Source of the DNA: a virus
Lineage: Duplodnaviria > Caudoviricetes
DNA: 41,548 bases
Direction: 5' to 3' (one strand)
IMG/VR virus record: IMGVR_UViG_3300044771_000029
Location: 1-41,548 of that record
Within the stretch, counting starts at the first letter, position 1. Every line of letters starts with the position of its first letter. The notes beneath the pieces are model-generated. The model saw only the letters and a list, made by a program, of their open reading frames with translations. It did not search any database and had not been told where the DNA came from. Both the position numbers and the translations under genes were made by a program. Of the stretch, positions 1 to 41,548 are shown piece by piece.

Positions 1-31
1 ACTGCTCTTTTGCTGATCGTGCATTTGACAT
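1..31 (-). CDS. 5' fragment of a second copy of the 129-aa DGR target gene (runs off the left edge)
   Basis: Bases 1-99 are identical to 419-517 (offset 418), including the ATG at 29-31 and the AGGAGG RBS. Confidence 0.85.
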   Translation of the reverse strand, partial: MSNARSAKEQ

Positions 32-59
32 GTTCGAACCTCCTGAAATAACTGAATGA

Positions 60-449
60 TTAAATTTCTAAACTGCGGACGAGCACGCCGCTAAGCTTGT
101 TGTACTTGCCATTGGTGCCCTGAATGCCATAGTTGAAGTACTGACACCAAGCGTCGTAAGCGTGAGAGGCGGACTGCTCACACGACCAAAATACGCCACT
201 TTTGAAGCGTTCCTGAGAGCGCAGATTGACGCGAATCAGACCGAGTTCGCGCAGGGATGCTGAGCGGTAGCCGTGTTTCTTGGCGCAATCGATGACCTGT
301 TGAAAGGTGGAGTTTTCAACCTTGATGCGCGACACGCACAGATGAGAATCTGCCGCTCCGTTATCTCCCAGCAAGATTCCGGCATAGTCCTCATCGGGAC
401 GCATGTTGTCTTTCAAAAACTGCTCTTTTGCTGATCGTGCATTTGACAT
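60..449 (-). CDS. DGR target protein A, DUF1566/C-type-lectin-like, with C-terminal variable region
   Basis: C-terminal motif FWSCEQ..AW.QYF..G.Q....K......VR is typical of DUF1566-type targets. The 3' ~115 bp is shared with two other genes. Confidence 0.85.
   Translation of the reverse strand: MSNARSAKEQFLKDNMRPDEDYAGILLGDNGAADSHLCVSRIKVENSTFQQVIDCAKKHGYRSASLRELGLIRVNLRSQERFKSGVFWSCEQSASHAYDAWCQYFNYGIQGTNGKYNKLSGVLVRSLEI
63..177 (-). repeat. DGR variable repeat VR-A with invariant 3' IMH-like end
   Basis: Aligns without gaps to 481-595 and 41320-41434. Differences are confined to 99-164 and fall almost all at codon positions 1-2 of NNC/NNT codons. Confidence 0.9.
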
Positions 450-477
450 GTTCGAACCTCCTGAAATAACTGAATGA

Positions 478-1089
478 TTAAATTTCTAAACTGCGGACGA
501 GCACGCCGCTAAGCTTGCGGTACTTGCTATTGGTGATCTGAAGGCCACTGTAGAAGTGCTGACACCAAGCGTAGCCAGCGTAAGAGGCGGACTGCGTAGA
601 TGTCCAATAGGCATCCGCATCAAACGCTTCGCTGCCGCCTTGCTGGAATGCCTCTGCAAGCGTCTGTGCAGGGAAATCTGGCGTGTAAGGTGGTGTCGGC
701 ACAATGGCGCTCAGATTGATTCCGGAGCGCATGTAGAGAGAGTTTGTGTCAGTCGTTGGCTTGAGGTTGCGATAGACGATTTCAGCAACGTCTTGCGCAG
801 CCACGCACCAGTCATCCTGTCCCCCTGCGCGGAAGTCGAGTGCGAACTGAGCCAGTGGGCTACCCGCTGCGGCCATCGACAGGGTATTTGCCATGCTGTC
901 GTGTACGGACAGCGCACCTTCGACGCTCTTGTAGTTGGTATTCCAGCACATCGGATCATGGCGACTCTCAGCCTTTGACGGGACGATGATGGCAAAGGTT
1001 TTTACGTTGGCTTGATAGCGCCCGGCATAGAACCCTCCGCCCATGGCAGTTCCGAGGATTGTTGGTATTTCTGCGACTGATGATTTCAT
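478..1089 (-). CDS. DGR target protein B, DUF1566/C-type-lectin-like, 203 aa
   Basis: GGFYAG N-terminus and YWTSTQ..AW.QHF..G.Q...K......VR C-terminus. It shares only the VR with target A. Confidence 0.85.
   Translation of the reverse strand: MKSSVAEIPTILGTAMGGGFYAGRYQANVKTFAIIVPSKAESRHDPMCWNTNYKSVEGALSVHDSMANTLSMAAAGSPLAQFALDFRAGGQDDWCVAAQDVAEIVYRNLKPTTDTNSLYMRSGINLSAIVPTPPYTPDFPAQTLAEAFQQGGSEAFDADAYWTSTQSASYAGYAWCQHFYSGLQITNSKYRKLSGVLVRSLEI
481..595 (-). repeat. DGR variable repeat VR-B
   Basis: Gap-free alignment to VR-A and VR-C, with variable codons at 517-582. Confidence 0.9.
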
Positions 1090-1110
1090 GAATTCTCCTT
1101 TGGTTTGTTT

Positions 1111-1512
1111 TCAACTAACTACAACTGCATACCTCACCCCGCACGGATGCACGAGGCGCAACACTTTTTCCTCACCCTTCACCATCGGCGTTATGTGATC
1201 CATCTCGCACTCATCCGGATCGATGCCGAGGTGCTCCAACTGCTGAACTTCATCTATCAACTGGGTCAATCCGTTCCATTTGGAAGGGTTGGTAAGGGGA
1301 TGGATGGCCGGATACTCCAGCACCGCGTGCACCTCCTCCCACGGCACCGGGCAGCCATCCACCACCGCATCGCAGCGACCGGTTACCAGGTGCAGTGGAA
1401 CCAGCAGCAGAGTGCCCATGCGCGCGGCGATCAGGTGGTGGAAGGCGCGGTACACTTGGCTGTCGGCAGCGAACAGGCGCAGGCGTTCGATGGGGAAGAA
1501 GGGTGAGTTCAT
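1111..1512 (-). CDS. Hypothetical protein, 133 aa
   Basis: ATG at 1510-1512 overlaps the upstream TGA (ATGA coupling). Confidence 0.7.
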   Translation of the reverse strand: MNSPFFPIERLRLFAADSQVYRAFHHLIAARMGTLLLVPLHLVTGRCDAVVDGCPVPWEEVHAVLEYPAIHPLTNPSKWNGLTQLIDEVQQLEHLGIDPDECEMDHITPMVKGEEKVLRLVHPCGVRYAVVVS

Positions 1513-3308
1513 TCTGTGATCCTCGCCAGATTCATCGCCACCGCCACCGGCCGCACCCAGATCGGTGTCAGCGCCAGCGGCAGGGTTCCGCCTGTCCATG
1601 CCAGCAGCAGGGTGCGTCCCATTTCGCTGGCGATGGCTTGTGCAGCTGGTGCCGGTACCGCGTTTCCGATGCGCTCGCGCCATGCCTGGTCGCTGAGACC
1701 GTCCAGTTCGAGCTGCTCTTCCGGATCCACGAGGCCTTGCAGCGCGGCCAGTTCCAGCGTGGTGAAGGGGCGGTGCCAGGTGCCGTCCAGCGAGCGGATG
1801 ATGGCGATTAGCTTCTCGGCGGCTTCTGGCATGCGCGGGTCGGCCACGGACCAGTTGCCGTTGTCGTGGCAGGCGGAGCCGCTCACCGCGAAGCTGGTCT
1901 CGTCCCAGCCCACCACGCCGTAGTGCCCACCTGTGAGGTAGTTGTCGCCCTTGCCGCGACTCATGGCGCGCGGGTCGGCCACGGCGAACGCACCTTGTCC
2001 GGTGGTGCTGCCGCTGATCACGGTGTTGCAGGAAGAGTCGAACGGCGTGACCTTGTACTTGCCCTTGCCGCCGAAGCCGGTGTGTGATCGAGGATCCGCG
2101 ACCGACATCGCGCCCCCTGCCACATGGGTGCTGCCTGCCACCACGTTGCTGTGCTTGTCCCAGTGCACCACGCGGTACAGGTTGTAGTGCCGCGAGGCGG
2201 ATGGGGGCATGCGCGGATCCGCGATGGTGTACTTGCCGCCGCCCGGTGCGGATTGGCCGCTGACTGCGCCCATCGGCTCGTCGTAATTAAGCACGCCGTA
2301 CTGGCTGTACTCGTGGCCGTTGTAGCGCGGGTCTGCAATCGAGAACGCCCCATTCAGCGGCAGGCTGCGCCCGACCACGGCACCGGTCTTCTCTTCCCAC
2401 TTGCGCACGCCCAGCACCGTGTTCTGCAACTCCGGGCAGATCAGGTAGTCGCGCAGCGCCCCATCCTCCACCGCCAGTTTGTTCAGGCTGCGCCAATCGC
2501 TGCCAGCCTCCACGAAGGCCAGCCGTACCCATGTCTTCCATTGCAGGGAAGGCACGCGGTGCATCGGGCCTGCGCGCAGGTCGCCGGGCAGCAGCATCCT
2601 GCCCAGTACGCTGCCCACGGATTGCAGCGGCTTCTTCATCGGTTCGTAGAGGAAGTGCGGAACCTTGCCGGTGTGGCGGGCCACCAGCAGGAAGCGCTTG
2701 CGGCTCTGCGCCAACCCGCCGATCTCGCCGCAGTCGTGCGTGGTCTCGGCGGTGGCGTAGCCATAGGCGCGCAGCAGATCCACGATCTGGTCCAGCAGGT
2801 GGCGCCCACGGTTGGCGATGCGCGGCACGTTTTCGAAGATGATCAACTCTGCCGGATCGTCGGCGAAGGCCTCCAGCATCAGCCACACGCCGCGCACTGT
2901 CAGCCGGTTCAGCGCCTGGTACTTGTCCGTCTTGCTCTTGCCCTCAGAAAGCAGTCCGGAGAAACCCTTGCACGGGGCAGAAAGGAAAACGATGTGCGGG
3001 CGCTCGTTGCCGGCCGCACGCTGGATGTCCACCGGAGTGGCTTCGCGCCAGCTGGCGGACGGCTCTTTGCCGTGGAAGTCGGTGTACTGGTCCCGGTCGA
3101 ACATATCCAGCACGGTTCCGGGCGTGCCGGAGAGGCGGTTGAAGTCCTTGATCGCGGCAGCATCCACGTCTACGCCGCCAAGGCAGCGGAACTTTGCCTG
3201 AGCGTTGCCGACGCGCGCCTGCCCGGCGTTGAACCCGGCAGCGCCGCCGCCGAGGCCGCAGAAGAGGTGGAAGTGGCGGATTTCGTGGGTGGTGATGGGG
3301 CTTCTCAT
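1509..3308 (-). CDS. DNA (cytosine-C5) methyltransferase with repeat-expanded variable region
   Basis: Motif I FHLFCGLGG, IV SAPCKGFS, VI ENV, VIII QSRKR and X GNAV are present, plus five ADPR-terminated repeats. Confidence 0.93.
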   Translation of the reverse strand: MRSPITTHEIRHFHLFCGLGGGAAGFNAGQARVGNAQAKFRCLGGVDVDAAAIKDFNRLSGTPGTVLDMFDRDQYTDFHGKEPSASWREATPVDIQRAAGNERPHIVFLSAPCKGFSGLLSEGKSKTDKYQALNRLTVRGVWLMLEAFADDPAELIIFENVPRIANRGRHLLDQIVDLLRAYGYATAETTHDCGEIGGLAQSRKRFLLVARHTGKVPHFLYEPMKKPLQSVGSVLGRMLLPGDLRAGPMHRVPSLQWKTWVRLAFVEAGSDWRSLNKLAVEDGALRDYLICPELQNTVLGVRKWEEKTGAVVGRSLPLNGAFSIADPRYNGHEYSQYGVLNYDEPMGAVSGQSAPGGGKYTIADPRMPPSASRHYNLYRVVHWDKHSNVVAGSTHVAGGAMSVADPRSHTGFGGKGKYKVTPFDSSCNTVISGSTTGQGAFAVADPRAMSRGKGDNYLTGGHYGVVGWDETSFAVSGSACHDNGNWSVADPRMPEAAEKLIAIIRSLDGTWHRPFTTLELAALQGLVDPEEQLELDGLSDQAWRERIGNAVPAPAAQAIASEMGRTLLLAWTGGTLPLALTPIWVRPVAVAMNLARITE

Positions 3309-3449
3309 TCAGTTTTCCTCTTCTTCGTTGATTTCTTCAGCCGCCGCCAAACAATGCACACACTCGTCAGAGCTGGCATCTGCATCCAGCAGGTCATCGA
3401 TATCGCCATTGCAAGAGCAGGCTTGGCCGCAGTCTGGACAGGTATGCAT
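3309..3449 (-). CDS. Small Cys-rich acidic protein, 46 aa (not in ORF track)
   Basis: Manual translation MHTCPDCGQACSCNGDIDDLLDADASSDECVHCLAAAEEINEEEEN. It fills the gap between its neighbours and has a GGAGG RBS. Confidence 0.75.
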   Translation of the reverse strand: MHTCPDCGQACSCNGDIDDLLDADASSDECVHCLAAAEEINEEEEN

Positions 3450-3450
3450 G

Positions 3451-3792
3451 TCAGGCCTCCTTCACAGGAAAGCTGCCGGTGCTTTCTACGCCCAGGTACA
3501 ACTGATGCTCGTCAAACACCTCCGCCAATGCTTCCGCTCTCCGGTAGCGCAGCATCATCCCCAGGTAAAAGGCATTGGCCACGACGACGAACACGCCGCC
3601 GTAGAAACTGAGCGGCTGGTTCAGCGCCGGGTAGTAGTACATGTTCCACACACCCCACAGCAGGAAGAAACCGGAGCTGGTGAGCGAGACACCGCGCACC
3701 TGCTTGTGGGCGTGGAGGATGCGGCAGTGATTGAGGACGAAGAAACCGGCCATGAGTTCGAACAGGCCGTTGATGAGGTCGGCGGTGATCAT
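3451..3792 (-). CDS. Small three-helix membrane protein, PQ-loop/SemiSWEET-like
   Basis: Three hydrophobic segments with K.V.GVS after the first helix and W..YY at the end of the second. ATGA-coupled start. Confidence 0.55.
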   Translation of the reverse strand: MITADLINGLFELMAGFFVLNHCRILHAHKQVRGVSLTSSGFFLLWGVWNMYYYPALNQPLSFYGGVFVVVANAFYLGMMLRYRRAEALAEVFDEHQLYLGVESTGSFPVKEA

Positions 3793-4103
3793 GTCGGCAT
3801 CCCCACCTTCGCGATCAATCCGTCCACTCCCTCCAGCCACACGTCGTAAGTTGTGCATTTGCATGCAGCGCGCAGGGATTCGATGTTTCCTTTTGAAGTT
3901 TGCAGTAGCTCCAAAACCTCATCCATCAGCTCCATCTTCTTCTGCATGGCGTTGTTGCTGTCGGTCAGCTTCACCGCGATGTCGTAGATGGTGGGAAACG
4001 CCTCGTACATCTTGATTTGAAACTGCTGGAATTCGCGCGAAGTCGTGCCATTGGCTCTGGCCGCGTCGTGCATCCTCTTCAAGGTGTCCATATTGATGCC
4101 CAT
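3789..4103 (-). CDS. Hypothetical protein
   Basis: Open frame coupled to both neighbours, GGAGGG RBS. Confidence 0.7.
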   Translation of the reverse strand: MGINMDTLKRMHDAARANGTTSREFQQFQIKMYEAFPTIYDIAVKLTDSNNAMQKKMELMDEVLELLQTSKGNIESLRAACKCTTYDVWLEGVDGLIAKVGMPT

Positions 4104-4675
4104 CACACCCTCCCCATCAAGTCGTCCCACATCAACAAAAACTCCCGCTCCGCCTTCTCCGGATGCCAGGGGTTGATCACCTCCGGCAGCGGCTCAATGC
4201 CGGTGAGCAGCGTCCATTCGTCGTCATGCGGGGGCATCAGGTCGCGCTGCTCGGTGGCCAGCATCACCAGGTCGGCGTGCTTCACGATCTTGGGCAGCGG
4301 GTGTGGGATGCGGAAGGCGGAAAACAAGGCGGCTTCGGTGCGCGCTTCGATCACCTTGTAGTCCGGCAGCAACTGCTTCAGCGGGCGGGTGATGTCGCCC
4401 AGATAGGCCTCGGCTGCGTCATGCAGCAGCCCGGCGCGGCCGTGGTCGATGATGTCCGCCACGGCTGCCTGGCGCACGCAGATGCGCGCCACCATCACCG
4501 AATGCTGCGCCACGCTGTAAAACTCGCGGGTGTGCCCGGCGAAGCGGCACACGTTGCTCAGGGCGTGGGCGATGTCGAGGATGTCGAACGTGTTGTTTTT
4601 CGGGTTGAGGAAATCGAAATACTCGCCACGGAAAGTGAGAATGTCAGGGCGGATGTGAGGGTCTGGTGCGTTCAT
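4103..4675 (-). CDS. HD-domain phosphohydrolase (YfbR/YfdR-like 5'-deoxynucleotidase)
   Basis: DIAHALS..CRFAGH...YSVAQHS and LLHDAAEAYLGD motifs. Confidence 0.9.
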   Translation of the reverse strand: MNAPDPHIRPDILTFRGEYFDFLNPKNNTFDILDIAHALSNVCRFAGHTREFYSVAQHSVMVARICVRQAAVADIIDHGRAGLLHDAAEAYLGDITRPLKQLLPDYKVIEARTEAALFSAFRIPHPLPKIVKHADLVMLATEQRDLMPPHDDEWTLLTGIEPLPEVINPWHPEKAEREFLLMWDDLMGRV

Positions 4676-5190
4676 GCTGGTATCCCTTCAAATTGAGTTT
4701 TCCCGCAGATCGCGGGTGAATGAAAGACCTTGCGGGTGGTTTCCTCGGCGTGCAGCAGCCTGAACTGCTGAATGGCGCTGTTCATGGTGTTCACGTCCAT
4801 GCGCGGCAGCAGCTCTTCGGCCTTGTAGATCCCGGCCAGAATGGCGGCACGCTCCAGCTCGCGCAGCTCCCACACGCCGGTGGCGTCGCCGCGCTTGCCT
4901 GCCTCGTTCAAGGTACGCATCGCCCCCTCGATCACCAGCTTGGCGGCTTCCGAATCCCTGGGCGGGCGCAGCTCCAGCGCACCCCACACGCAGTTGATCG
5001 CCTGCCCGATGCGGTCGTACTGGTGGGTGTTGAACACACCCAGCTCGGCGGCAGCGATGGCGCTGTGCAGCACGATGCCGAACTCGTCGCGCAGGCCTTT
5101 CATCACTGGGATGCTGATGTGCTTCGGGGTGTAGCGCTTGGTGCGCGCAGGCTTGCGGCTTTTTTTGCGGTGGTTATCGCGGGAGCTCAT
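4672..5190 (-). CDS. Hypothetical phage protein
   Basis: Coupled ORF with a basic N-terminus and helical body. Confidence 0.7.
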   Translation of the reverse strand: MSSRDNHRKKSRKPARTKRYTPKHISIPVMKGLRDEFGIVLHSAIAAAELGVFNTHQYDRIGQAINCVWGALELRPPRDSEAAKLVIEGAMRTLNEAGKRGDATGVWELRELERAAILAGIYKAEELLPRMDVNTMNSAIQQFRLLHAEETTRKVFHSPAICGKTQFEGIPA

Positions 5191-5501
5191 TCTGTCGCTT
5201 CCTTCAGCGGGGGGATAAGCAGCGTGCGGATAACCTCGGCGGGATATAACTGCCCCTCTTGCAGGTTAATCTCGATAGTGGGCGTGGCGAGGCCGGTAGC
5301 AACGTCGATGCCTAACTGCTCGATCGCATCGTAGGTGCGCTCCACAATGTCCAGAATCCGCGCTTTCTCGGACGCTGGAATGTTTGCAAATGCCTTGATT
5401 AAATCGACGGCCGGTGCCAGATCGAGTGCGCACTTGATCAGCACGGCCACCTTCTGCTCGCGGCAGTCGCAGGCGTGGTGGTGGGTTGTGCAGCGGCTCA
5501 T
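5187..5501 (-). CDS. Hypothetical protein with N-terminal CTTHHHACDC motif
   Basis: ATGA-coupled start at 5499-5501. Confidence 0.7.
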   Translation of the reverse strand: MSRCTTHHHACDCREQKVAVLIKCALDLAPAVDLIKAFANIPASEKARILDIVERTYDAIEQLGIDVATGLATPTIEINLQEGQLYPAEVIRTLLIPPLKEATE

Positions 5502-5998
5502 ACGTTCCCCGCCTTCTTCAACCCGTGGCGCTTGATGATGTACTGGAACAGGTCGCCGCCGTTCTGGAAGAAGCTGTGCGGCTCTTGGCGAGTTTCGAAG
5601 CACAGGCGAATCACGTTCATGCAATGCTCGAAGTTGACGCCATCCAGCGACCACAAATCATCGACCAGCCCCACCTTCACAACCCGGCTGTTGTAGAGAG
5701 ACACCAACACCTTGGCGATCACCGTCGAGCCGCTGCCATATTCCCGCATGGCGTAATTGACCAGATATTCCAGGCTGTCCTGCCACAGTTTGATGTCGTC
5801 CTTGCGCAACGCCTGCGCCTTCTCGTAGGTGTCAGAATGCATCCAGGCGTGCAGCTTCTTCACTTCCGGCTCCGAAAGCGTCATCTTTACCTCGATCCTG
5901 GCCTTCGGATCGGTATCGCGCTCCAGTGCTTCGATGCCTTTCATCACCACCTCAAGAGTTGGTGTAGGGATTTCCATGTCCAGAGTTGCTTGGTTCAT
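5498..5998 (-). CDS. Conserved hypothetical phage protein
   Basis: Coupled ORF. The SG..IA..L.SLYN...LD......C...EPH.FF.NG pattern recalls a mobile-element protein family. Confidence 0.7.
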   Translation of the reverse strand: MNQATLDMEIPTPTLEVVMKGIEALERDTDPKARIEVKMTLSEPEVKKLHAWMHSDTYEKAQALRKDDIKLWQDSLEYLVNYAMREYGSGSTVIAKVLVSLYNSRVVKVGLVDDLWSLDGVNFEHCMNVIRLCFETRQEPHSFFQNGGDLFQYIIKRHGLKKAGNV

Positions 5999-6690
5999 GC
6001 CCCCACCCTCCCCTCAAACCGCTTCCGCAGATCCGCAATCCGCACCCTCGGCCTGCCGTTCATAGCGCGGTCGGTGGTCAGCAGCGCGGTATCCATCTCC
6101 TCGCGGTCCACGCGGGTGTAGATCTCGGTGCTGCGGCGGCTCTTCTGCCCGAGGGATACCTGGGCGATGCGCATCGGGTCTGCCGCCTGGCTCTCGCGGA
6201 TGATGTTCTTGGCGTGGGTATGGCGCAGCCAGTGGGGGGAAACACCTTCCGGCAGGCCCGCCAGCTTGGCCCAGTGCGCCACGCGCAGCTCGAATGCCCG
6301 CACCGTCATGGCAGACCAGCCGCGCTCTTTGCTCTTGCGCGATACGATCAGCGCCTCGTCCATCTCGGCCCCTTCGCGCAACGACAGCAGATCCAGCAGC
6401 GCGGCGCGGATGGTGGTGGTGACCAGTTGAGAAAGATCGGCCACCTCTCCCTTGCGATGCTCCTTGGGGATGAAGAAGTAGTTCGTGTCCAGCGCGGAAA
6501 CAGCATCGCCAACCGATGTCTTGAGCAGCTCGCCGATGCGGAAGCCACCCGCGATCAACAAGCAGCACACGGCATGGTCGCGCTTGGCGATGAGGTCGGA
6601 AAACTGGCGGATCGTGCCCAGGAACTTCGGCTGTTCACTCTTGGTGAGGAAGCGCCGGAAGACGCCCTCGGGTTCGTTCTGATGTTGCAT
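5995..6690 (-). CDS. Short tyrosine recombinase (catalytic domain only)
   Basis: RD.A...LL...GFRIGE, HWLRH and LGQ...STEIY motifs. AAAGGAG RBS before the ATG at 6688-6690. Confidence 0.88.
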   Translation of the reverse strand: MQHQNEPEGVFRRFLTKSEQPKFLGTIRQFSDLIAKRDHAVCCLLIAGGFRIGELLKTSVGDAVSALDTNYFFIPKEHRKGEVADLSQLVTTTIRAALLDLLSLREGAEMDEALIVSRKSKERGWSAMTVRAFELRVAHWAKLAGLPEGVSPHWLRHTHAKNIIRESQAADPMRIAQVSLGQKSRRSTEIYTRVDREEMDTALLTTDRAMNGRPRVRIADLRKRFEGRVGA

Positions 6691-6733
6691 CGCTCGCTCC
6701 TTTTTCAAATGCCCATCCGGGCGGGTAAAACAG

Positions 6734-6871
6734 TTATCTCGGCAACGTATCGCGCGCCAGACTGAGCGCCGTGCCGATATCGTGGCCGCGGCGCAGGTAG
6801 AACCAGGTGTTGCATACGAACTCGTGTGCGGCGATGGAGGCCCTCTCGATGCGGCGGATCAGGCGGCGCAC
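6734..6871 (-). CDS. Small hypothetical protein, 45 aa (not in ORF track)
   Basis: GTG start after GAGGTG. Translation MRRLIRRIERASIAAHEFVCNTWFYLRRGHDIGTALSLARDTLPR. Confidence 0.6.
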   Translation of the reverse strand: MRRLIRRIERASIAAHEFVCNTWFYLRRGHDIGTALSLARDTLPR

Positions 6872-7068
6872 GGCATCACCTCATCCAGTTGCGCGCTGGC
6901 GGCGCGGATGAATTCCAGGGCGGTCTCGTGCTTGCCATCGGAAAGCGCCGAGAAGGCGTTATCCACATGCCCCTGCACGCTGATCAGCTTCACCCGGCAA
7001 CCCTGCTCCCGCGCGATGCGGTTCACCTCGGCCAACCGCATCTGCGGATTTATCGGTACTGATTTCAT
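6859..7068 (-). CDS. Hypothetical protein, 69 aa
   Basis: Operon-coupled ORF. Confidence 0.65.
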   Translation of the reverse strand: MKSVPINPQMRLAEVNRIAREQGCRVKLISVQGHVDNAFSALSDGKHETALEFIRAASAQLDEVMPCAA

Positions 7069-7160
7069 CTCACCCCCTTCGCAAAATCATTTAGCTGGAT
7101 AATGATCACCAGCAGCGCACCAACAAAGACGCCGGCAAGAAAACTCATGTATTCGCACAT
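7065..7160 (-). CDS. Small single-pass membrane peptide, 31 aa (not in ORF track)
   Basis: MCEYMSFLAGVFVGALLVIIIQLNDFAKGVR. GAGGA RBS, and its TGA overlaps the next ATG. Confidence 0.6.
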   Translation of the reverse strand: MCEYMSFLAGVFVGALLVIIIQLNDFAKGVR

Positions 7161-7345
7161 TTCCTCTTCCTCCCCATCGATCCAAGCGCGACCGCCTCAT
7201 GTTTCAGGCTGATGCTGAGATGGCGTATCTGCATCACCTCATCGAACTCCCTTTTCAAACCACTGCGCCGATAAGCCTCGCGCAGCAGATGTTCCGGCAC
7301 CTCTACTTGCCCGATCGGAAGGGCGAGCTGTTGTTGTTTGCGCAT
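7145..7345 (-). CDS. Hypothetical protein, 66 aa
   Basis: GGAGGGA RBS before the ATG at 7343-7345. Confidence 0.65.
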   Translation of the reverse strand: MRKQQQLALPIGQVEVPEHLLREAYRRSGLKREFDEVMQIRHLSISLKHEAVALGSMGRKRKCANT

Positions 7346-7524
7346 GGCTGCTTCCCTCCGGATAAAAAGCGGGCTTCCAACTCGGGGCGAAAAAACGTGA
7401 TAAAGGCGCGGCTGATGCTCAAGGCTTCGCCGGGCTGCAGGTTGTCGGTCAGGGTGGTGATGCCGTGCTTGGCGACGGCGGCCGGTACATGCCGTTCGCC
7501 CTGATCCTGTCGAAGGGTGATCAT
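7303..7524 (-). CDS. Hypothetical protein with REP-derived N-terminus
   Basis: ATGA-coupled to the CII-like gene. It overlaps the next ORF by 43 bp. Confidence 0.45.
   Translation of the reverse strand: MITLRQDQGERHVPAAVAKHGITTLTDNLQPGEALSISRAFITFFRPELEARFLSGGKQPCANNNSSPFRSGK
7492..7517. repeat. REP-like palindrome family A, copy 1
   Basis: CCGTTCGCCCTGATCCTGTCGAAGGG, related to 19254-19279, 20505-20530 and 28943-28968. Confidence 0.8.
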
Positions 7525-7994
7525 TTGCCACCTCCCGACATCTCCTTCATGCGCACAAGGCTTTCGAGGATCGCCGCGATCCACTCATGCCCGCGCGCCT
7601 CGATGTCGGCGAATTCATTGCCGGTGATGTCATTGTTCGACTTGAGCGCGCCGTGCAGGGCGCGGTAGAAATCGCCCCCCTCCTCCTCGATGCGCACAAG
7701 GTGCAGCATCAGCGCATCAGTGGTCAGGTTGGAAAGGTCTGGCAGATCAAGGTGGATGCCACCCACAGTGCGGCTGAAAGCCTGGGCGATGCGCTTGTCG
7801 CCGGTGAGCAAAGTCACTAGCACCAGCTCGCGGCCGGAAGGCTTGTTGTGGTTGTTCTCGTTCTCGTTGCAGTTGCACTTGTTGTAGAGCGTGCCGACCG
7901 ACATGCCCATCATCGCGGCCAGCTTTTCAACGCCGAATTCGAAACAGACATCGCGGAACGCCTGCTGCACATCCCTGGGTACTGGATTGCCCAT
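7521..7994 (-). CDS. Phage regulatory protein, CII (P2/186 CP76-like) family
   Basis: N-terminal HTH GVEKLAAMMGMSVGTLYNK, then TGD.RI and C-terminal E.GD......AL..N.IT..E. Start codon uncertain. Confidence 0.75.
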   Translation of the reverse strand: MGNPVPRDVQQAFRDVCFEFGVEKLAAMMGMSVGTLYNKCNCNENENNHNKPSGRELVLVTLLTGDKRIAQAFSRTVGGIHLDLPDLSNLTTDALMLHLVRIEEEGGDFYRALHGALKSNNDITGNEFADIEARGHEWIAAILESLVRMKEMSGGGK

Positions 7995-8116
7995 CTGTGA
8001 AACCCTCCAAAAAACTAACCTTTTGTTGCTGGAGGGCGGGCGGGATACTGTGCTTGCGAGCTGTGTATCACGCACACCCGGAACCGTTCAGCGCGTCAAC
8101 GCTGGTCGGTTCCTAC

Positions 8117-8293
8117 CTATGCTGCTTGTTGTTCCTGGTTGAGAGACTGCACCAGCCGATACACGATTTCGCTGTTGCGGCTGCGGCCGTTCTTCTCCGC
8201 CTCTGCGCCGAGCTGCTTCAACAGGCCATTGGGGAAGCGAACCACAGATGGCTCGCCATTGGCGGGTACGACAAGATTCGATTTATGGTTCAT
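8117..8293 (-). CDS. Arc-family ribbon-helix-helix DNA-binding protein (Cro position)
   Basis: VRFP..L...L..EAEKNGRSRNSEIVYRL matches the Arc/Mnt signature. Confidence 0.9.
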   Translation of the reverse strand: MNHKSNLVVPANGEPSVVRFPNGLLKQLGAEAEKNGRSRNSEIVYRLVQSLNQEQQAA

Positions 8294-8307
8294 GGCTGCC
8301 TCTTGCA

Positions 8308-8381
8308 TGGTTACATCGTGTAACTATGGTTACACAGTGAGAATTCGCCGTCAAGGGATTTGTGATTACACTGTGCAACCA
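8308..8381. promoter_or_regulatory. Divergent promoter region with three 19-bp palindromic operators
   Basis: TGGTTACATCGTGTAACTA (8308-8326), TGGTTACACAGTGAGAATT (8327-8345) and TGATTACACTGTGCAACCA (8363-8381). Consensus TGGTTACACnGTGTAACCA. A TTGACG lies on the minus strand at 8349-8354. Confidence 0.75.
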
Positions 8382-8394
8382 TAGGAGGACGGCC

Positions 8395-8682
8395 ATGAGG
8401 CAAGTGAAAGTCCGCGACATACACCCCTTCGGCGTCAGAATGCCGGCAGACCTGAAAGACCGTCTGGACAGGGAGGCAAAAATAGCTGGCCGCAGCCTGA
8501 ATACAGAGATCGTGATGCGATTGAGTAGCAGCCTGGAGACCCCAAGCGGTCAGAAGCACACGTTGAAGAGTCCGGTTGCGGCATACGCGCCGGAGCTGAG
8601 CGACATCGAGCGGCAGATGCTGAGCCTGTTCAAGCGCATGTCGGTTGAAAAGCAGCTCGCGCTGGTGTCGCTGTTTAAATAG
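8395..8682 (+). CDS. Arc-family ribbon-helix-helix repressor with C-terminal extension (CI position)
   Basis: PFGVRMP.DLK..L..EA...GRSLNTEIV.RL motif, AGGAGG RBS. Confidence 0.9.
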   Translation: MRQVKVRDIHPFGVRMPADLKDRLDREAKIAGRSLNTEIVMRLSSSLETPSGQKHTLKSPVAAYAPELSDIERQMLSLFKRMSVEKQLALVSLFK

Positions 8683-8714
8683 AATCCGGTTGTTCTATTT
8701 CAAAGGGGAAGCAC

Positions 8715-9041
8715 ATGAAACTCGCATACATCCTGCTAGCGCTTATTCTTGTCGGCTGCGCATCCGCCGATGTTCGTCCACATAAATACACTTACCCACC
8801 GGCATACTTGCAGAATTTCCCGCTTGGATCGTTGGATGAGACCGCACTTGTCGCAAGACTCGGCCCACCCGATAGCACGGTAACTGTGGGAGGAAGACAA
8901 ATGTATGTGTACAAGCCGAACTCTGTGGTGAATTCCATTTCATACTCGTTCATCTTTGAGAACGGCGTTGTATCCGACGTGCTCTACACTGAGCGCGGGA
9001 CGTTGAATGGCATAACAGCCAAACAGGAGCAAGGGCGCTAA
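8715..9041 (+). CDS. Lipoprotein, SmpA/OmlA-like fold candidate (moron)
   Basis: Signal peptide with LVGC lipobox and an LGPP motif. Lies directly after the repressor on the same strand. Confidence 0.75.
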   Translation: MKLAYILLALILVGCASADVRPHKYTYPPAYLQNFPLGSLDETALVARLGPPDSTVTVGGRQMYVYKPNSVVNSISYSFIFENGVVSDVLYTERGTLNGITAKQEQGR

Positions 9042-9457
9042 CCCTTACTCCATAAAGCCCTGCACAACTCCCCCAGCGCCGCCGGCGAATAAATCTCCGC
9101 CGTCGGCAATCCCAGCGCCGCCGCGTTCCACTCCGAACAGAAATACTTACTGCCATCCTGCCGCCCGCGGTTGAATAGTTGGCCGCGGAAGAGGCCGAGC
9201 CAGTCGTAGGCCAGCCCGCAGGTGCGGCTGTAAAAGTCCAGCACGCGTCCGGCATCCGCCCAGGGCAGCTCGATCACATCCCAGTTGCCGCTGGTCAGGT
9301 CGATCAGCTTGGCGCGCACTCCGCCATCCATCAACGAAGCCGAGTAGCAAACGCCGCCGATCACCAGCTCGCAGTGCGAATACTGCGCCCCCGTCCACCA
9401 GCGCGTGATGGCGTTGCCGATCTTGCCTTTGCCTTTGTAGAGGGCGAGCTTGACCAT
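9038..9457 (-). CDS. Permuted papain-like (YaeF/YiiX-type) amidase-like protein
   Basis: YSHCEL...YD...YFCSEW, with His before Cys. Confidence 0.75.
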   Translation of the reverse strand: MVKLALYKGKGKIGNAITRWWTGAQYSHCELVIGGVCYSASLMDGGVRAKLIDLTSGNWDVIELPWADAGRVLDFYSRTCGLAYDWLGLFRGQLFNRGRQDGSKYFCSEWNAAALGLPTAEIYSPAALGELCRALWSKG

Positions 9458-10005
9458 CACAGCCCCAGCGCGGTCCTGAGTGAGGCGATAAAGAACTCCC
9501 ACGTCGCCACCGCCGCATCGAGTTGCGCCTTGTCTGTCGCATCCTGCATCGCCTTTTGCGAGGCAAAGCGCTGGTTGCGCATCGCCAGTTTGGCGGTCTG
9601 CAATGCATCGGCGCGGGCGATGATGGAATCGGCAGATTGCTGGTTCGTCACACCCTTGGCCAGAGCCCACTCTGAGATATAAGGCGAGACCGCACCGGAG
9701 TAACTGGCGGCCTTGTACGCACGGGCATCGGTTTCGGCTTGGGAATACTCAGGCCCGCGGTTGCCGATGGCGATGGCGTAAAGGGTATCGACATCGTGGT
9801 AGGTGCGAGCGATGGCATTAGTGGTCAGCTCGGCAAGCGGGACCCTCGCCTCGATGAGCACCGCAAGCTCAGCTTCGGTCACCGAACGTATCTCCACGTT
9901 CGCATACCCAAGCGCAGCAGCGTTAGCAATCAGCGCAGCATCGCTTGCCTCATCACACTGAGACTCGACCATCAGACCACTTGCAGAATTTATCGTGGCT
10001 TTCAT
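9457..10005 (-). CDS. Tail fibre assembly/chaperone-like protein
   Basis: Directly after the fibre gene. EY..AE..ARAY...W...K....A..II.RA pattern. Confidence 0.65.
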   Translation of the reverse strand: MKATINSASGLMVESQCDEASDAALIANAAALGYANVEIRSVTEAELAVLIEARVPLAELTTNAIARTYHDVDTLYAIAIGNRGPEYSQAETDARAYKAASYSGAVSPYISEWALAKGVTNQQSADSIIARADALQTAKLAMRNQRFASQKAMQDATDKAQLDAAVATWEFFIASLRTALGL

Positions 10006-11075
10006 CAATACTCCACTCTGACATATAACGTGGCCGTGCCGGTAGGAGATGCCGTCTTTGTCCACGTCAAGGTGACTGTGTCTTTGGAAAAAACAGGAAC
10101 GGAAGCGGTCTGGTTATTGCCGGACGCGGTTACAAACGCCGCCACAAAATTTGATATTGCTACTATCCCAGCATAGCTAGTGTAGGTACATCCAAGCTGC
10201 GTCTGATTAGCGAAACCGTTCGAGACAATAGATGTGACAGAAACACCGCCAATCACTTGTATCGACTTTGGCGTGGCGCCGAATCCAGTGTAATTAACAT
10301 CCCCACTCGCCGCGGTCAGATCGCGCGTGAAAGATAAAATCTTTGTTCGTCTCGGCAACACCAACACCAGCGCCTGCGTCGCGCTCACCAACTTCACCGG
10401 AGATTGCCAGCCAGCGGGGAAATCGCCTGGAGTTAAATTTTCATATGACCCGTCCAGATTCTGCCGCACCAGATTGGGCGGCGTGGCGATGCCGTTCAAT
10501 TTAAGCGTCGGTGCATTCGGGCATGCCGAATCGAATATATGATTGAATGTCTGGTTGGCAGCATAGGCCGTGATGGCCGGTGCCGGGGTGGCGGCGTATT
10601 CGGCGCCGGTGAGCACGGCGGTGTAGGCAGTTGCCGTTTGAGCCTGTATTTTTGCGGCAATCCACACCCATAAATTACTGAAGGTGAGCTTGCGCAGAAT
10701 GCCGCTCACGCTATCCCATAACCCAATCTCATCCGCATTCACCGGGGTTGTTTTGCTAGTGGCGCCGTGTATCTCCACCGCGGTCTGCGCCATGCTCTCC
10801 CAGTTCGTCGTATCGCCAGAAGGATCAGTTCCGGCTGCGCCCGTCTTGTTGCGATAGTTCAGGAAGTTGGTCGGTGAATAGGCAACCTGGCCGATCGTGT
10901 AAGACCCGCCTGAAGACCACACCGCCACCGCCGCCGCCGCTTGTAGTGCATTGAGTTGTGATTCGTTGGCATTGACGGTTGTTTCGATGGCCGTCATGTC
11001 GGCGAGAAGCGCAGTGCGGAACAGGGTTCCTTTCAATGAAAGGGCTGCGGTTTTTAATTGTAGAAGTATGCTCAT
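10005..11075 (-). CDS. Tail fibre / receptor-binding protein
   Basis: Ala/Thr-rich, W..G.SY..G module and a beta-rich C-terminus, at the end of the tail module. AAGGAG RBS. Confidence 0.75.
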   Translation of the reverse strand: MSILLQLKTAALSLKGTLFRTALLADMTAIETTVNANESQLNALQAAAAVAVWSSGGSYTIGQVAYSPTNFLNYRNKTGAAGTDPSGDTTNWESMAQTAVEIHGATSKTTPVNADEIGLWDSVSGILRKLTFSNLWVWIAAKIQAQTATAYTAVLTGAEYAATPAPAITAYAANQTFNHIFDSACPNAPTLKLNGIATPPNLVRQNLDGSYENLTPGDFPAGWQSPVKLVSATQALVLVLPRRTKILSFTRDLTAASGDVNYTGFGATPKSIQVIGGVSVTSIVSNGFANQTQLGCTYTSYAGIVAISNFVAAFVTASGNNQTASVPVFSKDTVTLTWTKTASPTGTATLYVRVEY

Positions 11076-11089
11076 GTGTTGCTCCTTTG

Positions 11090-14000
11090 TTAGCCGATTA
11101 CTTGAGTGATGACGCAGCCTGACGTTCCGGGCTGCGGTGCGGTGAATGATCTCGTGGCAGAGGACGGCTCTATTCCTGTGACGCATCCGCCGCCGGACAC
11201 CATGATGCGGGATTCATTGATTGACATATTCGGCAACCCGTTCACGTCGCACTCAACCAGCCCGACAAACGATCCTCCACCGCCGCCGCCGGAGGGAGCG
11301 TGTCTGCGATCACATACTGTGTAATCTGGATATATCCCGCTGCTGCCGTACTGCCCGCGAAGATTTATATTTCCTGTGGTGATGTATATCCCGCGCGCCA
11401 TAAATAGCAGCCCAGCGCCGCCATACACGCCCATAGCCGGATAAATTCCTGGGCTCGGAGTCGTTTCAACCATCACCACCTTGCCGCCGGACGGGCCTCC
11501 ACCGAGATTTGTCGGAAGACCGGAAACGGCGGTGTAAGAGCCTCCTGATTCAGCCGTCACAATCACATTCAGCGATGGCTCTGACTGGTACAGCGGAACG
11601 CCACCATTCCCGGCGCGCATATCGTAATCCGCGCCGGGTGTGCCAAAGTGACGCACCGTCCGTCCTCCCGTGCCACCTTTCCCGACAAACCCACGTAAGC
11701 CGTCCTCCGCCACATAGGTCGGCGGTGTGCCCGATAAGGTCGGCCAGGAATCATAGTTGCGATTATCCCCATCGATTGTTCCGTTGATGGTGATGGTGCC
11801 AAGCGAAAAGATGCGCACTGTGTAATTGATCGTACAGGTGGTTCCGCTGGCCAGAGACACGCTTCCGTCGTACCAGTAACTGCCGGCGTCGAAGTTATAC
11901 CCATCAGGGATAACATGCGGGCCGCCAACGGGTCCGTGCGCGGTAATCTGCGTGCCGATCTGGTAGGCGGAATCGGCCAGATAAGGGGGGGTGTAGGTTG
12001 GTGTTCCCGGCGTCGCCACCGTTGCGACCGCAACAGGAGACACGATGCCGGAGACCGTCTCGGTGGCGGTGATGTTGCTGGTGCCGTTGGCGACGGCGGT
12101 AAGCAGTTTGCTGACAGCAGATCCGGCAGGAATAGTCGCTACTCCTGTGTTGCTAGAATTCCAATTGAAGGTGACGCCGTTTACCTGGTTTCCGGAAACG
12201 TCATAAGCGATTGCTGTGAGCCGCTGGGTATCCCCGGCCTTGATCTGCACACTATTGGGCAGCACCGACACCGATGCCACGGGGTTGGAACTCGGGGTTG
12301 CGGTGACGGTGATGGTCGCCTCGTTGGAGATCGCGCCGCCGACCACGGCAAACACCGTACCGCTGCCTGCCGCGCCCGCGGTGACCAACCCGCTGCTGTC
12401 CACCGTGACATTGCCGCTGGCGATCCACGAGATCGCGGGGATTTGAACCTGCCCGCCAGATCCGTCGAATGCGCGGGCGACCATCTGCTGCGTCGCCCCG
12501 GTCTGAATGCTGGCAGCAGCAGGGGAAATGGTGACCGAGTTGATATCGCCGACGCCGCCGAACCATTGTGATGCACGCTCCGGCTGGGCGATGCAATTCA
12601 CCATCACCTCGCCAGTACTGACCTTTAGTTGTGTCGAGATGACCTCGAAGGCGCGATCAAGCGACAGTCCTGTGAACAGGTCGCGAATAGGCAGCGACAC
12701 GCGCACGATGTCGCCGATCTCCAGCAGGTGATATTTCGGCAGCAGCGTGAGCGGGATCTGCATCGGCGGCCTGCTATACCGCGCCAGCACGCGCTGGAAT
12801 CGTTGGTAGAGCTGCGAGGCGAATACCGATGTCGGGACGATACCCTGCGCCTGATATTTGAGCTGCTTCGCCTCACCCCACTTCTTGATCGAGACAGAAT
12901 CGATGAAGATGGTGTTGCGGATGTATTTACCGGATAACTTCGGCACCTCGTCAAACTCGATCCACACCTGGTTCGCCAGGTCGTTGTAGTTGTAGGACAG
13001 GTCTCCCCAACTGACCACGGCGTTGCGATCCAGCGTAGCTACGGCATTTTCTTTGGCGGCATTGGAAAGGTCGTTGTAGGCCTTGATCGAATATCGGCCA
13101 TCGCCGCGCACGAAGCCAAAGCAGCCGAGTATCTTGAAGATCGAATCCTCGATGAACTTCTTGGCCTCGACGCCTTCCGCGATGACGAATTCGAATTGCA
13201 CCCCATCTGCAGCGGCTGCTGTATCGGCCAGCCCGGTGAGCAGTTTGCCGACTTCGAGAATTACTTCTTCGTCGATGTCATTGGTGCTGTCCATGTTGCA
13301 TCCCCAGCGGACAGGGAATACATCCCATGTGCCGTTTGCGGAGGCGGTTCCGGAAGATTCCAATATCTTGAGCGCCAGCGTGATCGGGTTTTCGTTGAGC
13401 ACAATCACCTCGCTCACCGTTGCACCGTTGCTATGCGTGGCGGCAACAGTCCCGAACAAACCCCGGTCGGAAGCGCCCACAGTAAAACTGGCGTCTGTCT
13501 TGGCCGTCCAGCGCATGATCTCGTCGTCTATCTTGACGAAGCCTACAGCCCCGTAAGTAACCGAAGGTACCGCGATGAAGTTGCGCGCATCCAACACGGC
13601 CGCGTTGGGTGTGATCGCGCCTGTACCTGTGATCGCGGTGGTGAGTGTGGTGGAGTACGGATTGAAGATGGTCTTCTGCATCTGCCGCTGCACATCGGCG
13701 GCGGTGAGCTTGTATTCATTCAGACGTGTCAGCCTGAGATCGCTCACCTGCATGGTGCGCATCTGAACCTTGTCCGCCCAGCTCATACCCCGATAAAGCT
13801 GATAGATGCTGATGCGCTGGCGGCGCAGCCCATGCCCTGCCGCGTCGGCGGCCTTGATGATGTCCGACACCATGCCGTTGTAATCGGTGATGGTCACATC
13901 CAACGCACCAATTGACGACACCCCGTTGATCGGGTCCACCGTCTGCGACATCGACCCGATGGAATCGGCCTTGAGGAACGGGAACCAGCGCTCAGGATAA

Positions 14001-14161
14001 GCAAAGTCGGTGATCTCGTTCACATCGCACGTCGTGAAGTAGATGTCGTTCGTGCCATCCGCGCCGCTGTTGCCGTTGTTCCAGAATATTTCTGCCACAT
14101 ACACCGGCCACTTTGCCAACGCATCGTTCTTGGTTTTGAAGTTTGAATTGACGGCGAGCAT
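11090..14161 (-). CDS. Large tail-tip protein with two Ig-like (Big_2-type) domains and Gly-rich C-terminus
   Basis: SVTISP..ASI..G.TQQ and SVSV.P.......G.TQ.L.A..W.SSN..VAT repeats. Position after the tape measure and distal tail genes. Confidence 0.8.
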   Translation of the reverse strand: MLAVNSNFKTKNDALAKWPVYVAEIFWNNGNSGADGTNDIYFTTCDVNEITDFAYPERWFPFLKADSIGSMSQTVDPINGVSSIGALDVTITDYNGMVSDIIKAADAAGHGLRRQRISIYQLYRGMSWADKVQMRTMQVSDLRLTRLNEYKLTAADVQRQMQKTIFNPYSTTLTTAITGTGAITPNAAVLDARNFIAVPSVTYGAVGFVKIDDEIMRWTAKTDASFTVGASDRGLFGTVAATHSNGATVSEVIVLNENPITLALKILESSGTASANGTWDVFPVRWGCNMDSTNDIDEEVILEVGKLLTGLADTAAAADGVQFEFVIAEGVEAKKFIEDSIFKILGCFGFVRGDGRYSIKAYNDLSNAAKENAVATLDRNAVVSWGDLSYNYNDLANQVWIEFDEVPKLSGKYIRNTIFIDSVSIKKWGEAKQLKYQAQGIVPTSVFASQLYQRFQRVLARYSRPPMQIPLTLLPKYHLLEIGDIVRVSLPIRDLFTGLSLDRAFEVISTQLKVSTGEVMVNCIAQPERASQWFGGVGDINSVTISPAAASIQTGATQQMVARAFDGSGGQVQIPAISWIASGNVTVDSSGLVTAGAAGSGTVFAVVGGAISNEATITVTATPSSNPVASVSVLPNSVQIKAGDTQRLTAIAYDVSGNQVNGVTFNWNSSNTGVATIPAGSAVSKLLTAVANGTSNITATETVSGIVSPVAVATVATPGTPTYTPPYLADSAYQIGTQITAHGPVGGPHVIPDGYNFDAGSYWYDGSVSLASGTTCTINYTVRIFSLGTITINGTIDGDNRNYDSWPTLSGTPPTYVAEDGLRGFVGKGGTGGRTVRHFGTPGADYDMRAGNGGVPLYQSEPSLNVIVTAESGGSYTAVSGLPTNLGGGPSGGKVVMVETTPSPGIYPAMGVYGGAGLLFMARGIYITTGNINLRGQYGSSGIYPDYTVCDRRHAPSGGGGGGSFVGLVECDVNGLPNMSINESRIMVSGGGCVTGIEPSSATRSFTAPQPGTSGCVITQVIG

Positions 14162-14163
14162 GG

Positions 14164-14688
14164 TCAGGCCATCACGAACGGCGGAACAGTGGAAGGTATC
14201 TGCACATCGGCGAGAACGAATAGGTCGAAGTCGAACTGATAGCGGTCGCGCTGACCTATCCGCTTCGGTGCGATGCGCTTGTTGGCCACGCACGAGTAAT
14301 ACTCAGCGGGGAAATTATCCGCGTCCGGATACCACTGCACCGGCGTCCCGCTCATCAGCTCCTCATTTAGCGAATTGATAATGGCGAATTCGTTCACTTG
14401 TGCCGATCGGTCTTGAATAACATTCCTGATACTGAACTTGAATCCGGTCGTGCTGCCGAAATTGGTCACCTCGACTACGCCGGCAGCAGAGCGCGATACA
14501 TTGCGCTGATCGTCGTAGTTGGCGTCCTCGCTGACGTACCCCCAATACAGGTAGATATCCTGCAAGGCGCCCACCGCCAGCGTATCGGCGAACACATCTT
14601 CAAGCGCAAAGATATCGGCCACCGTTAACGGCGACTGCACCGGCGTACTCGCCAATGTAGTCACGTAAGTTATCCGGCCAGTCTTCAC
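14164..14688 (-). CDS. Distal tail protein-like
   Basis: Size and position between the tape measure and tail-tip genes. Confidence 0.6.
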   Translation of the reverse strand: MKTGRITYVTTLASTPVQSPLTVADIFALEDVFADTLAVGALQDIYLYWGYVSEDANYDDQRNVSRSAAGVVEVTNFGSTTGFKFSIRNVIQDRSAQVNEFAIINSLNEELMSGTPVQWYPDADNFPAEYYSCVANKRIAPKRIGQRDRYQFDFDLFVLADVQIPSTVPPFVMA

Positions 14689-16217
14689 CTCGCCCCCAAC
14701 ATCTGCGCCTGCCTACTGCGAGGATCGATCAGGATCACATCCGAGTTGCTGATGCTGTCCTTGATCTGCGGGATGATCGTGCTCTCGACCCATTCGTTCG
14801 ACAGCAGATTGCCCTGGTTGTAGATATTGACGATGACCGGTTGCTGCTGTTGTTGGCTTGTGGGGGTGACTGGCACGCCAGGAGAGGTGGATTGGCTGGG
14901 AACGCCACCGCTATAGGTGGAGATATTTCCCCCGCCGCCGAACTGCGTGCTGTTGATCGCCTGTATTTGAGCGCCTACATAGACGGCTGCAAGTGCAGCT
15001 TCAGCGATTGCCCCATAATAACTACCCCAACTCATACCATCAGCGAAAGCAGCAGTAATTGCCTGATACCCCTGTACCGTCGCCTTCGCCAGCGATGCCG
15101 CCTTGTTAATCTCGAACGCAGCCCGACTCTTGGTCGCAAGACCTGCCGTCAACTGCTGCGCCATGGTCATGGCGTCAACGTAGTCACCTTGACGCAACAA
15201 CTTGGAGAAGTTGGCTACGCCAAGATCGGCCCGCATCTTGCGCTGGCGCTCTGCCTCTGCCTTTTCCTCGGCCGCCGAATTCAGGCGCTCCACCTCGGCA
15301 TTGGCGATTGCTACACGGTCAATGCGCGCATCTTGATATTCCTGCTCAAGCGCTGCATTCTTTCCATAAACCCGCTTCGCATCTTCATGTTCCTTCTCCA
15401 TCGCCTGCAAATCGAATTGCAGCTTCATGCGAATGCGCTCCACATCCGTCGCATCCGCCATCGCTGCCATCTCGTGCAGCTTGTTGTACTTGGCCTGTTC
15501 GCGCGCAATGGTCGCGTCGATGCGGTCCTTCTCGGCTGTGTCCTTCTTGGCACCGGGTGCTTGCAAGATCTGAATGTTGCGGATCTCGTTGTCGATATCA
15601 GCCTGCTTCTGCCCGCGAATTTTTGCCTGCATCATTATCTGGTCAGCAAGTTCTTTGTTTCGGCTCGGGTCGGCTTTGCGCTGCTGGTCGTACTTGGCGA
15701 TCAACTGATCAACCCAGGAAATCTCCCCCTTCAGCGCCTCAATGCGGTCTTGCTTTGCCTGTATCTGTTCCTGCGTGTTCTTGTGCTTCGAGCGGTTGGC
15801 CGAGTCTTCGGCCTTCTTCAGCTCGTCCGCCACCTTGTTGGCAGCCTTCTCTGCGCTGTCGCCCCACTCCATCCACGCCCACACCCCGGCAGCCACAACG
15901 CCGGTCACCGCGCCCACGGCAATACCGATAGGGCCGAAGCCCATGGCGATGCGCGCCAGCGTGCCGGGGATGCGGTTGGTGTCTCCGCTGACCACTTCTT
16001 TACCGAGGGTGACGAACTGCTGCGCCGTGCGGTTGGTGACGTTGATGACCTTCTCGCTGCTCTCCACGGCGGCGCTGTATTTCTTGTCCAGATTGGCGGT
16101 GGCGGTGCCGAGTTTGTCCATCTCTGCCGCGGCTTTTTGTGCGCCGGGAGCTACACCATCCGCATTCGCGGTGATGTCGATTTTTACGTTAGAGGTGGAA
16201 TCGGAAGAATCACTCAT
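14685..16217 (-). CDS. Tail tape measure protein (short, 510 aa)
   Basis: Ala-rich helical/coiled-coil sequence with hydrophobic Gly/Ala segments and N-terminal VKIDITA. Confidence 0.85.
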   Translation of the reverse strand: MSDSSDSTSNVKIDITANADGVAPGAQKAAAEMDKLGTATANLDKKYSAAVESSEKVINVTNRTAQQFVTLGKEVVSGDTNRIPGTLARIAMGFGPIGIAVGAVTGVVAAGVWAWMEWGDSAEKAANKVADELKKAEDSANRSKHKNTQEQIQAKQDRIEALKGEISWVDQLIAKYDQQRKADPSRNKELADQIMMQAKIRGQKQADIDNEIRNIQILQAPGAKKDTAEKDRIDATIAREQAKYNKLHEMAAMADATDVERIRMKLQFDLQAMEKEHEDAKRVYGKNAALEQEYQDARIDRVAIANAEVERLNSAAEEKAEAERQRKMRADLGVANFSKLLRQGDYVDAMTMAQQLTAGLATKSRAAFEINKAASLAKATVQGYQAITAAFADGMSWGSYYGAIAEAALAAVYVGAQIQAINSTQFGGGGNISTYSGGVPSQSTSPGVPVTPTSQQQQQPVIVNIYNQGNLLSNEWVESTIIPQIKDSISNSDVILIDPRSRQAQMLGAR

Positions 16218-16220
16218 GCC

Positions 16221-16266
16221 CGCACAATAGCCGTGCGGTCAAGCCAAAAACAGGCTGGAAAGTGGC
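16221..16266 (-). promoter_or_regulatory. Putative activator-dependent late promoter 1
   Basis: 30-bp motif GCCACTTTCCAGCCTGTTTTTGGCTTGACC, then TATTGT six bases before the tape-measure ATG. Confidence 0.75.
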
Positions 16267-16295
16267 GTTAAGGGTTTACGTTTTTCACGTCTGTT

Positions 16296-16332
16296 CCCTC
16301 TCCCGCAAGCGGGAGGGGGTTAGGGTGAGGGG
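16296..16332. repeat. REP-like palindrome family B, copy 1
   Basis: CCCTCTCCCGCAAGCGGGAGGGGGTTAGGGTGAGGGG, related to 20437-20474. Confidence 0.8.
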
Positions 16333-16338
16333 TGGGTA

Positions 16339-16551
16339 CTACTTGCCGTGCAGCGTCTGAATATCGTTCAACGCGGCCAGCATCTCCCCTTGGATTGGAA
16401 ATAGGAAGGCATACAGATCCTGCGGCAGCACCTTGTATTCTGTTGCCGTCTTGAGCGCGGCATTGAATGCGGTAAGCGCCCCATATGCATGCGACAAGCG
16501 GTCTTCTGCATCGTCCAGGCACTCGACCTGGTTTGCGGTGAGTTGGGCCAT
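16339..16551 (-). CDS. Hypothetical protein, 70 aa
   Basis: ATG immediately after the antirepressor stop codon. Confidence 0.65.
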   Translation of the reverse strand: MAQLTANQVECLDDAEDRLSHAYGALTAFNAALKTATEYKVLPQDLYAFLFPIQGEMLAALNDIQTLHGK

Positions 16552-16552
16552 G

Positions 16553-17587
16553 TCACACCCCCTTCCCGACCAGCAACAAGCGGAACATCTTCTGCCCCTT
16601 GTTCTCAGGCTGCTCCACCCGCTCAAACCCAGCGGCCTTGATGCGGTCGTCGGCAAAGCCCATCCAGCGCGTGAACATCTGCGAGGTCACCTCGGTATCC
16701 ACCCCCTCCTGCTCGGCCAACGGGCACACGTAGGTGTACATATCCGACACCCGGTATTGCAGGCACCAGCGCGCACCCTCCACCTGCATCTCGCGCCAGC
16801 GGCTGAAATACGGCGGCCGGTTGCGCAGCGCCTTGAGATACACCCCCGCCTCGCCCTCGATCTCATCACGCAGGCGCGGCAAAAAGGTATCGCAATACCA
16901 ATCCACCAGCTCCGGCACCTGCGCGGGCTGGCGCAGCGCCCGCCGCAGCAGGCTGCTTTTTACCTCGCGGCGGATGCTCTCGGGGTAGCCGAAGTGCTGG
17001 ATCAGCGTATGCAGCGCCACCGGATTGCCGAAGCGCGATTCCTTGATGCAGGTTTCCAGCAGGCGCTGGCGGTTGGCCGGGCTGGACAAAGCCAGGTTGC
17101 CATGGCGAAAAGCCTTGAGCACCCCTACCGCCCAGGCGCGGAACTCTGCCGCCTTGGGCTGGCTGCTGAGCATGGTCAAGATCATCACGCCTTCTTCGTT
17201 GAAGACGCGAACGGGGCGGAGTTGAGTGACGCCACCCCCCTTTTCTGGGTACACAGGGGGTGCTTCTGACTCAGAACGCCCCACCTGCGTACCCAAATTG
17301 GTTACGCAGGTGGGTGTTTCTGCATCGTCTTCGCCCTCGCCTGGGTACGCAGCTCCAGATGAAATTGGCAGTTTGACCACTATGGAATGCTGATCAAGCT
17401 CCACTTGGTTGCGCTTGTACAGCTTGTTGATGGCGATGCGCGGGTTGGTGTAACCCAGCGCATTTCCGATGTCCTCTCCGGTAAGCCACAAGTCTTCCTC
17501 GTGCTCGATGGCGGCAAGCGGGATGCCGTTGTAATGGAATGGGACTGCCGATGATTGCCCAGAACGGGCAGACTTAGCTGTTGTCAT
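16553..17587 (-). CDS. Bro-N domain antirepressor-like protein
   Basis: W.T..DIG.ALGY.NP..AI.KLY.RN and R.FNEEG......S.QPKA.EFRAW motifs. CAGGAG RBS. Confidence 0.88.
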   Translation of the reverse strand: MTTAKSARSGQSSAVPFHYNGIPLAAIEHEEDLWLTGEDIGNALGYTNPRIAINKLYKRNQVELDQHSIVVKLPISSGAAYPGEGEDDAETPTCVTNLGTQVGRSESEAPPVYPEKGGGVTQLRPVRVFNEEGVMILTMLSSQPKAAEFRAWAVGVLKAFRHGNLALSSPANRQRLLETCIKESRFGNPVALHTLIQHFGYPESIRREVKSSLLRRALRQPAQVPELVDWYCDTFLPRLRDEIEGEAGVYLKALRNRPPYFSRWREMQVEGARWCLQYRVSDMYTYVCPLAEQEGVDTEVTSQMFTRWMGFADDRIKAAGFERVEQPENKGQKMFRLLLVGKGV

Positions 17588-17629
17588 GATGTTTCTCCTG
17601 TAACGATTATCAGTCGATACCCCAAAGGG

Positions 17630-17710
17630 TGGCCGGGAGCTGATAACGCGATACAGGAACGCGCGGACTTCTTTCCCTTGCGGGTGTTGTATCCGTCCCA
17701 CTCCCGGCCA
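17630..17710 (-). ncRNA. C4-like (P1 C4 / P4 CI family) antisense RNA
   Basis: Closing stem TGGCCGGGAG/CTCCCGGCCA. Internal CCTGTAT and GTTATCAGC are complementary to sites at 17791-17797 and 17804-17812 upstream, and to 17597-17602 and 17607-17613 at the antirepressor RBS. Confidence 0.85.
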
Positions 17711-17838
17711 AAACTGTTTTTTTTCGTCAAAGGAGCGAGCGATGCTCTTGGGCGTAAAAAAACCACAACTACGGGTGTGGGCGGTATCCGCCTGTATATC
17801 GGTGTTATCAGCACCACCTGCGGTTGGCAGGCAGGCAG

Positions 17839-17867
17839 AGATTAAGGCAGCGAGTTGTGTGTGTCAA
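17839..17867 (-). promoter_or_regulatory. Sigma70 promoter of the C4/antirepressor operon
   Basis: TTGACA (17862-17867), 17-bp spacer, TAATCT (17839-17844). Confidence 0.8.
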
Positions 17868-17878
17868 GACAAACCTAC

Positions 17879-18472
17879 TTACTGCGCGCGGTCATGTGCC
17901 CATTTTAAAAACTGGACTACTTCATTGAAGCCGAATAGCTCAAATGTGTCGTCGATATTATTTTCATAGGGCCACTTCACATATCGAGTGGTAACTAGCT
18001 TTGCGATTTTTAACTTAGCGATGATCGAATTACTGTTCTTTCTTGAGAAGCACTCGCCTTCTTCCATGGTGGATGACAAGGGCTTATTCGAATCCAATCT
18101 TATCGAAATAGATGATCGTGGATAGTGGTCGCTGCCGATGCATAACACGAAATATTCTTTACCATAATAAGTGATGCTTAAATCGTGAATCCTTGCATTG
18201 CATCTCTTCTTGTCTGACATGGCGTCGGTGTGGCACATGGTGCGCCAGTTCTTATCTTCAGAGTGCCTACCTACATAAGCATTCTTGGAACCAGCGATTG
18301 ATCCAGACCCATCGTCGTAAATGGAATATGCCACACCATTCAATACCCCCTCTTCCCGAACACTTCCATATTGCTCAATTTCCACACCATCATCTGTGAA
18401 CTTTTTTCTTATCTCGTCCGCATTGGACGCCTGAAAAAACATAATAAGTATCAAAAATAAAATTCGCTTCAT
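17879..18472 (-). CDS. Secreted/periplasmic protein (low-GC moron)
   Basis: Sec signal MKRILFLILIMFFQASNA, four Cys, and visibly more AT-rich than the flanks. Confidence 0.75.
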   Translation of the reverse strand: MKRILFLILIMFFQASNADEIRKKFTDDGVEIEQYGSVREEGVLNGVAYSIYDDGSGSIAGSKNAYVGRHSEDKNWRTMCHTDAMSDKKRCNARIHDLSITYYGKEYFVLCIGSDHYPRSSISIRLDSNKPLSSTMEEGECFSRKNSNSIIAKLKIAKLVTTRYVKWPYENNIDDTFELFGFNEVVQFLKWAHDRAQ

Positions 18473-18523
18473 GCTCAACTCCCGTTAAGTGGTGCCGCAT
18501 CCTACCCCGCCCAACTTCGCTTT

Positions 18524-18874
18524 TCAATCCTGCGCCTTGCTCGGGTTCATCGTCTCAATCTCGATCACCTGCAGCAGCTCCAGCCCCATATCGATATCCC
18601 AGCCCCAGCAATTCATTAGCGCGATGGCTGGGTTGTAGTCCAGCCCGCACTGCACGTCGTTGGTGATGGGGTTGCCTTGGGCCGTGTATTGGGTTGAGCT
18701 TTTATGCCGCCACTGGGTGCAGATGCGCAGATAGAGCGTCCATACCACGGCCTCCCATTCCAGCACCGGCGGCAGATCGGCGGGGTCGACCTCGTAGCCT
18801 TCTTCCTGCAGCGTCTTGATGTAGTCCCACCCGATCTCGCGCTCCCAGCGAGTTCGGGCGGTCAGCCGTTTTTT
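18524..18874 (-). CDS. Tail assembly chaperone, frameshifted extension (gpT/DUF1799-like)
   Basis: TQWR...GLDY motif. The frame is entered by a -1 shift at A AAA AAC (18868-18874). Confidence 0.75.
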   Translation of the reverse strand, partial: KKRLTARTRWEREIGWDYIKTLQEEGYEVDPADLPPVLEWEAVVWTLYLRICTQWRHKSSTQYTAQGNPITNDVQCGLDYNPAIALMNCWGWDIDMGLELLQVIEIETMNPSKAQD

Positions 18875-19227
18875 GCGGCGGTTTCCTCTTCGATGCGGAA
18901 TTGCTCCAGGCTGGTGGCTTGCTCGGCGATCCAGGGGATGATGTTCACGGCCTGCTGGCGGCCGAAGATGCGCAGGTTCGCTTCGTTGCACGGCAGCGGG
19001 CCGGTCTTGTCGCCCACTTCGTCGCCCCAGTCGGCGATGGCTTTGACGGCGTAGTTCTCGCCCCATTTGGATACGTCCAGCACACCGCTGCTTTTGTTGC
19101 GCGACGCGGCGCGGATGGCTTCGTGTTCGGCCGGGGTGACCAGGCGGATGTGGAAGGTGATTCCGGTCTCGGGGTGGGTGAAGGCTTTGGCTTCGGCGGC
19201 GGGGTTGAGCAGTAGTTTGACGGACAT
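18862..19227 (-). CDS. Tail assembly chaperone (gpG-like)
   Basis: Follows the tail tube gene and ends AAKNG over a slippery site. AAAGGA RBS. Confidence 0.8.
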   Translation of the reverse strand: MSVKLLLNPAAEAKAFTHPETGITFHIRLVTPAEHEAIRAASRNKSSGVLDVSKWGENYAVKAIADWGDEVGDKTGPLPCNEANLRIFGRQQAVNIIPWIAEQATSLEQFRIEEETAAKNG

Positions 19228-19253
19228 GGTGGTTCCTTTCTTGTTGGCGTTCA

Positions 19254-19279
19254 CCCTTCGACAGGCTCAGGGCGAACGG
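19254..19279. repeat. REP-like palindrome family A, copy 2 (inverted)
   Basis: CCCTTCGACAGGCTCAGGGCGAACGG. Confidence 0.8.
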
Positions 19280-19285
19280 CTGAAT

Positions 19286-19314
19286 AAAAAAAGACCCCGC
19301 CTTGCAACGGAGTC
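19286..19314 (-). terminator. Intrinsic terminator after the tail tube gene
   Basis: GACTCCGTTGCAAGGCGGGGTC hairpin followed by T7. Confidence 0.75.
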
Positions 19315-19324
19315 AGGGAGGAGA

Positions 19325-20275
19325 TCAGTACGCTGCCACGTCGTTGCGCAGCACGATGGTGGGCAGGGTGGTACCGTCGTGGGCTTTGAATGCGAACTCG
19401 ACCATGATGACGCCCTTTCCTTTGCGAGAGAGCGGCACTTCGGTCAGCTCGACATAGGGCATATCCACGATCAGGTCGAAGGTGTTTGCGCCGATGGTGG
19501 CGGCCGTCACCAGTTTCAGACGGGTGCTGGTGCCGTTGCGCGCCAGGTCGTAGGCGGATGCACCGTCGAACAGGCACTTGATCTTGCCGCTGATGGAGAT
19601 CGCTTCCGGGATGAAAGTGCTGTAGCCGTCCTGCCCGTTGGCCAGCTCTTCCGGCTTGATGACGGTGGTGATCTCGATGTTGCCGCCAGCGATCTGGCCC
19701 AGCGCACCGTCGACGCCGTTGGAGATCACGCCGCTGCCGGAGTTGGCGCGGAAGCCGGACAAGGTGGTCGGGGTGGCGTCGAATGCAGTACCGGGCACCG
19801 GGTCGACCTCTTCACCCGCCAAAATGCTGGCCGAGATGAGCTGCTCGTTGTTCTTGATGTCCCACGATAGCTTGCTGCAATGGCAATCCAGGAAACGGAA
19901 ATACTTGCTGATGTCGGAATGCTGCAACTCCATCAGGGCGTAGGGCCGCTCGGCCAGATCGAAGGGGAAGGTGTGCGTCTTGAGCGTGGTGCCGGTGGTG
20001 ACCGGCTGGCCCAGCAGCAGCTTGAGCAAAAAGCCGATGTTGCGCAGGTCCAGGATGGAACTGAGCTGCTTCTCCGGCACGATGGGGCTGCCCTCGTCCG
20101 TCTTGTTGTCCAGCGGCGAGCTGGTGATGCTGTTGTTCGCCTGGCGGCGCGGATCCCGCCCGATGTCGAAGCCGTCGAACGGCAGACGGTAGGCATCCGG
20201 CGCGCCGGGCACGGTGCGCGATGCAGTCTGAAACTGCATGATCAGTTGGGCAAGCGAGTTTTTGGCGATAGTCAT
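19325..20275 (-). CDS. Major tail tube protein
   Basis: 316-aa beta-rich protein just before the chaperone pair. No sheath gene seen. Confidence 0.82.
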   Translation of the reverse strand: MTIAKNSLAQLIMQFQTASRTVPGAPDAYRLPFDGFDIGRDPRRQANNSITSSPLDNKTDEGSPIVPEKQLSSILDLRNIGFLLKLLLGQPVTTGTTLKTHTFPFDLAERPYALMELQHSDISKYFRFLDCHCSKLSWDIKNNEQLISASILAGEEVDPVPGTAFDATPTTLSGFRANSGSGVISNGVDGALGQIAGGNIEITTVIKPEELANGQDGYSTFIPEAISISGKIKCLFDGASAYDLARNGTSTRLKLVTAATIGANTFDLIVDMPYVELTEVPLSRKGKGVIMVEFAFKAHDGTTLPTIVLRNDVAAY

Positions 20276-20493
20276 GTTTGTGTCTCCTCTTTAAAGTCGT
20301 AATTGCCGAAGTCGGCGCGCAACCGCATCGCGTTCCACTCCGCCTGTGTGATTGGCTGCGCCACATCGCGCTGCCAGTGGTTACCGCAGAACCCGATCTC
20401 GCCGGGGCCGCTGTGGTAGGCCACCCGCAATTCAGTCCCCTCGCCCGCAAGCGGGAGAGGGTTAGGGTGAGGGGCCGTGTTCTTCTTCGCCAT
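20272..20493 (-). CDS. Small protein in the tail module with an in-frame REP insertion
   Basis: GAAGGA RBS and ATGA coupling to the tube gene. Residues PHPNPLPLAGEG are encoded by the family B repeat. Confidence 0.7.
   Translation of the reverse strand: MAKKNTAPHPNPLPLAGEGTELRVAYHSGPGEIGFCGNHWQRDVAQPITQAEWNAMRLRADFGNYDFKEETQT
20437..20474. repeat. REP-like palindrome family B, copy 2
   Basis: CCCCTCGCCCGCAAGCGGGAGAGGGTTAGGGTGAGGGG. Confidence 0.8.
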
Positions 20494-20504
20494 TATTCTT
20501 CCTT

Positions 20505-20530
20505 CCGTTCGTCCTGAGCCTGTCGAAGGG
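20505..20530. repeat. REP-like palindrome family A, copy 3
   Basis: CCGTTCGTCCTGAGCCTGTCGAAGGG. Confidence 0.8.
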
Positions 20531-20953
20531 CTACTGCAAGAAATCCAGATCTATCGAGATCCAGCCATAAGGCGCATCGAGCTGCATGCTCTGCGAAAAT
20601 CGCTTCATGAACAGTTGCGCCAGCGCCGCCGGGCGGACGCGCAAAAAGCCCTTGATCTCGTCAACCATCGTGAACTCGGCATCCTCGATGGCGGATGTCG
20701 TGGTGCGGGTGGCGGCTTCCGCCAGCTTGATCTGCCCGATGATTTTGATTCCCTGGCTGCCGTCCATCCCCTCGCGACCGCTGTAGTTCGGATAGTTGCC
20801 CTCGTCGCGGCTGATGATGGTGTAGATGCCGGCTGCAAGGTCTTCGTGCTTGCGCTGATCGTGCGGAAGAAAGTCGCGGGTGATGATGCGCAAAGGCAGC
20901 GCCGTCGCCAGCGAGGTCTTGATCAGGTTCATGCGGTCGCCGAGGTCAGACAT
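20531..20953 (-). CDS. Tail terminator/completion protein-like
   Basis: Size (140 aa) and position between the gp10-like and tube genes. Confidence 0.6.
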   Translation of the reverse strand: MSDLGDRMNLIKTSLATALPLRIITRDFLPHDQRKHEDLAAGIYTIISRDEGNYPNYSGREGMDGSQGIKIIGQIKLAEAATRTTTSAIEDAEFTMVDEIKGFLRVRPAALAQLFMKRFSQSMQLDAPYGWISIDLDFLQ

Positions 20954-21431
20954 CGAACGCCCACCTGCTGCCCTGCTCCACGCCCGCCAGCACCAGCTCG
21001 TGCACCCGCGCTGCCTTGGATTCCGCCGCGGGCTGCATGTATGGTTGTTTCCGCGTGCCGCGCATGGCAATGGCGCGAGCGATGCGGAAGGCAGTGCTGC
21101 GCGCATCCTTGTCGCGCAGCCCCAGCACCCGCTCCACCCAGGGAACGAGCTTTTCGGAATTCACCCAGTGCGGCCGGCCGCCCTCTTCCACCGCGCGGCC
21201 ATAGTTCATGTTCTCGCTCACCTGGAAGTGCATCGACTCGACGCGCTCGGCGCGGATGGAGTTGGTCAGGTTGCTGAATGCCTTGGGCGCGTTCTCCTTG
21301 CCCGTCCGCGCCACCTCTTCCGCCCCGCGCCACAGCTTCTGGTCCACAGCGCTCACCACCGCCGGATGCAACCTATCCAGCCCGCGCTTGGCATGGCTGA
21401 TGTCGATGCGGACGTGGAAGTCGGCGGTCAT
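20946..21431 (-). CDS. HK97 gp10-like tail/neck component
   Basis: AP....L.NSI...Y...VE.G and GT..QPYM.PA motifs. Confidence 0.85.
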   Translation of the reverse strand: MTADFHVRIDISHAKRGLDRLHPAVVSAVDQKLWRGAEEVARTGKENAPKAFSNLTNSIRAERVESMHFQVSENMNYGRAVEEGGRPHWVNSEKLVPWVERVLGLRDKDARSTAFRIARAIAMRGTRKQPYMQPAAESKAARVHELVLAGVEQGSRWAFDV

Positions 21432-21622
21432 TTGTGCCAGCCGTTCGAAATCATGAAGAGGTACACCACCCCTGCCAGCAACATAGCCATCAGACCATGC
21501 AAAGACCAGCGGCCGAATGCCGTGTATTTATCATCAAGCCATTCCTTCAGCGCCTCTTTGACGGCTTCTTTTGTCGCGTCTTTGTCCAGCGGCATACGCC
21601 TATCTCCTTTTCTGGTTTCCAT
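21428..21622 (-). CDS. Small membrane protein of the lysis cassette
   Basis: Single C-terminal transmembrane segment, adjacent to the endolysin. Confidence 0.6.
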   Translation of the reverse strand: METRKGDRRMPLDKDATKEAVKEALKEWLDDKYTAFGRWSLHGLMAMLLAGVVYLFMISNGWHK

Positions 21623-21634
21623 CGTTCGCCGCCA

Positions 21635-21997
21635 TCATCCGTCTCTCCGCTCGAAATGCGGAGCATCGATAAAGCTGCTCTTACCGGCATCCACCAGCCC
21701 GCGCCAGTTACCGCCCCATCGGTTGAGCTGGTTCAAACTCTCCCAGTAGTCCCCGAGCGGCTTGATCTCTTCGCGACCGCATAGTTTTCCATCCTTGAAT
21801 AAGTTCAGGTCAATGGCGCGGCGCTTCAGGTGCTCGCTGTTCATCGTCTTGCTGCGACCGGTCTGAACATAGATCATCTGCTGCTCGGTAGTTCGCGCAG
21901 CCTCGCCCAGTGTGACCACATAGCCGAGCTGCTCGGCTCTATCGAGAAGCTTACGCACATCGAACAGGAAGGCAGCTTGTCCTATCACCTGGCTCAT
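21635..21997 (-). CDS. Endolysin, M15-family metallopeptidase
   Basis: R...Q..Y..G.S....S.H...AID and WGG.W......D.PHFE motifs. Confidence 0.9.
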   Translation of the reverse strand: MSQVIGQAAFLFDVRKLLDRAEQLGYVVTLGEAARTTEQQMIYVQTGRSKTMNSEHLKRRAIDLNLFKDGKLCGREEIKPLGDYWESLNQLNRWGGNWRGLVDAGKSSFIDAPHFERRDG

Positions 21998-22530
21998 TTC
22001 ACCAACCCCTTGATCGCCGCGTCCTTATCCTTGCTGCCAACGCTGGAGCCGAAGTAATAGGCGATCACCTGGCTGGAGATTGTGGTGAGCGCACCCAGAA
22101 TGTAGATCAGCAGCTCCTTGCGGCTTGTCTCGACAGGGGTGTCAGAGAACATCACCACGGAGAACAGGATGAACGTGAGCAGGATGGTGAAAATAGCCAG
22201 CAACGGCGTGATGATCTTGTTCAACATCGGCGCTTTGTCGGATGTTGCGATCTCAGCCTCTCGCCGACGTGCATCCCCTGTATCGGCCAGCGCCGCCTTG
22301 AATATATCAGCGCTGATGTGGTCCTTCTCCAGTTGGATGTGCTGTAGCTCGGTCTCGTTCTCCAGCATGAACTGCTTGAACTGTGTCAATTCCTGAGAAC
22401 TGGGTTCCTTTTGCAGGTCGACCTTGATGCCGGTCTTTTCTTCCAGATAGTTCGCGCCTTTTTCCATCGCGGCATTGGCCACAAGGCCGAGTCCGGATTT
22501 CACCAAAGCCAGTAAGAACGGTGCCATCAC
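21994..22530 (-). CDS. Holin-like membrane protein
   Basis: D..DAR.RE followed by two transmembrane segments and YYFGSS. Upstream of the endolysin. Confidence 0.7.
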   Translation of the reverse strand: MMAPFLLALVKSGLGLVANAAMEKGANYLEEKTGIKVDLQKEPSSQELTQFKQFMLENETELQHIQLEKDHISADIFKAALADTGDARRREAEIATSDKAPMLNKIITPLLAIFTILLTFILFSVVMFSDTPVETSRKELLIYILGALTTISSQVIAYYFGSSVGSKDKDAAIKGLVK

Positions 22531-23150
22531 GTCGCTACTTCAAAAAGTTTCATCAGTGTCTCGAACAGGAATGACGGCGTGCCGTTGCGGGTTCCGCTGG
22601 ACATGCCGTCGCGCATCGTTACCGGCTTGCCGATGTTGCGCATCGCCATTTCCTTCATCGCCTCGGCCTGGGCGCGCAGCAGCAGCAGTCCGCGATCACC
22701 CGGTAGGATGGTGGTTGCGGCGGCGGTGGCGCCGATGGCGTGGGCGGCGAAGTAGTAGAACTTGAAGGCAGAGCCCAGCACGCCGATTTGGAACGAGGTC
22801 GGCGCGGGCAGGAAGTGCAACTCGCGCACAGCGCCATTCACCGCCACCTGCACATCCGGCAACCTGCCCGGATAGGTCTTCTCCCACGGCTGGATGCGGC
22901 GCGCCGGCACGCCCCACAGGTCAGACTTGTAAGACAGCAGATCCGCCGGAGCGGTGTAGTTGAACTGCTCCGCCACCAGCGTCACCTCACCCAACAACGT
23001 GCGCGGCCGCTTGGCCCCCATGTCCATGGCCGCAGCCGCCAGATGCCGCTTGAGATCGGCATCGTTGGCAGCATCAAAGACCGCGGCAGCATCCTGAAGC
23101 GATTCCTTCAGGTCTGCGACCAGGTCTGCCTCGGACATGGTGCCAGCCAT
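22527..23150 (-). CDS. Head-tail adaptor/connector-like protein
   Basis: Position after the capsid. Helical ends with a beta-rich insert (Y..P.D...L.F.PAP). Confidence 0.6.
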   Translation of the reverse strand: MAGTMSEADLVADLKESLQDAAAVFDAANDADLKRHLAAAAMDMGAKRPRTLLGEVTLVAEQFNYTAPADLLSYKSDLWGVPARRIQPWEKTYPGRLPDVQVAVNGAVRELHFLPAPTSFQIGVLGSAFKFYYFAAHAIGATAAATTILPGDRGLLLLRAQAEAMKEMAMRNIGKPVTMRDGMSSGTRNGTPSFLFETLMKLFEVAT

Positions 23151-23620
23151 TACTCAGCGCTCTCGGGGTTGCGCTTGGCGGCCTCGGCTTCCAGTGCTGC
23201 CAGATAGTCAGGATCGATGTTGATGTCGGTCTTGGCATCTTCCAGCGCCACAGCCAACTCTTCATCAGCCAGCGCCTCAACCTTGGCCAGCATCTCGGCC
23301 TGCGCTGCGCGGTTCAACAACTCTTCCCTGATCGCGCCCATCACGCCCTTGCGGTTCTGTCCGGAGGCTTCCAGCGCTTCAATCTGCTCGATGTCGGCAG
23401 CCTGCATATCGGCTAGCGCGGCGACGACAGTACCGACGGTGCCTTTCAGCAGGTCGGCAAGCGGACTGTCTTGCTCGACCGTTGTTTCTTCGGCGACGGG
23501 GACAGGACGCAGGTGGTGCGGTACCTCGTGTTCGTCAAAATGCCGGGTCTCGCCCGGCGGGATCATGGCTGAGCCGACATAGATCGGCATCTTGGTTTTG
23601 TTCTCGACTGGCACTTTCAT
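23150..23620 (-). CDS. Hypothetical head-module protein
   Basis: Follows the capsid gene, CAGGAG RBS. E....NRKGV..AI motif. Confidence 0.7.
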   Translation of the reverse strand: MKVPVENKTKMPIYVGSAMIPPGETRHFDEHEVPHHLRPVPVAEETTVEQDSPLADLLKGTVGTVVAALADMQAADIEQIEALEASGQNRKGVMGAIREELLNRAAQAEMLAKVEALADEELAVALEDAKTDINIDPDYLAALEAEAAKRNPESAE

Positions 23621-23643
23621 GGTTTTGTTCTCCTGTTATGGGA

Positions 23644-23673
23644 AGAGCCCCGCCACAGCATCGTGGCGGGGTT
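23644..23673 (-). terminator. Hairpin after the capsid gene (weak terminator or mRNA stabiliser)
   Basis: CCCCGCCAC/GTGGCGGGG 9-bp stem with a poor U-tract. Confidence 0.55.
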
Positions 23674-23688
23674 ATCTTCGGTCACTGC

Positions 23689-26253
23689 TTAGCGGTCAAC
23701 CCGTGCGGCGCCGGAGTACAGCACCAGCGAGGTGTAGGAGTCCTTCAGCTGCGTCGGGGTGTGGATCACCACGAACTGGTCGCCGTAGGCTTCCTTCTTG
23801 CCGGTGAAGCGGCCGTTGGCGTCCTTCTGGTCCTGCAACTGACCCATCGCCCAGGGTTTCATCATGCGGAAGCGTGTGGTACCGCGCTCGCCGATGATGA
23901 TGCGCTGGTCGCCCATGTACAGCCCGGGCGCGGTGGTGCGGAAGTTCGGCACGCCTTTGACGGGGCCGAGATTGCCTTCTGCATCCAGCGCGGTGCCGTT
24001 GCGGGCGCCGGACTCGATGAAGCTGCGCGCCTGCTCGATCTGGGTGCGGATGGTCCCGCTCATCAGGCCGAAGTTCGCCATGTGGTAGCGGTCCGACTCG
24101 ATCGTGTTCTTGCGCAGGCCGTAGCGATACAGCAGCGTGTCCCAGAACAGGTCGGTTGCCACAGAGCCTTGGTCGGTGTCGAAGGCATACACGTTGGTGG
24201 CGTAGGTGTAGCTGGTAGCCTCGACCGCGTGCGTATTAGTCGGGGCAGTTGCCACACCCAGTTCGCTGACGAAGTGCACCTCGCCCAGGTTGTAGTCCAT
24301 CGTGTAGTACAGGCCTGCGGTCTGCGTGCCGGTGCCGTCATACTCGGAACGCGCTACAGCGTTGGTCTTGATCACGATCGGATACAGCGTGCTGCCCACC
24401 TGGTTACCTTGCAGGTCGTACACCTTCTTCGGACGGACGACGGGGAAGTGATCCAGCTTGAAGATCGTCTTGGTGCCGTCGGCGGTAGCCACTGCTTCGG
24501 TTGCTACTGCTACCGCGCCGTACTGGTCTGCCGCGTTCAGGATCTCGTTGAAGATCAGGCGCTCGCTGTCCTCGCCGATGATGCGCGTGGCATTGCGGGC
24601 GTTCTCAGAAGTGGCATCCCAGTCCAACTGGCCGTTGCCGGTCAGGTAACGCAACTCGTCCGATACCTCGAACGCGATCTTCTGCGGCAGAGGATAGGCC
24701 GTCTCGCTGGTCTGCTTCACACCGGCACGTGGAACAGAGCCGCCTTCGTACACGCGCGTGCTGTTGATGCCCGCAGCGCCGGTATCGCGGTAGCTGTACG
24801 GGATCAGCGCCGAGGCGGAGAAGGGCAGCGTGCCCACATCCACAAACTGCAAACCGATCATGTTGTACAACGCCTCGCGGATCACGGTGCGCTCGAAGAT
24901 AGCCGGAACGGTTACATCCGATACCAGGCTATCGCCGGAAGCCAGCATCTTGTGCTCGCGGTGCAACTGCGCGCCGCGCTCGGCGTCGAATGCCGCCAGC
25001 ACTTTCTCGGCGAATTCCTTGTTGACGGTCTGCAACTGGCCGCCGGTGTTGGAGAAACGGCGACCGTCCGACATGCCGGAGATACCCAGGCGCTTGTCGG
25101 CTTCTTCCTGCAGCTTCTTCACCTCGTTGCTGGAATCGACCGTGATATGCACGCTACCGGTACGCTGGAAGCCCATCGCCGAAAGCTGCTTGGATGCTGC
25201 CAGCTCGTTGCCGTGCTTGATCTGGTTCTCGGCCAGACGCTTAACCTGGTCGGCAGTCATCTCGGGCGTGATCAGGTCGGCAACGGATTCGGCCAGCGAC
25301 TTCTTGCTGGCTTCGTCCAGACTGGTGGCGGCGTTGATGGTGTCCGACAGCAGCTTGACGTTGGACTGGCGACCCTGTTTGGTTGCCAGTTTCTCTTCAT
25401 GCAGCTTCTTCGCTTCGGCGTGCATCAATGCCTTCACATCGTCGGCGGTCAAACCGGGAGAGGCGATAGACAGCTTGATATCCTTGTTACCAGCGGCGAT
25501 GCCTTCGGCCAACGTCTTGCCGGTGGCAGCGAAGGTTTCCAGCAGCGCCTTGGCTTTCACTTCGTCGGTGATGGGTTGCACGGCGGTTTCGAATGCGGAC
25601 AGCAGTTGCGTGCGCATCGCTTCAGACAGCAAGACGATGCCAATGAGGGCGGCTTTCAGTTGTTCGGCGAGTAATTTATGCATGGTTGAAATCTCCTGTA
25701 ATAGGGTTGTTTGCAAATCGGGGTGTAAAAGCGTGGGCGGCGTGTCGTCCGGCTCGGAGAGCTTGACGGGGTCGAGGCCTTTGATGACAGGGCGAATGGT
25801 GAGCCCCGCACCGACCAGCATCGGGCCGTGCTGCTCGCGCTTTTCGTTGTCTTTGTAGTTCTCGCTGTATTCGGCGGAGAGATAAACGAATCCGCGTTCC
25901 TTGACGGCTTCCACTCCGAACGGCGTCCACTCCAGGAGCGCGCGCAGCTTGGTGCCTTCGAGGGCGAGTTTCAGGAATTTGGCCGCAGCGCCATCGGATG
26001 GCTTGTGTGCGACATCGAGGAAGATATCCTGGCCGTATGTGCGCTTTTCGAAGTTCGCGATCATCGAGAGCAACATCTCCCGTGTGATCTTGAAGTCGCC
26101 ATAGCGCGGATCGAAGAAACTGCCGATCTTGGTGACCGTCACCCATGTCTGAGGAGCTTCGCCATCCAGCGACAAACTCTTCGGCAACTCGGCGACAAAA
26201 CGACGCAGCCCATCCGGGCTGAGTGCTTCGAGCAATATTCGACGTGATCTCAT
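23689..26253 (-). CDS. Fused Mu-I-like prohead protease, scaffold and major capsid protein (854 aa)
   Basis: N-terminal G.F.DPRYG...D..H...AA...WTP.G......Y.SAE...GLT.RP protease, a helical linker and a capsid-like C-terminus. No separate capsid gene is present. Confidence 0.8.
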   Translation of the reverse strand: MRSRRILLEALSPDGLRRFVAELPKSLSLDGEAPQTWVTVTKIGSFFDPRYGDFKITREMLLSMIANFEKRTYGQDIFLDVAHKPSDGAAAKFLKLALEGTKLRALLEWTPFGVEAVKERGFVYLSAEYSENYKDNEKREQHGPMLVGAGLTIRPVIKGLDPVKLSEPDDTPPTLLHPDLQTTLLQEISTMHKLLAEQLKAALIGIVLLSEAMRTQLLSAFETAVQPITDEVKAKALLETFAATGKTLAEGIAAGNKDIKLSIASPGLTADDVKALMHAEAKKLHEEKLATKQGRQSNVKLLSDTINAATSLDEASKKSLAESVADLITPEMTADQVKRLAENQIKHGNELAASKQLSAMGFQRTGSVHITVDSSNEVKKLQEEADKRLGISGMSDGRRFSNTGGQLQTVNKEFAEKVLAAFDAERGAQLHREHKMLASGDSLVSDVTVPAIFERTVIREALYNMIGLQFVDVGTLPFSASALIPYSYRDTGAAGINSTRVYEGGSVPRAGVKQTSETAYPLPQKIAFEVSDELRYLTGNGQLDWDATSENARNATRIIGEDSERLIFNEILNAADQYGAVAVATEAVATADGTKTIFKLDHFPVVRPKKVYDLQGNQVGSTLYPIVIKTNAVARSEYDGTGTQTAGLYYTMDYNLGEVHFVSELGVATAPTNTHAVEATSYTYATNVYAFDTDQGSVATDLFWDTLLYRYGLRKNTIESDRYHMANFGLMSGTIRTQIEQARSFIESGARNGTALDAEGNLGPVKGVPNFRTTAPGLYMGDQRIIIGERGTTRFRMMKPWAMGQLQDQKDANGRFTGKKEAYGDQFVVIHTPTQLKDSYTSLVLYSGAARVDR

Positions 26254-26360
26254 ACGTTCTTCCCTTTTGAAAATTGCCGTCAGCAGCGGGTGGAGCGAGC
26301 GAGCTGTGTGCCCGCTGCATCGGGCTGGCCTTTTCAGGTTGGGAGAGAGTTTCGTGGATT

Positions 26361-26390
26361 GGTCAAGCCAAAAACAGGCTGGAAAGTGGC
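26361..26390 (-). promoter_or_regulatory. Putative activator-dependent late promoter 2
   Basis: Exact copy of the 30-bp motif, between a terminator and the capsid gene. Confidence 0.75.
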
Positions 26391-26406
26391 GCGGCGGGTG
26401 GGTGAT

Positions 26407-26432
26407 AAAAAAAGACCGCACCGGGCGGTCTT
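26407..26432 (-). terminator. Intrinsic terminator after the head morphogenesis gene
   Basis: AAGACCGC-CCGGT-GCGGTCTT hairpin with a T-run. Confidence 0.8.
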
Positions 26433-26458
26433 CTGAAACACATGAATTAATGTGCTGC

Positions 26459-27490
26459 TTACATTGTTTTCTGCACCTCACGCCACGGCGTGCGGATCAT
26501 TCTCGGCGTGAGCTTCCCCGCCTTGAAAACTTCGTGCTTGTTCTTGCCCAGCACCCCGATCTGCTGCGCCGGGGTAAGCCTGTCCAGCGCCTGCAGGTGG
26601 GTTTCCTTACCGGCACGGTCTGCCGCTGTCACCTCGTCCTTGAAAACGCCCACCACGAAGCTGATGGTGTTCGGGTGCGCTGGCCAGCCGGTATCTTCCA
26701 GCGTCGGGTAAACGCCTAGGCCGAGGCCGTACAGATTTTGCCTGGACAGCAGGTCGCAGATATCCGGCTTGGGGTGCCCCGGCGAAAGCATAAAGCGCAA
26801 CCCCGCCGCGTCCGGATGCTGCATGAACCCCTCGGCATAGGCTGTGCCGTGGGCGCGGTTGATCTCGGTGCGCATCACCCGCATGGCGTTATCCATCGGG
26901 CTGCCCACACCGGTGAGCAGCTCGCTGGCCACCTCCGCCATCGCCTGCGCATTGGCCGCGCGCATCTTGGCCGCCAGCTCCGCCGTCACCGCCTCACCCC
27001 GCGCCAACAATTCGCGCGCCGCCTGCGCCGCGCCCTGCCCCTGGATCACCGCCGATTCGACGGCATTGGTGATCAGGTCGCGCGCCTGGCGGTCGAGCCG
27101 CCAGATGCGGTCGGAAAGCTGCAAACCGTCCGGGCCCACGAAGTTGCGCAGCGTCCTGACTGTGTTGGCGTGGATCTGCGCCGCGATGCCAAGCCCGACG
27201 AACACATCGGCGCCGATACTGATGGCGGCGGCCATGTTCTGGTTAAACATCCGGTCACGCGCCTCGGTCAGTTGCTTCAGCCGTGCATTCACCTGTGCCA
27301 GCACGGTCTGCAACTCCTGCAACGACACATTGCCATCCGCGCCACCGGCGGCGGCGATCTGCCGCTGGATGTCCTGCGCGGCGGCACGGTACAGCTTTTC
27401 GAGCTGCTCCAGCGCGGCGGCGTCCAGCTTGACCGCCTGCTTCTGCGCGGCCAGCGTGGCTTCGAGGATGGCGAGTTGTTCGGGCGTCAT
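26459..27490 (-). CDS. Head morphogenesis / minor capsid protein (SPP1 gp7, Mu gpF-like)
   Basis: LSDRIW, RTEINRAH, DICD and PAHPN motifs. Follows the portal gene. Confidence 0.85.
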   Translation of the reverse strand: MTPEQLAILEATLAAQKQAVKLDAAALEQLEKLYRAAAQDIQRQIAAAGGADGNVSLQELQTVLAQVNARLKQLTEARDRMFNQNMAAAISIGADVFVGLGIAAQIHANTVRTLRNFVGPDGLQLSDRIWRLDRQARDLITNAVESAVIQGQGAAQAARELLARGEAVTAELAAKMRAANAQAMAEVASELLTGVGSPMDNAMRVMRTEINRAHGTAYAEGFMQHPDAAGLRFMLSPGHPKPDICDLLSRQNLYGLGLGVYPTLEDTGWPAHPNTISFVVGVFKDEVTAADRAGKETHLQALDRLTPAQQIGVLGKNKHEVFKAGKLTPRMIRTPWREVQKTM

Positions 27491-27493
27491 TGC

Positions 27494-28918
27494 TTAGCCG
27501 TTCCCGATGCTGGTACCGGACTCGCCCTTGCGACCGTTTCCCGGCGTAACCTTGACGGTCACACCACGGTTGCGCGAGACCGGTTGCTTCTCCGGTTGCG
27601 GCGGCGGCTCCGGCTGATCGCCGGGATACGGGTCGACGTTTTTAGCCTCCCACTCGCGGCGACGCTCGACATAGGCCGGATCGTCGCCGATGTATTCGAA
27701 CACCATCCCCTGCGGGTAGCCCATCGCCTTCATCTTCAGGGCGATGTCCATTGTCTGCGTCATGGTCTCGGTGCGGCGGGCCTTGTAGGTGATCTTGAAG
27801 TCCTCGGCATCCGGGTTGATGCCTTTGAGCAGCAGTTGCAGGCGGAATCCTTGCTCGTAGCAGAACGACAGCGTGTCCTGCAGCACGTCCACTTCATCGT
27901 AATAGTCCCGCTTCAGGTCTTCCAGGATGTCGCGCGCCAGGCCGTCGGTGTAGCCTGCCAACCCCTTCGGTATCGGGCTGCCAGCGAAGAATGAATCCAG
28001 CAGGTGCACGATGTCTTTCATCTGGTCCAGGTTGCTGTCGCCCTGCAGCGCGGTCACAGCACCTTCCTTGTTCATGTAGTAGTCGGTAACTGCTCCCTGC
28101 GCCTGGTCTTTTTCCACACCCTCTCGATACTTCTGCACCTCGGGTTCACTGGCCCCCTTGAGCACATGCGCCATCCGCAACGGCGCACGCATGCGGCGGC
28201 GGATCACCAGATCCTCTTCCGTCATCCCCAGCTTGCGCCAGGTGGTGCGCGCCGCATCCAGAAACGGCCGCCCCATGCTGCCCATGTCGTCGTAGTTGTC
28301 CGGGTCAAAGCGGGCGTGGCAAAGCTGCCACAGCGGGAACGCGGCCAATTCCTTGCCGGTCATCACGTCGAATTGGATGTAGGCCTTCTGAATATCTTTG
28401 AACAAACCATCCTGCCCGATGTTAGGCAGGATAGTCTCGGCAGGCATGCGGATGCCCTGCACCACGTTGTACTCGCGATCCAGCACCCACTGGTAAGGCA
28501 GATTCCCCTCCATCACCAGGCCGCGCGCATCGCTCTTGATCTTCTCGATGCGGTTGAGCTGCAGGCGGCGCTGGAACTCGTCCCACTCGCGCGCCAGCAC
28601 ATCGCTGGCCTCGCCCTGCAACATCACCAACCCGCCCTTCACGATGTCCCGCGCGATGCGGCTGTGAATGCGCTTCACCCGCCCGTCCAGCTTGTCCATC
28701 TCGCGCACATCCAGAATCGACTGCCTCAAGTCCGGATCCACCCACATGACGCGGTAGGCATACTTGATCTGGTCCTCCATCGTCGGGCGCCGCCCGATCT
28801 CGCTGGTGGGTGCGTTGCGGGTGGCGTTCTCGTTCGGGAGCAGCTGCGTTTGCACCCCGCCGCCCCATCTCACCGCCGCGCTCTTCGCCCGGGCTTTCAA
28901 AGTATCAAGCAGTCCCAT
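27494..28918 (-). CDS. Portal protein
   Basis: About 474 aa between terL and the gp7-like gene. H.RF......GRPFL..AR..W..L...ED.L.I.R..RAP.R motif. Confidence 0.85.
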   Translation of the reverse strand: MGLLDTLKARAKSAAVRWGGGVQTQLLPNENATRNAPTSEIGRRPTMEDQIKYAYRVMWVDPDLRQSILDVREMDKLDGRVKRIHSRIARDIVKGGLVMLQGEASDVLAREWDEFQRRLQLNRIEKIKSDARGLVMEGNLPYQWVLDREYNVVQGIRMPAETILPNIGQDGLFKDIQKAYIQFDVMTGKELAAFPLWQLCHARFDPDNYDDMGSMGRPFLDAARTTWRKLGMTEEDLVIRRRMRAPLRMAHVLKGASEPEVQKYREGVEKDQAQGAVTDYYMNKEGAVTALQGDSNLDQMKDIVHLLDSFFAGSPIPKGLAGYTDGLARDILEDLKRDYYDEVDVLQDTLSFCYEQGFRLQLLLKGINPDAEDFKITYKARRTETMTQTMDIALKMKAMGYPQGMVFEYIGDDPAYVERRREWEAKNVDPYPGDQPEPPPQPEKQPVSRNRGVTVKVTPGNGRKGESGTSIGNG

Positions 28919-29192
28919 GTCCATTCCCTTCGTTTGTAATATCCGTTCGTGCTGAGCCTGTCGAAGCATGAATGACAACCGCCCCCACGCTGCGCCAGCC
29001 ATCAATCAGCCCAACCTCATGCAATTCCTTGATCACTGGAACCAGCTCCGGCATGTGCTTCAACACCACCGCCTTGTTCTCTGCCACCCTCTCCGATTCC
29101 GCAGCGCTTAACACCTTCAGCGGCCGCTTCACCGGCGGCGGCGGTCGCTTCCACAGCGCACCAGGCACAAACAGTTCCACATCCCTGCTCAC
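28905..29192 (-). CDS. Hypothetical protein, 95 aa, with an in-frame REP near the C-terminus
   Basis: GTGA-coupled to terL. Residues ASTGSART are encoded by the family A repeat. Confidence 0.7.
   Translation of the reverse strand: MSRDVELFVPGALWKRPPPPVKRPLKVLSAAESERVAENKAVVLKHMPELVPVIKELHEVGLIDGWRSVGAVVIHASTGSARTDITNEGNGHGTA
28943..28968. repeat. REP-like palindrome family A, copy 4
   Basis: CCGTTCGTGCTGAGCCTGTCGAAGCA, with compensatory stem changes (TGCT/AGCA instead of CCCT/AGGG). Confidence 0.75.
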
Positions 29193-30829
29193 GCCGCAAT
29201 CCTCTCCTGCATCCCCATCAACTGCTCGCGCGACTGCACCCTGCTGCCGATCACCGTCGGCACATCCTCCGCCCCGCGCGTCACCAGCGCCCACACGCCC
29301 GCGCAGGCCGCGTCGAACAAGTCGTCGCCCAGCTTGGCGTTCACCATCTTGTAACTTGAGTAACTGGATTTTGTCGGCAGCGTCTTGATGTTGCCCATCT
29401 GGCGCACGAATGCCACCCAGTCCGGCGGGCCGGTAAGGGTGGAAGCCTCGGCGCTGGGCGGCAACCACACCACGTTCGAATCTTCCTTGGCCTCGACGAT
29501 ATCGCGGCTGTCATCGAAGTACGGAATCGCCGCTTGCCCGTTGTGGAAAGCCGCCCGCAGCGCCGTAGCCATGCTGTGCTTGGTCATCCCCTCAAATCGA
29601 ATCGGCGCGAACGGCCACTGCGTCCAGGTGGTGGCCGTGCTGTCTCCGTCGCCGATGGTGCGGCGGTCGATATCGGTCAGGCCGTGGGCATACAGTTCAT
29701 CGTTGAGCGCGGTGAGCATGCCGACGCCATACGCATCACCCATCGCATAGTCCGGCCGGAAGTATTCCCACAGGCCGCGCAGATCGCGCTGCACCACCTT
29801 GTCGTCGGTACCGGCCGGCCAGGTCTTCACGAAGGGGAAGGTGACAAAGTTGCCGATCTGCTCGGTCACCACCAGGGCGGACTTGGAAGCATGCAGCGAT
29901 TCGCCGTGGCCGGAATGGTCATACCCGAACGACAGCAGCCCGCGCTTCTTGTACCGCGCGCCCGGCATCGGGTCGGCGATCTCCAGCTTCGCCTTCAACC
30001 CCACCGACATCGCCTTGCGGATGTACTTCTCCCAGATATGGTTCTGCGCCGAGACGTTTTTGCACAAAAACTGCCGGATGAACTCCCCATCCGGCAACTG
30101 CGCCCGCATCTCCAGCATGAAAGCCTCGTTCAGGATGCCCATCTCCATGCCCAGGTACACGTTCACGATCGGCAGCAAGTGATACTGCTTCGAGTCGATC
30201 AACTGCTGGATCACGTCCGCACCCTTGAATACCCCCGTCACGCGGATCTGCGGCTTGAACGAAACCTCCTTGGCCGCCCCCATGCGCCGCGCCGAACCCA
30301 ACATCGGCAGGAAACGCGACATCAACCGGTCGGCGGGCATGTCGTCTACCTCCTCGATAGAGGCGTAGCTGATCGCGTCACCGTCAATCTGCGACATGAT
30401 CCCGTAAGCCGATGCCTTGGAAAGATTGGTGAACTGGTACTTCGTGTCAGAAAGCTGCTCCCGCCCGCTCTTAAACTCGATGTACGACTTCAACATCGGC
30501 GAGCGGCGGATGGCTTCCAGGTGATAGTTCAGATTGTTCTGCGACTGCTGCAGCCGCGGCGCCACAATGCCCAGCTCCTGCGCCGGAGTGGTCGCGTTAT
30601 GCTTCAACGCATGCAACTCCTTCACCGCCGTTTTGCCCGTCCTCCGGCACGACACATCGATGGTATTCGGGTGCTCGTCCATCTCGATGCATTTCAGAAT
30701 CTGCACCGGGTCCAACTCCACCCCATGCACATGCTTGTGCCACATCGCGTGGTCATCCTTGTAGCGCAGAATCTCCTTCTCGGCGCGGATCGTGAGGCGG
30801 ATGCGGTCGCTGGCGGTGACGCGGCTCAC
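29189..30829 (-). CDS. terL: Terminase large subunit
   Basis: Walker A RRTGKT, Walker B-like ASIEEVD, nuclease motifs FGYD and GDDLFDA. Confidence 0.9.
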   Translation of the reverse strand: MSRVTASDRIRLTIRAEKEILRYKDDHAMWHKHVHGVELDPVQILKCIEMDEHPNTIDVSCRRTGKTAVKELHALKHNATTPAQELGIVAPRLQQSQNNLNYHLEAIRRSPMLKSYIEFKSGREQLSDTKYQFTNLSKASAYGIMSQIDGDAISYASIEEVDDMPADRLMSRFLPMLGSARRMGAAKEVSFKPQIRVTGVFKGADVIQQLIDSKQYHLLPIVNVYLGMEMGILNEAFMLEMRAQLPDGEFIRQFLCKNVSAQNHIWEKYIRKAMSVGLKAKLEIADPMPGARYKKRGLLSFGYDHSGHGESLHASKSALVVTEQIGNFVTFPFVKTWPAGTDDKVVQRDLRGLWEYFRPDYAMGDAYGVGMLTALNDELYAHGLTDIDRRTIGDGDSTATTWTQWPFAPIRFEGMTKHSMATALRAAFHNGQAAIPYFDDSRDIVEAKEDSNVVWLPPSAEASTLTGPPDWVAFVRQMGNIKTLPTKSSYSSYKMVNAKLGDDLFDAACAGVWALVTRGAEDVPTVIGSRVQSREQLMGMQERIAA

Positions 30830-30990
30830 TTCTTCGCCCTTTTTTCACGCCTCGATGCAGCGGGCCGTTCCTTGCGGTTTGGTTGATTATTGGATGTGGT
30901 TGAGTCGCGCGCTAACTCATCAATCCAAACCTGATAGCGAGGATCAGGTTTGGATTGCTCAATAACTCGACGAAGTTCATTCGTATTCAC
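30826..30990 (-). CDS. Small basic protein, 54 aa (not in ORF track)
   Basis: GTGA-coupled at both ends. MNTNELRRVIEQSKPDPRYQVWIDELARDSTTSNNQPNRKERPAASRREKRAKK. Confidence 0.6.
   Translation of the reverse strand: MNTNELRRVIEQSKPDPRYQVWIDELARDSTTSNNQPNRKERPAASRREKRAKK
30921..30957. repeat. Perfect 15-bp inverted repeat with 7-nt loop
   Basis: CAATCCAAACCTGAT-AGCGAGG-ATCAGGTTTGGATTG. Confidence 0.9.
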
Positions 30991-31937
30991 GCCCCACCAC
31001 CCTGCTGATACTCAATCAGCTTAGGATCATGCTCAGTCAACTTGTTCGCACGCTGCACCTTGTCCGCCATCCCGGCCAGCAGCTCCACAGTGCGCTGGCG
31101 GAACTGGTTCGCCGCCTCCTGCTCCTGGCTATCCTGCTCCAGCCTGCCGAAAGCATCCTCCTCCGCCTCGATCACCTTCTGCGTCATACCCATATCCGAA
31201 AGCGTAAGCCCGGCGCGGCTCAGCAGCTCAGCCAAAGGCTTGAACAGAGGATTAGCCTCCATACTGGTGCGCAGTATCTTTCGTTCACCCTTCTCGTTGA
31301 TGTATTCAGCGACGCGGATATTCCCTTCCTCATCCTTATCCCACACCACCTGCTCAACCTTCACCCCGTCCGCCACGATGGTCTGGATGATCTGCTGCAC
31401 CAAGGCGAATATCGCCGCCTGTTGGTCAGCATAAATCCCCATGAGATGTTTAGGATTGCGCTGCTCGAAAGCCGCATGATGCAACATGAACAGTTCGGTC
31501 TTCTTCACGCACGCAGACTGCGAAGCGCAGTGCACCCGGTCTACGTCACACCCGTTGCAAAATGGATACCCGTCCGGTTTCGCCGGGAAATACGTAGCCG
31601 TCCGCGCGTTCAGCCCATGTTTCATGGCATTGAACCGCGTCCGCAGTGATTCTTCCTTTGTTGGGTGTCCTTCCAGATTGGCAGCCGTCGCCGCCTTGCC
31701 TGCCTCAGTCTTCGGCCCGGTCGCCTTCGTCCAAGCCTTCATCGCGTTCCGTTCCCAATAAACCTGCTCGCACTCCGTGCCGCAGCTCAGGCAGTTCGCG
31801 AAATACTGGAACGGGTGATGCTCCTGCTCAAGCGCCTCCACCACCCGCCCAGGCTCCGCCTTGAACGAACGGCAGCAGCTCGGCTGCTTGCAGTGGAATG
31901 TGATCTCTGTGAGGGGTTTGGAGCGATCTTGTGCCAT
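30987..31937 (-). CDS. Terminase small subunit-like protein with Cys clusters
   Basis: Upstream of terL. TGPKT.AGK...NAMKHGL motif and CxxC pairs. Confidence 0.65.
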   Translation of the reverse strand: MAQDRSKPLTEITFHCKQPSCCRSFKAEPGRVVEALEQEHHPFQYFANCLSCGTECEQVYWERNAMKAWTKATGPKTEAGKAATAANLEGHPTKEESLRTRFNAMKHGLNARTATYFPAKPDGYPFCNGCDVDRVHCASQSACVKKTELFMLHHAAFEQRNPKHLMGIYADQQAAIFALVQQIIQTIVADGVKVEQVVWDKDEEGNIRVAEYINEKGERKILRTSMEANPLFKPLAELLSRAGLTLSDMGMTQKVIEAEEDAFGRLEQDSQEQEAANQFRQRTVELLAGMADKVQRANKLTEHDPKLIEYQQGGGA

Positions 31938-31940
31938 TGC

Positions 31941-31986
31941 CGCACAGTAGCGGTGCGGTCAAGTCAAAAACAGGCTGGAAAGTGGC
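31941..31986 (-). promoter_or_regulatory. Putative activator-dependent late promoter 3
   Basis: 30-bp motif with one mismatch, then TACTGT six bases before the ATG at 31937. Confidence 0.75.
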
Positions 31987-31987
31987 T

Positions 31988-32191
31988 TTAAATCAGGGAT
32001 GGTTCTTGAATACGACTGGCGATCAAGTCGCCATGAAGGTCGGAAATTTTGTGGGGCATTTCACTGCCAAATGCATAGACAGTACCGTCATCAACCTCGA
32101 TAACTCGCCACTTTCCTTCTGGAAAGTCTGCTGGCTCACATAGTTCTAACGAACCTCTGTACCAGTAAAACCCGTTTGGGACATTATTCAT
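31988..32191 (-). CDS. Hypothetical protein, 67 aa
   Basis: ATG two bases after the integrase stop. P.GFYWY N-terminus. Confidence 0.65.
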   Translation of the reverse strand: MNNVPNGFYWYRGSLELCEPADFPEGKWRVIEVDDGTVYAFGSEMPHKISDLHGDLIASRIQEPSLI

Positions 32192-32192
32192 C

Positions 32193-33809
32193 TCAAGCTA
32201 CCTTTCTGATGAAACGGTCAGGGAAGGGGATTATAATGAATTTGGTTCGTAGCAAGAACCGGTCGGGGAGCCAGTTTTCTTTACTATGAACCGTGTCGAC
32301 ACCGGCACGGTTCATTACTTTTGAGCGGTCGTAGTAGATCACCGCTCCGTCGGCGTTCACTTCCACCTTTTCGATGAAGGTGGAGAAGAATTGGCGCAGG
32401 CGTTTTGCGTCGTCCGTGGTCGCCACGATCTCCCTCATCAGTTCGGTCATCTGTTGGATCTCGATATCACCTATCGAGACATCCGGCATCTCTTCTTCCT
32501 CAAGCCGCACCAGCTTTTCCTCGAACTGGTCTCGCTGCGCCTTGAGTTCGCGCATTCTGATGGTCAGGTCTCCCAGGTTGGGGGCGTCTTTGCCGTGCAG
32601 CTCCAGCACGGAATACAGGTTCTGCAGCTTGGTTTCGGTGTCGCGCAGGTCTTTAACGGTATCGGCGCGGCGGGCTGCGCGCTCTTTTATCCACTTTCCG
32701 GTGAGTTCATGCATGTCGTTGATCATTTCGGTGATGGATTCCTTGGAAAGGATCCGGCTCATCACGGAATCGACCAGCCATGCGTCGAACTCTGGCGCGG
32801 ATATGCGTCTGGAGCTGCATCCGGTGCCTTTCTGGCTGGCGCTGCAGTTGTAGTAGTGGTAATAGCGCCCGCGCCCCTTGGCGCTCTCGATCTGCAGGGA
32901 TGCGCCGCATTTTCCGCACTTGAGCAGGCCGGTGAACACGAATCCGCTGTGCGGGGACCCTCCGCCGTCGCATGGCGCGCGGCCTTCGATCAGTTTTTGC
33001 GCTTCCATGAATATCTCCTCGTCGATAATTGGCTCGTGGCTCTTGGTGATGATCCATTCCTCGCGCGGGCGCGCGGCGCCGGTTGTGTTGTTTGTCCGGT
33101 TGAATACGACGTGCCCGGTGTAGATCATGTTCCGCAGCAGGTTGAGGATGGTGCTTTTGCTCCACTTCCTGCCCCTGTTCAGCCGTCCTTGCAGGTTCAA
33201 TACCGTGGCGATGGTCTTTGCACCGTCACCGCCGATGTAGATCGCGAAAATATCGCGCACCAGCACCACCTCTGACTCGTTGATCTCCAGGCGCTTGCGC
33301 TTGCCGTCCAGCACAGTGGAAAAGCCAAGCGGGACGCGCCCGCCGTTGAAGTGCCCATCGCTGGCGTTCTTGATCATGCTGCGCAGGGTGTCGCTGCTCA
33401 CCTGGCGGCTGTAATGCTCGTCGAAAATCTCCATCATCGACTCCAGCATCCAGCCGGAGTCGGTGCGGTTGTCTAAATCCACACTAACGTAGACCACTCG
33501 CGTGCCTGATTTCTCCAGCTCGCGCTTGTATAGGGCGGCGTCCAGCTTGTTGCGGGCGAAGCGGGATGTACTCCAGCAGATGAAGAACTGCACTCCATGG
33601 GCCTTGCAGTAGCGCACAGCGTCCTGGAAGGCCGGTCGCTCGTCGGTGCGGCCTGATATCCCCGCATCGGTGAACACGCGCAGCACGTCGGCGTCCAGCA
33701 GCAGCGCCTTGCTATGCCCGCGCTCGATCTGGCTATCGACCGGAAGCCCGTCGTCGGCTTGGCGCTGGGTTGAAACCCGCGCGTAGATGATTGCTGTTGG
33801 TTTGGACAT
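32193..33809 (-). CDS. Large serine recombinase (integrase)
   Basis: YARVST..Q catalytic motif, SG....RP, SRFARN, recombinase domain, Zn ribbon (CGKCG...YYNC....C) and coiled coil. Confidence 0.95.
   Translation of the reverse strand: MSKPTAIIYARVSTQRQADDGLPVDSQIERGHSKALLLDADVLRVFTDAGISGRTDERPAFQDAVRYCKAHGVQFFICWSTSRFARNKLDAALYKRELEKSGTRVVYVSVDLDNRTDSGWMLESMMEIFDEHYSRQVSSDTLRSMIKNASDGHFNGGRVPLGFSTVLDGKRKRLEINESEVVLVRDIFAIYIGGDGAKTIATVLNLQGRLNRGRKWSKSTILNLLRNMIYTGHVVFNRTNNTTGAARPREEWIITKSHEPIIDEEIFMEAQKLIEGRAPCDGGGSPHSGFVFTGLLKCGKCGASLQIESAKGRGRYYHYYNCSASQKGTGCSSRRISAPEFDAWLVDSVMSRILSKESITEMINDMHELTGKWIKERAARRADTVKDLRDTETKLQNLYSVLELHGKDAPNLGDLTIRMRELKAQRDQFEEKLVRLEEEEMPDVSIGDIEIQQMTELMREIVATTDDAKRLRQFFSTFIEKVEVNADGAVIYYDRSKVMNRAGVDTVHSKENWLPDRFLLRTKFIIIPFPDRFIRKVA
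32261..32273 (+). other. Candidate attP core resembling a tRNA 3' end (tRNA-Asn-like)
   Basis: GGTCGGGGAGCCA ending in CCA, with GGTTCG at 32244-32249 but no full cloverleaf. It lies inside the integrase 3' end (WLPD). Confidence 0.55.
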
Positions 33810-33817
33810 GGTCGATT

Positions 33818-34327
33818 CTATTCCGGCTGCACCAAGCGTGAAATGTGACGAATGCTGATGTGTTCACAGAGCTGGTCCTTGAGCTTCTGTTGTATTTCTG
33901 GTGGTTTCATCCCCATAGCGTCAAGGGACTCAACATAGCGGTTGCGTTGGTAACGAAGGAACGCGCTGTAGCAGCGAATTGGGATCATCAGTCGCCCGTC
34001 CTCACCCTTGCGGGAGTGCGCCGACGAGCTCGCATCCAGAATGCGCCATACTTTTAAAAAATCATCAACACCAATAGCATCAGCAACATCAAGCCATTCG
34101 CGCTGTAATCCCATCTCTTTCAACTCAATAAGTCGCGGGTCGCGTTTTTTTTCGGCGGCGTTTTGGTCAAAGTTTAGAACAGTGCATTTATTCTGGTACC
34201 CACCCCCCCTATGGGATGGACCTGGGGAAGCCTGCCGACCCCCCACCCCTCCGAACATGTCATGGGTAAGTGGACACCGGCTGGCAGTTCCCTGCTCTGA
34301 ACTTCGCTTTCCTCTCTTCCTGCTCAT
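33818..34327 (-). CDS. Mor/C-like late transcription activator
   Basis: VA..IG.D.FL.VW...L.IP......RNR.......G....I......S.RHI.RL pattern. Start codon uncertain. Confidence 0.65.
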   Translation of the reverse strand: MSRKRGKRSSEQGTASRCPLTHDMFGGVGGRQASPGPSHRGGGYQNKCTVLNFDQNAAEKKRDPRLIELKEMGLQREWLDVADAIGVDDFLKVWRILDASSSAHSRKGEDGRLMIPIRCYSAFLRYQRNRYVESLDAMGMKPPEIQQKLKDQLCEHISIRHISRLVQPE

Positions 34328-34385
34328 CTCTTCCCCCTTATTGTTACGTCCTGAACTTCGCTTTCTGGCTAGATCACGAAGTTCA
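34297..34385. repeat. TGAACTTCG repeat cluster (two direct, one inverted)
   Basis: CTGAACTTCGCTTTC at 34297-34311 and 34351-34365, CGAAGTTCA at 34377-34385. Confidence 0.7.
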
Positions 34386-34566
34386 AACAGTTGCGTGATA
34401 CAGCTTGATTTAGCCCGATATCGTGACGAGTTGCCGACAGTGCACTGGCGTACAGCTTTGCCTAATACCTGACGGCTTCCCCTCTCTTCAAACATAGTTC
34501 AGTGGTGCCCCTACTGTGAGTTGCGTCCGGCTATAACGACTCGAATGCGTTGATCGATGCATGGTG

Positions 34567-35568
34567 TCAGCCCTTCTTGCCCAACTGCTTTAAGAGGTCG
34601 CTCACTGGCGTGTGCATGTTGGCCAGAGGATTGGCGCGGTCCATCTCTCTGGTCAGCTTGCGCCTGGCTGTATGGTTGTAGATCGCCGTGCTCTTGGCGT
34701 CGGCATGCCCCATAAGCTGCTGTGCATGCAGCATGTGCACGTCGTTCTCAATGAGCTCAGTGCCAAACAGGTGGCGCATTGCGTGTGGGTGCAGCTGCTC
34801 TTGGGATACACCCTGCCGTCTGCCATATCGTGAAACCATGTCCCAGATCGATCTACGCCCCATCCGGCGCCGCTCTCCTCTGTACTCATCAATCGTGCAG
34901 GTGCGGTTCATCGTGCTGATGAACAGCACCTGGTCACCGTCTGGCAGGGTGCGATCGATGCCAGCCAAGTCCTCATGCCCCATATAGATGCGCAGCAGCA
35001 TGTCTGCCTGAATCGGAATTGGGATCAAGCGCTCCTTGTTCCCCTTCTCCAGCACCTTCAGGGTGAGGCGCACCTTTCCGTCCAGCTCGTCCTCGATCAC
35101 GTTGCTCACATTCAGCATGGAAAGGCCTGATGCCCGCAGGCCGCAGCCAATCAGCAGCCCCAGCATCGCCGCGTCGCGCACTCCCTCAAATGTGGTGAAG
35201 TCCGGCGCCCACATCATCTTCTCCGCGCTGGCCATGGTCATCACGCGCGGGATCTTCCGCCCGGTCTTTGGGTAAGGGACGCCGGCCGCCGGGTTACCCT
35301 TGATGTGCTTATTGTTCAGCAGCCAGCTGTAGAACTCGCGGATGGCGGCTACGTGTGGTCGACGGCTCAGCGGATCCGTGAGGCCGCGCTTGTGCAGCCA
35401 GATGCCGGAGAACACCACCAGATCGTCGTGAGTGGCCTGCAGCGGATCGCGGTCGCCGAAGTACTCGACCAGGCGATTCAGCGCCAGCCGGTACACCTGC
35501 ACTGTTCGCTCTGATCGTCCGGCGTTGTGTTGCTTGAATTCCAGAAAACTATTGATCAAATCGTCCAT
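34567..35568 (-). CDS. XerC/D-like tyrosine recombinase
   Basis: N-terminal core-binding domain (S..T...Y) plus GLRASG, KGNKER, HAMRH, MGH and IY motifs. Confidence 0.92.
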   Translation of the reverse strand: MDDLINSFLEFKQHNAGRSERTVQVYRLALNRLVEYFGDRDPLQATHDDLVVFSGIWLHKRGLTDPLSRRPHVAAIREFYSWLLNNKHIKGNPAAGVPYPKTGRKIPRVMTMASAEKMMWAPDFTTFEGVRDAAMLGLLIGCGLRASGLSMLNVSNVIEDELDGKVRLTLKVLEKGNKERLIPIPIQADMLLRIYMGHEDLAGIDRTLPDGDQVLFISTMNRTCTIDEYRGERRRMGRRSIWDMVSRYGRRQGVSQEQLHPHAMRHLFGTELIENDVHMLHAQQLMGHADAKSTAIYNHTARRKLTREMDRANPLANMHTPVSDLLKQLGKKG

Positions 35569-35595
35569 TTTTTCACCCATACACCTTTCCACAAC

Positions 35596-35862
35596 TTGCA
35601 CCCTTGCACCCAAATCGGCTGAAACCCGCGCCGTTATTGGGTTTGACCTTGGGTGCAAGTGATTTGGTCACCTGCACCCAATCACTTGCACCCTGAAACA
35701 AACATCCAATAAAACAACATATTGGAGGGTGCAAGATGGTTTTGAGTAAAAGCCAACTTGCACCCATCTTGCACCCGAGGCACCCAACTTGCACCCTCAC
35801 TTGCACCCAAATATATATAAATAAAATCAATAATTTAATATCATTTGGGTGCAAGGGTGCAA
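35596..35862. repeat. Putative replication origin: TTGCACCC octamer array around an AT-rich tract
   Basis: Eleven perfect octamers (7 direct, 4 inverted) and 2 variants. AT-rich core at 35809-35846. Confidence 0.8.
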
Positions 35863-36090
35863 GTGCTGGAGAGATATTAGGGTTTGGCCTCAAAAACAGG
35901 CCAAAAAAAGTGGAAAAAGACGCGGCGACCCCCTCCACCCGCTTAAATGCATGCCGCGCCTTCGGCGCGGGAGAGATGCTTCCGCATGGGTTTTGGGTGC
36001 GCCGGTGGGTATTACTGTGTGAGCTTCCTGGGGATAGGAAAAGGTACCAAGGTAGTATGAAAAACGGCTTAAATCGCATTGTGGTGGTCA

Positions 36091-37131
36091 TCATGTGAAT
36101 ACCAGCGAGGTCTGCGCTGTCCTTTCGTTTTGGAGTGAGGCATAAGATCGATTCAATTCACAACCGATCCATTTACGCCCCAGGTTTTGTGCAACCTCCC
36201 CGGTTGTACCGCTGCCAATGAAGGGATCAAGCACGATGTCATTAACTCGAGATCCGGCGAGGATGCATGGTTCAATAAGCGCCGGAGGGAAGGTGGCAAA
36301 GTGCGCGCCTTTATAGGGTACGGTCGGCACCGTCCAAACGCTGCGGCGGTTCCGCGTTGCCGTGTCCCATTCACTTTCGTCGCGGTCGGGCCGGTGAGTT
36401 CCTGCCTTTTGGCCGGGTATCACTTCAGCCCGCTTGCTGTCCTGGCGCTTAAAGCTGTCTCGCCTGCTGCGTGGTCCGCCTACGGCCTTCATGTTGCCGT
36501 TCGTTTTACCGGGTACGCGGTCGCTTCCGGTTTGGTCTTCGACATTCTGCGCCCACCGCTCAAGCGAAGCTGGTGCCGCTTGTTCGCGCATTGCTTCTGC
36601 GTCCCAGTAATACCGCTCGTTCTTGCTCAACAGAAACAGGTATTCATGCGCCTTGGTGCATCGGTCTGTCACACTCTCTGGCATCGGGTTCGGCTTGTGC
36701 CAGATGATGTCCTGGCGCAGATACCAACCATGAGCGCGAAGGGCAAAGGCAAGCATCCAAGGAATACCAATTAGGTCTTTGTGTTTTATTCCATTTGGAG
36801 GTTTTACACATCTCCGTTGAGATTCATGCATGTGTGCAATCGATCTACTCCTTTTATCTGCTGTGTTGTCTGTTGTACCGCCCGGTCTAGCGTAGCTGTC
36901 ACCAATGTTCAACCACAAAACACCATCATCGGCCAGTAGTTGCCGCACTAGACTGAACACTTCAACCATTGAATCCACGTACTCAGATGGCGTGCTTTCC
37001 ATCCCGAGTTGACCAGGGTGCCCGTAATCGCGCAGTCCGTAGTATGGCGGTGAGGTCACGCACATCTGCACCTTCACGCCCTGCGCTATCATGTTGCGCA
37101 TGGTGTCTCGACAATCCCCGAAATAAATCAC
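36091..37131 (-). CDS. Amino (N4-C/N6-A) DNA methyltransferase, beta class
   Basis: TSPPY precedes HFATFP and DPFIGSGTT. GTG start coupled to the primase stop, GGAGGA RBS. Confidence 0.93.
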   Translation of the reverse strand: MIYFGDCRDTMRNMIAQGVKVQMCVTSPPYYGLRDYGHPGQLGMESTPSEYVDSMVEVFSLVRQLLADDGVLWLNIGDSYARPGGTTDNTADKRSRSIAHMHESQRRCVKPPNGIKHKDLIGIPWMLAFALRAHGWYLRQDIIWHKPNPMPESVTDRCTKAHEYLFLLSKNERYYWDAEAMREQAAPASLERWAQNVEDQTGSDRVPGKTNGNMKAVGGPRSRRDSFKRQDSKRAEVIPGQKAGTHRPDRDESEWDTATRNRRSVWTVPTVPYKGAHFATFPPALIEPCILAGSRVNDIVLDPFIGSGTTGEVAQNLGRKWIGCELNRSYASLQNERTAQTSLVFT

Positions 37132-40100
37132 TCCTCCCCCCCATCCGTCCACCGCCACCTCGTAATCCGATTGCCATGCACCACCTTTATCTGTTCCATC
37201 TCCCACCCCGCCCGCTTCAACGTGTCCATTTCGTTCGTGACCCGCACGCCTAGCTGTTTGGCGTTGGTGAACGGCACCTTGACGCCGTATTCGCGACCGT
37301 AGCGGTTCAGCATGGACAGAAGATCGGCTGTGCTCGCTTCGAAATAGAACGTCTGCCTGGTCTTTAACGGGTTTGTTTCACCGGGTACCTCTTCCCGCCA
37401 CACCACCACGCCCATCAGCTCACACCATAGCTTCTTCTGGTTGTGGCCAAACAACCCATCGGCGACCACTGCCTCGGCTTCCTTGCGGCTGTAGTCGATC
37501 AGGAACACGCGGCGCAGGCCGTCGATGAGTTGCAACACGGCGTTGGTGCCTTGCTCGATCAGACGGCTGTGCTCGTTCTGGTACTTCACCCAGGCATCCA
37601 GCAGCACGTATTCCGGCGCGCGATCGCCTGCGTCCAGCTTCATTTCGTTGGTCAGCGGCATGTATTTCAGCAGCGCGCGGGCGATGAGCACCAGCAGCGC
37701 CATGTACTCGGAAACGCGGTCCTTGCTGAAGTCTTTATGGTGCTCGCGGATGTACTGGATGATCTTGCCGCGGTCGCCCAGGCTTGGAAGCACCTTCTCG
37801 GACAGCAACAGCAGCCAGGAAGACAGGATGTCGTCGCGCTTGGCCAGCAGCACCCGGGCGTTTTCATCTTTCACAAAGTCCATGCGCTGGTAACGCTTGT
37901 GGAAATCGATGATGAACGCCCGGTTGATCAGCTCCGGCTTGCTGAAAGGCTCGATGGCGGTGATCGCCACTAGGCAGTTGATCTTCTCGGTCACCACTCC
38001 GCTTTGCGTGCCCTGCTCGCGCTTGATGTTGGTGGCGCCGGTGGCGGCCAGCAGCAGGAAGTTGAGCGCGTTGCGGTGCAGGTCGTCGGTTTCGAGGTTG
38101 TCCTTGATGATCAGCGGCTCGGTGGCCGCCATGGAGTAGTCGGAGGCGGTGGACGATCTGCCCACCATGTTCTCGCCGTAGAGCAGCAGGGAAAGTACCT
38201 CGGCGGCGGAAGTCTTGCCGGATCCGGAGCCGCCTTCCAGTTTCATCAACGCCTTGGCCGAGGTCAGCGGCATCAGGAAGGCAGACAAAGCCCACGCCAG
38301 CACCAGATAGCGCTGCGAAGGGTCGCAGGCCATGCTATCCAGCACCAGCGCCTTCATCTCGCGCATCGCCTGGCCGATGTTCACGTCCGGATCGTAGCGG
38401 AACGACTTCATCTGGCTGGACTCGGCCAGCAGCACATTGTGCGGATTGGTGCCGTTTTCGGCGATGTCCACGCCATCGCACGACACCTTCAGGATGCGAT
38501 TGGCTGCGTCTTTCAGGTTCAGATAGAGCACCGGCCCGGTCTCGTCCGCCAGCAGCGATATCCAGCCGAATTCAGAGAGCTTATCGCCCCGGCTGTAGGT
38601 CAGCGCCTTCAACTCCTCAAGGATGAAGCCGCTCACCTCCTGTTTGATGTTAAGCCCAGCCTCGCGGTGCATCAGCGCCTTGAAAGGCACGTTGTCGCCG
38701 ATGGTGTAGATGGTGTGCCGGTAAAACAGGCACAGCCGGTCGCCGCTTACAAAGAAGCGCCCGCGCTGGCGGAAATAGTCCCACACCGCCACCGAACAGG
38801 TCTTTTTGTATCCGTCCGACTTGCCCGATCCGTTGTAACTGTCCAGCACCGCCGTCAACTGTTCCAGCAGGCCGTAGCTTTCCTTCACCCCGGACATCAC
38901 CGCATCGCGCGAGAAGCCCAGCTTCTGCATCTCCACGATCACCGCGTCGCGCTGCAGCTCCTCCAGCAGCGAAAGGTATTCGAAGAACTCGATCTCGGTC
39001 AGGTAACGCAGGCAAGAATCGGCATCCTCGCGCACGTCTGCCGGCATCACCCGCAGTTCCCACAACAGCGGGTTCATTGCCTTCTTCAGCGCCGCCTGAA
39101 TGCGCTTTGGCGCGCTCTCCATGTCCTTCTGTATCCAATCGTCCGGATCCTCGCCCGGCTCCATCAGGCCGCTGGCAACCATCACCTTGCAGTCCGGATT
39201 GCGCAGCAGCCGCTGGTACATCTTGCGGGTGTACTTCATCCCGGCGGGCGGTTGCCCCTTGTCGCCCCACTTCGTGTCGTAGTCGAACCAGGTGATCACC
39301 GTCTTTCCGCTGGCTTGGGTATCCATCCAGCGCATCTGCTCATCCGACAATTGACCCAGGCTGGCCAGCGCGTTTTTCACCCCGGCGTCGAACATCGATG
39401 CCAGATCATTCTCGCCTTCCAGCAGGATCACCGTCTCCGACCGGATCGCCTTCTGGTTGCCCCACAAGAAGCCATCCATGCGGTTCTCGGCGCGCAACTG
39501 GTAGTCCAGCTTCTTCTTCGGGTCTTTAAGCGTGAAATGCGCCACCTCGCCGGATGGCAGGCGGTGCGGGAAGATCACCAGCCCGGGAACAAAGAAATCG
39601 CGCCACTCGCCGGGGGTTTTCTTGCTCTCGACGTACAGGCCTGCCGCCTTCACATCGTCCAGCGAAATACCCTGCTTGCCCAGCGCCTCGGCCAGCTTGC
39701 CATCGGAACAACCGATCTCCATTGTCTGGATCGTGGTCACCTTGTGCCCACGCCCGGCGGGCTTGGCGGCTGTGAGCCACTCCATCACATCGGCGCGCTC
39801 AGCCAGGGAAGACTGGTAATGCTTGATCGCGGCCTCCAGAACGGTCTGTAGGCGGTTTTCAGGCTTGGGTTTGGCATCTGGTGAGGCGGTTTTATGCAGG
39901 TCTGGCAGCGTCACGCCTGCCCAGTCGGCCACGTAGCGCAGGGCGGCTCCTTTATCCATGCCTTGCACATCTTCGGCATAGTTAAAAACATCACCGACAA
40001 CCCCGCACGACTGGCACTTGAAGGCCGTATCGTCTTTCCATAAATGGAAGCATTCGTTGTGGCTACAGCACGGAGCAGGTTCAAAAAATACCGACGAACC

Positions 40101-40208
40101 CTTCTTTACGCGCTTTGATGATGCTTGGCTTTCGATGTAATCGGCGAGATCAACTGCACGTTTCACATTTTGAAATGTGTCAGAGGTATTGTTGGCAGCC
40201 TGCTGCAT
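37128..40208 (-). CDS. Primase-helicase replication protein (Zn finger, TOPRIM, P-loop NTPase)
   Basis: C..H...F.C..CG..GDVF zinc finger, EGEND and FDYD TOPRIM motifs, GGSGSGKT Walker A. Confidence 0.9.
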   Translation of the reverse strand: MQQAANNTSDTFQNVKRAVDLADYIESQASSKRVKKGSSVFFEPAPCCSHNECFHLWKDDTAFKCQSCGVVGDVFNYAEDVQGMDKGAALRYVADWAGVTLPDLHKTASPDAKPKPENRLQTVLEAAIKHYQSSLAERADVMEWLTAAKPAGRGHKVTTIQTMEIGCSDGKLAEALGKQGISLDDVKAAGLYVESKKTPGEWRDFFVPGLVIFPHRLPSGEVAHFTLKDPKKKLDYQLRAENRMDGFLWGNQKAIRSETVILLEGENDLASMFDAGVKNALASLGQLSDEQMRWMDTQASGKTVITWFDYDTKWGDKGQPPAGMKYTRKMYQRLLRNPDCKVMVASGLMEPGEDPDDWIQKDMESAPKRIQAALKKAMNPLLWELRVMPADVREDADSCLRYLTEIEFFEYLSLLEELQRDAVIVEMQKLGFSRDAVMSGVKESYGLLEQLTAVLDSYNGSGKSDGYKKTCSVAVWDYFRQRGRFFVSGDRLCLFYRHTIYTIGDNVPFKALMHREAGLNIKQEVSGFILEELKALTYSRGDKLSEFGWISLLADETGPVLYLNLKDAANRILKVSCDGVDIAENGTNPHNVLLAESSQMKSFRYDPDVNIGQAMREMKALVLDSMACDPSQRYLVLAWALSAFLMPLTSAKALMKLEGGSGSGKTSAAEVLSLLLYGENMVGRSSTASDYSMAATEPLIIKDNLETDDLHRNALNFLLLAATGATNIKREQGTQSGVVTEKINCLVAITAIEPFSKPELINRAFIIDFHKRYQRMDFVKDENARVLLAKRDDILSSWLLLLSEKVLPSLGDRGKIIQYIREHHKDFSKDRVSEYMALLVLIARALLKYMPLTNEMKLDAGDRAPEYVLLDAWVKYQNEHSRLIEQGTNAVLQLIDGLRRVFLIDYSRKEAEAVVADGLFGHNQKKLWCELMGVVVWREEVPGETNPLKTRQTFYFEASTADLLSMLNRYGREYGVKVPFTNAKQLGVRVTNEMDTLKRAGWEMEQIKVVHGNRITRWRWTDGGEE

Positions 40209-40291
40209 ATTGTTTGTCCCTGTTGATTCGTTTTCAAACCCACTCGGCCTCGCCCAGCCGGTTGGTGCTGTTCTGTTATTTGTTTTACTGA

Positions 40292-40981
40292 TTAGTATTC
40301 AGCGGAAAAACTTTGGGCCAATCGATCATCAAAAGCATCATCTGACTTATCCCGCAGGAAAGTCTCGATATAGCTGTCCGTTTCTGATTCCAGCAGGATA
40401 TGCGTGGCGCAGGTCCAAGCCTTTGCCTCATCCTTTGCTTCCGGAGTCATCTTCTCGTGTGAATCGATGGATGCGAGGTGTGGGCATGCCCGGCATTCCT
40501 TACCCAGAGCGCACCTCAAGTGATTGTCAGGAAGTTGAACACCCGGGCGTGGATCGTGCCCGCACATCTTGAAGCTACTGCTCAGCTGCTTTTTCCGCTC
40601 ATACTCAAATAGCATGATCATTCGCGGCACCTCATCTGCAACCCGCTTGGCGGTGTACATCCATCCAACCGATGGCATCCGATCCTTTCGCTCCGCATCG
40701 CTGTATGCATTGATAGCGACATGCCATTCATGGTCGCCACATCCGCTGTGATAAGTCCCCCCCTGGTACCGCTCCAACTTGAAACCGCGCATATACTCAG
40801 ATCCTTCCTTGCGCTTGTCGTTGGCCAATCCAAGCTGGCTGGAGTATCGGCGCAGCTCAACACCAGCATCGAGGCGGTCCCGTTGCTCTTGGGTAAATTC
40901 ATCCCTATCTAAAGCTGACCTGCGCCACAGTTGTTCATGGTCGATTCGATCTGCCAATTCTTTCAATTGCTCTGGTTTCAT
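40292..40981 (-). CDS. Hypothetical protein with Cys/His-rich C-terminus
   Basis: AGGAG RBS. L.C.LG..C..C..L and WTC..H motifs. Confidence 0.75.
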   Translation of the reverse strand: MKPEQLKELADRIDHEQLWRRSALDRDEFTQEQRDRLDAGVELRRYSSQLGLANDKRKEGSEYMRGFKLERYQGGTYHSGCGDHEWHVAINAYSDAERKDRMPSVGWMYTAKRVADEVPRMIMLFEYERKKQLSSSFKMCGHDPRPGVQLPDNHLRCALGKECRACPHLASIDSHEKMTPEAKDEAKAWTCATHILLESETDSYIETFLRDKSDDAFDDRLAQSFSAEY

Positions 40982-41289
40982 TTCGTTCTCCTACCGGTGA
41001 TCTCAACTGCTTTTGCATACTGCTTGGTTGAGATAGCCCGACTGTCAAATGAGAGGCGAAGCAGCAGATTCGCTACCTCAAGGCGTTCGAGCAGTTCGTC
41101 GAGATAGGGAGTCTTGTCACGCGCACAATTCGCGCGGAACACGAGCATCACAATCTCGACTGACTCACTGGAGATTTTCACGCCAACGGCCTGCTTGAAG
41201 TCACGAGGCATGTTCTTGACCAACTCAGTGACAACCCTGAGCAGGTCATAGGCCATTTTGTAAATCGGCAAAGTGGTGTGGAGTGCCAT
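40978..41289 (-). CDS. avd: DGR accessory variability determinant (Avd-like four-helix bundle), apparently C-terminally truncated
   Basis: LPIYK.AYDL......MPRDFK..G...I..FRAN...LLRL..D..IS..QY pattern, directly downstream of a VR gene. The usual final G.....W helix is missing. Confidence 0.82.
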   Translation of the reverse strand: MALHTTLPIYKMAYDLLRVVTELVKNMPRDFKQAVGVKISSESVEIVMLVFRANCARDKTPYLDELLERLEVANLLLRLSFDSRAISTKQYAKAVEITGRRTK

Positions 41290-41313
41290 GCTGATGAAAA
41301 CCAAATAATTAAA

Positions 41314-41548
41314 TTACAGAATTTCTAAACTGCGGACGAGCACGCCGCTAAGCTTGCGGTGCTTGAGAATGGTGCCCTGAATGCCAGTGCCGAAGTACTG
41401 ATACCACGCGTAGAAAGCGTAAGAGGCGGACTGCTCACACGACCAAAATACGCCACTTTTGAAGCGTTCCTGAGAGCGCAGATTGACGCGAATCAGACCG
41501 AGTTCGCGCAGGGATGCTGAGCGGTAGCCGTGTTTCTTGGCGCAATCG
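41314..41548 (-). CDS. DGR target protein C, 3' part (copy of target A with a different VR)
   Basis: 41422-41548 is identical to 165-291. The VR translates YAFYAWYQYFGTGIQGTILKHR and the protein ends SLEIL*. Confidence 0.88.
   Translation of the reverse strand, partial: DCAKKHGYRSASLRELGLIRVNLRSQERFKSGVFWSCEQSASYAFYAWYQYFGTGIQGTILKHRKLSGVLVRSLEIL
41320..41434 (-). repeat. DGR variable repeat VR-C
   Basis: Gap-free alignment to VR-A at offset 41257, with variable codons at 41356-41421. Confidence 0.9.

What the first reader, a model, noticed from the sequence alone, without database searches (positions are those of the whole stretch)
63..595. Three-target DGR with an adenine-mutagenesis footprint but no template repeat or reverse transcriptase
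Seen: three gene ends (63-177, 481-595, 41320-41434) align without gaps. Over 22 codons they read HAYDAWCQYFNYGIQGTNGKYN, YAGYAWCQHFYSGLQITNSKYR and YAFYAWYQYFGTGIQGTILKHR. Thirteen amino-acid positions vary, always at codon positions 1-2 with a fixed third C/T; the only other change is a silent GCT/GCG. Known: this is the signature of DGR retrohoming from an AAC/AAT-rich template, and an avd-like gene follows the last target. Seen: none of the three copies is AAY-rich, and I found no fourth copy and no RT ORF. Inference: this is either a recently frozen DGR, or a non-autonomous target array diversified in trans by another element's TR and RT. The reconstructed template is roughly AAC GCT AAC AAC GCA TGG AAT CAG AAC TTC AAC AAT GGC AWT CAG AAC AMC AAT AAC AAG AAC AAC.
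Basis: partly seen in the sequence, partly recalled or inferred. Interest (0 to 1): 0.88.

Follow-up and report, generated by a model that had tools for sequence, protein, structure and literature searches.

The report
Phage DGR targets, engine deleted
Three small lectin-fold phage genes carry the scars of a targeted-mutation retroelement (DGR), but a break inside its helper gene marks the loss of its template and reverse transcriptase, so they are most likely frozen leftovers of a known, often-broken system.

Summary
In detail: three gene ends differ at 20 sites, 19 at codon positions 1-2 and 17 at family-template adenines (p=5e-8); the 41.5-kb phage record has no template repeat (TR) or reverse transcriptase (RT). 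The gap between the window ends leaves no room for them: a separately assembled contig fills it with gene-B sequence, giving the circle A-B-B'-avd. Relatives have TR and RT right behind avd, so a deletion or replacement likely removed both. Three targets is ordinary: B is likely a tandem copy of B', and 57 of 81 related loci have two or more targets. Loss recurs (7 of 109 related loci; cultured phages Medea1 and Aurca01), and the scan has noted similar orphans on other DNA. No matching TR was found elsewhere and this phage shows one allele per target, so trans action is unsupported here. One lead keeps it open: seven engine-less Pseudomonas phage loci share one junction yet carry five variable-region alleles. 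Verdict: fossil of a known DGR family.

The parts
478..1089 (-). Target gene A, 203 aa, Lcl_C/DUF1566-type C-type lectin domain
   Evidence: Pfam PF07603 E 3.3e-5, below the cut-off; 382 homologues at E<=1e-40, most listed ones with PF07603
481..595 (-). Variable region of A with its constant 3' end
60..449 (-). Target gene B, 129 aa; body identical to B', 3' tail identical to that of A (likely tandem duplicate)
   Evidence: AlphaFold model pLDDT 95.7; best PDB match Legionella Lcl C-terminal domain 8q4e, E 1.9e-4, TM 0.61, then C-type lectins; tails compared
63..177 (-). Variable region of B
1..31 (-). Start of gene B' (continues across the window ends)
   Evidence: window 1-99 equals 419-517; bridged by a 346-nt contig in run X1
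41314..41548 (-). 3' part of target gene B'
   Evidence: last 127 nt equal 165-291; sister protein P0002, 130 aa, has the same C-terminus
41320..41434 (-). Variable region of B'
165..517 (-). 353-nt repeat unit (constant VR end, intergenic spacer, B body) present twice in the circle; 127 nt of the second copy (equal to 292-418) are what the record lacks
   Evidence: depth 29.5 against 15.7 and 13.5 for the two B variable regions
40978..41289 (-). Truncated avd, 103 aa: 99 native residues plus 4 foreign ones; lacks the last 19 residues, five of them invariant
   Evidence: bAvd PF22296 and DivGenRetAVD hits below their cut-offs; sisters P0003 and P0125 are 118 aa; G102, Q104, G107, W108, R109 invariant in 52 full-length homologues
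40993..40994 (-). Junction where the sister avd continues and this genome switches to the ribosome-binding region of the next gene
   Evidence: sister contig in run X2 leaves the window at 40994 and stays in the avd frame; an 11,070-nt contig of run X1 crosses the junction with 0 differences
40292..40981 (-). 229-aa gene of unknown function where TR and RT lie in relatives; not an RT or a recognised HNH nuclease
   Evidence: no Pfam, NCBIfam or PHROG hit, no usable Atlas hit; one 62% relative without avd

Best explanation
This is the remnant of a phage diversity-generating retroelement (targets A, B, B', then avd) that has no template repeat or reverse transcriptase and a cut avd gene, likely because one recent deletion or replacement starting in avd codon 99 removed them, so its three lectin-fold targets are probably frozen at their last mutated state. 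Shown: the adenine-type footprint, the absence of TR and RT, closure of the circle by gene-B sequence, the avd truncation against sisters, and the family order targets-avd-spacer-TR-RT. Inferred: (1) the ancestor was A-B'-avd-TR-RT; (2) slippage or unequal crossing-over between the identical 36-nt 3' ends of the A and B' variable regions made B, which has the body of B' and the tail of A; (3) retrohoming before the loss, or crossing-over between two sibling genomes, gave B and B' 15 differences with identical bodies; (4) about 1.4 kb or more (avd end to RT end as in L003) was then lost. The targets are small and sit among early and replication genes, so they are probably non-virion binding proteins; their ligand is unknown.
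For: Footprint. No TR or RT. Circle closed: one 346-nt contig joins 41548 to the constant 3' end, and the only loose ends in run X1 lead to gene A and to avd. Truncation: sisters P0003 and P0125 differ from the window Avd at one residue each over 99 and then continue to 118 aa. The X2 contig diverges at 40994; its 12 best-supported listed avd differences are all at third codon positions. The lost part is the second half of the last predicted helix (H88-113) of a fold matching Bordetella Avd 4dwl at TM 0.71-0.76 with weak E-values. Family order: 99 of 109 distinct avd loci with >=1.9 kb downstream cover >=350 of 423 RT residues right behind avd; 7 of 109 lack the TR motif and most or part of the RT. 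Single alleles: B-body depth 29.5 is matched by 15.7+13.5 of the two B alleles, and the A variable region lies unbroken in a 15,775-nt contig. Bordetella RT needs Avd for activity (PMC6182149, passages).
Against: The sister's TR and RT were never seen directly: the X2 avd contig ends about 207 nt past the avd stop, near where TRs start in relatives, and no TR piece was laid in X2 either. Only contigs at about 19x were available, which drop rare alleles, and X1 may be the source of the window, so 'frozen' is not proven. Seven Pseudomonas phage loci with one shared engine-less junction carry five VR alleles that differ almost only at template adenines, so engine-less arrays in this family do not all stay with one allele.
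Confidence: 0.84

Rival explanations
1. Non-autonomous array: the engine is lost, but the targets are still rewritten in trans by the TR RNA, RT and Avd of a co-infecting or resident sibling phage, or swap alleles with such siblings by recombination.
For: The constant 3' and 5' ends of all three VRs are intact. A sister lineage with full Avd and other VR alleles exists. In Pseudomonas phages Medea1, Aurca01 and five IMG/VR records, one junction follows target 2, the next 450 nt differ by 0-10 bases, yet VR2 has 5 alleles among 7 loci, with 22 of 23 variable sites at adenines of the Cruim01 TR; no RT in any of the 7 records, 4 of which are <90% complete.
Against: No TR with this constant end or 5' motif in IMG/VR, JGI metagenomes or GTDB genomes, and none laid in run X1. 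One allele per target in X1. The Pseudomonas junction is the edge of a NUMOD4-HNH nuclease gene and different target bodies are joined to it, so repeated invasion of active DGRs or recombination explains the alleles without trans action. Two host genomes with broken loci hold no compatible second DGR (incomplete MAGs). Wu et al. found remote targets (>100 kb) almost only in non-phage DGRs (PMC5758913, passages).
Confidence: 0.1
2. Ordinary cis DGR whose TR and RT lie in the unassembled gap, or a misassembly at avd.
For: The record is classed linear and 96% complete, and both ends stop in a repeat.
Against: A 346-nt contig bridges the ends with B sequence only, and an 11,070-nt contig crosses the avd junction with 0 differences. 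In the family TR and RT follow avd, not the targets.
Confidence: 0.03
3. B and B' are two population alleles of one gene laid at both contig ends, not a tandem pair.
For: Their bodies are identical, and B-body depth is only about 1.55 times the flanks (29.5 against 18.5-19.1).
Against: B and B' have different 3' tails (A-type and avd-type). The B' VR must be in every genome yet has depth 13.5, so local single-copy depth is about 14-16 and 29.5 means two copies. Near-identical tandem targets occur in L043, L074 (95%) and L014 (85%).
Confidence: 0.03

Closest known systems
DGR of Burkholderia phage Magia (MT701587, genes 44-47; PMC7883833) and of Pseudomonas phages Cruim01 (PP179333) and LPPA56 (OR188718)
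   Same: Two small lectin-fold/DUF1566-type targets, then avd, spacer, TR and RT among non-virion genes; Magia Avd 63% identical to the sister Avd
   Different: Here avd is cut at codon 99, TR and RT are absent, and the second target is duplicated
DGR architecture B1 (avd-TR-RT) with CLec2 / category 'd' (DUF1566) targets of Wu et al. 2018 (PMC5758913)
   Same: Gene order of the relatives, C-terminal VR, short DUF1566-only targets, tandem targets (up to eight in Stenotrophomonas) (passages)
   Different: That survey catalogues putatively functional elements with an RT; this locus has none. RT phylogeny was not tested.
Bordetella phage BPP-1 DGR (mtd-avd-TR-brt)
   Same: Adenine-specific footprint, Avd fold (4dwl/8ub7, TM 0.71-0.76), CLec-fold target
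   Different: BPP-1 diversifies a tail-fibre tip and is complete and active; these targets are small genes outside the tail module, and the engine is missing
Engine-less DUF1566 target pairs of Pseudomonas phages Medea1 (NC_074658) and Aurca01 (PP179334)
   Same: Tandem targets with an adenine-only footprint and no TR or RT in the whole record
   Different: There an HNH nuclease gene replaces avd, TR and most of RT; here an avd stub remains and the next gene is not a recognised nuclease

Membership tests
Working DGR (BPP-1 type, architecture B1) | DGR reverse transcriptase gene | tested here: not met
   PF00078 0 of 1 record; family RT 0 of 1 at E<=1; gap filled by B sequence
Working DGR (BPP-1 type, architecture B1) | Template repeat | tested here: not met
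   no TR-like stretch on either strand
Working DGR (BPP-1 type, architecture B1) | Variable region differing at template adenines | tested here: met
   indirect, against family TRs: 17 of 20 variable sites, p=4.6e-8
Working DGR (BPP-1 type, architecture B1) | Intact Avd accessory protein | tested here: not met
   103 aa, five invariant residues lost; sisters 118 aa
Working DGR (BPP-1 type, architecture B1) | Target with C-terminal VR in a C-type lectin fold | tested here: met
   B model matches the Lcl C-terminal domain 8q4e; A has a weak PF07603 hit
Working DGR (BPP-1 type, architecture B1) | Cis homing signals (IMH, hairpin) 3' of the VR | tested here: inconclusive
   a 36-nt constant 3' end is shared by all three VRs; IMH cannot be compared without the TR; no hairpin test was run
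Working DGR (BPP-1 type, architecture B1) | Ongoing VR polymorphism in the population | tested here: inconclusive
   one allele per target in contigs of run X1 at about 19x; contigs drop rare variants
Remote (trans) DGR target | A matching TR and RT elsewhere in the same cell | tested here: inconclusive

The most novel reading that the evidence does not exclude
Engine-less DGR target arrays of this phage family are non-autonomous passengers: the phage drops TR, RT and Avd, keeps an expandable tandem array of lectin-fold targets, and has them rewritten in trans by the DGR of a sibling phage in the same cell, much as non-autonomous transposons borrow a transposase. The five adenine-only alleles behind one shared junction in Pseudomonas phages, with Aurca01 (orphan) and Cruim01 (complete DGR, matching TR) isolated on the same host strain, would make this directly testable.
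Probability: 0.1. Interest if true: 0.62.

Novelty: new member of a known kind. Interest (0 to 1): 0.2.

Why it matters
As found, it is a clean, recent example of a common end state. It shows that this widespread family of phage DGRs gains targets by tandem duplication and loses its engine often (7 of 109 related loci), and that RT-anchored surveys miss such loci. It would matter more if orphan arrays proved to be rewritten between phages, since remote DGR targets are described almost only in non-phage DGRs (PMC5758913). What these small lectin-fold proteins bind stays open, but intact relatives are better material for that question.

Tried and rejected
TR or RT in the gap: rejected. A matching TR elsewhere: 0 matches in three IMG/VR pattern scans, one JGI and one GTDB scan; these need exact matches and may omit near records. 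Fetching the sister contig's DNA failed: the metagenome scan with P0002 confirmed 0 of 152 candidates, so its TR and RT were not seen. No TR piece was laid from run X2, which shows nothing either way. The 229-aa gene and the primase gave one relative each; neither record has avd, so the far end of the deletion is not mapped. The 229-aa gene has no family or fold match. A sequence search of the PDB with Avd found nothing significant. The promoter/terminator scan of 40200-41548 was at chance level. A break hot spot at avd codon 98-99 (window and L022) was considered and dropped: two cases only, and the query favours such loci. Eight literature searches (listings) returned no paper devoted to orphaned phage DGR targets or phage-to-phage trans homing; the library lacks most subscription papers and I opened no supplements, which may list such cases.

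Full report
Setting. The window is a whole virus record of 41,548 bp, classed linear and 96% complete. It encodes portal, head, tail-tube, tape-measure, primase, methylase and three recombinase genes, so it is likely a temperate tailed phage. The finding lies at both ends of the record, on the minus strand.

Observation. Of 20 variable sites, 11, 8 and 1 are at codon positions 1, 2 and 3 (p=0.003). Against 55 distinct family templates of the same register (73 found, 70 in register), 17 of 20 variable sites are template adenines, versus 16 of 85 invariant sites (p=4.6e-8). The 3 exceptions are positions where these distant templates differ. The three VRs differ from each other at 14, 15 and 15 sites, the same as the median of 15 for 72 pairs in intact loci. 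Gene B folds with high confidence into the Lcl/C-type lectin fold. No TR-like stretch and no RT is in the record.

The gap. The last 127 nt of the window equal 165-291 and the first 99 equal 419-517, so both ends stop inside a repeat made of the constant VR end, the spacer and the body of gene B. In run X1, which holds 99% of the sampled words and may be the source of the window, one 346-nt contig spans that repeat and joins the two ends. The only loose ends lead to gene A and to avd. Its depth, 29.5, equals the sum of the two B variable regions (15.7 and 13.5). The circle is therefore A-B-B'-avd, about 41,675 bp, with no room for TR or RT.

The break. The window's Avd is 103 aa. Two sister proteins, P0003 and P0125, differ at one residue each over the first 99 and continue to 118 aa. 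The lost part holds five residues invariant in 52 full-length homologues and the second half of the last predicted helix; the model resembles Bordetella Avd (TM 0.71-0.76, E 0.04-0.1). A contig of run X2 follows the window to 40994 and then goes on in the avd frame, while an 11,070-nt X1 contig crosses the junction without a difference. After the junction the window passes straight to the ribosome-binding region of an unrelated 229-aa gene. Of 135 related avd loci, 122 have at least 1.9 kb downstream and 109 of these are distinct; 99 of 109 have a near-complete RT right behind avd. I infer that a deletion or replacement removed the avd end, spacer, TR and RT, about 1.4 kb or more by the layout of L003. 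The rest of avd has not decayed, so the event looks recent. The sister's own TR and RT were not seen: its contig ends about where TRs begin, no TR piece was laid, and the contig could not be fetched.

Three targets. The family layout is A (about 203 aa), B (about 128 aa), avd, as in phages Magia, Cruim01 and LPPA56 (PMC7883833, passages). By a motif count, 51 of 81 loci have two targets and 6 have three within 3 kb of avd. B has the body of B' but the 3' tail of A, and relatives keep distinct A-type and B'-type tails. That is the expected product of slippage between the identical 3' ends of the two VRs (inferred). Near-identical tandem targets also occur in L043, L074 and L014. In run X2 the B body has depth 27.5 against 6.5 for avd, which suggests about four copies, with at least two alleles seen. 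X2 shares its A allele and one Avd change with the proteins P0275 and P0125, so these are not independent witnesses. Wu et al. report about 15% of DGRs with several targets and up to eight in tandem (PMC5758913, passages).

Loss is common. Ten of the 109 loci cover under 350 of 423 RT residues, and 7 of them lack the TR motif. L033 and L074 share one junction; L085, L014, L033, L074 and L036 keep C-terminal RT pieces; L022 and L086 keep none. L022 is cut to 103 aa like this one. Cultured phages Medea1 and Aurca01 carry two such targets and no RT in the whole record. Earlier notes of this scan describe similar orphans on other DNA; I did not check those loci.

Trans action. Against it: five pattern scans found no matching TR; the closest of 122 family TRs has 16 non-adenine conflicts; X1 shows one allele per target; two host MAGs with broken loci have no compatible second element. 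For it: Medea1, Aurca01 and five IMG/VR records share one junction after target 2, their next 450 nt differ by 0-10 bases, yet VR2 has five alleles among seven loci, with 22 of 23 variable sites at adenines of the Cruim01 TR; VR1 differs in all three loci that have it, 20 of 20 sites at adenines. However, the junction is the edge of a NUMOD4-HNH nuclease gene and different target bodies are joined to it, so repeated invasion of active elements, or recombination in the constant VR end, explains this equally well. No such series exists for the window's phage.

Verdict. It worked like a BPP-1-type DGR of architecture B1 with DUF1566-type targets, but fails the membership tests for RT, TR and intact Avd, so it is a remnant, not a working DGR. 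The best reading is a recently frozen locus (0.84); trans or recombinational renewal is 0.10. Papers: passages only of PMC5758913, PMC8144416, PMC6182149 and PMC7883833; the others as search listings; no supplements opened. Roux et al. note that RT-anchored mining misses remote targets and that activity is under-detected at 20-50x (PMC8144416, passages), which bears on the single-allele result here.

Noticed in passing
L143:2489-3620, L144:2492-3623, L147-L151; template in L146:3033-3131: Seven Pseudomonas phage loci (Medea1, Aurca01, five IMG/VR records) share one junction where a NUMOD4-HNH gene replaces avd, TR and most of RT, yet carry five VR2 alleles differing almost only at adenines of the Cruim01 TR. 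Aurca01 and Cruim01 were isolated on the same host strain. Trans homing, repeated nuclease invasion or recombination remain unresolved.
   Followed up: partly
window 165-517 (run X2): A sister strain shows B-body depth about four times that of avd, suggesting an expandable tandem array of about four B copies with different VR alleles.
   Followed up: partly
L085:1200-3754: A Gallionella MAG locus has target ends of a similar type (same WSCEQ motif before the B variable region) and has also lost TR and the RT N-terminus; many avd relatives are in Gallionellaceae and other Betaproteobacteria, a weak hint at the host.
   Followed up: partly
L083:4786-8001: A related phage (primase 83% identical, record 100% complete) has other small genes and no avd between the same flanking genes, so the DGR is optional cargo in this phage group.
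   Followed up: yes
window 7491-7520, 19243-19280, 20505-20530, 28943-28979: A 26-37-nt element occurs four times in both orientations, resembling a bacterial REP-type palindrome (resemblance recalled, not tested).
   Followed up: no
window 16215-16271, 26339-26395, 31935-31991: A 57-nt repeat with a shared core occurs three times, 5.6-10 kb apart, between late genes; possibly a late promoter or regulator site.
   Followed up: no
window 5995-6708, 32193-33809, 34567-35658, 35575-35883: Three recombinases (two tyrosine-type, one large serine-type) and a 41-nt inverted repeat next to one of them.
   Followed up: no
window 40292-40981: The 229-aa gene at the junction is Cys/His-rich in its C-terminal half, has one 62% relative in IMG/VR and no family or fold match.
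   Followed up: partly
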